From Piedraia hortae CBS 480.64 (taxonomy: Eukaryota): a stretch of DNA of 55,829 bases. Location of the stretch: positions 620,001 to 675,829 of the forward strand of contig MU005958.1 of assembly GCA_010093745.1 (NCBI GenBank), in the 5' to 3' direction. Made by a program: the position numbers and the translations under genes. Under the pieces are notes generated by a model that worked only from the letters and a program-made list of their open reading frames with translations, was not told the origin of the DNA and did not search any database. Shown here one piece after another: positions 1 through 55,829 of this stretch (positions within the stretch are counted from its first letter, which is position 1; every line of letters begins with the position of its first letter).

Positions 1-1007
1 GCAGTGGCCATATGTAAAGCATTTGCGGCAAGTGAAGGGTTGCAACATGGTTAGACTTGTCTCCCAGCACAACACTGCCGTTCCATACGACAAATGCAGT
101 AAAGCAGGTCAAAAGGGCGATGAAGGGTGCAAGTGCAGCCAACAAATTGGTCAAACGCCTGAAGTTAAATAGAGTCTTAAGCAGGCATGCTGCCAAGGAA
201 GCCATAGTTTTGATGTAATCTGCATTGTTAACTTATGGCTACAAGGGTATACAGCAAACTCACCTTCAAGGCGAGCATCCGTGGCACTTTGGTCATAGAC
301 GACATCAAACTTCCAGCTGGACTTGGCAACATTGTACAAGCTGTCACCGAAACCATCGGCTTTTCGTAGCATGGAACATCGGACTGCATCGTGGCCCCTG
401 TCCATCTCGCGAATGATCCTAACAGCGGCGGGGAAAATGGCAATCCAAAAAATGTTTGTCTGTCTGAAGAACAGACTGGCACTTCCGAACAGAAAAGGCA
501 GCCAGAACCGACTCAAAAAGTCCCCACTGTAGGAATGATAGACGCATAAGTGGGACAGCATGACAAAAGCCGTGGACCAGATATCTGTGTAGTAAAGCGC
601 CGAAAAAAAGAAAAGAGGCGGAAAAAGGGAGACATTATAGGCGCTGTATGCATCGTCTGATCCACGGAGTTTGTAGTACTTGCAAACGCAGAGTAGTATG
701 ACGATTAGGCCAACGGCATTTGTAGCTCTGAGTGCAAAAAGACTACAATCCAGCAGGCCAGATGTCAGGGCAGACAGGATATAAAGTCCTGGAGGCGTCG
801 TGATCTTCGAGTCCCAGATATCGAAACGTCTTGCACAGTAATGCTTTGCCTGTCGTACATGAAAGACTTCATCCTGAGAAGAGATATAAGAGACTCTCTC
901 ACTTACGCAGAACTACATACGAGATAGGGTTCATTCAACGTTTGGTTGGCGGTTTTTAACCAAGCAGCCAAAGGCGTAAGGACAGCAGCAAGAGCAGCGG
1001 CCGTCAT
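1..1007 (-). CDS. ALG10: Dol-P-Glc alpha-1,2-glucosyltransferase (ALG10/DIE2), 3' end runs off window
   Basis: ATG at 1007; introns 874-920 (GTATGT..CAG) and 220-263 (GTGAGT..GTTAAC..CAG). The spliced protein has [33 protein letters not shown] and [24 protein letters not shown], all DIE2/ALG10 motifs. Confidence 0.93.
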
Positions 1008-1120
1008 GGTTCACAGTTGTAGCCGTTGCATGTTTAAGTGGGCGTGTCTTGATTGGCTGCGTCACTCCACCAATCACGTCGCGCCTTTTAAGACCTCACG
1101 GCCACCCTAAAGCAGAGAAC
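1008..1120. promoter_or_regulatory. 113-bp bidirectional promoter shared by ALG10 and PSF2
   Basis: Divergent ATGs at 1007 and 1121. Two oppositely oriented CCAAT boxes (TGATTGG ~1050, CCAATCA ~1070) and a CGCG core at ~1080. Confidence 0.55.
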
Positions 1121-1933
1121 ATGGCCTTCCCATTGCCGCAAGGCCTTGTGCCGTCTGAAGTGGCTTTTCTATGTGAAATGGAGATGGTAACAGTTATACC
1201 ACTGCAAAAGCTCGACCGTCTGCAGCTGCTGGGAGGCACTACACCCGAATTAAAGCCCGACCATCCCGCAGCGATACCCCTTTGGCTGGCAATGCTTTTA
1301 AAACGTCAGCGAAGAGCAAGAATTAATCCCCCGCCGTGGCTTTCAGTAGAGTCTCTGACACAAATTATCAAATTCGAGACGGATGAACAGACAGCCGAAG
1401 TATTCTCCCCACAGCCTGCCTTACCACGACAGACGACAGATACCCCGTTAGACAGCAATCTTTACCTTGCACATGGAACTCTGGAACCTTCGCCACCGTT
1501 CCTTAAGGACTCCAACACCGCACGGGCGCAGGCAGACGCATTGCCTTACCATTGGCTCGAAATGGGCAATATGCTACTAAGTAGCGCACCAGACGACTTT
1601 GTCGATGCGGACATTGTACGGAGATTGCTACGCGACCTACGGGATATACGTATGAGCAAGCTGAGGCGGGGTTTCAAAGACCTTGATGCCGGAGCGGGCA
1701 TTCAAATGAACGGCGTGGGCGCCATGGAAATTGCTGAGGTCAGGGGGTTTGTGAGCGGGGTTATTGATGGACTTCGGTAACTGACTATCAACGAGCAGGA
1801 TGGTTCGAGGGCTAATTGCGTTTGCAGGAGGCTCAATAAGCCGCGAGAGGAGGCCCAAGCGGAAGCTGATGATTATGACGAAGACTTTGCAAGCAGTTAC
1901 CGCCCCCAGGACGAAGACGACGACTTGATGTGA
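1121..1933 (+). CDS. PSF2: GINS complex subunit Psf2
   Basis: [81 protein letters not shown]. Intron 1777-1827 (GTAACT..GCTAAT..CAG) gives an acidic C-terminus with TGA at 1931-1933. Confidence 0.93.
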
Positions 1934-2055
1934 GGCTGCGGGACGTGACGGCGGGAGTGTGGCGCATATAAATAGGTTGCGTCACAGTGTCGCACCTTTC
2001 AAACCTGATTTGATTCTGCCACCACACCCACCTCCAAACCCTCACCGCAGCAGCC

Positions 2056-2373
2056 ATGTTCGCCGCCTGGATCGTGGCGACCATCTTCGGGACCGTCATC
2101 GCCCTCAGCCACCGTTATCGCTCATGGGAGGACTACAAGGCCGAGAATGCCGATAAAGACATGCGCACCAAGGCCCGCTATGAAGAGAAGCGCGCTGCCG
2201 AACGCAAAGCCTACGAAGACAACCGTCGCAAACGTCACGAAGCCCGCCGCGCCAAGCGTACACAAGAAGGGCGTGAAGCCGAAGAACGTCTGAAGGCCCG
2301 CAGAGAGAGGGAAAGGAAATGGTTCTATGGCGTGGATGAGCCGATGGGCGATTATCGTCGTCGCCGAGGTTAA
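2056..2373 (+). CDS. Small hypothetical protein: N-terminal hydrophobic helix plus E/R/K-rich helix
   Basis: 105-aa ORF with good GCCATG context and TATAAATA at 1967-1974. It fills the gap between PSF2 and convergent MRPL9. Confidence 0.65.
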   Translation: MFAAWIVATIFGTVIALSHRYRSWEDYKAENADKDMRTKARYEEKRAAERKAYEDNRRKRHEARRAKRTQEGREAEERLKARRERERKWFYGVDEPMGDYRRRRG

Positions 2374-2403
2374 TGATACAAGTATGGCTGTCTGGGGTAA
2401 TTT

Positions 2404-3282
2404 CTAAGACACGGCTCGTTCTTCCTTTGCAAGACTCGATAGTCCAGTATTTGCGTCCACCCCCTCAGGCGGACTCTTTTTGAACGCATCCTGCACTTTA
2501 ATGATCCCCTTATTCGGCCCCGGTATGCACCCAGCCAAGACCACAATTCCATTATCCACATCAACCTTCATTACCTTCAAATTCCTAACCGTCCTCTGCT
2601 CCCCTCCCATGCGTCCCGCCATCTTCTTACCCGGATGCACACGAGAACCACTACCCTGCGATGCGCCCGCGGACCCCATAGCCCTATGTGTAAGCGAATT
2701 ACCATGCGAAGCAGGCTGACCCGCCCAACCCCATCTCTTCATTCCACCTGCAAATCCCTTTCCCTTTGACGTAGCCTTAACATCCACAAACTGTCCCTCC
2801 TTAAAAACCCCGGCCGAAATCAAACTCCCAATCGGCGGTAAGCCCTCAGCACTCTTGACCCTAAACTCCACAACCTCCTTCTTGATCGGCACACCCTGTT
2901 TCGCAAAATGCCCCCTCTCCGCCCGTGAAACATTCCTCGCCTCCTTTGTCCCCATCCCAACCTGTACAGCAAAGTACCCGTGCTTACTCCGTCGCTTGTG
3001 TCCTACAACTTGGCATCGATCAAGCTGCAGAACCGTGCATGGTGTTCGGACGCTGGTGACTGGATCGTAGATGGCCGTCATGCCCTTCTTCACTGCCAGC
3101 ACTCCCGTGCGGAGGGAAAGATTGGAGTCTTTGACCAGCAGGGAGCCGGCTCTGCTGGCGCGCAGAGGCGCATGGCCGGGGAGGTTGTTGTACCGTTCAA
3201 AATTCGGGTTCGGGCGGGAGATGGAGGATATGCTTCGCTTGGAGGACAGTAATAAGAAGCGGATCGGTGGCGTTGGAGGCAT
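2404..3282 (-). CDS. MRPL9: Mitochondrial ribosomal protein uL3m
   Basis: RTGVLAVKKGMT, GYFAVQVG, GQFVDV..SKGKGFAGGMKRWGW.GQPASHGNSLTHRAMGS, GSRVHPGKKMAGRMGG. Probable ATG at 3282 with an R/S-rich presequence. Confidence 0.95.
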   Translation of the reverse strand: MPPTPPIRFLLLSSKRSISSISRPNPNFERYNNLPGHAPLRASRAGSLLVKDSNLSLRTGVLAVKKGMTAIYDPVTSVRTPCTVLQLDRCQVVGHKRRSKHGYFAVQVGMGTKEARNVSRAERGHFAKQGVPIKKEVVEFRVKSAEGLPPIGSLISAGVFKEGQFVDVKATSKGKGFAGGMKRWGWAGQPASHGNSLTHRAMGSAGASQGSGSRVHPGKKMAGRMGGEQRTVRNLKVMKVDVDNGIVVLAGCIPGPNKGIIKVQDAFKKSPPEGVDANTGLSSLAKEERAVS

Positions 3283-5307
3283 TGCGTTTGGTCGGGGAGG
3301 TGGAGTGAGGTGAGGTTGAGGTTTGGGATGATGAGTCAGCAGCAATTACTAAGCGAGCTGATGTTCCGATATGGAATGTGTTCATATGTGACGTGGCGAA
3401 TGCGCCCTGCTACTGCAGGCTAGCGGCCTCGGATCGGGTCCCAAGGCCCCATTTGTGCACGGCACCCATAAGTTGCTCTATCGGGGTGAAGATGCTCACC
3501 AACAAGGTGACTTTTTCTTGGTATAAATAGTTCCCAATATGCTCTTCCTTCGCAAAATGGACCTCAAGAGACCCCTGGTCAGTCCTCAAAGCCTACGTGC
3601 CTGGTTTTGCAGTGCAATGGGCTGAATTGAGCCGCATGATAAAACCATTAACAAATCTAACCAGACAGTTGAAAGAGGTGCTTTCGATTGTATCCTATGA
3701 CGATAGTTATGTATCATACATCTTGTCACGACGTGTACTATGCTATCCTTGCAACTGTGTTGTGCCTTACGGAACAGCTAAGTACACTATGGGCTGGAGG
3801 TGAGGTGCCGGGTCACGTGGCTGCGATATGGTTCCTTGACATATGTGCAAGCCCTCTTGCCACTAATTTTAACGCACAAAACTCCAAGGCTAGCTGGACA
3901 ACACCTCATTGATCGAGTTACCGTTAGTTCCCGTTCAATGATATATAGATCGCCCTTTCTGGTAGAGAAATCTAAGCAAGTTTCCCCCACTATCCTGTCT
4001 GGCATTACTCGCTCCTTCCTTGGCCTAGTTTCTCTCAAGGTTCTCATCGTACAGAAATGCCATGCAAAACTCGCATTTTTCATTTTTCTTATTGCAGGGC
4101 GCCACACTGCATTTAAGCGCCGCCCTTCTAGCCTGCTCGAAGGCATTGGCTGGGCGCACAAAGTCCTTATTGAAGGCGCGGGAGACGACGGGCGCGTAGC
4201 TGCTCCCCGGGAGTCGTTCATGTGTTCGACTTGGGATCGAACGTACCCACGACCGAACTGCTAGTACGATTTGTCGCGCGCGGGCGTGCCCTCTCCCTGA
4301 CCGATGACGCCGTCGTATGCCGGATGCTTGTGACGCAGGTGGGCAAGAACGGCACCAACAATCTGGTTCTCATTCTACGAGTCCCGGAGCTGGTGCTGTT
4401 TTCGCTTCATATGTTGGGCCGCTTCCAGGGCAATGGTATTTAACATTCTGGGTAGACTTGCTGTTGTTTTGCTCGCAGAGAGTCTGGTGAACTTGCAAAT
4501 CCTCGTTGGGACCATTGAAGATTTAAAGAGTGTGAGAGATGTGAACAAGGGATACCGCGAGATGGGATAAGTGTCGCGGGATTATTTTATCCTCCGCCAT
4601 TCTCACCACTGGTTTTCTGACGCAGCAAAGGACACGATACAGTGCTCCGTATAAGATATTCGATCTTGTCCATTGCTGGGACGTGGGGCCTGCAGGCGGT
4701 AAGTAGGAGTAAACTTGCAGCTTTGGCTTTTCATTGGCTGAGCTTCGCTGCCCATTTGGTTCTTGTGGTAGTCCCTTGTTATTTGCTAAAATAGAGGTTG
4801 AAATGACGGCGGTGGCGGCGGCTGCAACAACGGTGAAGAGCGGTGCGCTATTCGTGACGCAGTGGAGGCACGGGAGAGGGAACAAGCGTTTGCGAGGACG
4901 TGGCGGGAAATGCAAAACGTAAGACGAGAACGACGGGTGATTACAATTGGTGAATTAGAATGATGATAAGAATGTGTGTGTCTGTCGGAATGCGCGTCAT
5001 GAGTGACGGCACTACGGAGCGGCTGCCGCAGTGGAGCTCAACACATCCAGAGCGCAATAACACTGATTGAATTCCACATCGGTGTGTTTCCGCAGGTGAG
5101 CCAAGATGACGCAAGTACTACGTTAGACACGTGACCCAAACATCTGCACACACACACACATAATGTACGTGTGATGTTACGATAAAGTGTACCGTACAAA
5201 ATTAAATGTAACTCAGCGCATTGAAATTGAAAAATTACTTCTTTTGAGTTGTACCGGAACTTTATATCCATAGACGTAAAATGAAAAACAACCACAACAA
5301 AACAAAT

Positions 5308-5555
5308 TGTCAGAACTCAGAACCTACGTCATGTGAAAGGGCCCGGTCCCTCCACGGCCCGAGTCTAGTGGCCCCACTCTGCAGCACGTACTCAGGCGGC
5401 ACTGACTTTTCTCTTCTCTTCTTCATGCGTTGTTCTCTGTCTACATAGGGTCTACGCAGTCCTCTCGTCCATAGCCCATTGCTTTGAGCCTCTCACCCTT
5501 GTCTCTCATTGATCTCTCGATCCCGACCCCTCGTCCTTAGCCTCGTGTCGTGACA
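5308..5555 (+). mobile_element. Solo LTR, copy 1 (248 bp)
   Basis: TGTCA...TGACA termini; TSD CAAAT at 5303-5307 and 5556-5560; homologous to 26259-26505 and 45335-45582. Confidence 0.92.
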
Positions 5556-6061
5556 CAAATACCGGAACTTTACTCCGTGGGGTTGGGTCTTCTGAGATGC
5601 CTGAATGCTGATGCCTCAATAAAATGTTCCGATGCAGGGAGTGATTGTGGCCCACAATCTGTGGTACCCACCATTGCCACAATAAATCCGCACCCACCCG
5701 AGGTCGGTTTGCCAGGCCGAGGGCTGGCGATGAAATGGCTTTGTGGCTGGCATATCACAGATTGTATTCACAACTGGAGCTCTTTTGAGGATTTCTGCAC
5801 CCGTGGAAAGAAATTCCCACCATTTGCAGATTTATTCCCACGGATAGTTGTACCTCCACAGCCCTTTGGACGGGGATTGCAGATCCATTTTTCCCTCTGA
5901 GAGGCTAACATAACCTCATGCTCACCGGACGGTACTTCAAGGCGAAGAAGGAGGAGGACCTCGAACTCATGAGCTCTATCACTGCTTCGGAAATCGTCTA
6001 TAGACTTCGGTGGCAACTTTACTACTCCTTTACCCTCTCTTGATCCCGTCACCACAGAATA

Positions 6062-7503
6062 ATGTTAAGATCCTTATCGGAAAGCGGCGATTCACCCGCT
6101 TCATCTGCTGGTGTAGCAGTGGAGGAAAATCTCGATCCCAAGCAGGCTCTATCACTACTGACCCGTAAATTGTCCATGGACTTCGGTGCAGGGAGCGATC
6201 AGGCCAATAAGGAGAGCTTGATAACTCCTCAGTTCTACTTGTACTTTTTTGACCATTCGTGGAATTCCTGAAAAATCGATCACCAACTCCTACTGTCCTA
6301 GCGGCGCAAACCATGGCAATGTCGATCTTTCCTTCTTCAACAACGTCAAATTCAGCCTGACCAACTGGGCGGCACCATTCTCATAACATGACAGTAGCCT
6401 TGGTTTTTCGGTCGAGGGAAAGACCTTAAACATCGCTCGCGCTGCCTCCCGTGAGGAGTGGGTCATCGCGCTGGAACCCAACGTAGCGGGGCCAAGTTGG
6501 CGCGGTACATTGTCCAAACCTTCCAACAGCCGGGGTTAAGTGAATTCGGTGTTGAACCTAGATGTGGCCTTGGAACCATGAAAACGCAGTCCATCACAAT
6601 GGACAAATGGACCCTCTTGCAATCAGCATTCAGGAAGGGGTACGTCTCATGGACCCAGGACAATGATGAGTTCTTCAAGAGTCCTGCGTTCCATGCATGC
6701 AACTACGACAGTGACATTTAAATCAAGGCCGGCAGCGATTTACCTGAGACGAACAACTCCCCGCCTCTCGGGGAGTTATTGGAAGAGGTCGATGGCATCC
6801 AGGATAGGATTTGGGAGCTGGGGGCACGTTACGATCTCCGAGGCATACACGAAATCTCGTATGCCTTATCATTAAACCTCAACGCGGAAGAGGACGACGG
6901 CAGTAGCGATCATGACGAGCCACAAGTTCGATGTTTATTGGAGGACCGCAGTGTGATGCATGTCCAGTTGGACAAGGGATACACATTTTATCCCGTTGTA
7001 TTTAATCCGGCGTTGGGAAATTTCGGAGCCAATGCTCCTCCAGATTTCCTGAAGCCGACATGCGAACGGACGGAACAACGGCTCAGCAGGGCAAAAAACG
7101 GTGCGGGTGTCGTTTCGCCTGGATACTGGCAAGCCTATTCGAACGTCAAAAAGGCAGTCCGTCATTCTGCTGACGACCTGCTCGCGACAAAGGGCACACC
7201 ACGGCCCAGTTGAAAACTGAGATTGCGAATTCCGAATATTCGTATAGCATGGAGCAGGTCATTGCCCTGCGGGTAGATCAGATGTTTAGGGAAAGGCGCA
7301 GCTTCAAGGCGATCGCTCTGCCTATCCTTATGACCATGGGGCTCCATTTGGCCGACCAAGGCAAATGCGACTACACCCTGCGCTATCTCGACCTTGGGGC
7401 GAGCGAGATAAAGGCGATTCTCGACCGTCTGGGCGGCTACGTCTTTACAGGCCGCCCGCGACAATCCGAAACAAATCGTTTGGCAAAAGCATCTGTATTA
7501 TAA
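6062..7503 (+). pseudogene. Fragmented pseudogene of an uncharacterised fungal protein family
   Basis: Collinear protein-like segments broken by stops and frameshifts: FFNNVKFSLTNWAAPFS*, LARYIVQTF..GVEP, KWTLLQ..SPAFHACNY, ISYAL..CLLEDR..YTFYPVVFNPALGNF..YWQAYSNVKKAVRH..DLLATKG. Confidence 0.6.
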
Positions 7504-8586
7504 ATGAGCAAAGTTTTATATACTAAGTTATCAAATGTTTTCTCACCTGTTGTTCATGCTCTCTGATGTACATTGCTCCCGCTCCGTCGCTACCAATAAC
7601 ACCGACTTGAGCTCCGAAATCGGCTATGTGATCATCACGGGAAACGAGGAGGCAGTTGAAGAGAATTTACGGACAACATCGTCCATTGAAGTTTGATGAA
7701 GTCCAAATGCATCACCAAAAGCGTGCTGGCGGTAGAATTGTTGGCTATGTCCGCAGACGTTGATTTTGGAATAGTCAAAGCCACATTGTACACAGCAAAT
7801 CCCGGTGATTGTAAACATCGACTCCATGTCAAGTTACGAGTGTCTGGACAAGCTCGGCACCTTCCGATTCGGAAGTGTACCAAACTTTATTTCCCAGTAT
7901 CTCTGTGGCGACTGCAATGATGCAATGGAGAATGTAGTGAAACATATGCCTGGATATCGCAGTCAACATGTTGCACAAACAAAAATCCAGCCCATGATAT
8001 GGTTGGAAACTTTCATGACTCGCACTGACAGTTTTTAGAGCCTCAAAGATCGCAGTCCACCAGCTTGGATCGTACCACTCCTCACCATGAAAAAAACTTG
8101 ATCGTGTGAGCCCATATCTCACATCAAATTTTCTTCATTTCTGCCTCCAGAACAAGCACGTAAAAAGCTCAAATTCTTGCCCCTGGACAGTGGAGGGAGA
8201 GACTAATTGGACACTCAGCCGAGTCTCTACCTGAATTTCAATAGGATTGACAGTTCGGTAGTTTCTAGCCACTAAAAACCTCCACTTCCCACCTCTCCCA
8301 CCAAAAGTCTTCCCTTCCCAGCCGAGATTCATGCCACCCCAATTACGAACGAACACACCACTAACCCCCTTTCTTCTCCGCTACTTCCCTCTCCCCAACC
8401 TCAAAACAAATCAAACGAGCATCGTTCCACCCCCCCTAATACATCAGCACACCCCTCCCACCCCCCAACTGACAAAAAGAAATTGACAAACATTTCGGCA
8501 TACCTCTACATCTACCCCACCCATAAGAGCGTCCGCCGTAGTACTTACGCCCCCCTAAACGCCTCCTCATCCCATCATCAAGACAT

Positions 8587-11500
8587 TTACCTCTTCTTCG
8601 CCGCCGATTCTTTAATACAAGTTCCATTTACTTTCGTCCCGAAGACGAGTGAAGAGCGGGATTCGTTCCAGTGCGCCTGTAAGGGACTGAGATGGAGGAG
8701 CATTAGAGTCCGGCTCGATTTGCCATTTGTGGTTCCCCCTAGTGAAGATTGGAGGAGGTAAGTTAACTGTTTTACAATCGTTAGCAGGACGATTGACATA
8801 GGGGTTTGGGGGGGGGGGGGTTTGTAAGGGTAGACTGGTAGGGGTGGAAGTAGCTGCTCTCTGACAGCACAGGCTGTCAGGCAAGATCACCTGCTCCGAG
8901 GGTAGTAGGCGAGCGAGCAGCCTACCCACCTCCAGAATGATAGCCCCAGGGTAGTCCACCCACCCCATATTATCTGATAACAACCCCCCCCCCCCCCCCC
9001 CCCTCCTTCTCCACCCCTCCGAAGAGAGACTCACCTTCGAATTCCTATAAGGAACATGCTCCTCTCCCCTCCTCGCCGCCAGGGAGGCAATAACATCGCC
9101 CAGCGCAGAAAGACTCTTATTAATCGCAGCCGTTTCCTTAGCACGGGTTCCTTCCGCGCCCGACTGTTTAAGTCGTTCGCTTCCTGCAAGATCCACAAGA
9201 TTAAGAACCCCTTCTGAACGTTCCTCCGAGGCGTCACACGTCCCCTTAAGCGTAAGCATGAAAATCGAGTGCGAGCGTGACGAGCGCTCATTCGCCTTCG
9301 TAGCCGCGACGCGACGGTTCTTGTTTGCTGTTTCCAGGAGGGAGGATATAGCTGTTTGGGTGTACTCTTCATCACCCTTCCCGTCTTCAGACGGAGGATT
9401 TTTCGGTGGCCAAAGCAGGATGGTCGTCAAACCCGTAACCGTCGTCCTGCCGGTGATGGGGTCGTGTTTGATTTCATGTTTTTCTTTTTTCTTATCGTCA
9501 TCTTGCCATGTGCGTGCATCACCCAGTAGGTCGTTCAATGTCTCGTTATAGACTTCCGCAAAGGAGGCAGAGACTTCGTATTCCCACCCTTTGAGACGCA
9601 GACGGACCATTTCATTGAGGAGGAGGTCGATTGAGCTAGGGATGATGCCGTGGGGACCGGACATGCCGTACGTTTTTCCACTGCCGGTCTGGCCGTAGGA
9701 CAGAATGGTAACGTTGTAGCCGTCCACCACGCTCTGGATGAGGTCGCGGCAGTTTTCAAAGACTTCGGTGTTGTTGCTTTGTGGGCCGAAGACGTGGTCG
9801 AATGTGTAGGCGTGTTTTTCGTTGCGAGATTTGCCTGTCGCGGAGAGGGTGGTGGGTGCGTGTACGACCATTTCTTTGTTGCCGTCGAGAGCATCGGAGT
9901 CGGGGTATTCGATTTTTGAGGCTTCGGATTCGCCAGGAAGGAGGGGCCTCGTGCGAGCAAAGACGCGAATGTTGCCTCGTAGTTCGAGGATTGTGGCGTT
10001 GAGTTTCCGGCGGAGGGCTTCCTCTTTGCGGAGGGTTTCGAGGGTGGATTCTTTGATGGATTCGGCTTCTTCTAGACGCTGACGCATAGAAGTGAATTTC
10101 TGGCTTTGTGCCTCTTGGTTGCCTTCGAGGAAGTGGGTCTTGGAGATGAGAGAGGATTTCTCCTGTTCGAGACGGGCATTCAGCTGTTCAGACTCGACGA
10201 GACGCGCACGCAGGCTTGCTGCACTGGCGTTTGCGAGTTCGTTTGCCTGCTGTAGACGGAGGATGGTGTTGCGGAGTTCCTGCACTTCTGTTGCGGACTC
10301 AGATGCGCGGCTTTCACCGGCAGATTGGAGTTCGGAGATCTCCTTCTGAAGGGCCTCCTTTTCACCTTCGAGAAGGACGCGGATGTCCCGGATTTCGGCG
10401 GCATGTTCTGCGGTCAGTTGGGAGACGAGAGCATCTCGCTGCTTTTGGAACTCCTGCTTTGCCGCGTCCATTTCTCTTTCGAATCGGTCAGCATCACGCT
10501 CTCGCTCTCGGGTAACATTATGAACTTCTCGCTCCCACTTGCGTTCAACCTCTGCAACTTCGCTGGCGCGTCTCCGTTCGGCTTCCTGTAAGTCTCTCTC
10601 GTAATCGCGTCGTAGGAGCTTCAAGTCAGAAGCAATGGTGTGCAGCTCTGCTCGGGTTCGATCGAGATCAGAGGTGAGATTTTTGTTAGCAGATTTCAGC
10701 TCTTTATTGAGTTGGGCGTAGTCGTCCGCTGCTCAAGTCAGCCTGTGTAGCCAGTTGAAAGCTCTGCCAAACCTACCCTGCTGTTTGTGGATATGGATAG
10801 ACTCCTCGAGGGTGGATTTGGAGCCTTCGAATTGGTTCCGGAGCTGGACGTACATGAGCTCCATGTCTTGGAGACGACCCTTAGTGTCCCATGCTGGAAT
10901 AGGTGTAAGCGCTTCCTTTGTTAAAAATACGGGGGTGCTTTTGGGAACGCGTCTGGATGTGTGCGGAGTGCGAGGAGGGAGAGACTCCTTGGGGGCAGGA
11001 GTACGGGGGGGTTGTTGATTCCCGTTGTTGAGAACGGGAATCTTGCTGGGCCTCTTTTCCGGAGAAAAACGAGGCATGGTATTGCCCGACTCAAGATTGA
11101 GCCGGGAAAAGGCGTCTGTGACGAAATCGCTGCTTGTTTGGGTAACAGATGACAGCCCCGAGTCTGAGTCACGGCTGGCGTCATCTGCCAAGGGCAAACA
11201 GCCTTCACTGCGAACGCGCTGATGGGGGTCAGGCTGTTGAATCCTGCCGCCCACAGTCGCGGAAAACGTGCGACGAATGCATTGCTTGTAAACAAAGGTG
11301 GATATGTCCGTACCTTTTCTCTTGCTCATGATGGCCATTTCGGCCTCTTCGTCGGTCGAAGCAGTCGTGTCGGTTGTGCTCGGCGGCCGGACATGGCGCG
11401 AAAAGGGGGCGCGATTCGAGGCGCGTACGCCGACAGGGTTCGAGGCAGTCGCATGTTTGGCGTTGCGGGCGCTTATCTGGGAGATGCTCATCGGCCTCAC

Positions 11501-11806
11501 CGACGGAGTCTGGTTCCGCGCCGGTTCGCCCGCCCGCTCCGCCAGCGTCTTGCGCTTGGGCTGCGAGTCTTGCACTGCGTCCATCAGCTGCTGCCTGGTG
11601 CCATCCTGGGGCTGCTTACACCCGGGTATCTTGTGCTTGCTCGGAATGACAGGTGGCGGACCCATGAGGCCCGCGCCATTGGCGGCGAGGTTGCGCGCAT
11701 TGAGATCGCTCTGACTGGTCTCTGCCAGAGTACGGCTCGGGGCTGGCAGCTTGGACGGCTTGATCCCAGGCTTGCGGAGGTCGGGGCGCGTTGGCGATCG
11801 GTCCAT
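8587..11806 (-). CDS. KAR3: Kinesin-14 C-terminal motor (KAR3/KlpA type)
   Basis: Neck ELRGNIRVFAR, P-loop GQTGSGKT, switch I NERSSRSH, switch II DLAGSE, HVPYRNSK/LTYLLQ. Introns at 11575-11619, 10894-11313 (in-frame candidate), 10729-10776 and 8767-9034; TAA at 8587-8589. Confidence 0.95.
8821..8983 (-). ncRNA. Candidate structured intronic RNA in the last kinesin-14 intron
   Basis: Nested stems, one closing with a G-U pair only on the transcribed strand. AGAUAA (H-box-like) and ACA+3 nt are present, and the region is bracketed by complementary G20/C13 runs. Confidence 0.35.
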
Positions 11807-12019
11807 GCTGATCGTTCCTGGTTAGTCAGAGTCCCACCCGTTGTCCATGCGCATTCAACAGTCAAGTGTCGCCGATGTTTGGTCCCGTAAACAGCATGGC
11901 CCAGACAGGAAAAGCGTCACGACGGACCGCGCGCTGCCCTGGCAACGAGTGACACCTCGGCCCGAGCCGGTGTCAAACGGGTTGATCTTCGTCATCGCAC
12001 GTGTCGAGTTGGAAGATCA

Positions 12020-13105
12020 ATGGAAAAGTATGGGCAGTACAGAGACAAGGGTGGGCTTTTGCATCATTGAAAAATCCCCATGTTGACTATATCCTCAGGC
12101 TCCGGTATTGCGCCCTTTTTCCCAATCTCCGCCCCCGAAACCCGAGCGATTCTCTTCCCATGGCGCATTTTCCTGTTCAGCATGCGAATACCGGTGTTGA
12201 TATTCTCCTGGCTCGTCTGGCTGGCCGTTATCCAATGGCTACCAGCGGGGAGCGCACTTCGAAAAGCCAACCAGTGGTGTCTCCTCGGCATTCCCGGTGT
12301 TTGGTGGACTGACATCCAAGTCGACGGCGTCCGACGCGGTTCTCTATCCCAAGGCCCTCGAGGCCGCCTCCCCCATCCTGGAACAATCATCGCATGTTCA
12401 TGGACAAGTCCACTCGACATTCTCTACCTCGCCGCCATCTGGGACCCAATCTTCACCCTAAGCACACCCAGCAGCAAACTCGTCCGTCCCGTCTCTCAAG
12501 AAACCATGCTAGCAGCCTGCTTCTGCGTCACCAACCCTCTCGAATTCGGCGCACCACAAGAATACATTGAACTCGACAAACTAGTCAAAACGAACCCTCG
12601 AAGGGTAATTGTCGTCTTCCCCGAAGCAACAACAAGCAACGGACGAGCCATCCTCCGTCTCTCCCCTTCCCTCTTATCATCCGGAAGCAACACCAAAATC
12701 TTCCCTATATCCCTCCGCTTCTCCCCAACGGACATCGTCACGCCAGTCCCCGGCTGGATCGAAGCCCTCCGCTTCATCTGGAAGCTGAACACGGGCCAGA
12801 CCCATCTCGTCCGGGTCCGAATCGGAGGGTCACGTACCCTCTCCCAACTCTTCCACCAAATTCACGAAGAAAATCGTCCGGCAATCACCCCTCGCAAAAG
12901 CAGCTACGACAGCAACTATTTCGATCGTTTCTCTGACGAGTCTCTCCACGTCGGCGAGGATAGTCTCACACCCGAAGAACACAAAGTTTTGGGGAGTATA
13001 GCAGACGATATGGCCCGTCTGGGTCGAGTCACACGCGTGGGACTAGGAGTGTCTGAGAAGAAGAAATTCGTGGAGGCGTGGCAGAGGAGGATAAAACGTA
13101 GTTAG
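12020..13105 (+). CDS. LOA1: Lysophosphatidic acid acyltransferase LOA1/VPS66
   Basis: Spliced N-terminus MEKYGQYRDK/GSGIAPFFP (intron 12051-12098); TSPLDILYL and VFPEATTSNGRAIL acyltransferase motifs. Confidence 0.88.
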
Positions 13106-13252
13106 GTAGATACCCAATTGAAAGTAAACTGCTCTCATCATGTCCTTAACTGTGCCTCCCCCCACTCTCTCGGAGAGTGTGATCTTTCCCGCTGCGGGGA
13201 CACAGAGAAGTGGAACCCAAACCGGCCACCATCCCTATACCCAACTTCGACT

Positions 13253-14405
13253 ATGTCTTCCGTGGTGGTAATAGGAGCAGGCGTAACCGGCCTCGCGATC
13301 TCCCTCCTCCTCGCGAAAGCAGGGTATGCCGTAACCCTGCTGGCTGAACACCTTCCTGGCTCAGACAGCATAGACTACACATCCGCATGGTACGCGAAGC
13401 ATCCCTCCTCAAAACCCCACTGATGGAGGGAAAGGGCAGGCGCACAATGGCGCACGCATGCCTCGCCTTCCTCGCGCGAAAGGGGGTGGGATATTCAAAC
13501 ATACCAATACTGGATGTCACTTACTGAGGAGGCGGGGGTTGCGGTATGTACATATCCATTCTCCGGTATTCCCACTTAGGGGGGAGAGAGGAGAGGAGAG
13601 AGGGAAGGCTAATGAATAGCGATACACGAGTAGGTTATTCTTCCCCGGTCTGGTGACGGAGGAGGAAATCTGGTTCGCTCCACATGTCCTCGACTTTCGC
13701 ACCCTTCTCGACCAGGTGGAGTTCACTTCGTTTACCCTCACCCCCCAAAAATACCTAGCCTACCTCCTCGCCCAGGCGGAGGGGTGCGGCATGCGCGTCA
13801 TCCAAACCAAACTCCCCGGGGGTGGAAGCGTGGAGGGAGGGAGTTTGGAGGGCGAGAGCGTGAGGGGAGTGAGCATGGAAAGAGGAAATCTAGAAACCCT
13901 CCTCTCCGCCGCGTCGCATCTCGCGTCCGCAGAAGTCTATGTTAATGCAACCGGCCTCGCGGCGCCGGACCCCACCCTTTTCCCCATCCGCGGCGTAACC
14001 CTCCGCGTCAAGGGCGAAGCCTCACACATTAGCACAAAACTTTTCCCGGACGGGGGGATCGGATATGTCCTGCCCCGGAAGGGGACGGGTGAGAGCATCC
14101 TAGGCGGGACGAAAGAGGTGGGAGTCGCTTCGCGAGAGGTTGGGGGTGATGTGGTGGATGGGATCAAAGATAGATGTAGAGATCTCGCGCCGGAGTTATT
14201 GACAGATGGCGAGTTTGAGGTTCTGGGTGTGCAGGTTGGTTTTAGGCCTGGGAGGGTTGGGGGGGCAAGGGTTGAGGGGGAGGTGTTGGCTGATGGGAAG
14301 AGGGTGGTGCATGCGTATGGACATGGAGGGGCGGGGTTTCAGAATTCTGTGGGGTGTGCGAATGAGGTTGTGAGACTGATTGGGGAGTTACTACTACGTA
14401 GCTAA
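13253..14405 (+). CDS. D-amino-acid oxidase family FAD-dependent oxidoreductase
   Basis: VVVIGAGVTG Rossmann motif, YTSAW/AGAQW (intron 13390-13434), intron 13544-13619, VNATG, PIRG, VGFRPGR, VHAYGHGGAGFQNSVG. Confidence 0.9.
13821..13895 (+). repeat. Five degenerate 15-nt coding tandem units in the DAO gene
   Basis: ggtggaagcgtggag/ggagggagtttggag/ggcgagagcgtgagg/ggagtgagcatggaa/agaggaaatctagaa = GGSVE GGSLE GESVR GVSME RGNLE. Confidence 0.7.
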
Positions 14406-14556
14406 CATACTTCGTAGCTTAATTTCATGGCTGATTTGATTGTGGGTGGTTAGTGGGGCTTGGCGGTCTGATAACCCGCTGACTCATCAAGTTCCCACAC
14501 GGAACCGGCCGAGAAAACTCAACATCCGTCGAGGAAAAAGTTTGGTGCAGATTGTA

Positions 14557-16533
14557 ATGGCGCAACTTACGACTACGCTGACAGATTCGCCGTGTGATTT
14601 GTTGAATGCGACGCACCCGCTGTACAATGCGACGTTGGAGTCTTTGACGAAGACGATTGATCCGCTAGCGGCTGATGTTTGCGCTGCGCAGGAAGAGAGG
14701 TTGCGCGAGGCGAGGAAGAGGAGGAAGAGGGGGAGGGTGGATGTATTGGAAAAGGAGAAGCCGTTGAAGGTGAGGAAGTTGTATACGGAGGGTTTTGAGA
14801 CGGATCAAGTATGGGAACAGACTAGACGGGTCATTGAGGCTGCGCTGGAGGAGGTGGGGAGGGTTGTTGACAAGGAAGGAGTTGAGACGAAGAGAGATGC
14901 TCTGCAGGATGGTGTGGAAGAAGCACAAGATGAAGAAATGGACAATCAGAGTGAGCACGAAGACATGGACGACCACACCGAGGATGACGTCAAGGGCGGC
15001 GAGAGGGAAGCTGCCTCGGTGAACGAGGATGAGCCGGAAGCGGGCTTGAAGGAGGAAGAAGGATTTTCTTCTGAAGCGGAGCAGGATGACTCTCCAGAAA
15101 CGGAGCAAAGCAACTCTGAAAAGAATGAAGAAAAGACCGAAAAGTCCAAGCTAAATAGCCGCTTTTTCTCCATTGATGACTTCAACAAGCAATCCGCCCT
15201 CATGGAGCGGCGGGACGCAAACGGAGAAGTTGACGAGAACGAGGAAGAAATTGACTGGGACGCTCCGCTCGCTGCTTCAGGTGATGAAGAGGACGAGGAA
15301 GGTCCGGGGTTTGGTGATCCAGATGCGCCGAGCGAGGACGATGAAGTTCAAGGTGGAGAGATGGATGATGCCTTAGATCTGAACCAAGATCTTTCCAATG
15401 CGCCCAAATTCGACACCTTTTTCGGCTCGCAAGACCAGGCAAAGAAGACAAAAGCAAAGCCTAAACCTCGCTCTTTACCACAGGATGAAGATGTCCAGTC
15501 AGACTCCCAATCAGAGACAGAAGGTCTGGCTGCAATGAAAGAGGGTGATGACTCCGACGAGGCTATCGACCCGAAGAACATGTCCAACCATGAACGTAAC
15601 AAAGCAACCATGCAGAGACTAATGAAGGAATACGAAAAGGTCAACGTCGGACAACGCGATTGGACCCTCATGGGCGAGGCGCGAGCTGCAGACAGAGAGG
15701 AAAACAGTCTTCTACCAGTAGACCTCGAATGGGAACGTCAGGGAAAGCCGCTCGCTGCCATGACAGCCGAGACCAACGAGAGCGTGGAAGACATGATCAA
15801 ACGCGCCATCTCCGAGTCCGATTTCCAGACTTTACAGCGGCGTCGTCCCCAAGACCTCGCCACGGGACCGACAAGGCGGGGAAGGGTAGATGTTGACCTC
15901 GGCAACGGCAAAGACCGCAAAGGTCTCGCCGATGAGTACGCAGAGGAATATCTCCGTCTCACAGATTCAGCCTATGTAGACGCCCAGGACGAGAGGACGA
16001 AGAAACAGCACCAGGAGATTTCCAAATTGTGGGAAGAAGCCCGAACAGCCCTCGATGGACTTTCGTCATGGCATTTCCGTCCAAAGGCTCCTGTGCCGCA
16101 GCTGGAAATCAGGACCGATGCACCAACAATCACATTGGAAGACGCTCAACCCAATGCCGAAGGTGCTGTAACAGCATCACAGCTCGCGCCCCAAGAAATC
16201 TACAAAGCTGGCGAGGCGAGTAAAGGTGTCAGGAAGGAGGTCACTTCCAAGGGAGGACTTCCTGCTGCAAGGGAAGAACTCGATAGAGATGAGAAGAAGA
16301 GACGACGACGGAGGCAAAAGGAGAGGATCAGAAAGAGCAATTCCAACACTGATCAAAGAGAGAAGAATGGCAAGACGAAGAACAAGGAAAAGGAAAAGGA
16401 AGAAAAGGATATTGTGGGTCAACTGAAGAAGGGAGGCGTCATGGTGATTGGGAAAAAGGGCCAGGTAACGGACATGGACGGGAAGGATTCAAGAGGCACA
16501 AGGAAGGCTACTGGTGCTTCGTTCAAGCTGTGA
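14557..16533 (+). CDS. MPP10: U3 snoRNP/SSU processome subunit Mpp10
   Basis: LYTEGFETDQVWEQ, FFSIDDFNKQ, WTLMGEARAADREENSLL, LDGLSSWHFRPK, ITLEDAQP, LAPQEIY, C-terminal SFKL. Probable ATG at 14557. Confidence 0.93.
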   Translation: MAQLTTTLTDSPCDLLNATHPLYNATLESLTKTIDPLAADVCAAQEERLREARKRRKRGRVDVLEKEKPLKVRKLYTEGFETDQVWEQTRRVIEAALEEVGRVVDKEGVETKRDALQDGVEEAQDEEMDNQSEHEDMDDHTEDDVKGGEREAASVNEDEPEAGLKEEEGFSSEAEQDDSPETEQSNSEKNEEKTEKSKLNSRFFSIDDFNKQSALMERRDANGEVDENEEEIDWDAPLAASGDEEDEEGPGFGDPDAPSEDDEVQGGEMDDALDLNQDLSNAPKFDTFFGSQDQAKKTKAKPKPRSLPQDEDVQSDSQSETEGLAAMKEGDDSDEAIDPKNMSNHERNKATMQRLMKEYEKVNVGQRDWTLMGEARAADREENSLLPVDLEWERQGKPLAAMTAETNESVEDMIKRAISESDFQTLQRRRPQDLATGPTRRGRVDVDLGNGKDRKGLADEYAEEYLRLTDSAYVDAQDERTKKQHQEISKLWEEARTALDGLSSWHFRPKAPVPQLEIRTDAPTITLEDAQPNAEGAVTASQLAPQEIYKAGEASKGVRKEVTSKGGLPAAREELDRDEKKRRRRRQKERIRKSNSNTDQREKNGKTKNKEKEKEEKDIVGQLKKGGVMVIGKKGQVTDMDGKDSRGTRKATGASFKL

Positions 16534-16718
16534 TAGAACAATGTCATCTCATTGGCTAAAGTTTAGCGGACGCTAGTGGATGCCGGAGTCCGAAATATTT
16601 TTCCCAGTTTGGACAGCGGAACTCTTCCGCCGCCCTGCCGTGTCACTCGGGCCGGGCCGGACAGGGCCGGGCCGATGCCTTGTCAAACACCACGACCAAA
16701 AATTCGACTTGAACAGCA

Positions 16719-19700
16719 ATGGACGAGCTATTCGACGTATTTGACGAGCCTGCTGTTAAGCAGAATGGTAGCGAAAAGAAGAGTCCGACCAAAAAACGAG
16801 GTCCCAGCGGCGATTTCAAGAAGACGACAGAGGCGCAAATCTCTGACGGCCAAGATGAGCCCGCGCCAATGGAAACCGATGCAAACAACGAGCGTGACTC
16901 CAAGCGACAACGCCGGGACGATGAGCCCGAGCCGGTAGTGACTGACACGTTCGAGACGCAGCAGTCGCGTGAAGTGGCGGCGTCTGCGGGTCTCCAGACC
17001 CAGCAGCAGGAAGAGCAGGCAGTGGTATTGTCGCATCAGGTACGACATCAAGTTTCACTTCCACAAAACTACGACTATGTACCGCTATCCAAACACAAGC
17101 GGCCGGAGAAACCGGCGCGTACTTGGCCGTTTACCCTGGACCCCTTCCAGGAGGTGTCCGTGTCTTGTATTGAGCGCAATGAGAGCGTCCTGGTGTCTGC
17201 CCACACCAGCGCTGGTAAAACAGTTGTGGCAGAGTATGCCATTGCCCACTGTTTAAAGAACAGCCAGCGAGTGATTTACACCAGCCCCATTAAGGCTCTG
17301 AGCAACCAAAAATACCGCGAGTTCAACGCAGAATTCGGCGATGTAGGCCTGATGACAGGCGATGTGACTATCAATCCCACAGCAACGTGTCTCGTCATGA
17401 CGACGGAGATCCTGCGGTCGATGCTGTACCGGGGGTCTGAGATTATGCGCGAGGTGGCCTGGGTTGTTTTTGATGAAGTCCACTATATGCGTGACAAGGC
17501 ACGCGGCGTGGTCTGGGAGGAGACCATCATCCTCCTGCCCGACAATGTCCGCTATGTCTTCCTCTCCGCCACCATCCCCAATGCCATGCAGTTTGCCGAG
17601 TGGATCACAAAAACCCACCGCCAGCCCTGTCACGTAGTCTACACTGATTTTCGTCCCACGCCGCTGCAGCATTACTTCTTCCCGGCCGGTGCCGAGGGGA
17701 TGCATCTCGTCGTGGACGAAAAGGGCCATTTTCGAGAAGAGAACTTCAACAAGGCCATGTCGTCGATCTCTGAGCGAGCCATTGTGGGCGAACGAAAGAA
17801 GCCAAAGAAGGTGGATAGAAGCAAAAAAGGCGGCACCGATGGCCCGACTGATATCTACAAAATCATCAAGATGATCATGCTGAAGCATTACAATCCGGTC
17901 ATTGTCTTTTCGTTTTCGAAGCGTGAATGCGAGGCTTATGCGCTGCAGATGAGCCAGCTGGCGTTTAATGATGATTCGGAGAAAGCAATGGTGACCAAAG
18001 TGTTCAATTCGGCTATTGAGATGTTGTCAGAGGAGGATCGTGCCCTGCCGCAGATTCAGCATATTCTTCCGCTCCTGCGTCGGGGGATTGGCATTCACCA
18101 TTCGGGTCTGCTGCCTATTTTGAAAGAGACGATTGAGATTCTCTTCCAAGAGGGTTTGTTGAAAGTATTGTTCGCCACCGAGACGTTCTCTATTGGATTG
18201 AACATGCCGGCCAAAACGGTCGTGTTTACTTCTGTCCGCAAGTTTGACGGAGTCAGCCAGCGCTGGGTTTCGCCATCTGAATTTATCCAAATGTCAGGTC
18301 GAGCGGGTCGACGAGGTCTCGACGATCGTGGTATCGTCATCATGATGATAGACGAGAAAATGGAGCCTGCTATTGCCAAGGAAATTGTCCGCGGTGAACA
18401 GGACAACCTCAACAGCGCCTTTCATCTCGGATACAACATGATCCTGAATCTACTCCGAGTGGAAGGCGTCAGTCCGGATTTCATGCTGGAACGGTGTTTC
18501 TTCCAGTTCCAAAACGCCGCCTCGGTGTCTGGCCTGGAGCGAGAACGTGCTGATCTCGAACGACAGCGGGCAGAAATGGTCATTGAACGCGAAGCAGACG
18601 TCAAAGAGTACTACCAGCTAAGACAGCAGCTCGACTCGTACGCAGCGGATATCAAATCCGTCATCAACGCACCGCAGTATCTCTCCAACTTCCTACAGCC
18701 CGGCCGCATGTTGCGGATCAAACATCAAGACATGGACTTTGGCTGGGGCGCCGTGGTCCAGGCCTCCCCCGTCCGAATCCCAAAACACCAGCGCGAGGAC
18801 GACGTCCCCATCGGCTCGCGCATCACCATCGACGTCCTCCTCCAAATATCCCCCGACTCTGTCGTACCCCAGGGAAGCCGCCCCGAAGGCGACTTCCCAC
18901 CAGGCGTCCGCCCCCCCGCCCCGGGCGAGACAAGCAAAGCAGACATCCTAACCGTGACCAACGGCCGCGTCGACGCCGTCGGCGAACTGAAACTCAACCT
19001 CCCGTGCGACCTCCGCACGAGCGAACAACGCAACATGGCCGGCAAAGCTCTTGACGTAGTCCTAAAACGCTTCCCCGACGGCCCCGCCCTGTTGGACCCA
19101 GTAAAACACATGCACATCACCGACGAGCGCTTCGACCGTCTCATCACCAAAACCGAAGCCCTCGAACACAAACTCTTCGCCAGCTCAATCCACTCTTCCC
19201 CATTGCTCCCAACCCTCTACGACCAATACGCCACCAAAGTCTCCCTATCAACCCAAATCCGCACCGTCGACCGCAAAATCCAAAACGCACTGAGCCTTTT
19301 ACATCTCGACGAGCTCAAAAACCGCAAACGCGTCCTCCGTCGACTAGGTTTCATCGACGAAGCAGACGTAGTCCAGCTAAAAGCACGCGTCGCGTGTGAG
19401 ATTAGCACTGGTGATGAACTGGTCCTTTCAGAATTACTCTTCGATAGATTCTTCAATGCCCTCACGCCGGAACAGTGCGCCGCTGCACTAAGTTGCTTCA
19501 TCTTCGAAGAGAAATCTGCAGAGGGGGGCGAAATGCCCGACGAGTTGGCGAAGCCGTATAGAGCTATTCTCGCGCAGGCGAGAAAGTTGGCGAAAATTAG
19601 CTTGGAGTCGAAGGTTATGCTTAATGAGGAGGAGTATCTTCAAGGTTTTAAGCCTCAACTAATGGAAGTTGTGTTTGCTTGGACTAAGGGGGCAAGTTTT

Positions 19701-19963
19701 GCGACGATTTGGTAGGTTTTTTTTTTTTCTCTTGATTTTGGTTTGATGTGGGGAGGGGATTGCTGATGATTTTTGGGGACAGTAAAATGACGGATGTGTA
19801 CGAGGGTTCGTTGATAAGGCTTTTTCGAAGGTTGGAGGAGTTGTTGAGACAGATGGCTCAGGCGTCGAAGGCGATGGGGAGTGGGGAGTTGGAACAAAAG
19901 TTTGAGGATGCTTTGGGGAAGGTTAGGAGGGATTTGGTTGCTGCGCAGTCGCTTTACCTTTGA
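16719..19963 (+). CDS. MTR4: Ski2-like RNA helicase Mtr4/Dob1
   Basis: [35 protein letters not shown] and arch domain. Intron 19712-19782 restores [21 protein letters not shown]. Confidence 0.97.
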
Positions 19964-20206
19964 GGGTGCCTATTAAGGTCGCGCGTGCCCGGGGAAGGGA
20001 AAGGGTGGGGGGAGGGGAGGGGTAAAGGAAAGTGTGGCTTTAATGGATGCAAAGATATATGGGTCACTAAGGGAGTATCCTCGCCTCGGTCGCTTTATCT
20101 CTAATAGGACCTCTAGGTCGAGACATCCCGAAGAAAGGATGTTCGATGGAATTGCCCCTCAATTGCGCTACCTCTAACAGACCTCTAGGTAGATCATGAT
20201 AACCCC

Positions 20207-21157
20207 CTAGCTAGTTCCATCCCTCCGACCCAGCAAAGAATCAACCAACTCCCCCGCCTCCTCCCTCACCCCCTCCAAATCAATCCTCCCCAACACCCCT
20301 TTCTGCGCGACAACCACACCCTCATTCTCAAAAACCCCCCTCATCAAATCCGTCTCCGTCTCCCAAAACTCCCCCTCCCTACCCCTCAATTTCGAGCTCC
20401 TAACAACCGTATTCCGCACACATCCCAGCCCCCTCAGCGTCTTTACCAAACCCTCCATCCCATCTCTAACCCCCTCAACCCGTTCGCTTACCCCCTCCCG
20501 CGCAAGCAAAACCATTCCCCCAAGGATAACATCCACTCCCGCAAACCCCAACAACCTAACAACCCTACCCTTCCAGAACTTAAATTCCCCCTCGCCGCGG
20601 TGGAGGTAGAACAGTTCACTCCCCAGGAGGGCTATACACGCCGCGACCGCCCGACCTCTGAAGCGCGAAGCCTGTCTACCCGTCACTACACCCATGATGG
20701 CGAGGTGGAGGAGATGCGGGGTTAATATCCCGGGGAGAGCGTAGATGAAGTTCCCGAGATGATCTTTTGGGTCGGTCCATGAAGGGAAGGCAGCTGGGCC
20801 GTAGAGAGAGTAGAGTTTCGAGGCGGGAGGGCCGTGTTCTTTTAGGAAGGATAAGTAGGTTTGCTCTGGGGAGGTGAGAGAGCGGCGGAGGCGGGATTGG
20901 AGACGCTCCGCGGGGGCAGTGAGTGGGAGGGAGGTCTCCATGTAGATGTTTGTTGGGGTGAAGATTGGGAGAGTGAGGATTAGGGAGGTTAGGGTGGTGA
21001 GGGTTAGGAGGGCTAAGGGGAGTTGAGGGGGAGGTTTCCGGCGAGTGGTGGAGGGTTGTTGTTGGGTGAGCGTACGTGTGTAGGCGATGAGGCGTGGGAG
21101 GAGGATGGGGCCCAGGAGGAGGACGAGGGATTGGATGTTGGACCAGGTTGTTGACAT
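20207..21157 (-). CDS. Conserved hypothetical multi-pass membrane protein
   Basis: 316-aa ORF with several hydrophobic segments. The N-terminus WSNIQSLVLLLGPILLP and the LYSLYGP motif resemble a Pezizomycotina family of unknown function. Confidence 0.75.
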   Translation of the reverse strand: MSTTWSNIQSLVLLLGPILLPRLIAYTRTLTQQQPSTTRRKPPPQLPLALLTLTTLTSLILTLPIFTPTNIYMETSLPLTAPAERLQSRLRRSLTSPEQTYLSFLKEHGPPASKLYSLYGPAAFPSWTDPKDHLGNFIYALPGILTPHLLHLAIMGVVTGRQASRFRGRAVAACIALLGSELFYLHRGEGEFKFWKGRVVRLLGFAGVDVILGGMVLLAREGVSERVEGVRDGMEGLVKTLRGLGCVRNTVVRSSKLRGREGEFWETETDLMRGVFENEGVVVAQKGVLGRIDLEGVREEAGELVDSLLGRRDGTS

Positions 21158-22645
21158 GTTTGGGGAATAGTGAGGGATGTTGAATGGTTGTGGTTGTTGA
21201 TGGGTTGTAGTTCTTGGGTTGGTGCTTATCCTCTTGGACGAATGGTGGCTTTTGAGATGTCCTCTGGCCGGATGCTCTTTAAGTGCTTGTTGGCATGTTT
21301 CAGTGAGACATGGATAGATGTGTCAGTCCATTGCGCTAATGTATCATACCCCAGGTCTCGCTAGACTGATTCTGGGTTAGCTTCATGCAACACCGTTTTT
21401 CCTAGACTGCTTTTGTGTAAGCTTCAGCCGCCATGAGCGGAGTGATGCGAATAATGTCGCCGGGCGCCGGCGTCGGTACCGGTGAGATAGACGTTTCCTT
21501 GCCACGACAAGAAAAAATCCATTACGACTCTGATAACTATAACTACTATTGAGAATGAGATAAGGTTGGTAATGGCGTGTTCCTCTACTAGGATGTTTGC
21601 TACGAGGTTAAAGGATGTTTGCACCTCCTCACATACATCTACCCAATCAACTTGGGACGTCACTCGAAAAGATTCAGGAAAACTATCACTATTGACTAAA
21701 ATCACCGATATACTGCAGAGAATATACCTCGGGAAGGGCTTGAATGGAAGTTTGATACCGTCGACTCCAAGCCTGAAATCCTAAACTTATATACTGAATT
21801 CAGAGCTGGCTAAGCAATTATTCCATAACCATACTCCTCAATTACAATGAGGATGATTATAAAGTAAGACCTTCGCGTCACAGGTTTGCTGGGAACACGC
21901 ATCTGGTGATGTAGAAGATGACAACAATACTTCGTCAGACGCTTCGTGGACTAACATTCTACGCCTGAGAACACCTCTGCAACAGAAGATGTCGATCAAA
22001 GAACCGAAGAGCAGCATGGACTCATGGTCAACGTACGGTGATGTCTGGGACTGGAACTGAGACACTGGATTGTTTCGCTACAGCTTTCAACACGCGACAA
22101 CTCAACCAATAGCTTATTTCGCTCGATGCTGCCGTTCATTTGCATGTGCTAGCGAGGAGAATCACCAGTCCTGCATCCTAACCATATGGCCAGGCTTCCC
22201 AGAAACCAAAAAGCTAGAGGCCCATGTATTTGCGGCTCTTGGGTAGCATGATTTTCGGCAGCGTCATGGCGGCTATCGCCTCAGAAATGCAGTGGTCAGC
22301 CGTCTTCAAGCCCCGATGGAAATGCACTTGGCACCGCTGGGTGGAGGTCTTCCTATGGATCATGGCCAACATCGCCATCAATGATCTACGCCAAAGAGAA
22401 GCATGTAGTCCATAATGCGGATGAAAAGCTCTCAGCCTGGTAAGCGCCGCATTCGAATGGCCATGCAACCTACTCATATTGACAAAGATCGTGCTCTGTG
22501 GCCTTATACTTTTAGTATTTGGCATCCTCAACCATCGGGCTGGGATTCCCTGGGTACATGTCGCGCACCAGCATGATCATCTTTATGGTCATGACGACTT
22601 TCTCGGTCCCAATGTTTGCAACAATGACGACCCGAATCGGTAAGG

Positions 22646-23185
22646 TTGACTCCTGACTATCAGGTCATGCCTCGGAGGATTAACAATTTACAGGCCTCTT
22701 CCTCTGCGCCGAAAGATATGCCATGCAAATTGGACAAGACATTGCACGAGCAGTTTACAAGAAGAGAGCGTTCACGCCGGAGGCAGTGGAGGAGTACCGG
22801 GCCAAGCTCGGCCAATTTTTGGAGCACTTGCTTCTGCTTTACCCATTTGACGTCGGGGCAGCCCACGCGGGGCACTGAGATTTTCAGCGTGAGGCACAAA
22901 AACATACAGGGGCCGCGAAATATTTTCGTGGAGAACGACCTCGTGTGCTTCGTAACATTATACCATAAGGGGTATGCAGCCACACGCGAACTCAAGGTGA
23001 TCCACCGGTACCTGCTCGAGGACGTGAGCCAGATGCTCGTTCAGCATCTGTGGTTGGTTGAGCCCTTCGTGGGGCAGATATTCACACAGGCAGGTGGCAG
23101 CCTGGACGAGACGTTCATGTGGGCCGAAGGCGACGGACCTTGGGGGAGACAGACATCCTGCGGCTGGAAACGGAGCAACACCTAG
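22646..23185 (+). pseudogene. Fragment of telomere-linked RecQ helicase (TLH/DUF3505-associated) family gene
   Basis: HLTSGQPTRGTEIFSVRHKN..RNIFVENDLVCFVTLYHKGY..KVIHRYL..V..MLV.HLWLV.PF is the characteristic mid-region of that family. The flanks are frameshifted and no helicase motifs are seen. Confidence 0.72.
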
Positions 23186-24179
23186 CCGAATCAGTAAAGG
23201 CCCGTCGCTACCACGATAAGTAGACCGAATTATTCAAATTCGTGGCCATCACTCTGTTGACCGCCGTTTGAGATAAACGATGGATCTGCCCTCGTGGAGG
23301 GGTACGCGCAAGCGGAGAAACCAAGCGCCTGGTCGTCCACTGGAAACGACAAAAGCTGCCAGAGCAAATGGACAAACCTACTTGAACCTTCCGTCGCGGT
23401 GTCTCTGTGGACATAGAAGGTATTATGAAGGAATGGAAAGCTTTCGAAGCAGGCGAGGAGAAAACAACCACACTGGGCCAAGTCTTTGATCGAAGAAGTC
23501 GGTGCCCTCATGCGTGGCTCCTTCCATTGTTACTCCGGCGGAGCACAAAGGGTAACAGGTCTCTCGAAGGATGTGCTGCCTACATAGACTAATCGTGCCC
23601 TGCCGCATGGGCCGCAACTCGCACCCTTCCCGAGCCGCGTTGGCGAAGCAGGGCCAGCTACTCGGTCAGACCTCCAACGATTCCCTGTAGCGGGCGAGAC
23701 ACAAAATTCCGGTGATCCTGGTGAAAGCTCCCACGACATGCCCTTTGAATAACGCGAAGAGGAAAACGGGAGCTGGCACTCTCCCCGAGCTGCTCGAATA
23801 CCTGTAGAGCAAAAGGGAACCGATGGCCGAAGCGCGTGAAGCTAAGTCCCAGGCCTTGGAAAAGGATCACGCACGAACTGCGAAGGGACGCCGAGGAACG
23901 CCGTGAAGAACAGCGGCGTCAAAATGAAGACATGCAAATGCTGTTCCAGCAGATGATGGCTCTGATGGTGTTTTCACTACCGTTATGAACCTTTACTATC
24001 TGTAGCACTATTTATACAGGATCTGAGCATTTGTAGGCCTAGGCTTGGTGACGTGAGACGTGAAGATGTGTTTCTGTGATGGCGGGGCAGACCCCGCGTC
24101 GTTGATCAGCAGCTGTCAACGACGCGGGCCGCCCCCAGATTCTCGACCACCCCGGCATGAGTCCAACCTCACGTCGAAC

Positions 24180-25598
24180 ATGGCCGGAGGGAGTGGGCGG
24201 GTATGCGAGTATTTCCTTCAAGGAAAATGCAAGTTTGGAGGTAACTGCAAGAATGAACACCCCCGAAACAATACTAGAACGTTTGGCGGCGGCGGAAGCG
24301 GAAGCGGAGGCCGAGTGCGAAAACTTTCCCCCATCGGCCTCCCTTATTACCTGAACGAGGACGTGATAAGGTCCGACCTCACCGTGGATCGACCGGAATG
24401 GAAGCTCTCAGCCTACGGCCCAGGCAGAGATGCTCCGCGACAATTGATCGGCGGCGCTGTGGAAATCAGTCCGGAAGAGATGCGCGCGCAGGAACGTCTC
24501 GCCAATTCCTACGGCCGCTCGGATGAATACAAACAGATGGAGCGGAATGCATTTGACCAAGCCGACCGCGAGGTTCGAGGCGTATTGAACAAGATTCCTG
24601 AGGCCATTGATTATGTTATTGCGGGTGCAAACAACCACCCCAACCGTCTAGATGGCGTGCTGAAGAATTCCAAAACCTTTGCGCAACACGGCGCTTCGGG
24701 AATGCCTCAGAATCTTCCCCCTGCGCAGTCATCAGCATTCGGCAGGACAAACAATTCTTTCGGAAAGCCTTCTCCTCTCGGCAACCAGCCAGCATTTGGA
24801 ATACCATCTCCAGCTGCTGCATCTTCTCCCAGCCAGAATCCATTTACAGCACAACTTCAAGCCCAGCGGGCGAATAGTCCTCAAGCACCGGCCGCCAACC
24901 AGTCTCCCAACCATAACCCCTTTGGAGCCGGCGCCCAAGTGGGAACTCGAACCGGCCCGAATCCTTTTGCCGTCAACACGGTAGCCGCATCGCTATTCAC
25001 CCAGCCCAAACCGCAGCTTGCAGTAGCAACAGCTCAAGCACGCAACATACCCATGGCGCAGCCATCTCCCATGAACCTCACCACACCTTCACCCAGCACC
25101 GCTGTCTTTCCCAACAAACCATCCTTCAACAAACCCGCCTTCCTCTCTCCAGCAGGCGGAATCAACCTATCCGCACCCGCAACCCCCACCTTGAGCGGCG
25201 CACCAGCAGCACCAGGCCGTCTTACCCCAGCATTAGCGCCCAACCTCGCCGCAACAGCCAGCTACACCACGCGCGACGCGAACGGCAAACTTCTAACCTG
25301 GAAAGGCCACCGGGTAGAATGGGAAAGCGACAGCGTGCCCGGGGCAATCATAGTCCCAAGGATCGAGAAAGCGTACATCCAGAACCCGCAGACCGGGAAA
25401 CAAGAACGCATCTGGCATCCAAACGGCCCGCCAACCACTGGTCATAAATACGCCGAGGCCGCGCCTGAGACGTATGATGGGCCGATTGGTAGTCTTCTTA
25501 AAAGTGCGTACGAGTATGCGAGAGAGACGGGATGGTTCAAGGATGGGGTCATGCCGGAGATCCCACCGAAGAGGGAGTGGGTCGCTTGGGATTTGTGA
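24180..25598 (+). CDS. CCCH zinc-finger FG nucleoporin (Amo1/Nup42/hCG1-like)
   Basis: CEYFLQGKCKFGGNCKNEH, DLTVDRPEWKLSAYGPG, EISPEEMR, and AFG/NPF repeats. ATG at 24180. Confidence 0.82.
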   Translation: MAGGSGRVCEYFLQGKCKFGGNCKNEHPRNNTRTFGGGGSGSGGRVRKLSPIGLPYYLNEDVIRSDLTVDRPEWKLSAYGPGRDAPRQLIGGAVEISPEEMRAQERLANSYGRSDEYKQMERNAFDQADREVRGVLNKIPEAIDYVIAGANNHPNRLDGVLKNSKTFAQHGASGMPQNLPPAQSSAFGRTNNSFGKPSPLGNQPAFGIPSPAAASSPSQNPFTAQLQAQRANSPQAPAANQSPNHNPFGAGAQVGTRTGPNPFAVNTVAASLFTQPKPQLAVATAQARNIPMAQPSPMNLTTPSPSTAVFPNKPSFNKPAFLSPAGGINLSAPATPTLSGAPAAPGRLTPALAPNLAATASYTTRDANGKLLTWKGHRVEWESDSVPGAIIVPRIEKAYIQNPQTGKQERIWHPNGPPTTGHKYAEAAPETYDGPIGSLLKSAYEYARETGWFKDGVMPEIPPKREWVAWDL

Positions 25599-26258
25599 GG
25601 GCTCTGTCTGGGGGTTTAGCGGGTGTTGAGTGGGAGTTTTGGTCTTCTTTGAGGTGGGTTCTTGTAGAGCGGTTCTCTTGTAATGTATTATTTCTAATCA
25701 TTTGATGTGTCCCGTTTCTTGCTAGATGCAGAATCTGCGCGGGCAGAGGGAAGTTTATCACTGCGAATGAAAATAGGTAGAAGCGAACGCGACGATGTCG
25801 CAAAGATTATTTTACCGTTGCATTCGGGCAACCCCTTGTTGTTTTGGGAGTTTGTTGTTTCGTGGGCGCAAAATCCTGTGTAACTCTCAGAAGAAAACCC
25901 CAAAATATTCCGCTCATTTAAGCTTTTCATTTTACGTCTATGAATGGGTCATAGCTCCTAATGAGCAGACCCAAATGTGCGTTAGATGGAATCCGCTCGT
26001 TTAGACGGGATTTTTTGCCAATAGCACTTTTCCTGCCGGTAGCACAGTATTTTCCACCGTTAGCACGTAGATTCCGCAAAAACACGCTTTCTCCCCGTAA
26101 TAAAACGACTTGGTCCACAACCGGGGCCCAGTTTTTGGCGTCAAGAAACTCTAACTTTTTGCCTTTCGACTTTTTGACCATGAACACGGGATTTTTTTCT
26201 CAAACGGCTTAAACTTTGCCCTCAGTTGGTACTGTTAAAAAACGAACTTTTTGTGCTG

Positions 26259-26505
26259 TGTGACGACGCGAGGCTTACGACGAGTGGTCGGGGCCAAGGG
26301 ATCGATGAGAGACAAGGGTGAGAGGCTCACAGCAATGGGCTATGGACGAGAAGACTGCGTAGACCCTATGTAGACAGAGAACAATGCATGAAGAAGAGAA
26401 AAGAAAAGTCAGTGCCGCCTGAGTGTGTGCCGCAGAGTGAGGCCACTAGGCTCGGGCCGTGGACGGACCGGGCCCTTCCGCGTGACTAGGCCCTGAGTCC
26501 TAACA
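26259..26505 (-). mobile_element. Solo LTR, copy 2 (247 bp, inverted)
   Basis: Reverse complement of copies 1 and 3; TG..CA ends; TSD TGCTG at 26254-26258 and 26506-26510. Confidence 0.9.
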
Positions 26506-27559
26506 TGCTGTCGCGTTCTTTATTACCACAGACACGATTAATTTGACCCTTTTGTTCTTTTTTTTAGATTACTGAAGAGTAGATGATGAGCGTGGAGGAG
26601 GCGAGATTTTACCTACCTGCGGCAGCAGCCGGGGTAAAATTTTGCTCGCGACAGCTAACATTGACATAGTGCTCATAGACCCGCAAGGGAACCAGATAGC
26701 CCTTTAAATTGATTCATTACTATCATTTTTCGGTTTTAAAACGCTTAATTTTTGCCATCGCGTTGTCTCGACCTTAAAATATGACTTATTTTTTTCTTCC
26801 ATTATTTGTATCTAGGGATGATTGGTTGTTTCCTTTCGCTTTTCTTCCGTACACGGTTGTCGCTGGGTTAACACGGCTTTTCTGGTGGGTACACCTTTTG
26901 TGAGGGAGGGAGAAATGTGACGTCATCTCAGGAACTTTTTTGCAGCGTCAATGAGGAGACGATGCGATATTGAATGACTGTGGGCGCTACGAACGGGGCT
27001 CAACAGGATGGGTTTGGGAGTCGATGGGCTGGAGGAGGGAGGGTGGATGACCTCTCCCAGGGCAGGCTTGGGCAAAGGAAAAGCCGCTGCTACATTTGAG
27101 ATGCGACATTAGCCAAGAAGGTGCGAGAAAAGCGGTAGAGTGGTCGAGTTTAGGAATGAGTTCTGCCACAACGGAGGATTGACTCATTAAGGTAGTGAGT
27201 GTGCCTCTGGACGCGCGTATCACAGACGGGATGGGTCCGATGACAACCAGAATGATACGTTTCAGAAGAATGCGATTAGGATTGAGAGATAATCATGGTT
27301 GTACACGGTGAGACAACTGGAGCAGATCGGACGGTTGTTGCTGTGGATTTGGCCTCCGAGCAAGGCTAGAAACACTTAGTGAAGGAAAGGAGGGAATGTA
27401 CTTTGTTGAAACTGGGGTACACTGGAGTTGAAGGATGTATCACGTGATGACCATGTACATCGTCCTTTATGTATGCAGCACGCATGATACTATTATTCAT
27501 GTCTTAGTGTACTCACACAATCAGTTCGTCCCCTTTAACTTTTGACCATTCTCGACACC

Positions 27560-28060
27560 GTGTTTGGGGACCCTGACGCCGAGAAAACCGCGCGTACCGA
27601 ACTCAGCTCGTGCCATCTGGGCGCTCTGGAGTTATCGGAATATGTGGTAGAATTTCAACGCATTGCCGCCCGGACCCACTAACCGGAGGACACGTTGCGA
27701 ACCGCTCTTGAGCTTGGGCTCAACGCCTTTTTTCGGAAAGCACTCATCTATACGCCGCCTCTGGTGGGCGCCTCGTTGTCTGAGTTCATCCAGCACCTCA
27801 CGGGAATCTACAATTGCTTGCGCGCTGTCAGAGCTGACACGCCTGGTTCTGTTCCGCTGGCTTCCTCTGTCGTAGGTCGCGGGCGTGCTCAACCTTGGTA
27901 GATCAACTAGGTCCAAGGTGCGGTAGCCCAGTGCGTATGATGGTGTACTCTTAGGATACCTACAGTAACAGCGCGACACAACTCTCACGAGCAGTTCTGT
28001 GGGAAGTGACTGGAATATGCTGTGGAGCCAGGTGGCACCTCAACGTTCCTGTTGGTAAAG
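27560..28060 (+). mobile_element. Decayed Ty3/Gypsy gag fragment
   Basis: FGDPDAEKTARTELSSCHLGALELSEYVVEFQRIAARTH*PEDTLRTALELGLNAFFRKAL fits the retrotransposon gag pattern. An eroded zinc knuckle (ICCGARWH) lies near 28010-28040. Confidence 0.7.
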
Positions 28061-29708
28061 GCATCGATAGATCATCGAACAACAACCGCTCAGTCTATTA
28101 CTACTCACTCTTGCAACGTGTAACCTATCCTCGCCGTGTGCATGAAAACCTTTGCTATCGAACGAACTATGAGGACATGAGCGGTTGGAAAGTGTTCAAA
28201 CCACGTCATTGTCAAGCATTAAGGCGAGCATGCAATCAGCAGGAGCACGCACAGCTGCAGTTCAGCCTGCGAGGCTAGCGATGGAGAGTAGATGACGAGG
28301 TCAGGTTAGGCAGTAGTTTGGTCACTGTACAGGACGTGGTCGGCGGATGCGATCCGAGGCATGCAGTAATGTGGGGCAGCCTTGGCACACAAATCTACCC
28401 TTCACTTCCCCTGCTCTATAGTCCCAGAATCACAGATATGCTTGCTTTCACACTTTGTGTTCATCCTGTGCACGACGCTACGCTACGATCAAAACGAACA
28501 TACGCAAACATCGGTGAAACTTCATCATACTATTGTGCGCCCCATTTCCGGACACTGTTCTTTTTCCACTCTTTTGCATCTCAGTGCTTATATCGCTTCG
28601 CATGGAGTATCTTCCATACATCAACACTCAATACCATGTACCGTACCCACTCGAGACGAAGGGTTTATCGCTAGTGTACCTAAATGTGTCTAGTTCTGTA
28701 CTCCGGCCAGTCAGATGGAGCTGTAACTTTCCCACTAATCTAGTATAGGTATGGTGTGGTCCAGAGTGTCGGTGACGAACCCCGAAGAGAGCTCGCCTGA
28801 TTCGCTGAAGTGCGAAGCTAAACTCAAACAGGCACGCTAGCGGCAAATCTTTTGTCGGAGGGGTGAATCTCCGAGGACTAGAGCGGAGTGGATGTCAACG
28901 ACAAAAGTTTTTACTCAAGTTTTACTGAAAAATGTGTAATCTAGATGTCTCTCTATGAGATGAGGTTCAAAATCCCCCCCACACTACCTCAGTCTAACCG
29001 CATTTGCCAGGACAACGTCAGCGAACCATGCTCTTAAGCATGAACGAGACAATGACCCGTCTCAGGGAAAACTTCCTCTATAGAGGTAAAAACACTGAGA
29101 AGTTTCGACTTCTATCTATAGTTCTGGTCATGGTGGGTGCCACATCCTTTTGACTTCTTTCATCTCAAGTAAGCAAGGTATGCTGAATCTTGTCTAATGG
29201 CGTCCCAATTGAATCGGGCCGGTACTAGCCAGGAGGTGAAAACACCTCCCAAACCTTGTAGCAAGACACTTTAGGACAGCTATGAATACTATTGGTACCA
29301 TTTGAAGTGTCCGCCACTAACACAGGCAGCCATCGGTTCGGGATTGAGTTCCTGTTACATGACTCCATTGACACCTCAGTTGACAACTGAATTTCGACAG
29401 CATAACACTGTTAACACCTCAACCATTGGCCAAGTCCCAACGCTATGGCACCATCGGACACCTTAACTCCTGACGCACGGTCTCCTTGAAATAATATTTA
29501 ATCTGGGAATCAAAGGCTCCCAAAGCACCTTTTTTACCTTCCTTGATCTTTCAAACGCGATTCCTCTTCCTCACATACAACGACTAACATCTTCTTAAAT
29601 AGCCTCAGATCCTTCCCATGTTCTATAAAGGTATTTCATACGCGCTCCATCGCATGACGATGACACAATTCACCTGATGTTTACTAACGACACGTAGGGC
29701 GTCTCTCA

Positions 29709-30873
29709 ATGAAATCATCGTATTTGCCCCCCGAGCTCAAGCTCAAGATTCTTCGCAGCCTCAGTGACGACCGCGGTTCCCTCCGAAATGTTACCTATTC
29801 CCTGCTTAAGCCATGTCTACATCGAGCTCGGGACACGGTTTATCTGGGAAATGCCTTATGGATTCGAAAAGAGTTACAAAAAAAGCCCTAGGTTTCTTCG
29901 AGGAGAGAACACCGCGTTGGAATTGATCCCCAGCTCTTTGAAAAAACCTTACAATTATGGTATACTGCCACCGGCAGGAACGCTTCTGCCACTTCTTAGT
30001 CGCCTTGAAAGGCTTCAGACTTTGGAGCTGGGCAACGGCTTCTGTTCAACGGAGACTCTACGCGGCGTATTTGGACGTTTGGGTTCACGTACGACGCTCA
30101 GAAAGTTGAAGATCAATCGATTTTCCATCAGGAACTTGTTCCAATACGGCACGATAACTGACACGAGCACTAGCAACAAGTGCGATGCGTCACACCTCTC
30201 GAAGATTACAAGCGATATACGCCAATGCTGTTTGAGATTTCACAGGATACTTAACCGCCTGTTCACAGTCTCCCTTCCCAACCTCCAAAATTTGACAATC
30301 TCCCTCTAGCCTCCTGGTGCTAGAAATCCAGTGGATGCAGGGGTGGACCAACCAGAACTCGCTGAAACCGGAGAGTTTAGAGGCCTAAAATGTCTCAAGA
30401 TTATCAAGTCAAGCCCTTCTTATCCTGACATTCATGCCAAAGACCTGGCTACCTTGGTCTCAAAGCTAAGAGACCTTAAGAAATTCGTGCTGGACCACGC
30501 ATACCCCCTCAGGACCGCTACTCTGATCGAGCTTGGCAGAAACTGTCAAGATCTCGAGCTCTGCGAATTTCGCAGTGCGTTCGACTTTGTTCCTCTCGAG
30601 AACGTTCAAGCACCACTTTTTCCTGCCTTGCGTTATCTATTTATCGAAAATATCGCATTGTGGGATTTTGGTCTGAAAGACGATGCTAAGGTGATCGGCA
30701 AAGTGCTCAGACGACATTTTCCAAGCCTCTTATTGTTGGTTCTTAGCGATGTGGACGTGAGATCAGAGAATGTATTGAAGGATATTCAGCACTCCCAATA
30801 CACTAGATGTGGGAATACGATCATCATATGGCTAGTTCCTTCTCTTGGCTACTCAAGCGAGGAGGAGGATGAC

Positions 30874-30907
<34 letters not shown>

Positions 30908-30936
30908 CGGATAGTATGTACGACTGGGATCCGTAG
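29709..30936 (+). pseudogene. F-box/LRR-like protein gene, disrupted
   Basis: F-box-like YLPPELKLKILRSL and LRR-like units (LERLQTLEL, LRKLKI, LPNLQNLTI, FPALRYLFI). Frameshift before ~29890 and in-frame TAG at 30307-30309. Upstream UTR-type intron 29631-29697 (GTATTT..TACTAAC..TAG). Confidence 0.65.
30859..30906 (+). repeat. (GAG)3-(GAT)n microsatellite encoding a poly-Asp tail
   Basis: Read directly from the sequence. Confidence 0.95.
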
Positions 30937-33900
30937 ACACAAAAAAAATTTGAGCGGAAGATAATCGAGTTGTGTACAAGTTCTTGTCACTGAATGCGGA
31001 CAGCCTAAGCAGTATCTAACAGAAAAGCATAACGTGGTTTGGAGGGTCAGAGTAGAGTGATGTGTGTTTCAAATCATTTGCGTTTGCATCATTGAATCTC
31101 TTATGCACCTTTATTTATCATTCCCCGACGTAGGATGTGAGGTCAACTCACCAAAGTGATAGGCTCGTGATCAGTCGACAGGACCTGCAGGGCGCCAAAT
31201 GTCAGGTCTTTGATCTCCGCAGATATTGAAATGGTGATGGAACAGATCTCTTCCGAGGGAAGAATAATTTCAAGGCGATCGGAGTGGGGTGGCAACTCGT
31301 TATCCAAATCAGAAAGGGACAATGGGCCTACCTCTGAACACATGAAAGCGTGCGTCGTACGAGATCTGCTGCAAACGAACATTAGCATGGATGCTTTTGA
31401 TCAAAATTGGAAATTGTGGTTATGTCAGTTGTCTTTAGTTGGTTTGTTTGTTCTCGCTCAATGCAACGCGGTCAGAAAGTCGGTAATATGATTGTAATCG
31501 TAAGAAGAAATTAGAAAGAACCCGCCTAACGCATCACGCCACGCCGTCATTTTCGGATCTGTAAGCATGGCATTCGGTGTGTGGCCCAGAGGAAAGGCTC
31601 GGTATGATGCTTCAGTCGTAGCAGGAATTCGCCACTGAGGTTTCTAGCCGCGTTCGCCCTTGCAAAAGGCGGATAGCAATGAGGTATCTCTCGATCATAG
31701 CATTTTTCGATGTCTGTCAATGCACATATTGCCTGGACGGATGGAGGGAGTCAGCATGGCCACATTTGTCAGAAGTCTGCCGCTTGCGGAAGTGTTATTG
31801 AGACCGGATCCATCTCCGTGTAAGGAGATGATGGTATGAAAGGATTCAAGTACGAGGTCCTCTCATGCATTTATTTAGGAGGGTTTCCTCCCATAACATC
31901 ATTCATTGAGAGATGTTTACTTTGCTCTCTACTGGGGTATGAGTTCTTTCCTTCCCCTCCGACAACATTTCACAGCGGCGCAAAGAAGAATAGAGGCGGG
32001 TCAGATTCTCTGCTAGATTTGCAATATCGAACGACTTGACCTTTGTCTTGCAATTGCGTTAACGAGAAACTGATTCCCATCATCCCCGGGGAATGAAGAA
32101 AGGCATGCACTTACCGCCGGCTTCAAAGCAGATGGTCTGCCATGGAAATCAACTGCGATGCATCAGTGTGTCCAACCTCCTACCTCCAGCATGGTGTGTG
32201 TGTGTGTGGGCTGAATGCCAGGTAGCAGGGGTAAGTCAATTTAGAGCGATCATACGATCAGATACATTGCTCATCACGCCATGAGTGAATGGGGCTGCTT
32301 ACTTACCTCTGTTCCGCCCAGAAGGCGTAAACGAGTACACTTGGGCCAAGTATGGGAATTAGGAGATCCCTGCCAATCAAATTGGATGGCCTTCCACACC
32401 AACAGTGCCCTAGGGCTAGGCGTTCGCAGGGAACCCAGCAGAGCACCAGCAGGCTCGCGTAGAACGAACCCCAGCGCTATAAAACATGAGCCTGGGCAGG
32501 CAGTTTGCTGGACAATGACATTGATAAACGATAGAATTGTGGGTGACATAGGAAGAAGACAAATTCAAGTCAATGGAAATGGGTCAGATATCGTCTCGGC
32601 AATGGTTCGCTTACACACGTGCACAGGTGGGAATGTAAACCACGATATCACAATGGCACGACATTATCAGAGTATATAGCCGGCAGAGGAGTAGGGCTGA
32701 TGATGCCGTCTTGTTCTTTATTTGGTCTGTAAAGTGATTCACAGCAATCTATCTATTCAAGCTTTTAGGGGGGTGGGTGCTGTTCCTATGTCTGAGGCTC
32801 TTATTGAGCGGAGATTTTCACCAATTACTGAGCCCGAGGTTGTCGAATTTTCAGCCTGGGTATCAGATATTCTCTGGTGGGACAAGCCCATGGTAGTGGT
32901 TCTAACTTGATTCTGTTTCTTAAAGCAAAGCCTCGACCTGGGTTTTGGAATGAGAAGGTCAACTTATGCCTTTAGACACTAATTGCTGAGGGGGGAGGAT
33001 TGCCGTCTCTTCCAAGGAGCAGGCTTATTTGTTTTACTTCTTTTGAGAGGACATAAACCGATAACCAGACCTGGATGGGACTAATTTGAGCGATATTCAG
33101 CTGCAACTACAACTCTCGAAAATGTCTAAAGTTTGTTTAGATGATGCCAAGACCGCCCGGTCCGGCCCGTTGTAGGTCAAATTAAACTTTTCACTACCAG
33201 ATGCCGATAAAACGCCTCAAATCAGGTGCAGCATGATTCATGAAGTCTCTACAAGCAAGCCGAGCTACCTGAACCTCTATCTCACATTTGACCCATCTGC
33301 AACTCCCACCTTGAGTTATCAGACCCCATTGGTAACCTCAATGAACCAATCCAAGCCTCTCCTTATAACTTTTAATCTACTGGCACCCAGCCTGCTGGCA
33401 CTGATTGTGCCCCTCGGTGACTTCCGCAATTTCGAGCCCTCGGTTGGGAATGGGGTTTCCTATTTAGAAGCTTCATTCCAATCGAATTCCCAGGGTGCGG
33501 GCATAGACGTCGATCCCGTCGAAACCCTCCCAGATATTGGGGCGGCCATTCGATAGAATGGTAGTAACAAGCCGGTGTTTTCCCGTAACGCCTCTTCTAA
33601 TGCGGTATAATGTGCGGTCCTCGTCCGTTTCCGGGCTTGACGTTACCGCGTTCAAAAAAACCTTGGACAATTTAACAGCAGATTTTTCATCTGCAAGCCT
33701 TGGGAGGATGTGCGTACCTCACCACGTGCTTATGATATGCTCCGAATCAAAGATGCGGTGGCATAGGCGTGCAAAAGGCCAGACGAATTGGCTATAGTTG
33801 GGGTATCCATAGTAGTTCCAGGGTACTGATGCCCTAGCATATGAGCCCAGTACATGGATGGCCTTTCCGGGATTGTGATTGGGCGAGGTTGAGTGCTAGC

Positions 33901-34584
33901 TTGCACAGACGCTGTAGGTGACCTGAAAATGATGAGGCTGGCGAATGAGGCATTTGGCAGTCCGGGTTGCAGTATATATATACATGAAATGGTGAAACAG
34001 AATGGATAGCTCTTGATTCTGTGGCTAGCTTATAGGGGTCTCTTTGAAGCCGGAAAGAAGATATCAGAGAAAGGGAGAGGAAACAGACCGGGGCGTTGTT
34101 TTTAGGGTATTATACAAACATGTTACGACAATTGCGATGACAAAGATGAGACCGTGAGGACGGTTTCCAATGAACGCTAGAACTGCTATTACGTGGCGAT
34201 ATCTGATACACAAATGGTATGCGTTTGCCCGGCCATATAAGGGCCTTTGGTGCTATCATCTTGGTTGCTTTTAACGACCAAATACAACACGTGGGTGGGT
34301 AGAGATGGCTCATGTGCCTATTGTCGTGCCAGATGACGGCCTTGACAGGTCCGTGGCTGATGTAATTCACAGGTTTTGGTTTGGTTTACAAGATTACTTG
34401 CCCAGCTTGCCATTCTGGCGAAAGACTACATACCGCGGACTCTCATCCACGGGACAGGCAGCATGGCCCCCTCTCCGGTCAAATTTAAGGTGCGGCCCGT
34501 ACCGGTGCAAAATGTGGGGACGTGCGGGGAACGTCGCAACGCGACCATACGCGTCGAGTCCATCCGTAAAGAGATGTGAGAAGA

Positions 34585-37500
34585 ATGAGCGACACTCCCC
34601 CAGTTGATGCATCTCCTTCAACGCCGTCGCGTGGATCCGCACGGCGGAAGCCCAGAAAACTCCAAAGGCGAAGCATTGACGTGGATGCGGAAGGCCGCGA
34701 GGAGTCAACAACACCCCAAACTCTCATTAAGAGTAGCCATGGAAGCGATGTCAACATGGATCAAGACAAAAAGAGTTCGACAAATTCGAAACTACCCAAA
34801 TTTGCCCTCGTTCTGGACCAGGGCGACGACGGAAGCATGGATGAAGGCGCGATGCAGAGGCATTTGATGGACGTCGAGTCGAGCTTCATGCCTGACCAAC
34901 CGAGCGAAGTGCCTGAGCAATTGAATGACGGTAATGAATCTTCGCAGCTGGACGTTTCAGCGGGGAGTGAACAGAACGATGATGAGGGCCATATTGCCAG
35001 ACAGGACGTCGCGCCGTCGCCTTCCTCTCCTTCTGCCCAACGTCAATGGGCGAAATCTCCGCCAATGACTCCCTCCCGCTCTCAGTCAGAAACTTCTACT
35101 ATCAAATCCGCGTTCTCACCTCACCCTGAACAGATTGCGCTGCCACACTCCGATCTTATGTCGTTCGGAAGTCCCAACAGCTCGATCCGGAACTCTCTGA
35201 CCCATCGGCCGAGCTATCTATCGTCAGTCTCCGAAGGTGCATCTGCAAATTCTGGTGATGCTGCGGGTGGTGTCCGGACTGATGCCACCGCGCGACCACA
35301 GCAGAGACTGCCAATGACATCGCGTCTGCCCAGTCTGGGTAGCGTCGTATCTTACACAGACCGCGCTGAAGTTCCGCCAGGGTTTGGTCGGGGCTCTAGC
35401 TACAACCGGCGAGGGACGAGTTTGGGTAACGTGGAAGAGGGCGATCCAGAGACGCCACGAGGAGGGGAAGCTGCTACGCAGAACTTGTCGGACACGGTGC
35501 TCGCCCAGCATGTTGATAGGATCCATGTACCAGACACCGTGGCCAGAGACTTTCGAGCCCAGAACCGTTCAACTGACCCGCAACCCAACGCAAGCATGGG
35601 GTTCGGCGATCGTGCGCGTAGGACGCTCACGCTCAAAGAACAGAACAACAAGATGGACATGCTGACCAAAGAGAATTTCGAGCTGAAGCTGAAGATCCAC
35701 TTCCTCGACCAGGCCTTGCAGAAGCGTTCTGACGACGGCGTTAAGGAGCTGATCGATCAAAATGTGCAGTTCCAGACCGACCTGGCCAATGCCAATAAAG
35801 AGCTGACGGCTTTGCGGCGTAAAGCGCGTGATCAAGAGCGCCGTCTGGGCGAACAGGACAAAGCCATGGCCGAGCTCAGACGGCAAAAGCGGGAAGAAGA
35901 ACCTGTACTTCAGGCCGAGATGCACGAAGAAATCCTGGTCCTGCGGCAACAGCTGGATTATTCAAAGGATCAGGCCTCGCAGTTACGTGATGAGCTCATG
36001 GCTAAAGAGCAGGAGAGGGTACGCATGACGGAGCGGATGCGCAGCTTGGCCGGCTCTCGTGGCCACGACGCGGCAGGTTTGCGAGAGACTATGGATATGT
36101 GGCAGGACTTGCTTCATGCCGAAACTGGTCGACGTGAACAGGCCGAAGAAGATATGCGGCGGCTGCGGGAAGAGCTCACGGCCCTGAGAATCGAGCACGC
36201 ATCTCCCATGCCACGCGAGTCAACAGGCCGTCCTCATACCAGTGAAGGTGTCCACTCTGATGCTCCCAGCGATTGGTCGAGCACGCGGATTGAGCAACTG
36301 CGGCACGAGAACGCCGAGCTTCGCCGCGACCTGGGGGCGCAGACAAGTATGCTGACATCACGCAATCGGGAACGCGAGAGGCTGCAGCAGGAGATTGAAG
36401 ACCTGAAGCTGCTTACCCGCAAGACCGTGTCGGTGGCGGGAGAAAGCATTTTCGAACGCTCCGTGTCGCGAGCACGGCAGAGAGCACAGTCCCGAGCCAG
36501 CGAGGCCGTATCTAGCGTCCCAGAAGCCCCCGAAGACTGGGAACGAAAGGAGGGCATGCTAAGGGACCAAAACGCTGAGCTGCGGTTGAAATACCAGGAG
36601 CTCGAAAGGACACACGGCGCCCATCTGCGTTATGTATCTGCCATTGAGGGTGACTTTGAACAGATGGAGAAGGAACTGAATGAGGCGCGGGAAGATGTCC
36701 GCGCTATCCAAGCGGAGCGGGACGAGCTTCTACAGGCGTGTGACGAAAAGGAAAAGGAGCTGCAAGAGCTTGAAGATGAGGCCACGGCGGAGATGCAGAA
36801 ACTGCAGCAAGAGAAGCTTGACCTCGATGGGCAGCTGCAGGAGGCTCAACGACTATGGAGCAAAGCTCAGTCCAAGTTAGAACGCACAGCCGATGATTAC
36901 CGTGGCTTACAGGGTGAGTTGCGGTCAATCACGCAAAGCGTTATGAACCTGGAAGACGAAAAGCTGGCAAGCCAGAGAACCATGCAAACTCTGGAGCAGC
37001 AACTGGCAGAGGCCGAGACTGAGCTGCAAACGTGGGAAAACAAAGTCGCCGAGCTGGAACAAAAGAACCGGAAGCTTGAAATCACCCAAGAGAGCTTGCA
37101 CGGTGAAATTTCCTTCCTGCGGGAGGAGCAGGAGAGTGACAAGATCAAGATTGGTGAACTGGCCGATGCCCTCGATGCTGCTCAGCAAGCGGTGCAGGAC
37201 GGTAAAGACCGACTTCAGGAAATGGAAGCTGCAATGGCAGAGGAGCGGCAGCAGCGAGACGTCCTGGAGAATCAGTCGCGGGAAGAAGTGCAGCGTGTAC
37301 TGGACGATCTCAACTCGGAAAATTCAAAGGCCAAGGACGAGCTGCGACAGCTACGTCGCTCTGTCTCGGCCAAGGAGGTTGAGGCAACAACAAACAAGCA
37401 AAGGCTAGATGAGCTTGAGCGTGCGTTGCGCGAGATCCTGGGCGAGCCCAATGGCAATCGACAGACGCTTTTGAGCGAGGTTGAACGTTTGCAGCGAGAG

Positions 37501-38628
37501 CTGGAACAGACATCAAACCGCCTTGATAGGGCCCAGATGGATGTTGCAGACCGGGATCGTCTACTCAGACATCGTGATGGTTTGCTGGAGAGTACGAGCC
37601 TCGAAAGCCGTCGACTCTCTGATCTGCTGGACAAGGAGCGGGCCTCCCGGAAGCACGATCTTGACCAGTTCGATCGTGCATCTCGCGGCCAGGCCACTCA
37701 TCTGCGTGAACTCGCACATAGCCAGGCACGGGTGCTTGAGCTTGAGACGGCCTTTAGCCAAGACAAGCGTAAAATGGCCAAGTTAGAGCAAGAGTATCAT
37801 GACCAGCTGGAAGAACGTAACGACGCGCTCTTGGAAGTGTGGAAGCGATTAGCAGCAATATGCGGGCCCGAATGGACAAAGAAGCACAGCTCAGTCCTTG
37901 GCCAGAGTCCTTCAACCGACATTATACACAACCATCTGGGAGCCTTCAAGAGGAATTTGATAACAGCTCTTTCCACCATTGAAGCTCTAACTGGTCGCTA
38001 CGAGACGCAGATGCGACAAGTTGAGAAGAATCTCTGGCGAGAGTATCAGGGCCTCAACGAGAAGGTCAAACACGGTGTGCGGCGGGTAGGTGCTCTGGAA
38101 GAAGCTGTAGCCGCTCCCCAGGGTTCAAATGGACAATTTGATGGGGAGAACGCTCGTCTAAAGGCAGAGATCAAATCGTTGAAATCCGAAATCCGCCTCC
38201 ATAGACAACAGCACGCGTTAACACAACAAACCCTCCAGAGCCAGCAGCAGCATGGTGATCTTCGACGAAGCATCACCGGAGGAAGTAATAGCCTAAGCGG
38301 GACCTCCCCAGGGAGGGCTTTGGCCGCACTTTTGCGCCATAGTTCTGTGACATCCAATACCGAGGCACAGTCCGCAACACAACGGCCTCCTTCCACAACC
38401 GCTGCGACGGAAGAACGAACGTCATCCATGTCCAGCAACGAACAACGATGGATACACCGGTTTAAGGAACTGGAGACGCGGCTAAAGGCCGAACGCGAGA
38501 GGAGGCTGCAGGATAGACGCGATGCGAGACATAGACTTGAGGAGCAGAGGCAGGAGTATGAGGAACTAAAGGCTAGACTGGAGAAGGAGAGGTTGAAGAA
38601 TAGCAGCAATGGGACGGAGGGAAATTGA
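34585..38628 (+). CDS. apsB: Gamma-tubulin complex receptor ApsB/Mto1 (CM1 coiled-coil protein)
   Basis: CM1 motif LTLKEQNNKMDMLTKENFELKLKIHFL, long coiled coil, LRRDLGAQTSMLTSRNRERERL, and C-terminal WIHRFKELETRLKAERERRLQDR. ACGCGT (MCB-like) at 34549-34554. Confidence 0.9.
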   Translation: MSDTPPVDASPSTPSRGSARRKPRKLQRRSIDVDAEGREESTTPQTLIKSSHGSDVNMDQDKKSSTNSKLPKFALVLDQGDDGSMDEGAMQRHLMDVESSFMPDQPSEVPEQLNDGNESSQLDVSAGSEQNDDEGHIARQDVAPSPSSPSAQRQWAKSPPMTPSRSQSETSTIKSAFSPHPEQIALPHSDLMSFGSPNSSIRNSLTHRPSYLSSVSEGASANSGDAAGGVRTDATARPQQRLPMTSRLPSLGSVVSYTDRAEVPPGFGRGSSYNRRGTSLGNVEEGDPETPRGGEAATQNLSDTVLAQHVDRIHVPDTVARDFRAQNRSTDPQPNASMGFGDRARRTLTLKEQNNKMDMLTKENFELKLKIHFLDQALQKRSDDGVKELIDQNVQFQTDLANANKELTALRRKARDQERRLGEQDKAMAELRRQKREEEPVLQAEMHEEILVLRQQLDYSKDQASQLRDELMAKEQERVRMTERMRSLAGSRGHDAAGLRETMDMWQDLLHAETGRREQAEEDMRRLREELTALRIEHASPMPRESTGRPHTSEGVHSDAPSDWSSTRIEQLRHENAELRRDLGAQTSMLTSRNRERERLQQEIEDLKLLTRKTVSVAGESIFERSVSRARQRAQSRASEAVSSVPEAPEDWERKEGMLRDQNAELRLKYQELERTHGAHLRYVSAIEGDFEQMEKELNEAREDVRAIQAERDELLQACDEKEKELQELEDEATAEMQKLQQEKLDLDGQLQEAQRLWSKAQSKLERTADDYRGLQGELRSITQSVMNLEDEKLASQRTMQTLEQQLAEAETELQTWENKVAELEQKNRKLEITQESLHGEISFLREEQESDKIKIGELADALDAAQQAVQDGKDRLQEMEAAMAEERQQRDVLENQSREEVQRVLDDLNSENSKAKDELRQLRRSVSAKEVEATTNKQRLDELERALREILGEPNGNRQTLLSEVERLQRELEQTSNRLDRAQMDVADRDRLLRHRDGLLESTSLESRRLSDLLDKERASRKHDLDQFDRASRGQATHLRELAHSQARVLELETAFSQDKRKMAKLEQEYHDQLEERNDALLEVWKRLAAICGPEWTKKHSSVLGQSPSTDIIHNHLGAFKRNLITALSTIEALTGRYETQMRQVEKNLWREYQGLNEKVKHGVRRVGALEEAVAAPQGSNGQFDGENARLKAEIKSLKSEIRLHRQQHALTQQTLQSQQQHGDLRRSITGGSNSLSGTSPGRALAALLRHSSVTSNTEAQSATQRPPSTTAATEERTSSMSSNEQRWIHRFKELETRLKAERERRLQDRRDARHRLEEQRQEYEELKARLEKERLKNSSNGTEGN

Positions 38629-39739
38629 GGGATGGTGGTCTCGTTCTTTAGCCTGGTATGATTATTGTAATGCTGTATCAACTATACATATTGTAAGCTG
38701 ATTCGCATGCATTATCTGCTATCCCTGAGCTGGTGAACTGGTTTCGAAAAGTCGTGACGTAGTGCGGTGTGCAACAACCATTCTAGTCAGCGTGTCCCAC
38801 CACCCCACTCCACCCCACCTTCTTAAAGCCAAAAACTACAAATTTTTTTTACAATCTGACCTTCTCCAATGTCGCCCACATGGGAAGGTCCGGACAAGTC
38901 CTTTTCATGCTGGATGGTTTCCCGCCGGCCGTAGCCGACGGCCGCCCTCTGTTTCCCCTCCTCACCTAGGCGGAAACCAGTGCACTGGTTGACTTCTGGA
39001 GATCGCATGCGCAGGGTTGGAAAAGGTACTGGGTAGCCTTCCAACACTGATCAGTGGTAGCATCGGGCGACCATAGAACAGCAAGAGTGAAGACGCAGGA
39101 TTCGCAATGGACTGCGTAATCCCCTTCTGGGCGTTTGTACTGCTCTTTGGAGTGTATCAGCTCGAAAGCCCGTCTCGCCAATTCCCCGCGACTTTCATGT
39201 AATGTCCATTAAGCATTTGACAACATGCACATGCAATCACGCCTGCTACAGGTGGAGACAATTGAGCTTTCGGCCTTCCCCCTCTTGTGTGTCTTGGAAG
39301 AGGTGATGTAGAACTAAGATCCAAGATCGGCTCCTCGCTGCTTGACCGCAGAAGATAGAGATGCCTCAGACAATACCTCAGTGTCACACCGCACCTTTGT
39401 CGATTCCCTGTAGAACGTCGGAAGGTCCTGATAGAGGTAGTCCAACACTGTTGTGCGTGAATTCACTTCGAAAAGCCACACACCTACCATGAGGGTACAA
39501 GAAAATCCTATTGCGCCATAGGGTTTATTGGCGAAGCGTCAAGATATGCATCAACATCGACCAGAGCGGCAAGTCGCATTCAACACACAACACTCTGAAA
39601 AACGTAACAGTTGCGGACAGGGTACTCCAAAGCTTGCAGATTCTCCTGGCAATCGATTCCTTCAGATCCGATCAATATGCGACCATCGGGACCCTCAAAG
39701 CGAGAAAACAACTCAAGAATAAGGGTGAAAATGTCCTAG

Positions 39740-40186
39740 ATACCAATGCGGGCTGTCCGACGAAGCTGGATCAAGTTACCAAGAGTCGTGCCGCGTATAA
39801 GGTGTGCACTGGTAAGCGAGACTCGGCACCTTGTGTTGTTCGGGTATTGATGCAAGACTTGGTTATTGATTTTTCAAGCGAAACAGTCCGCAAGCCCTTC
39901 AAAGAAAACGAATTGAGGGCCATAAAACAGGAGAAGACCCCACTCCGGACGAAAAAGACGATGAAAACTGGGAGAAGGTCCTCTTTATTGACGAGACCAA
40001 GATTAATACGATCGGGTCCGACGGGATGACGTGATGTGGGTTCCGCCCAACGAGAAGGAGCTTGAAACACGCAATGTGAAGAGTACCGTCAAGTATGGCG
40101 ATAGCAGCACCATAATTTGGGGCTGCATGTCAGCAGCGGGTGCCGGCCGATTTGTGCGTGGAGTTGAGGGGATGGACGTAAAGCAG
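39740..40186 (+). mobile_element. Tc1/mariner transposase fragment
   Basis: HTH-like GCPTKLD..SSETVRK..ELRA..KTPL, then NWEKVLFIDETKINTIGSDG (first catalytic D) and TVKYGDSSTIIWGCMSAAGAG..EGMD. Frameshifted and truncated. Confidence 0.85.
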
Positions 40187-40580
40187 CCCGCAGGTTGACG
40201 CAAAAGTACTTGGTGGATGCTTATGCCATCATCGACCAGTCCAGGCTGGCTTGGATGGAGTGGAACCAGCATGGAATCCTGGCTGATCTCTGTAACAATC
40301 TTGCGGATCATCTGGATATAGGGGAATCTGGACCGGAAGCCGGGAAGGAGAATTTGTTCTTCCGTCCTCCTACACCAGAGGTGACCAACATGTGCGCAAA
40401 CTCTACCAGGATTCAATGGAGATTGTCCGCTGCTTCGGCAAACCGTCACTGTTCATCACCATGACGGCGAATCCTCAGTGGCCCGGAATCGTTGGCAACC
40501 TTGCACCCGGCTGCACTGCTCAAGATGACCCAGCCCTGAAAGCCACCGTTATCGCTCTGAAGCGCAGGGCGCTGGATGAA
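40187..40580 (+). mobile_element. Helitron Rep-region fragment
   Basis: RLTQKYLVDAYA..RL.W..NQ..ADL, LPSSY.RG and LYQDSMEIVRCFGKPSLFITMTANPQW match the Helitron N-terminal region. Confidence 0.88.
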
Positions 40581-42058
40581 CAAGCTCAAAACCCATTTTG
40601 GGGGTCGTGTTGAAGCTGGTAAATTTACCAGCTTCAACACGACCGCAGCCTATGTCTTTCGGCACAGGGGCAGCTGGTCGTAGCCAGCAAGCGTCCGCAC
40701 TCAGCAGCTTCTTGAAAGTGCCAAGCTTGCGAAGGTTCAAGCGGTAGACCTGTTTGGTTGTGGAGGGCTGGCGAGATTTCTGAAGGTATGGACGACCCTG
40801 GAACCTATCGCGGATCATGTAGCAGAGCGTTAACCCGACGGAGTCAAACTGGGTGTTCTGGCTCAGGGCCTGATTAACGTCAAGCGGAAAACACACAACA
40901 ATACCCTAGCGCGTCAGAGGCAGGAAGAATGGTCCAAGTCGGCGCGACTTCTTGAGGTCGCTGGGCAAGTAGCGTGAAGCATCTAAAGGTTCATGCAACC
41001 ACTAATACGGTTTTCAGCAAGGGCGAAACTGGATGCGCAATAACTATATCTTTGGCTCGTACGAGCCTAGCTTCTGGCGTGGGCTTGTGGTGCTAGCTCG
41101 ACACAACCTTAAGAAAAGCCTGCTGGAAATCAACAACGCCCTGCTGAAAACGCTGCTGTGGGAGGTGATTCAACATATCTTCTCGCAAGACTCAAAGGTG
41201 GCATTCAACACGCCGGAGTCAAAGCGCTGGGCTGGGGCAATGTGGGTAAGTTTACCTGCAGTCGACGACTGCCTTTTTTTTCTAAGTCTTCTACCAGCAT
41301 TGGGTCGCCAAGAATTACGCCCAGTTCGCCTCACACCAAGAATGTTCTTGTGCGGCATACAAGGCCTACCAGTGCCTGCAAGCGATGAAGCTGGACAACA
41401 ATATTGAGACGTGGGGGTGGGAAAAAGGAAAAGACAACGGCCAAACTCTGGCCCTTATTGGCCCGATACCGGATCTGGGCGAAGGAGCCGAAGAAGGCGC
41501 TGCCCACCAGGGGGAGGAGGTATGAAGAAATGCGAATGGATGCAGACGATGTATCAAACGACCTCGAGTCGTTTCATTAAGTAGAATCATATGCAGCAAT
41601 TGGAAAATCCTTTCGACCACTTTTATCGCGTTTCTATTATGTCTCCCCCACATCAATTTATATGACGTTCCTGGGATGTTTTATTCAATGTCCTCTTTCG
41701 GACGTCAGATCAAAATTCAGATATCGGAGCTTGAGTTTGAAAAAGTGTCATGGCGTCCAAGCTGACGTCCCTGCGACGTTTGGCTCATGAAGCTGTTTCG
41801 GATGTCAAAGTCAGGCTCAAAAATTGGTACTGAGGACGGACTCTGAGTCTGGAAAGTCGTCATAGATGTCCGAGCAGCCTGGCCGTGGGCTGTCGGTATC
41901 TTCCAGTTGAATGCTTGACGTTGAAACGGTGATGAACAAGGTGAAAAATTAGCTAGCTTCTTGCAATCCAATGGCTAACAAGGTGAAACATTCGCAGCAC
42001 AACAAGATACATCATTAATACCTTAGGGCCTTGGGATAGATCCATCCACCTCCATCAT

Positions 42059-42814
42059 TCAACCCGACACCCCTCCATCTCCATGACCCCCTCCATCTCC
42101 ACGCCCATCTCCATGCGCCAACGCATTCAACTGCATCCCCGTCCCAATACCTCCAGCATTTCCACTCCTCTTCGCGCTCCTAACAACCAGTTCCCTTTCC
42201 TTTCGACCCTTGCGAGAACTCTCCTTCCCTCCCCGCCCCAACATCTCCTCCTCCAACCCAGCAAGAATTCCACCCCCCTTCTTCACCTTCCACTCCGCAA
42301 CCACAACCACAACCGCCATAATCATCGAAAGATCCACCATCGGCTCAACCATCACCTCCCTCGAATTCACCTTCTCCGACGGAACAATCTTCGCCACGAA
42401 CCTCTCTCCCAGCAAAACCTCCGTGAGCGACAAATCCCAATTCGAGCGACAAAGGAGCTGCACGCTGCGAGACTCGGCAGAAGCGTTGGCAAATGATACG
42501 GTGCTGTGGCGGCCAGAGGGCGAGTCGTCGACTGTGATTATGAAAGGATACTTTGTGTGTGTTGTTTGGGATTTCTTCGGGGAGGGGTCGAGGGCGAAGA
42601 GGGGTTTTTTGGTGTTGGGGGTGAAGAATTTGAGGCGGGAGGTGAGGGGGTTTCGCTTGGTCAGGAGGAGGGGGGTGGTGGTGTTGTTGGTCCGGGCGAG
42701 GAAGTTTTTAGTGGGGGTTTTGGTTATGAGGAGGTTTGTGGGCGTGGGGAGGTAGAGGGCTGGGGTGTAGGGCTGAGGGCCCAGGGGTGGGTTGAAGGGT
42801 TTGGGTTCGGACAT
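42059..42814 (-). CDS. LURP-one/tubby C-terminal-like protein, paralog A
   Basis: FNPPLGPQPYT..., VSFANAS..VQLLCRSNW, VMVEPMVDLSMIMAV. An alternative upstream ATG is at 42880. Confidence 0.6.
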   Translation of the reverse strand: MSEPKPFNPPLGPQPYTPALYLPTPTNLLITKTPTKNFLARTNNTTTPLLLTKRNPLTSRLKFFTPNTKKPLFALDPSPKKSQTTHTKYPFIITVDDSPSGRHSTVSFANASAESRSVQLLCRSNWDLSLTEVLLGERFVAKIVPSEKVNSREVMVEPMVDLSMIMAVVVVVAEWKVKKGGGILAGLEEEMLGRGGKESSRKGRKERELVVRSAKRSGNAGGIGTGMQLNALAHGDGRGDGGGHGDGGVSG

Positions 42815-43391
42815 GGTTGGTTGGTTTGTGAGGATAAACAGGATTGTGAGTGGGGGTTGTGAGTAGAGAGGGGGTGTCATATGTTTTGTTGGGGCGGGTT
42901 AGTGATGTGATGAGAAGTCATCAGATGCTGACGAGAGGGGAAGGTGCGAGGGTCTGGTAGCAGATTGAGATTGCACGACTGTTATTTTAAATGCTTTAGG
43001 TCGATTTACACGAGCAAAGGTAGAAAAGACGAATTCTGAATGTACTGTCTCAGACACGAAGAAACAAAACCATCTTTGGGTGCAGACTGGTAAATTCAGT
43101 GACGAACGAAGAGAAGAAAGAAAGGGATTTGTCTGCGTAACCATGGCATTTCATTCGCAGGTGTGGTGCAATCTACACTATTCTCATTCCCATACCTCCC
43201 ATGGACGCAACCCAACATCCATTTTTCCAAGGCACTCCCTTGACAAACAACAAGATAGGTAGGTTTAGCGTGACTGGGAGGGACCGTCTCAGAATACCCG
43301 TAACTCCACAGTAGAAACTGACAAATCCACACAGCCTATGCCCTCGCGGTGGACGATCCTCCAACTGAGGGAATAGTAGGCCACGCTATAC

Positions 43392-43994
43392 TTAACCCGA
43401 TCGCAGGGCTTTTAATGCAGGCAAAGCCGGCCGGGGCTTCCCCTTTTTTACCCTCCAACTCGAATGTGCAACCCCCAAAGCCATCACCAACGAAAGGTCC
43501 ACCATTGGTGCCACCTCTATGGAATATGTATTGGACATCTCCGAGGGATGTGTCTGGGCTACCAATTGCTTGCCAAGTTTGACCTTAGTCAGTGACTTAT
43601 TCCAGTTCGTACGGCACGAGAGCTCGATTTTGCGGCCGTCGGCGGCGTTTTCAAACTCGACGGTGCTGCGTAGTCCCGAGCGGTGGGAATTATCAAATAC
43701 GATTGTGAAGTTGTATTTGGTAGAGGTGGTGTAGGCTTTCGTTGGGTATTTTTTGAGCTTAAAAAGGAGATTTTTCCTCTCGGTGTTGGCGGTGTAGAAT
43801 CTGAAGGAGAAGCGGTAGGGGAAAGGTTTGGTAGTGCAGATAATGTCACTCGGGGCAGGGCATGAAGCATGGCCTTTTTCGGCGTCCGTACTAATGTTGA
43901 AGGCCGTGGTTTCCGTGCTGTAAAGATTTTCCGTATAAGGCCGGGGGCCAAGGGGTGGGTCGAAGGGTGCGTTAAATTGTTTACTGCGGGGCAT
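43392..43994 (-). CDS. LURP-one/tubby C-terminal-like protein, paralog B
   Basis: FDPPLGPRPYT..., VEFENAADGRKIELSCRTNW, YSIEVAPMVDLSLVMAL. Clearly homologous to 42059-42814. Confidence 0.65.
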   Translation of the reverse strand: MPRSKQFNAPFDPPLGPRPYTENLYSTETTAFNISTDAEKGHASCPAPSDIICTTKPFPYRFSFRFYTANTERKNLLFKLKKYPTKAYTTSTKYNFTIVFDNSHRSGLRSTVEFENAADGRKIELSCRTNWNKSLTKVKLGKQLVAQTHPSEMSNTYSIEVAPMVDLSLVMALGVAHSSWRVKKGKPRPALPALKALRSG

Positions 43995-45334
43995 GGCTGG
44001 TCTGGGGATGGAAATGATTGTGTGAGAATTAATCAGGTGGTAATAATGTTTTGGTGAGTATAGGAGATAAGCTGAAGTGCTAACAGAGACCTTCAGACAT
44101 CGAATTCTATCTACAGGGAAGGCACAAGTCAGCTGACAAATATAGCACAGCAGTACTGATTCCTAGTAGTTCAGAGTCATCTACGTCAAGATTGAAGGAC
44201 AATGAGAGATGGAAACTGATTTATCATCGCCATTCGTTGGGATGCTTTCCATTCGGTCGCGTGGCCGAGAAGCGCGCTGCCGCGTCGATCGCGACACTTT
44301 GGGATAAATCATCACCGAGTAGCACCCAGCGAATCGTCAGACACGGAGTATAAGGTCATCTTAGTAGAACAAGGCCAAGGTGGCCCAGACATAAATTTGG
44401 GGCGCATTTCTGTTGACGCCGAAGCAGGCCAGTTGCTGCTGTACTCAGAGTAGAGCTCGAACATGTCACGGACAGTCATCAGCGCTACCAAATCAGGTAT
44501 ATCATGACAGACAAGCTATTAGCGTGACATAAGCTAGAGTACTGTTCTGAATTGTTCCGAGACGTACATCAAGCTAGGTTTAGGACAAGGAATCTGCGGA
44601 TACGGATCGGATCGCGGATATGAGAATCTTTACCTGTTTCAGACCAGTTGTTTCTACTACTCAACCTCTCATTGGCCAGTTGCATGGGAAGACGGCCACT
44701 AAACCAAAACAGGGTCTCTAGCTCTGACAATTAGCCATGACGCTCGATGACACGTCATGACGGTCATTTGAAGAGCCCTAACTCAGAGGCCTGGCGATTC
44801 TGATTGGCCAGCTTTCAAAAGCTGCTAACATTGGTGAAGATCTGGGGAAAGAACCGCTTTGAAATGGGTTTTATGAAAGAACGGTTCTTTTACGGTTCTT
44901 CGATGGTATTTTAGCGGTTTATATTCTTCGTCCGTGCACAATTATAGCACATGGCCATCTGATCTGACCGCCAAACTGCCCTAGCCTCGTACCATGATAC
45001 ATATTCCCGCTGGCGATTGTAGTAGTCATAGTGTTCGTTTGAAGTATTGGTTTCCATTGATACGTTTTCTCATGGCTTGGGGAAGAATCAGCGAGTGCCA
45101 AGTACTCCAAGCCAGCTCGATGCGATACCCACCCTGCTCCCACCTCAAAGACAACAATTGATGGCAGTGTTAGATAGAATGACCAACATAAGCTGTAAAA
45201 TACCAAGCAGAAATGTGTAGGGCAGCCAGATCAGACGGTCACGTGCTATCATTGTGCACGGACAGAAAATATAAATCACAAAAGAACCACAAAGAAACGT
45301 GCTTAAACCGTCCTATCATAAAAGCCATTTCATA

Positions 45335-45582
45335 TGTCAGAACTCAGGGCCTACATTATGCGGAAGGGCCCGGTCCGTCCGCGGCCCGAGTCTAGTGGCC
45401 CCACTCTGCGGCACATATTTAGGCGGCACTGACTTTTCTCTTCTCTTCTTCATGCGTTGTTCTCTGTCTACATAAGATCTACGCCGTCTTCTCGTCCATA
45501 GCCCATTGCTTTGAGCCTCTCACCCTTGTCTCTCATCGATCCCTCGACCTCGACCCCTCGTCCTTAGCCTCGTGTTGTGACA
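45335..45582 (+). mobile_element. Solo LTR, copy 3 (248 bp)
   Basis: TGTCA...TGACA termini; TSD TCATA at 45330-45334 and 45583-45587. Confidence 0.92.
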
Positions 45583-46716
45583 TCATATCGGTTCAATTCC
45601 CCAAATCTCCACGAACGTTAGCGGCCTTTGAGATCTGACTAATCAGACTCGCCAAGGCTTTGAGTTGCGAACTGAATTGAGTTGTTCAAGTACAAGAGTT
45701 ACAAATTTTAGTCGTCAGGTTACGTAATAGTTGTAAGAACTGAAGGCCTTCTCATGCTGTGGTTCGACCGGTGTTGATGCTGAGAGTGTTTCTACCCAAT
45801 GAATCTGCCGGTGACTACCTCAGAATACATCCCACTCCAGTCATATTTATCGCTGCCATGAGCCTCATTCCCAGCGGGAGTAAATCCTCGCTTTTCAATC
45901 ATGACAGCAAGAGAGTTGCGTTTTGTAATTCTCCCTCAATACCCACTACGATCTCCTCCGTGGCTACATTGGCTTCTGATCGCCTAAACGAGTCTTTCCC
46001 GTCTTCTTTCCAGTCATTCGGGTTTTCTCTTCGTAACATCGTATCAGTTTCCCAGCCTTCTCCTCCGTCATCTCATTTCGCCCGGCCCATCCCCATTCGC
46101 GAACCGTAGGCCTCCGCTCACTCAAGCCATCGGAATACTCGTCCTGCATGTTTGGACACGTAGGGTCTTTGAGTTGGCCGGCTAGTTTCGGACTGAAAGG
46201 TACATTACGCAGCTCTTCGCGTGGGATGCCCATATTTCGCATTCTCTTGTCAGTGCCCGGCTAGGCTGACTCTGTCTGCCTGAGGTCACATTGCGTGCTA
46301 ATGACGTGTATAATGGCCTGGAATGGAGGCACGATGGGAATTCAGCGGTGAGATCAATTGATGCAGGCAAGTCGCGCCAGTGGACAGACTCAAGCGGACG
46401 CCAACGGATGTCCAAATAACGGCTGACCCGATTAAGTGGTAATTGAACTTACCAATCGATCGGGTCAGGCTTTGACAGCAGGAACGTGGTCAGAGGTGAC
46501 CGAAGGTAGAGCATCAAGTTGCTATACCCAGACGAAAACTGTCAAGGTCGGCCATTCTCTGCTACATTCACGTCTTCTAAGTCCTAAAGGACGCAAGACG
46601 GCACTGCATGGCTCGACGTCGTGGATGAAGCCGTAGAACGTCGACACGTGACTTCCTCATCCACGCGCAACCCAAGGAAAACAAAAAAAGTTGGCCGTGG
46701 TCCACAGCGCACAAAA

Positions 46717-49119
46717 ATGGATGACGCATGGTTCCATTCGTTTACCACCAGCCTGGCACCGGCCACGGAGAAGAAACGAAGACAGTCATTGTTTCAGCGA
46801 CCTGCAAGTATCCCTGACACATTTTGCGCTGACAACTAACTGGAGCAGGCGGGGGAACAAAAGGAGCAGGATACGATACAGGCAATAGTTGAGACGCCGG
46901 ACGAATGGAAGGGACCGCCTAAGGCCACGCCGCCGAGAAGAGCGCAGAGTAGTAGCGCCTGTTGCGCTCGCAAAGAGAGACACCGACCCCGGAGGTTGAG
47001 TGTGGATGAACCGAAAGATTCGGAGGAAGATTCGTTCAATGTAGAGTTCCTGAAACATGAAGCTACGTTATTGGAGGAAAGTCATGCGAAGTATCAGACT
47101 TATCTGGAACAGTTGCAGTTTTCGGCAGCACATATGAATGGCATATTGGCATCCACAACGGAAACACTGAATATGCTCGCCCGCCTATCCAATTCATTCA
47201 AAGCTGTTGAGGAGCAAACAGAGGCTTTCCAACAACAATGCGAATCCCTAGTCAAGGAACAGAAGCGGTTAGGCGGGCTGGCAGATGCGATTGAAGAAAA
47301 CCTACGCTATTACACCTTCTTGGAACCCATGACGCGTCGATTGAATGCCCCTGGGGCTGCTAATCTTGTCAAGGGCGAAGACTTTCCAGAAATGCTGTTC
47401 CAATTAGACAATTGCCTGGCATATTTAGAGTCTCATCCAGAGCACAAGGAGTCGGCAGCGTATCGCAGTCGCTATCGGTTGCTTCTTACGCGAGGCTTGA
47501 CCCTTATCCGGCATCATTTCACCAAGTCTTTGGGTGAGATTGCCGCTGATGTCAGTCGAAGGGTCCAAGGGGGTCAGCTAAAAGAAGCCACTCACTCAGC
47601 CCTCCTCTATGCTAAGTTCCGTGTGCCTGCACCGGAGCTCAAGGCATTGGGGCTGGAAATCCAGAAACGAGCAGTCCCGACTCCGGACGATGTCGATGCT
47701 GGTCGTGAGCCGGAATATGCCAGCTTGCTTCGCGAATTGTACCAGTCTTACACCACTACTCGCGGGAGACTGATCCTTCCCATGGTCAGCAAGAAGATGG
47801 TGGAACTAGATTCTGGCTCACTGCGGATTGACGTGCTGGGCTTCGCCAAGAGCAGTCTGGGCTTTATGCGTGGAATATGCCTCGACGAGTATGAGCTATG
47901 GTTCGAGTGGTTTGAAACAGACGGGGCACTGTACGAGTTTTTGGAGAGCTTAATGGAGCCCATGTACGACTATTTGCGGCCCAAGATCATTCATGAGACA
48001 AAGTTGGAGAAGCTTTGTGAGCTCAGTGCCATGATACAGGGGGCATATGTCGATGTCGACGATGAGGAAGACGACGTCACAAGCCTCAGGCCTCGTCAAT
48101 CAAGTAGAAAATTGAACTTTGCTCGTCTTGCACATCCAGCACTTGAAGATGCACAGACACGGTTGGTCTTCCTGGCCATCACGATGCTGCGGGATGGAAT
48201 TGAGCATTACAAGCCGAAACCGGAAGATCTCGACTGGCCCAAGTCAAGCAATACCTCAACCAAAGGCGCTGCTGTACTGTCTGGCATCCGCAAGGCACTG
48301 CCCATGACAGGGGAGGATGGCACAACCGGACAGTGGTATCCTACGCTGCCAAAGGCCATCTGGTTGCTCCGCCGCATCTACCGGCTAGTCAACAGCGTCG
48401 TATTTGATGATCTGGCTCATCGCATAGTGCATTCGACAATACAATCCCTATTGTATGCAAGACAGCAAATCTCTTCCAAGAAATCGTCTCAAGACAGTCA
48501 ACTGTTTCTCATGATTCATCTCCTGCGGCTAAAGCAACAGATTGTGGCATTTGATATCGAGTTCAGCCCGCCCGAGGTCGACTTTGACTTTTCATCGATC
48601 ACCAATACCTTTTACGAATTGCGCGAGCGGGGTGCATTGTGGAATCCAGCATCATGGGTACGTCTCGTTAGCGGGGTCCTAGGGGGTGGCCTCTTGCCCA
48701 AAGTAGTCGAGAACATGCTCGACGCCAAAGCAGAGCTCGACGGCCGACTTCGAACTGTGATCAACGACTTTGTGAACGAGTATGCTAGTCGCATAGCGGA
48801 GTCTGTCGAAAAGATCACGCCATCATTCGACGCCCTGAAAGCGGTGCAGATGATGCAAGAAAGGGCAGAAAAAGAAGCACCCAGACTGCGAACGCAGCTC
48901 CAAGCATACATTGACGATGCCCGTACACGGGAGACACTCGTCGCAGCAGTCCGAAATCAGACGGTACTGGCCTATGAGGACTTCTTCGAGACATATCGTC
49001 AAGGAAGCGACAAACCACTAAGCCGAAAAGGCAAAGCTCGTGAGGGAGAAGTATGGAGTCCAGAAATATTTGGTGAGAAGATGGAAAGAATTTTTCAAGT
49101 CGGACCGGTGATTGAATGA
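46717..49119 (+). CDS. COG3: Conserved oligomeric Golgi complex subunit 3 (Sec34)
   Basis: YYTFLEPMTRRLNAPGA, YRSRYRLLLTRGLTLIR, LLYAKF, LEDAQTRLVF, WYPTLPKAIWLL.RIYRLVNS.VFDDLAH. The first exon joins via a GC-AG intron at 46804-46848. Confidence 0.93.
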
Positions 49120-49120
49120 G

Positions 49121-49816
49121 CTATAACAACCTCCAACCTTTGCACTCAAAGTTGGCATAGCAGCGGAATTCGTTGCTCAGCCCGCGACCGTGTTCGGGCT
49201 CGAAGCTCGTCACCTTGATCCCAACGGCACTGTACAGTCTTTGCACGAGCGCACTCATACGCTCACCCGTACAGGCGACCAATTTGGTATCCTTACTCCA
49301 CTGTTTGACCAGAAACCGCACGGTCAAAGCCATCTTGGTTTGGCAGTCATCAGAAAGGAATGGGGGGTCAATGATGACGCAGTCAAATGCGCGTTTTAAC
49401 TCGGCCGGGAGACGTAGGGGATGATTATAGTCGTACTGTACAAATTCCTTGCCAAACACGGCGAAGCGAGGATCATACTCCAGCAGCTTTACTTCTATTG
49501 AAGTGCTCTGGATGGTGTTCTTAAGCGCGACATAGGCACTTGGTGCGGATATTACAGCAATCTTGGCATTTGGGTGCAGCCCCTCGACCAGTGCTTGAGC
49601 GAGGACATCAGACGTTTGCTCAGAGTACCAAAACTGAGAAATATTCCAGTCTTCGCCAAATATTGACATTGTTAGTTTACCGGACTGTACATCAAAGTTC
49701 TTCTCAGCGGCGAGTTGCATCTCTTGAAAGCGTTGATCCTGGGCCTCTTTCTCGCACAGGAAACCCTGCAAGAGTGCCAGCGTATCTGCTGGCAACTCGA
49801 TCTTTTCCTCATCCAT
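49121..49816 (-). CDS. EFM5: eEF1A lysine methyltransferase Efm5 (N6AMT2 family)
   Basis: EDWNISQFWYS, IAVISAPS, LLEYDPRF, DPPFLS.DCQTK, CTGERM, GLSNEFRCYANFE. Confidence 0.93.
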   Translation of the reverse strand: MDEEKIELPADTLALLQGFLCEKEAQDQRFQEMQLAAEKNFDVQSGKLTMSIFGEDWNISQFWYSEQTSDVLAQALVEGLHPNAKIAVISAPSAYVALKNTIQSTSIEVKLLEYDPRFAVFGKEFVQYDYNHPLRLPAELKRAFDCVIIDPPFLSDDCQTKMALTVRFLVKQWSKDTKLVACTGERMSALVQRLYSAVGIKVTSFEPEHGRGLSNEFRCYANFECKGWRLL

Positions 49817-49948
49817 TGCTGTCTAGCGAAGCTTTTCCAAGCTGTTCGAGCCTTCGAACTTCGAGGCAACGACTAAGCGTAACGGAAGGGCCCGACCATT
49901 TTATCCCCATCAGCCTAACCGCATTGGGATGAAAATCAGCTCTGCTCC

Positions 49949-50289
49949 ATGCATCCCGTTTCGGTGCTTACCTTTGGCATCTTCTTCGCTGGCTACATCA
50001 CTGCTCGTTGGGATCTCGTCACACGACTCTACGAACTTGCCATTTTCGCCTGGGACCACGGAGTAATCGTGCGTTTTCCCTTTGAAACTCGCATTCTGCC
50101 ACTAACGGCCGCCAGACACGCCTTGCACAGGGCTTCGCGCTCATATCCATCTGCTTTGCGTTTCTCGCGGTGCCGGTGGAGCGCATTGCGTCACGAGCAA
50201 GCGGGGCAGGAGGAGAGTTGCCGGGGCCGGGGCTGCTCGACCCCGGCATCAGTGCAAAGGAACAATTGCGTCGGCGAGGGTCATTCTAA
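49949..50289 (+). CDS. 97-aa hydrophobic protein immediately upstream of GPI1
   Basis: Canonical 47-nt intron 50069-50115 (GTGCGT..ACTAAC..CAG). Product: MHPVSVLTFGIFFAGYITARWDLVTRLYELAIFAWDHGVI/TRLAQGFALISICFAFLAVPVERIASR..ISAKEQLRRRGSF*. Confidence 0.78.
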
Positions 50290-50304
50290 AATGGGTCCGT
50301 TAGC

Positions 50305-52281
50305 ATGCCCAAGTTGATGCGCCTTTTTTGGCCTTTGGATGCGGCAGGCAATGGCCAAGCCGGCGCGTTGGTTGGTTGGTGCAACTCGGAGCGGGACTTT
50401 CTCGTTGCCGCTGTTTTACCTGGCGTCGAGGCACGCGATGCAGAACACGCACTGAGGAATGGGAGTCTGTTGAGAAGCCAGCACCCACTTGAGCGATTGT
50501 TGAGGAGATGTGGCGGTCGGCCGTTGCAGGTTTTGGGTACTTTCAATGGCCCATGCGAAGGCCGGCTCTCTCTGCGCCAGACAGCCGATGACCTGGCTCC
50601 GCGGATCCTCGATCGTGGTGATGCCGAAGCGGTTCAGATCTTTGTCCTTGAACGGCCAAACCCTTGGCAAATGCAATACTTTTCCCTTGCGCCGCTCTCG
50701 CTGGCTGCGCGGCCGCAGTTGGATAAGGAAGATAAAGCTGAGCAGCAAAGAAAGGAGCGTCTTATTGCCAAAGTGAAACAGCATACTGTTGTAAGGCATG
50801 TCCACACGGCCCAAGAGATGGCGCTACCGGCCATCATCAGCCAGATTAATTGCTCTGCTGAGCTGGAAGGGCTGATGCGACGCAACATTGGCTGTGTGGG
50901 CGTCCAAAGGCCGAGGAGCCTGAGTGAATTGGCGGTGCAATTTGCAACTGAACTGGGGGCTAGAGTACTGGGCGGCATGCCCAAGCGGGCCCGATATCTC
51001 TCTGTGCGGGCACTGGGCACACTGTTAGTAATGCTACGAGTTGCGGCCGAGGTGCTGCTCACACTGCTGAACAAACGGTTATGGAATATCTCGATCCGAG
51101 ATGTGTCTGCTACGGCTCAACAAGTTGATATGAGGCTCCAGCAATTCTGCCACTGGCCCGGCCAATGGGTAGCCATTACGCGACGAGGACGTGACTGGGC
51201 AAGCTGTTCAGAAGGACATGCCGAGTATGTGCGTTTCTACAACAGTCTCTGGCTCGTGGCCAACGACCTCGTATTTGGCGTGGCCTTAGGAACATACCTG
51301 CTACAGCATGCTGATTACGTTGCAGCAAGAGCAGATGAGGCCGTTGCTACAGCGTCAGTGGCTGGTCTGCAAGGCCTTGTCCGCTGGCTAATGGACTGGC
51401 CTGCCGGGTTGAAGCTCAATAATGACTTGGCCTACTTCCTTGGCGACATGTTTCTCTGGGTTATGGAATACTGGGATGGTAGTATGAGACAGCTACGCCC
51501 TCTGCTGCCGCGGGCCGTGCAGCTCATTGCCTTGTCGAGCTTTGTCGGGGCCAGCTTGCCCATCAGCTTATTATCAGACGCACTCTCACTGCTAACGCTG
51601 CACATATGGTCATTCTACCTGGCGAGTGCTCGCTTGTATAGCTGGCAGCTAACGGTCATATACTCATTGTTCCAGCTCTTTCGGGGGAATAAGGTCAATG
51701 TACTGCGAAACCGCATCGACCGATGCGACTACGATTTGGACCAGCTGCTTCTCGGCACCATACTGTTCACGCTGCTGTTCTTCTTGCTGCCGACCGTCGC
51801 CGTCTTCTACGTCACTTTTGCGGGCGGGAAAATGGTTATCATCACCCTGCAGGCCTTACTCGATACAGCACTTGCTTGTCTCAATTACTTTCCGCTGTTT
51901 GCTTTGATGCTTCGAGTGAAAGATCCGCGACGCCTACCAGGAGGCATCCGCTTTGAGCTTTGCCCGTCAGTAGACTCTACTGTTCCAACGGCTCATGTGC
52001 GGCTAAAGGTAAATATCTCTGTTATCTCTATAGACTGAACTGACGCGTTACAGCCCATTTCTCTGCCACTGTCGCACATTTTTGCACAGTATGCGCAGCT
52101 TGGTGTGTCTCTACGACGTCATTACCTGTCAGCTCACGTAGCAAAGTGTCTGGCCACGGGGCAGGATGTGCCGTCAATGCAACGTCAGGGTTTATATGCA
52201 CTACAGTATCGCATGCTTCCCGAGCACAAGCTCAGCATCAGCGAGCTGTGGAAGCTTCTGACAGAGATGGATTGTAAATAG
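50305..52281 (+). CDS. GPI1: GPI-GlcNAc transferase subunit Gpi1 (PIG-Q)
   Basis: SATAQQVDMRLQQFC.WP, YVRFYNSLWLVAND, WLMDWPAGLKLN, LFRGNKVNVLRNRID.CDYDLDQLLLGTILFT, KDPRRLPGG. Intron 52009-52053; TAG at 52279-52281. Confidence 0.95.
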
Positions 52282-52328
52282 AACTAGCAACGAGTGAATT
52301 CAAAGGTCAAAGACCGAAACGTTCAACA

Positions 52329-53375
52329 ATGTCTCCACCACCACCACCACCACCACCACCCCAACAAGCGTCGTTGGTATCGTACCTGACGCACCCCATT
52401 TCCTACTCCTTCACTAGCCTAGCGCGTCGGCTCTCGTACGAAGGCGAGGACAGCCATACGTCTCTCGTGGCCCAAGCCCTCGCGGCGCCATCCGTCCCTA
52501 TGGCCGCTATTCCGCGGAAGTTATCCCCCTTCCAGCCGCCGCCACTGACGCCTCTCACCTTTTCCGCCACAGGTGCCTCCGCCCCGATCCTCTCGCATGC
52601 CTTGGGCGAGGAAATCCGCCTCCTCCTGCCTCCGCGCCTCCAGCTGGTCGAGAGCTGGACGTTAGCCTACTCCCTCGACCGCGACGGCAGCGCGCTATCC
52701 ACCCTCTACACACACTGCGACGCACTCGGCAGCGGCAAACGCGCCGGCTGGGTCCTCGTCGTCAAAGACGCTGACAAAAACGTTTTTGGCGCCTACCTCA
52801 GCGACTTCCCCAAGGCCCACCCCAGCTACTACGGCAATGGAGAATGCTTCCTCTGGCGCACAGTCCAAATGCGGCGGGAATCACGATCCCAATCTACACC
52901 GCCGCAGAACATAGCAGCTCCACCTGTGGATCTATTAGGCGATGATGACGATTTAATGAGCTTCCTCCCCCCACCTCCCTCAGCAGACACCGAACATCTC
53001 AATCTAGGTCGTCTTACGACCTTTCAGGGAAGTAGACCCTCCACGCCAGCGAGTCGAGGGAGCCGATCCGCTACACCAGCAGGCAAAACAGTAGACGGTG
53101 GTGTCTGTCTGCCCCCGAAAACACCGGCGCAGAAGAAACAGGGCCAGACGCTCCGTTTCAAGGCCTTTCCTTACACCGGCACCAATGATTTTAATATCTT
53201 CTGTCAGGCGGATTATCTCTCCGTTGGGGGTGGGGATGGGCATTATGGCCTTTGGCTGGATGGGAGTCTCAGCCATGGAGTCAGTGATACATCACTGACC
53301 TTTTGTAATGAGCCGCTAAGTGAGATGGGGAATGGGTTCGATGTTCTTTCTGTGGAGGTTTGGTTTGTGGGATGA
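52329..53375 (+). CDS. OXR1: TLDc-domain oxidation resistance protein
   Basis: LPPRLQL..WTLAYSL.RDG..LSTLY, FGAYLS, YYGNGECFLW, LSVGGGDGHYGLWLD, TFCNEPLS, VEVW. Confidence 0.92.
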   Translation: MSPPPPPPPPPQQASLVSYLTHPISYSFTSLARRLSYEGEDSHTSLVAQALAAPSVPMAAIPRKLSPFQPPPLTPLTFSATGASAPILSHALGEEIRLLLPPRLQLVESWTLAYSLDRDGSALSTLYTHCDALGSGKRAGWVLVVKDADKNVFGAYLSDFPKAHPSYYGNGECFLWRTVQMRRESRSQSTPPQNIAAPPVDLLGDDDDLMSFLPPPPSADTEHLNLGRLTTFQGSRPSTPASRGSRSATPAGKTVDGGVCLPPKTPAQKKQGQTLRFKAFPYTGTNDFNIFCQADYLSVGGGDGHYGLWLDGSLSHGVSDTSLTFCNEPLSEMGNGFDVLSVEVWFVG

Positions 53376-53627
53376 TGGGACGTTACGGATAGAGAGATGG
53401 CTGGGGTGTTGATTGTTAGGTGGTATACCCTCTCGCTGGATGATGTTTATGATTAGAGAACGTTCGCTTGTTGACTTTCTGTCTTGGTGGAGTTGATGAG
53501 CTTCACTGAGTCGAGTTGGTGGATTGTACGTGTGACTTGTACCTAAAGTCGTACCTCGGCGCAAAAGGATGAACTATATATCCCAATTTATCAGCTAATT
53601 ATACCTCATCCCAGAAAAGTCGAAATG

Positions 53628-53745
53628 ATTATTGCATTTATTGGAATATCTCATCGCGTACCTTGACGCCGCAATATTGAAAGATTATTGATATCTATTG
53701 CAATATCGACCCACACTTATTGCGATATCACCCCACTTATCTTTA
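53628..53745. repeat. Cluster of TATTGCAATAT-like repeats, possible DNA-transposon subterminal relic
   Basis: TATTGCAATATCGACCCACAC followed by TATTGCGATATCACCCCAC, plus GCAATATTG and TATTGGAATATC variants in AT-rich sequence. Confidence 0.45.
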
Positions 53746-54647
53746 AAGTGTACCTCTACTCAAAACTTCTCGAAAAATTATTTATAAATTATTGCCATCC
53801 GTACCCCATCAACAATGAAATGTTTTTCAAGTTTTTTTTTTGTTGTACTTTTGGCGGTGTGGTAGCATTGAAGACATCATGAGTCTCATTTGTGCGCTGA
53901 ACGCCGGATGTCTCGGATCCCTCAGACTCGATGTAGATGCTACTTTGACTCTTATCGGCTGGAATTGTGGCACTCTCGTCAAAACCGTCCGAATCGCTCC
54001 GGTACTGGTATCTGTAGGCTGTGACGCACTTGTAATCCCAGGAAACTTGCCCTGATGCCCTATCTCTTGTTGTAGCGATATCATCACGAGTTTCACTTTG
54101 GCATTGATCGCCCGGAGCATCTTTGTGAGCTGAAAACGTGATATATTGTCCAAACCATCTACACGAACCCAGCGCTGGTCCTTAAAGGCTGCGAGGCTTC
54201 CATATCCTGAAACCGTTACGATCTCAGTAGGGACGTTGAAATTATCCAGACACCGACCTCTGAGGGTTACGACGCCTCCGTATCTCAAGTAATTATTGTT
54301 TCGGCGCTGCATACTTCGTGCAAATATGGGTACCAGGTGAAGAAAGGTTGGCGTTTGAGATTTGTAATTTTTTTTAAGACGAAAATGGAAAGTGCACGTT
54401 TTGAAATCGGTCTCACCGGAAGTGTTCAATGTGTCTGATTATGGATATGGCCGTTTGTTCCTTATCGGGTTCGAGCCTTTAAAGGCTGAATATTTTAAGA
54501 TAATGGACTGTCAGTTGATATTACGCCTAATCTTACGATCGAAACTGCATTTGTCGACAGCCCGATAAATGACTTGCATCAGTTTCGTGACTGTGGCAAT
54601 CACAGCCAGTCTGGCCTAAACAAGCAATGGAAACAAGAAATCTCAAT

Positions 54648-55650
54648 TCAGTTAGAGCAAGTGTACCTTGGATTAACGCTTCGCGTCAGAACCACACCCT
54701 CTCTATCTCTTATCCCAATTCCCAGTGGAGCGTTCTCAGCCTTCTCCCATTCATCATAGTAATACCTTAAAAGGCAAACAAACCCGTCCATGTCCGAGAC
54801 CATCGAGAACTTCCAATACCAATCAGAGGGAATGAAAAACCCGTCGCCAGGGTACAAGGTAACGTGAATTGGTTGTGCCAGGTCAGGATACTCTGTTTTG
54901 TTGCATTGCGGAAAGGACGGGTCCTAGCTTGGTTGTTGGTGGTACTTGGGCATGATCTTTCCGTCTCGATATAGTTGCACAGCTTACATCCCAGCGAAAG
55001 GCATGGGGACTAATTTTCCCTCTTGCACATCCTCGACATTGAGACATGCGCGCTTGTATGGAGAAATGAGTGTTAACTCTGTTCTCCCGCGAATCTGGAC
55101 AAGTATTGTTCTTTGCAATTCGGCGAAAAGGCTTGTGTGCATGCAATTGTCTCCTAACAAAGCCTTAATTCTGTTTGGTTTGTGGTAACTCCGTCCAAAA
55201 AATCGGGCATGGGTAAGCTGTCTGAGTACCGTCGTGCAGATTAAAGCGGCAATAAGACTCTTTCGGTGGATGTCCCCTGGGATCGAGGAGCTTATCGATA
55301 AAATTGTTAAACGGCTCAACGACAGTTTCGATGAGCGGTACGCAGAGACGTTCCCCATTAGTGGCAGTAAACCGAGGGTCGGCATTCCCATTGACGGTGG
55401 GCAATACTGGGACCTTGTGACCAGTTAGTGCCTTCTGCAAATAGGATGCCGACCACAGTTGAGCTGCAGTCCAACGAGAAGCAGCAAGGCGGATGACAAG
55501 CGGCCAATTCGCCTTCAAGTGCATTTCGATCGTAACATCTTCTGGGTTCTTGTCATATTCAATGCTGAGCTGCTTGGCCAGGTATTGATGCTTCAAAATT
55601 TTTGCGCTCTCTTCATCCCATGGTGGACGACGACCTGTTTGGCCCTGCAT
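54648..55650 (-). pseudogene. JmjC/cupin-8 (JMJD7-like) pseudogene
   Basis: NWPLVIR..W.A..W..YL..V.V.PT.NGNAD, then LLGDN..TSLFAE..ILVQIRGR..TLISP, then *DP..LAQPIHVTLYPGDGFFIPSDWYW, spread over three frames. Confidence 0.72.
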
Positions 55651-55829
55651 GTTGCTGGATTGCCGTTGCAAGCTGTATGTGAACTGTGATGTTAAAACAC
55701 TGTTGGGGTTTCGAGCTGTCATTCAATCAATCCCAAAATGGAAAGCGCGACCTGTGATGAGTTAATGTTGTGAATATGCGGTATATTACGCGCATTATTA
55801 GTAACCGTCGCTCGGCTCTCGACTTCACG

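Follow-up and report, generated by a model that had tools for sequence, protein, structure and literature searches.

A kinesin-14 gene of the KlpA/Kar3/KIFC1 type was located on the minus strand of the window, i.e., the whole 55,829-nt stretch of Piedraia hortae CBS 480.64 DNA analysed here, and it consists of five exons and an exitron (Table 1). Its predicted product has 952 residues with the exitron kept and 812 residues with the exitron removed. As read from the sequence, the product is a KlpA/Kar3-type kinesin-14, in which a disordered tail of low pLDDT is followed by a coiled-coil stalk, and the C-terminal motor comes after the neck/microtubule-binding region. The closest relatives are named klpA, KIFC1 or 'nuclear fusion protein' by their sources. 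The public model of the same strain, P0002 (724 aa), is identical to the C-terminal 724 residues of the product with the exitron kept; it is truncated, and its start falls inside the exitron. In a Pfam search, P0002 matched Kinesin (PF00225, residues 359-712 of 724, E 3.6e-88) and Microtub_bd (PF16796, residues 333-502, E 2.8e-45), and a Pfam search of the 342-aa tail returned 0 families. The N-terminus encoded by exon 1, MDRSPTRPDLRKPGIKPSKLP, aligned with MERPSSQLENVRPSGLKPPSRLP of the orthologues, and removal of intron 1 gave IPG/L, matching KIPGLPE of the orthologues. The stalk helix starts in exon 3, with a confident predicted helix from residue 308, and the stretch from W306 to L312 at the exon start was invariant in the orthologue alignment. 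Within intron 4, a G run and a C run ~160 nt apart could pair (inverted repeat 8800-8822 / 8982-9004).

Table 1. Features of the kinesin-14 gene, in the order of transcription (positions in the window; a slash marks a splice boundary or junction).
Feature	Position	Strand	Description
Kinesin-14 (KlpA/Kar3/KIFC1-type) gene	8587..11806	-	five exons and an exitron
Exon 1	11620..11806	-	ATG at 11806; covered by an RNA contig
SKLP, second SxLP/SxIP motif	11744..11755	-	in exon 1
Intron 1	11575..11619	-	45 nt, GTAAGC..CAG, in frame, stop-free; spliced in RNA contigs
Exon 2	11314..11574	-	ends with K162 R163 K164 (11315-11323) and the first base of the Gly codon (11314)
5' splice site AAG/GTACGG	11308..11316	-	Gly codon GGT makes the GT; the next codon, ACG, is Thr
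Exitron	10894..11313	-	420 nt, phase 1, 140 codons, no stop; Ser/Pro/Thr/Arg-rich insert, predicted disordered
Conserved motif DFVTDAFS	11105..11128	-	S-L-x-T-A-F-x-x-L-S-L in orthologues; A232, F233 and L236 invariant
SKIP, candidate EB1 site	11036..11047	-	context EKRPSKIPVL; pLDDT below 50
3' splice region	10894..10930	-	TTTTTAAC (branch-like, in F-L-T codons), GCTTAC, pyrimidine run, CCAG/
Exon 3	10777..10893	-	with the G at 10894 (retained) or 11314 (spliced) starts AWDTKGRLQDME (10859-10894)
Intron 3	10729..10776	-	48 nt, GTAGGT..CAG, includes a TGA
Exon 4	9035..10728	-	coiled-coil stalk and most of the motor domain
Intron 4	8767..9034	-	268 nt, GTGAGT..ACAG; placed by the YRNSK/LTYLLQ junction in P0002
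Exon 5	8587..8766	-	end of the motor domain and stop codon

The 140 residues encoded by the exitron include 17 Ser, 18 Pro, 14 Thr and 13 Arg, with five S/T-P sites. Structure prediction gave pLDDT values of 36-52 across the insert, and its sole predicted helix spans residues 227-234, which correspond to the DFVTDAFS motif. The 3' splice region is dual-coding, as it also spells the peptide VFLTKEALTPIP; TTTTAAC occupies positions 10920-10926, which puts the branch A 27 nt ahead of the segment's 3' end. The original prediction had named the donor AAAG/GTACGG (first intron base 11313), the acceptor CCAG/ (last intron base 10894) and the branch-like TTTTAAC, a length of 420 nt without a stop, the SKIP motif with several S/T-P sites, the splice product ...MSKRK-A-WDTKGRLQDME and an in-frame, stop-free intron 1, and all of these were confirmed on the sequence. 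It had also presented the segment as far longer than the usual introns; the length stands, but the segment is not the sole long intron of the gene, given the 268 nt of intron 4.

RNA was checked in the Logan contigs of one public run labelled 'RNA?', where each contig has one k-mer depth and rare variants are dropped. One contig joined 10893 to 11314 at a depth of 104.3, skipping exactly 420 nt with GT..AG ends on the gene strand; it is short (58 nt), with 28 nt on the shorter side. An unspliced contig of 478 nt spanned 10866-11343 at a depth of 16.8, and contigs of this kind cannot separate mature mRNA from pre-mRNA or DNA. The run also contained the joints of intron 1 (11574 to 11620, 45 nt, depth 334.7) and intron 3 (10728 to 10777, 48 nt, depth 183.3), so it is cDNA-derived; unspliced contigs of these two short introns were absent from the one run, but the unspliced 478-nt contig may even so stem from pre-mRNA or carried-over DNA. 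Both forms expected by the original prediction, spliced at 10893/11314 and unspliced, are thus present among the cDNA-like contigs of P. hortae, and in the one run examined splicing predominates over retention. With a single run and such a short joint contig, the segment could be taken for an ordinary exon, the 420-nt deletion being splicing noise or a reverse-transcription artefact of one library. The joint, however, is flanked by canonical GT..AG and has the greater depth of the two forms, and the same junction recurs in 11 of the 13 insert-less models and cDNA-like contigs of other species.

The codons at the two splice sites bear on the same question. In 28 distinct orthologous sequences, which are related, so that 28/28 does not equal 28 independent trials (between groups, however, synonymous sites have diverged almost to saturation, pS 0.6-0.8), the Gly codon at the donor was invariably GGT, compared with a background of 124/553 (22%). 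The codon before Ala, which provides the acceptor AG, ended in A in 28/28, compared with 1016 of 3601 background codons (28%). GTA at donor positions +1 to +3 and a purine at +5 were equally constant (28/28 each). Insert lengths ranged from 336 to 714 nt, and all were multiples of 3 (28/28 distinct sequences). A branch-point-like box was found 11-41 nt upstream of the AG in 27/28, and a TCTAAC-type box 12-22 nt upstream in 15/28 relatives. GT and AG ends were present at all 47 insert-bearing orthologous loci, some of which have the donor-side motif variants RQGM, KRKGK or KRKGR (L037, L038, L042-46). The fixation of GT and AG at synonymous sites argues that the segment is not a plain exon and that its splicing is selected. 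We therefore regard an ordinary exon with a spurious RNA deletion as very improbable.

The insert also behaves as coding sequence. It was homologous to coding sequence in the tails of 47 of the 60 relatives, and its alignments contained the invariant columns KRKG, A-F..L, P-S-x-I-P (in two alignments) and T..P. The reading frame was open at 45 of the 47 insert-bearing orthologous metagenome loci; L010 has an in-frame stop inside the insert and L015 a frameshift, which are either sequence errors or marks of lineages in which the short form alone is complete. The dN/dS of the insert, estimable in 16 of 19 pairs, was 0.20-0.52, compared with 0.12-0.34 for the upstream tail exon. These ratios indicate that the insert evolves under purifying selection and is not a plain intron. 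An open, protein-like insert was kept in Dothideomycetes, Lecanoromycetes and a Leotiomycete-like lineage. The features whose conservation among orthologues had been put forward as a check, namely the GT and AG ends, the open frame and the SxIP motif, were thus all found to be conserved.

A reading of the segment as an ordinary constitutive intron, open by chance, would take the unspliced contig for pre-mRNA or DNA and the long models for annotation read-through. The spliced joint is indeed ~ six times deeper than the unspliced contig, 13 models lack the insert, and ab initio callers do read through open introns (P0003 through intron 1, P0005 through intron 3). Nevertheless, a chance opening is not expected to stay in frame and free of stops in 45/47 loci over such a range of lengths, to show the above dN/dS at synonymous divergence up to saturation, or to preserve P-S-x-I-P and A-F..L without change in both alignments, and T-P-S likewise in the more distant loci, and we consider this explanation improbable. 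The fixed synonymous splice sites and the purifying selection acting on the insert show that both outcomes, removal and retention, matter, which does not in itself imply regulation. Since the dual nature of the segment, coding and removable, is conserved across a large fungal group, two motors, a long and a short one, are probably made from one gene.

The models without the insert, 13 proteins from four fungal classes, some of which may be ab initio predictions that merely found GT..AG, lack it at exactly KRK/AW in 11 cases. The exact junction was seen in Zymoseptoria tritici 3D7, Polychaeton citri, Viridothelium virens, Neofusicoccum parvum, Neodothiora populina, Xylona heveae, Lasallia pustulata and Erysiphe necator, whereas the Cercospora zeae-maydis and Cladonia borealis models use near-junctions. 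Three proteins from Logan contigs also lack the insert at the exact junction, and the other intron positions are missing from them too. In the Onygenales relative Emmonsia crescens (937 aa), the arrangement KRKGM...insert...AWD is kept. In Botrytis, RRKPM stands where others have KRKG[TM], and because of this replacement, seen at the protein level, the exitron donor may have been lost there. The gap in length between the proteins of Botrytis porri (1003 aa) and of B. sinoallii (843 aa) was rejected as a case of insert loss, as it arises outside the KRK/AW junction. In Phyllosticta, alternative models of 715 and 800 aa have different junctions and were left out of the count of spliced forms.

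The motif K-R-x-A-W-D-x-K-G is contiguous in the KIFC1 proteins of Branchiostoma (GKKRPAWDLKGRIEDME) and Palaemon, and in chytrid, Mucoromycota and Taphrinomycotina orthologues. The claim that the segment interrupts a motif that is contiguous in KIFC1 accordingly holds, for both animals and for the fungi outside Pezizomycotina. In P. hortae, splicing recreates this ancestral tail-stalk junction. The insert is absent from non-Pezizomycotina orthologues and its removal restores the ancestral junction, which favours an intron or insertion that turned coding.

For the SxIP-type signal, we required [ST]-x-[IL]-P within a disordered, basic, Ser/Pro-rich stretch, a pattern that EKRPSKIPVL of the insert fits. 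Across the more distant loci, T-P-S was invariant and IP nearly so, with QLP, YTT and QSS variants. Exon 1 carries a second conserved motif of this class, SKLP in P. hortae and PSRLP or PSRIP in relatives. In consequence, the proposal that the insert toggles an SxIP motif stands in so far as the motif lies in the insert and is conserved, but splicing would leave one of two such motifs in the protein instead of removing the only one. Since the N-terminal exon keeps its SxLP/SxIP motif, the functional gap between the isoforms may be small. In Schizosaccharomyces pombe, the SxIP of the Klp2 tail is reported to bind EB1/Mal3, and nearby phosphorylation by Sid2 switches the binding off (PMC3510020); for Kar3, the SxIP is described as supplied by Cik1 (PMC8872730). 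Like Klp2 as described there, the P. hortae protein is a kinesin-14 with SxIP in a disordered N-terminal tail near Ser/Thr sites, and both have two motifs (PMC3510020). The presence of two putative EB1-binding motifs in one tail makes avidity plausible. The described control of Klp2 is phosphorylation of a single protein, whereas in P. hortae one of two candidate motifs would be toggled at the RNA level (PMC3510020).

Taking the above together, we think it likely that the segment is a true exitron, coding sequence that is also open to removal by the spliceosome, and that it gives rise to two in-frame mRNAs. In the short form, ...SKRK would be joined to AWDTKGRL..., placing the disordered tail directly onto the coiled-coil stalk. 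The long form would hold 140 extra predicted-disordered residues at the tail-stalk junction, with the conserved SxIP and the S/T-P sites. Both proteins would be made, for which the coding constraint on the insert is indirect support, and since the long form would have a second putative EB1 (Bim1/Mal3-type) docking site adjoining phosphorylation sites, the isoform ratio would set the strength of motor loading on growing microtubule plus ends. Moreover, the last ~ ten codons of the insert (F-L-T-[KR]-[DE]-S-N-T..P-A) may be conserved partly as a branch point, pyrimidine tract and AG.

The exitron may also be real and conserved and still yield a fixed, unregulated mixture, in which weak, constrained signals (GTACGG and a non-consensus branch point) leave a constant retained minority and both proteins are tolerated. 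The exitron donor does differ from the other donors of the gene (GTAAGC, GTAGGT, GTGAGT), coding constraint squeezes the splice signals, and the RNA represents only one condition. Purifying selection on the insert and the fixed synonymous splice sites show that both outcomes matter, but these observations do not demand regulation. We hold a fixed mixture to be possible, though not the likely case; it departs from our favoured reading only in whether the ratio is regulated.

The closest precedents are exitrons described in Arabidopsis and in human genes (Marquez et al. 2015, as reviewed in PMC5602073). Like those, the P. hortae segment is internal to a coding exon, has GT..AG ends and a length that is a multiple of 3, contains no stop, and keeps the frame both ways; as in those, the part of the protein that it specifies is disordered and bears a short linear motif beside sites of the phosphorylation type (PMC5602073). 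There are also three differences: a typical exitron is mostly retained, whereas the P. hortae segment was mostly spliced in the one run; a typical exitron is thought to come from an ancestral exon that gained splice sites, whereas here the insert is the derived state; and, unlike typical exitrons, the kinesin-14 segment is held across several fungal classes (PMC5602073). The N-terminal tail of Aspergillus nidulans KlpA is reported to be a directionality switch (PMC5216134). KlpA belongs to the orthologous motor family, and relatives of the P. hortae gene are named klpA by their sources. The insert sits exactly between tail and stalk, in the region whose geometry decides whether tail and motor bind the same microtubule (PMC5216134). 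The studied KlpA, with 770 aa, is near the short form described here (812 aa), a comparison by length, as the protein matches included no Aspergillus sequence (PMC5216134).

A broader account can be offered tentatively. The exitron would be Pezizomycotina-wide and would date back hundreds of millions of years; it would have arisen as an intron or an insertion exactly within the K-R-x-A-W-D-x-K-G junction of the opisthokont ancestor and have turned coding later, with a dual-coded 3' end. Through the choice of splicing, the motor would gain or lose a second EB1 docking site, under phospho-regulation, where tail and stalk hinge, and this would tune plus-end loading and perhaps a KlpA-type direction switch. 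The KlpA of 770 aa on which all biophysical work was done would then be the short isoform only. Taken as a whole, we regard this scenario as possible but less likely than not. A stop-free, in-frame retained intron that yields a second functional protein is known from Saccharomyces cerevisiae PTC7; that case concerns another gene, a short intron and a narrower taxonomic range.

A literature search on exitrons in fungi gave no fungal exitron by title or abstract among the matches listed, and the word exitron occurred zero times among the matches listed for exitron with five fungal genera. Searches for klpA with alternative splicing and for exitron with kinesin found nothing relevant. The segment at 10894-11313 is, in our reading, a deeply conserved fungal exitron, on which these searches found no earlier paper. 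For the evolution of splicing, it would be a rare fungal exitron with deep conservation, in which the constraints of coding and of splice signals fall on the same codons, and in which splicing yields the ancestral protein. Public models of the kinesin-14 gene disagree between species (about 800 vs about 1000 aa) because of the exitron. Kinesin-14 tails govern where the motor acts and, for KlpA, the walking direction. If our reading is correct, experiments on fungal kinesin-14 would have to be read differently, given a hidden isoform with 110-240 more residues, an EB1-type motif among them, exactly where tail and stalk meet.

Two RNA forms of the kinesin-14 gene occur in P. hortae, and both the splice signals and the coding capacity of the insert are under selection. 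These three lines of evidence support the exitron reading, and we consider it probable that the segment is a conserved, functional exitron. The signals named in the original prediction were located in the window sequence, i.e., the donor G/GTACGG at 11313, the branch-like TTTTAAC at 10920-10926, the acceptor CCAG/ at 10894, 140 codons with zero stops, SKIP at 11036-11047, several S/T-P sites (five counted), the spliced product ...SKRK-A-WDTKGRLQDME, and an open, in-frame intron 1. The segment had also been singled out for its unusual length. It does measure 420 nt, but with an intron of 268 nt in the same gene it is not distinguished by length alone.

Coordinates of the kinesin-14 gene and its parts in the window
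Feature	Position	Length and remarks	Strand	Basis
kinesin-14 gene	8587-11806		minus	window sequence, public protein, RNA contigs
exon 1	11806-11620		minus	same gene model
intron 1	11619-11575	45 nt	minus	same gene model
exon 2	11574-11314		minus	same gene model
exitron segment	11313-10894	420 nt	minus	same gene model
exon 3	10893-10777		minus	same gene model
intron 3	10776-10729	48 nt, contains TGA	minus	same gene model
exon 4	10728-9035		minus	same gene model
intron 4	9034-8767	268 nt	minus	same gene model
exon 5	8766-8587		minus	same gene model

A Pfam search identified a C-terminal kinesin motor (PF00225, E 3.6e-88) and a kinesin-14-type neck region (PF16796) in the product, and matched no family on the tail. 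The frame encodes 952 aa with the segment kept and 812 aa with it removed, with one terminal stop in each. The public protein P0002 of P. hortae CBS 480.64 is 100% identical to the last 724 residues of the product. This 724-aa model has its first Met within the exitron (MPRFSPEKR...) and is short of 228 residues at the N-terminus (window 11078-11806, minus strand). For the missing part, exons 1 and 2 are joined in RNA and the residues align with orthologues from residue 1; the model looks truncated. Database lengths for this gene are unreliable, because the Oleoguttula mirabilis protein P0003 reads through the homologue of intron 1 (IPGCK...) and the Acrodontium protein P0005 reads through intron 3. 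Intron 1 of P. hortae is in frame and stop-free, yet fully spliced in the RNA contigs. On the RNA strand, intron 4 contains runs of ~ 19 G and ~ 13 C, located ~ 160 nt apart (8800-8822 and 8982-9004) and complementary over 13-23 nt; such pairing could fold the greater part of the intron into a loop and bring the splice sites together.

The RNA evidence consisted of the contigs of one public run over 10600-11900, with one depth per contig and rare variants dropped. Segments of exactly 45, 420 and 48 nt are missing from the contigs; read on the gene strand, all three begin with GT and end with AG, and the run is therefore cDNA-derived. The 420-nt joint (10893 to 11314) is carried by a 58-nt contig with a k-mer depth of 104.3. 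An unspliced 478-nt contig, possibly of pre-mRNA or DNA origin, spans 10866-11343 with a depth of 16.8, so the spliced form is ~ six-fold deeper in this run. Since the spliced joint and the unspliced contig occur in one library, both RNA forms exist there. No unspliced contig was found in this run for the two short introns (45 and 48 nt), and this absence is uninformative. The flanking exon contigs have depths of 183.3 and 334.7, of which the latter is no measure of kinesin mRNA, because that contig runs into the neighbouring gene. Covering exons 1-2, it extends 2.3 kb past 11900, across a divergent ORF (~ 12071-13105, plus strand); probably, the ends of the two transcripts overlap or the assembler merged both.

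Relatives were collected by tail and profile searches, and 60 tails were aligned. In 47 of them, an insert of ~ 110-190 or more residues separates the invariant K-R-K-G and A-W-D-T-K-G-R-L; the others are 5 tails without the insert, 5 models starting inside or after it, and 3 outgroups. The predicted SxIP content was supported, as P-S-x-I-P is invariant within the insert, together with A-F..L and T..P. Across more distant loci, T-P-S is invariant and I-P nearly so. A metagenome scan by tail-only alignment provided 80 loci with DNA. The insert is present in 47 and the motif is contiguous in 21, while in the remaining 12 the site lies outside the sequence. Judged by best match to named proteins, the DNA evidence takes in Friedmanniomyces endolithicus (L006, 100%), Aureobasidium pullulans (L027, 98%), Cladosporium-like and other Mycosphaerellales-like lineages, Pleopsidium flavum-like (L036, 89%) and Alectoria-like (L065, 57%) Lecanoromycetes, and a Helotiales-like lineage (L077, 48%). 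The orthologues bore out the prediction: GT and AG are present in all 47 insert-bearing loci, and the insert (336-714 nt) is stop-free and in frame in 45. Locus L010 (about 3620-4208) keeps GT..AG around a 588-nt in-frame insert with one in-frame stop, and L015 (1873-nt contig) keeps them around a frameshifted 544-nt insert. Either the assemblies are wrong here, or the spliced form is the sole source of a full-length motor in these lineages.

The dN/dS ratios (Nei-Gojobori, 19 pairs of loci, insert estimable in 16) are 0.20-0.52 for the insert, e.g., 0.34 for L007/L008, 0.23 for L020/L027 and 0.25 for L025/L031, and 0.12-0.34 for the upstream tail exon. The low values of the insert argue for its translation and selection as protein. 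Insert pS was also compared with the flanks (L003/L007, L004/L011, L020/L027 and L025/L031 among the pairs). Of the 10 pairs with estimates for both insert and upstream tail exon, 9 had the lower value in the insert (0.39 vs 0.57, 0.38 vs 0.60 and 0.36 vs 0.55, for example), which hints at additional RNA-level constraint along the exitron. AlphaFold, applied to the tail alignment, gave pLDDT of 36-52 over the insert, where a single short helix coincides with the A-F..L motif; from residue 308, just past W306, a helix is predicted with confidence. This profile would place the insert at the hinge between disordered tail and stalk.

Splice signals were compared in 28 distinct inserts (<97% identical), namely 27 metagenome lineages and the window. 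The Gly codon supplying the GT is GGT in 28/28, compared to 124/553 for Gly codons at other positions of these frames, and the following codon (ACR, ATG, ATA, AAA or AGG) gives an intron start of GTA in all 28. At donor position +5, 19 inserts have G and 9 have A. Ala is preceded in all 28 by a codon with A in third position (CCA 19, GCA 3, AAA 2, ATA 2, ACA 1, GTA 1), which makes the acceptor AG; the background for A is 1016/3601 third positions in four-fold families. Despite the kinship of the 28 sequences, unconstrained third positions should have randomised, because synonymous divergence between groups approaches saturation (pS 0.6-0.8). The L049 group, counted among the 47 loci like L010 and L015, has T/GTAGGC three codons further on and an open 462-nt insert. 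A branch-point-like box lies 11-41 nt ahead of the AG in 27/28. It is TCTAAC, ACTAAC or TCTAAT in 15 sequences, mostly spelled by D-S-N or E-T-N codons; NCTTAC, spelled by L-T codons, in a Mycosphaerellales-like group; or YTRAC, spelled by F-L-T codons (TTT TTG/TTA/CTG/CTA ACN), as in TTTTTAAC of the window. As the boxes are written in conserved codons, the peptide F-L-T-[KR]-[DE]-S-N-T..P-A doubles as the 3' splice region, and we infer from the sequences that its conservation is partly RNA-level.

Thirteen models lack the insert, 11 at exactly KRK/AW or the local equivalent. The named ones, which may partly be ab initio predictions, come from Zymoseptoria tritici ST99CH_3D7 (GKRK/AWDTKG), Polychaeton citri, Cercospora zeae-maydis (SRKG/GWDT), Viridothelium virens, Neofusicoccum parvum, Neodothiora populina, Xylona heveae, Lasallia pustulata, Cladonia borealis (KRKVI/AW, six bases off) and Erysiphe necator (SKRE/EWDV), whose relative Podosphaera aphanis keeps the insert. 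The Logan-contig proteins P0033, P0052 and P0349 run on without a break where introns 3 and 4 would lie as well, and the P0033 (791 aa) contig, only 2693 nt long, has no room for introns; we take these three as cDNA-like evidence from other organisms. Sordariomycete-like proteins (P0139 and similar) lost K-R-K and keep x-G-T or x-G-M at the homologous place, and Emmonsia crescens (Onygenales, 937 aa) keeps KRKGM...AWD. Botrytis (P0382/P0384) has RRKPM for KRKG[TM] and AFDV for AWDT, and at the protein level its donor may have been lost, leaving the insert constitutive.

The insert splits the K-R-x-A-W-D-x-K-G motif, as proposed, and the junction is contiguous outside Pezizomycotina: in Saitoella (KAKRPAWDTKGRLEDME), Pneumocystis, Basidiobolus, Allomyces, Spizellomyces, Sorochytrium, Cladochytrium, Jimgerdemannia, Branchiostoma KIFC1 (GKKRPAWDLKGRIEDME), Palaemon KIFC1, and 'carboxy-terminal kinesin 2' of Babylonia and Armadillidium. 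The motif is also contiguous in the 21 metagenome loci. The contiguous KIFC1 motif named in the prediction thus holds for animal orthologues, but human KIFC1 itself was outside the sequences compared. The spliced K-R-K-A-W-D-T-K-G of P. hortae equals the ancestral K-R-P-A-W-D-x-K-G in length. On this comparison, the insert is derived, and its removal recreates the ancestral protein. According to PMC5602073, exitrons are believed to arise typically from ancestral exons that acquired splice sites, and the retained form predominates; the kinesin-14 case is reversed. An intron or insertion that later turned coding would be the simpler history.

Exon 1 encodes a second SxIP-like motif, SKLP (window 11744-11755), near the N-terminus and common to both isoforms; its counterpart PSRLP/PSRIP is conserved from Dothideomycetes to Lecanoromycete-like loci. 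Because exon 1 keeps SKLP, the splice choice would be between one and two motifs. The short protein would be the ancestral-type motor, and the long one would gain a flexible 140-residue linker at the tail-stalk hinge, with its SxIP motif, a candidate EB1 site, flanked by S/T-P sites. According to PMC3510020, two tail SxIP motifs of S. pombe Klp2 bind Mal3/EB1 for plus-end loading, and phosphorylation near them blocks it; PMC8872730 assigns the SxIP of budding yeast to Cik1. By analogy, one versus two motifs would change avidity, not presence. We may also speculate that the 140-residue change in tether length could matter, given the KlpA-type tail-dependent direction switch.

Neither exitrons nor SxIP motifs in kinesin-14 tails are new in themselves; full-text literature searches yielded no description of a fungal kinesin exitron or of klpA alternative splicing. 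The case is unusual in its deep conservation, in coding and splice signals that overlap codon by codon, and in the ancestral nature of its spliced product.

Follow-up and report, generated by a model that had tools for sequence, protein, structure and literature searches.

Fungi need GPI anchors for their cell wall, and the synthesis of these anchors is an antifungal target. The enzyme that opens the pathway, GPI-GlcNAc transferase (GPI-GnT), is a complex of several subunits that is poorly understood, and its small subunits vary from lineage to lineage; one of these, Eri1/PIG-Y, is about 70 aa long. Human PIGY reportedly shares a bicistronic mRNA with PreY (PYURF), an arrangement said to have been described by Murakami et al. 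in 2005. In one preprint, Eri1/PIG-Y are given as the least conserved GPI-GnT subunits, with 14-22% identity between species (bioRxiv 10.1101/2024.02.28.582498). Context-dependent leaky scanning is documented for Neurospora in PMC7049704, together with dual-start mRNAs and conserved-peptide uORFs of Neurospora and Cryptococcus, in which a weak first AUG precedes a strong second one and the upstream peptide is conserved.

The locus described here resembles human PIGY/PreY in that a tiny two-helix protein, connected with GPI-GlcNAc transferase, would likewise come from an mRNA with two reading frames. In human, the small subunit is encoded by the second cistron, after a partner ORF that has nothing to do with GPI. 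In the fungal unit the small protein comes first and is followed by a cistron that itself encodes a GPI-GnT subunit, and no sequence similarity to PIGY was found. A weak first AUG, a strong second one and a conserved upstream peptide are shared with the Neurospora and Cryptococcus cases. Unlike in those cases, the small ORF is a full, intron-containing membrane-protein gene of 92-97 codons and not a short regulatory peptide, and it neither overlaps the main ORF nor keeps a fixed frame with it. No description of a small ORF and GPI1 in this arrangement was found in a full-text literature search. Neither of the long-read papers on Zymoseptoria and Fusarium mentions GPI; ORFs had to reach 100 aa in the Fusarium pipeline, which would therefore miss the small gene.

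The stretch of DNA that was analysed (the window, 55,829 nucleotides of Piedraia hortae CBS 480.64) had been described in an initial annotation as carrying an ATG at 49949, an intron, a TAA at 50287-50289, a 15-nt in-frame spacer and the GPI1 ATG at 50305. All of these are present in the sequence, and the locus reads as follows.

49949..50068, plus strand: exon 1 of the small membrane-protein gene, 40 codons, first hydrophobic helix and amphipathic helix
50069..50115, plus strand: intron of the small gene, 47 nt, phase 0, after codon 40, GTGCGT...CTAAC...CAG
50116..50289, plus strand: exon 2 of the small gene, 57 codons and TAA, second hydrophobic helix, variable linker and conserved C-terminus
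50290..50304, plus strand: intercistronic spacer, 15 nt, in frame here, five sense codons (NGSVS)
50305..52006, plus strand: exon 1 of GPI1 (PIG-Q), 567 codons, A at -3, Pfam PF05024 with E 1.6e-105
52007..52051, plus strand: GPI1 intron, 45 nt, GT..AG, spliced in an RNA-derived contig
52052..52281, plus strand: exon 2 of GPI1, with the stop codon

The 97-aa translation of the small ORF is letter for letter that of the annotated database protein P0001, and the window's Gpi1 is identical to database protein P0271 (643 aa). As had been remarked, the spliced 97-aa ORF is absent from the open reading frame track, but its start does appear there, as an unspliced 122-aa ORF (49949-50317). Positions 50069-50115 are removed exactly, with GT..AG ends, in an RNA-derived public contig. 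An intron after codon 40 is common to the relatives, L034 having one at the same position. The last codons (50260-50286) encode EQLRRRGSF.

At E<=1e-3, 1151 related proteins were found among 8000 candidates scored, and the family counts 220 representative clusters at this threshold. Among the best 120 listed, all members with a name belong to classes of Pezizomycotina, and length is 92-97 aa across the family. Over 78 pairs from 13 small-ORF CDS, mean pS was 0.71 versus a mean pN of 0.17, a pN/pS of 0.24 that denotes purifying selection, and sites variable at the first, second and third codon position numbered 55, 28 and 87 of 92. Given the 220 representative relatives, the purifying selection and the invariant linkage to GPI1 reported next, the 97-aa ORF is a genuine gene, far beyond chance.

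GPI1 was found directly after the small ORF in 76 of 80 metagenomic loci, 73 by motif and 3 more by tblastn. In the other 4, the contig ends at the small ORF, so that the adjacency, checked by tblastn as well, is conserved in 76 of the 76 informative loci, none being unlinked. In public genomes, the two genes carry adjacent locus tags. The spacer measures 6 to 63 nt (median 20) among 56 distinct sequences, and the lack of intergenic room for a terminator or promoter, which had been pointed out in the window, is thus conserved. Upstream, the nearest large ORF is at a median distance of about 920 nt (37 distinct loci). Conserved synteny with the window's other neighbours was rejected (0 matches), and the methyltransferase-family gene that diverges from the small gene in the window is not a conserved neighbour. 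The minus-strand features are the following.

49121..49816, minus strand: divergent neighbour of the N6-adenine-methyltransferase family (PF10237), its ATG only 132 nt from the small-ORF ATG
49915..49971, minus strand: intron, 57 nt, GT..AG on the minus strand, seen as an RNA-contig joint 49913->49971 with CT..AC ends

The latter most likely interrupts the 5′ UTR of the methyltransferase gene that diverges from the small one. Splicing of this intron takes the region of the small-ORF ATG out of the minus-strand RNA.

Both ORFs are spanned by spliced RNA contigs, all of this RNA evidence consisting of assembled contigs, which can merge overlapping transcripts; such merging by assembly is warned of in the Zymoseptoria Iso-Seq preprint. 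The window's own contig, whose run was labelled as RNA by guess and which was used only for what it bridges, is continuous from 50116 to 52006, across the small-ORF stop and the GPI1 start. In it, the stretch with ATG 49949 has a single form, one spliced as minus-strand RNA, so that plus-strand RNA over this ATG is absent from the Piedraia hortae contig. Contig L038, a spliced copy of the genomic locus L044 (three introns removed, 99.4-100% identity), begins with a leader of 177 nt, continues with the small ORF, a spacer of 20 nt and GPI1 (711 aa), and ends in a short tail, with nothing else. The same two ORFs, uninterrupted, are present in L001 and L013. L050 is a spliced copy of genomic L027 that does not include the small-ORF start; its 5′ 114 nt were discarded as a chimeric assembly.

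The start codons of the two ORFs are in opposite contexts. At position -3 of the small-ORF AUG, T was found in 52 and C in 4 of 56 distinct sequences, a purine in none, and the flanking positions are variable; the window, with T at -3 and C at +4, has a weak context. In 50 of 56, the GPI1 AUG is preceded by a purine at -3. The small ORF is moreover poor in AUG. None of 16 spliced small-ORF CDS has an internal Met, and their internal ATGs total 14, versus 52.3±5.8 in dinucleotide shuffles and 27.4±3.7 upon synonymous resampling, no replicate of 500 being as low. This depletion is incomplete, since 0 to 2 out-of-frame ATGs remain per spliced CDS; strict absence of AUG as a universal rule was rejected, as it is true only for the window and 5 of the 15 spliced relatives. 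The leaky scanning that the initial annotation had suggested would fit both the -3 contexts (56/56 pyrimidine versus 50/56 purine) and the AUG depletion. Two further ORFs, out of frame, surround these starts.

49929..50066, plus strand: upstream out-of-frame ORF, 45 codons, ATG 20 nt before the small-ORF ATG, G at -3
50291..50317, plus strand: spacer mini-ORF, MGPLACPS and stop, out of frame, A at -3

The upstream one overlaps the small-ORF start. An upstream ATG at most 30 nt before the small ORF, mostly with G at -3, is present in 35 of 54 distinct relatives. The ATG at 50291, reported earlier as overlapping the GPI1 start, is indeed there; the TGA of its mini-ORF (50315-50317) overlaps a second in-frame GPI1 ATG at 50317 (TGATG). 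Of 56 distinct relatives, 32 have one ATG in the spacer; in 28 of these it precedes the GPI1 ATG by exactly 8 nt, and in 30 of the 32 it has a purine at -3. Such strong-context ATGs, in the spacer and before the small ORF, suggest that the route of the ribosome is more complicated than simple leaky scanning.

We think it fairly probable that the small ORF and GPI1 form a conserved two-cistron unit in Pezizomycotina, in which GPI1 would be reached by leaky scanning and the small protein would act with Gpi1. A single promoter upstream of the small ORF would produce an mRNA carrying both reading frames. With a weak context, a pyrimidine at -3, kept at the small-ORF AUG, and with few AUGs kept within this ORF, some scanning ribosomes would pass the first start and initiate a few bases beyond the stop, at the GPI1 AUG with its purine at -3; mini-uORFs before each start codon may tune this leakage, as the sequence signatures suggest. 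The small protein and Gpi1 would then be made from one ER-bound mRNA. This common mRNA, and a linkage that was kept as all the rest of the neighbourhood changed, make joint action with Gpi1, in or on the GPI-GlcNAc transferase, the most likely role of the small protein, putatively as a lineage-specific accessory or regulatory subunit, whose C-terminus may be an arginine-based ER-retrieval, PKA or 14-3-3 control site.

Alternatively, there could be two overlapping, independent mRNAs, with GPI1 transcription starting inside the small ORF and the small mRNA ending inside GPI1, the spacing then reflecting compaction and shared history. One molecule and two overlapping ones look the same in assembled contigs, AUG depletion is also expected if the small-ORF stretch is a GPI1 5′ UTR or held the GPI1 start site, and head-to-head overlap of transcripts is tolerated at this locus, as seen with the minus-strand intron. 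We nevertheless regard this alternative as rather unlikely: it leaves unexplained a pyrimidine at -3 in 56/56 sequences, amid variable neighbouring positions, as well as a spacer that stays within 63 nt throughout the 56 distinct sequences, which belong to several fungal classes and have reshuffled neighbours, and RNA contigs holding two ORFs and little else were obtained from several organisms. A chance ORF, or a regulatory uORF for which only the act of translation matters and the peptide is functionless, is very hard to reconcile with constraint on amino acids over the whole length (pN/pS 0.16, 0.41 and 0.23 over residues 1-45, 46-70 and 71-92, respectively), with 32 invariant columns in 48 sequences, and with a helical membrane fold predicted with confidence. 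What speaks for it is the position in the GPI1 leader and the weak start context; the pN/pS of 0.24 and the 32 invariant columns, with a presumed place in the GPI1 leader, are those of a conserved-peptide uORF. The initial annotation had also considered a fusion of the two ORFs by stop readthrough, and a frame conserved with GPI1. The small ORF would then be the N-terminal part of Gpi1, its stop being read through or spliced out, as could be imagined from the in-frame layout of the window, and from the 26 of 120 public Gpi1 models that have the small protein at their N-terminus (P0008 and P0017, for example). Yet the frame relation is distributed 22/18/16 among the 56 distinct sequences, that is, at random; a fusion by readthrough is thus no conserved trait, and the layout of the window is coincidental. 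A stop follows the conserved C-terminus in all 56, all three stop codons are used and the following base varies; in the window, the context is TAA-A. Stop and spacer are retained in the spliced RNA contigs, the 15-nt spacer is too short for an intron, and the joint of the fused models varies from species to species, as is usual when a gene predictor skips a stop. The one-protein reading is therefore extremely improbable. As far as sequence comparison can tell, the small protein and Gpi1 are separate polypeptides, and their in-frame spacing in the window is accidental.

As to the identity of the small protein, the relationship with PIG-Y/Eri1 or DPM2 that had been envisaged found no support: neither P0001, P0002 nor any of 48 members gave a Pfam match to these families at E<=10. 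Whether it is nonetheless a divergent Pezizomycotina orthologue of Eri1/PIG-Y, by true homology and not by an analogous role, seems to us doubtful, and clearly less probable than two mRNAs. Like Eri1, PIG-Y and DPM2, it is small, has two hydrophobic segments and is predicted to lie in the ER membrane, and it is linked to a GPI-GnT gene; with subunits only 14-22% identical between species, homology could escape detection. On the other side, besides the Pfam result, the named clusters of the ESM Atlas gave no usable match, and the protein, at 92-97 aa, exceeds them in length and has an amphipathic middle helix and a C-terminal motif that are both conserved. Neither of these two traits is, to our knowledge, present in Eri1/PIG-Y. 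An independent Eri1 gene may also exist in these fungi, as a Colletotrichum paper gives a BLAST homologue for all yeast GPI pathway proteins except Gpi15 (PMC8949851).

Other searches for relatives gave the same picture. Pfam searches with each exon, with the full-length protein and with 48 members returned nothing relevant, and the Gpi1 domain PF05024 is absent from P0001 and P0002, lying wholly in the downstream ORF. A PDB profile search with the small-protein family had 0 matches, and Foldseek of its AF2 model against PDB had none; another Atlas search led only to the family's own unnamed clusters. In all, no sequence or fold similarity to a known GPI-GnT subunit was found with Pfam, PDB profile, Foldseek and the named clusters of the Atlas. 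Gpi1 itself had 0 matches in the PDB profile search, which leaves no solved GPI-GnT structure for comparison. When the small protein and the Gpi1 of the window were modelled as a complex, without controls or family alignments, the score was 0.00, which speaks neither for nor against binding.

The two hydrophobic segments announced by the initial annotation were found at about residues 3-19 and 43-62. In the AF2 model (pLDDT 77.6), helices span residues 3-18, 21-36 and 39-70. The best explanation of this prediction is an ER-type membrane protein in which an amphipathic helix separates two hydrophobic ones, and whose free, presumably cytosolic tail ends in [RK]RRGSF. In 48 sequences, S-A-x-E-Q-L-x-R-R-G-S is invariant and followed by the stop after one more residue, which is F in at least 90% of them; R93, R94, G95 and S96 never change. 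The earlier remark that RRxS is a PKA consensus is strengthened by this invariance of R-R-G-S. The extreme C-terminus thus reads R-x-x-S/T-x-COOH, with an adjacent basic cluster, and [RK]RRGSF-COOH would fit a combined PKA, 14-3-3 mode III and COPI motif. A comparable control region, KRR-x-S-V-COOH, where a COPI motif (KRR), a PKA site and a 14-3-3 mode III site coincide, is reported at the C-terminus of TASK-1/TASK-3 in PMC4760375. The small protein has the same [RK]-R-R-x-S-hydrophobic-COOH arrangement, in keeping with R-x-x-pS-x-COOH and the RRxS consensus. TASK-1/TASK-3 are unrelated proteins of a different kingdom, and the likeness is one of motif only; by analogy, an ER-resident small protein would use the motif for retention, and TASK channels use it for surface delivery. 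A possible link to Ras/cAMP-PKA is common to yeast Eri1, according to bioRxiv 10.1101/2024.02.28.582498, and to the small protein with its invariant RRGS.

A more specific proposal, which we hold only tentatively and judge unlikely as a whole, is that the protein (92 aa, two helices, in the ER) is a hitherto unrecognised, lineage-specific subunit or regulator of GPI-GlcNAc transferase in filamentous ascomycetes, made from the same mRNA as Gpi1, with a stoichiometry set by the weak start codon and the flanking mini-uORFs, and that it would be the mould counterpart of the yeast Eri1-Ras link. Its linkage to GPI1 across the sampled Pezizomycotina classes and the apparent co-translation make it a concrete candidate, open to experiment, for the subunit or regulator that is missing in moulds, among them many plant and human pathogens. 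For programmed leaky scanning on a functional two-cistron mRNA, the locus would also rank, judged from sequence comparison, among the clearest cases in ascomycetes.

The two genes have also been affected by a systematic annotation error, in that about a fifth of public Gpi1 models (26/120) wrongly fuse both. The name 'PIG-Q' given to the small protein in databases is a carry-over from such fused gene models, and the mislabel is widespread.

Reading the sequence from 49500 to 50700 and translating it after splicing reproduced exactly the small ORF, intron, TAA, spacer and ATGs described in the initial annotation. The spliced exons encode a 97-aa product with the C-terminal end EQLRRRGSF, and five in-frame sense codons (NGSVS) separate its TAA from the GPI1 ATG at 50305. 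The downstream ORF is Gpi1 (PF05024, E 1.6e-105); removal of its 45-nt intron gives a 643-aa protein present in the databases (P0271). Since a divergent methyltransferase-family gene lies only 132 nt away, the small ORF occupies what would otherwise pass for a 488-nt divergent promoter/leader region. The features are listed below.

Features of the small ORF/GPI1 region (window coordinates)
49121-49816, minus strand: divergent gene of the PF10237 methyltransferase family, which we take to be Efm5-like, 132 nt from the small-ORF ATG
49915-49971, minus strand: 57-nt intron, GT..AG, donor GTAAGC; its excision removes the small-ORF ATG
49929, plus strand: upstream ATG (-20), opening a 45-codon ORF that overlaps the small-ORF start
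49949-50068, plus strand: small-ORF exon 1, ATG at 49949, read and translated with the proposed splice
50069-50115, plus strand: small-ORF intron, 47 nt, GTGCGT, CTAAC branch site, CAG
50116-50289, plus strand: small-ORF exon 2, TAA at 50287-50289
50291-50317, plus strand: out-of-frame mini-ORF MGPLACPS-stop, ATG at 50291, TGA overlapping the second in-frame GPI1 ATG (50317)
52007-52051, plus strand: GPI1 intron, 45 nt, GT..AG, skipped in an RNA-derived contig

GPI1 of the window runs uninterrupted for 567 codons (50305-52006); most genomic relatives have an early intron some 50-60 codons past the start. A second conserved small-ORF intron is found in relatives (compared in two contig loci, L034 and L044) after codon 71 (...E-x-x-L / H-P-R), besides or replacing the codon-40 intron. 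The window has no codon-71 intron (compared over 50176-50259), and its linker is 5 residues longer, without the near-invariant HPR.

Searching with exon 2 turned up P0001, a 97-aa protein that matches the prediction exactly and carries the annotation 'phosphatidylinositol glycan, class Q' in Piedraia hortae CBS 480.64, and P0002, a relative of 92 aa. The sole public run containing the stretch holds a 7360-nt contig that skips 50069-50115 and 52007-52051, both with GT..AG ends; this contig is therefore RNA-derived, and the small-ORF intron proposed initially is indeed used, being spliced out of it. Exhaustive phmmer gave 220 representative clusters at E<=1e-3 (201 at E<=1e-10), many of them predicted on genomic contigs as exon 1 running on into the unspliced intron, and a profile search matched 1151 proteins among 8000 scored candidates. 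Named members among the best 120 listed are all Pezizomycotina (Dothideomycetes, Eurotiomycetes, Leotiomycetes, Sordariomycetes, Lecanoromycetes). An alignment of 48 full-length members has a consensus of 92 aa, 78% mean column identity and 32 invariant columns, including the C-terminal S-A-x-E-Q-L-x-R-R-G-S. Over 13 collinear coding sequences of 276 nt, mean pS was 0.71 and pN 0.17 (ratio 0.24, falling to 0.16 for residues 1-45), with 55, 28 and 87 variable sites at codon positions 1, 2 and 3. Judged by these sequence comparisons, the small ORF is under purifying selection at the protein level. An AlphaFold2 model built with the alignment (pLDDT 77.6) has helices at 3-18, 21-36, 39-70 and 87-93; the hydrophobic windows are at about residues 3-19 and 43-62.

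The initial annotation had proposed that adjacency and frame with GPI1 be checked in relatives. Scanning metagenome contigs yielded 220 matches that were confirmed, and 80 loci were retained from them. In 73 of these, R[IVL]FWP, a motif of the Gpi1 N-terminus, appears within tens of bases of ...EQLRRRGSF-stop, and in three more (L017, L025, L026) tblastn placed GPI1 immediately downstream; the remaining four contigs terminate at the small ORF or within 48 nt of it. All 76 informative loci thus keep the adjacency. In 56 distinct sequences (55 loci and the window), a spacer of 6-63 nt (median 20) separates the small-ORF stop from the first in-frame GPI1 ATG. The two genes also carry consecutive locus tags in public annotations, such as WHR41_04334/04335 and PRZ48_011933/011934. 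On the upstream side, the median distance to the nearest stop-to-stop ORF of at least 150 aa is about 920 nt, with most of these ORFs on the opposite strand (37 distinct loci). Of the window's remaining neighbours, only one TLDc fragment reappears in the relatives' loci, downstream in one of them (L007). Invariant linkage amid reshuffled surroundings indicates that the pair behaves as one unit, and we conclude that it is almost certainly a conserved two-gene unit encoding separate proteins.

The in-frame arrangement of the window had also raised the idea of a readthrough fusion to GPI1, and fused models do exist in databases: the small protein is joined to the N-terminus in 26 of the best 120 Gpi1 hits (within P0275-P0387), and likewise in P0008 and P0017. 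The frame, however, is not conserved, GPI1 being in frame 0, 1 or 2 relative to the small ORF in 22, 18 and 16 of the 56 distinct sequences, and the invariant C-terminus always ends at a stop codon, for which all three codons are used with a varied following base. The frame of the window is therefore a one-in-three coincidence, and readthrough fusion is very improbable. Fusion junctions vary by species (after residue ~70, after RRRG, or into differing points of Gpi1), and the stop and spacer are retained in spliced RNA contigs. Such junctions are typical of gene predictors stepping over a stop. The fused models also explain the 'PIG-Q' or 'Gpi1' labels of many stand-alone 92-aa proteins in which the Gpi1 domain is absent; fused models and labels together look like a systematic annotation artefact.

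RNA covers the small ORF and GPI1 continuously, in assembled contigs rather than single molecules. In the RNA-derived contig of the window, the sequence is unbroken from 50116 to 52006, through the small-ORF stop, the spacer and the GPI1 start. Contig L038 (2669 nt), 99.4-100% identical to genomic L044, is without three introns (one in the small ORF, two in GPI1). Its 177-nt leader precedes the small ORF at 178-456; after a spacer of 20 nt comes GPI1 at 477-2612, uninterrupted over 711 aa, with a tail of 57 nt behind it. The metatranscriptome contig L050, which does not include the small-ORF start, is the spliced form of genomic L027; its positions 1-114, which look like the beginning of a plastid photosystem gene, do not match this twin and were ignored as chimeric assembly. 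L001 (70-348, 379-2574) and L013 (294-572, 602-2764), which we infer to be of RNA origin, share this two-ORF arrangement, GPI1 again being uninterrupted. These are all assemblies, and the search selected contigs containing the small ORF; a Zymoseptoria Iso-Seq preprint describes the merging of overlapping transcripts in short-read assemblies. The two ORFs probably share an mRNA.

The base at -3 of the small-ORF ATG is T in 52 and C in 4 of the 56 distinct sequences, never a purine; at the first in-frame GPI1 ATG it is a purine in 50 (G 35, A 15). The window has T and A at these positions. Around the small-ORF ATG, positions -10 to -4, -2 and -1 are variable, and +4 is C in 55/56. No internal Met is encoded in any of 16 spliced small-ORF coding sequences, which contain 14 internal ATGs against 52.3+-5.8 in dinucleotide shuffles (minimum 35 of 500) and 27.4+-3.7 when synonymous codons were resampled at the usage of the neighbouring GPI1 (minimum 17), the 16 being related and so not independent trials. 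The window has no ATG between 49952 and 50290; depletion is not absolute, TAT-GAG at offset 82 being common. A conserved weak first AUG, a strong second one and few AUGs between them form the classical layout for leaky scanning, an option already raised in the initial annotation and with which these signatures agree. Ribosomes would skip the weak small-ORF AUG and so reach GPI1. Leaky scanning dependent on start context is documented in Neurospora (PMC7049704).

Additional ATGs frame both starts. Of 54 distinct upstream regions, 35 have an ATG, mostly with G at -3, no more than 30 nt before the small-ORF ATG; at -25 or -12 it opens a mini-ORF of 3-4 codons ending just before that ATG, and at -16 or -25, in relatives, an overlapping ORF of 26-36 codons. 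Strong-context ATGs 12-25 nt upstream are seen, among others, in L021, L041, L049-L056, L064, L073 and L076. Alternatively to leaky scanning, ribosomes might resume scanning behind the upstream mini-ORFs, whose stops lie too near the small-ORF AUG for re-initiation there. On balance, leaky scanning would be the main route to GPI1. Exactly one ATG is present in 32 of the 56 spacers, out of frame; 30 of the 32 have a purine at -3, and in 28 the ATG lies 8 nt before that of GPI1. The mini-ORF that it opens terminates at ATGA (12) or TGATG (9), so that an in-frame GPI1 ATG overlaps its stop. The window counterpart is at 50291, 14 nt before the GPI1 ATG (TGATG). In 45/56 a second in-frame GPI1 ATG follows the first by 21-24 nt, and the spacer mini-ORF would modulate the choice between Met1 and the second Met. 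The conserved upstream and spacer ATGs suggest fine-tuning, with hints of a regulated choice of Gpi1 N-terminus.

As to function, a small partner or regulator of Gpi1 had been proposed, with PIG-Y/Eri1 and DPM2 as models. Pfam gave no similarity to PIG-Y/Eri1, DPM2 or Gpi1 in any of the 48 members; the PDB sequence search and Foldseek with the model gave no match, no named cluster was matched in the Atlas search, and no Gpi1/PIG-Q structure was found in the PDB copy searched. Nothing supports homology to Eri1/PIG-Y. According to a preprint (10.1101/2024.02.28.582498), these have two transmembrane segments each and are the least conserved GPI-GnT subunits, only 14-22% identical, so that a homology could escape detection. 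Because its gene is linked to GPI1 in every informative locus and the two proteins are apparently co-translated at the ER, we tentatively consider, by association, that the small protein may act in or on GPI-GnT. Its extreme C-terminus, [RK]-R-R-G-S-F-COOH with R-R-G-S invariant, fits the PKA consensus RRxS, the mode III motif of 14-3-3 (R-x-x-pS-x-COOH) and the COPI/PKA/14-3-3 control region of TASK channels, KRR-x-S-V-COOH (PMC4760375); the analogy suggests an arginine-based ER-retrieval signal switchable by phosphorylation. In databases the protein is named 'hypothetical protein' or, wrongly, 'PIG-Q', and no paper on the small gene, its GPI1 linkage or a bicistronic arrangement was found in the full-text literature searched, where subscription journals are largely uncovered. 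Known kinds to which the pair can be related are bicistronic mRNAs of eukaryotes, uORFs with a conserved peptide, and the small accessory subunits of GPI-GnT.

The 7360-nt contig has a third joint, from 49913 to 49971, with CT..AC ends on the plus strand, indicating a minus-strand RNA whose start lies right of ~50000 and from which this intron is removed. The simplest reading makes it the methyltransferase gene's 5' UTR, starting inside the small ORF, and the two divergent transcription units seem to overlap head to head. In this assembly, plus-strand RNA with the ATG at 49949 is not directly seen; unspliced 49914-49970 is unrepresented, and as contigs drop minor variants this is not evidence of absence. 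At 49880, 34 nt from the minus-strand joint, the window has T and the RNA-derived contig, in this single instance, C; strain variation, an editing event or plain error could each account for the mismatch.
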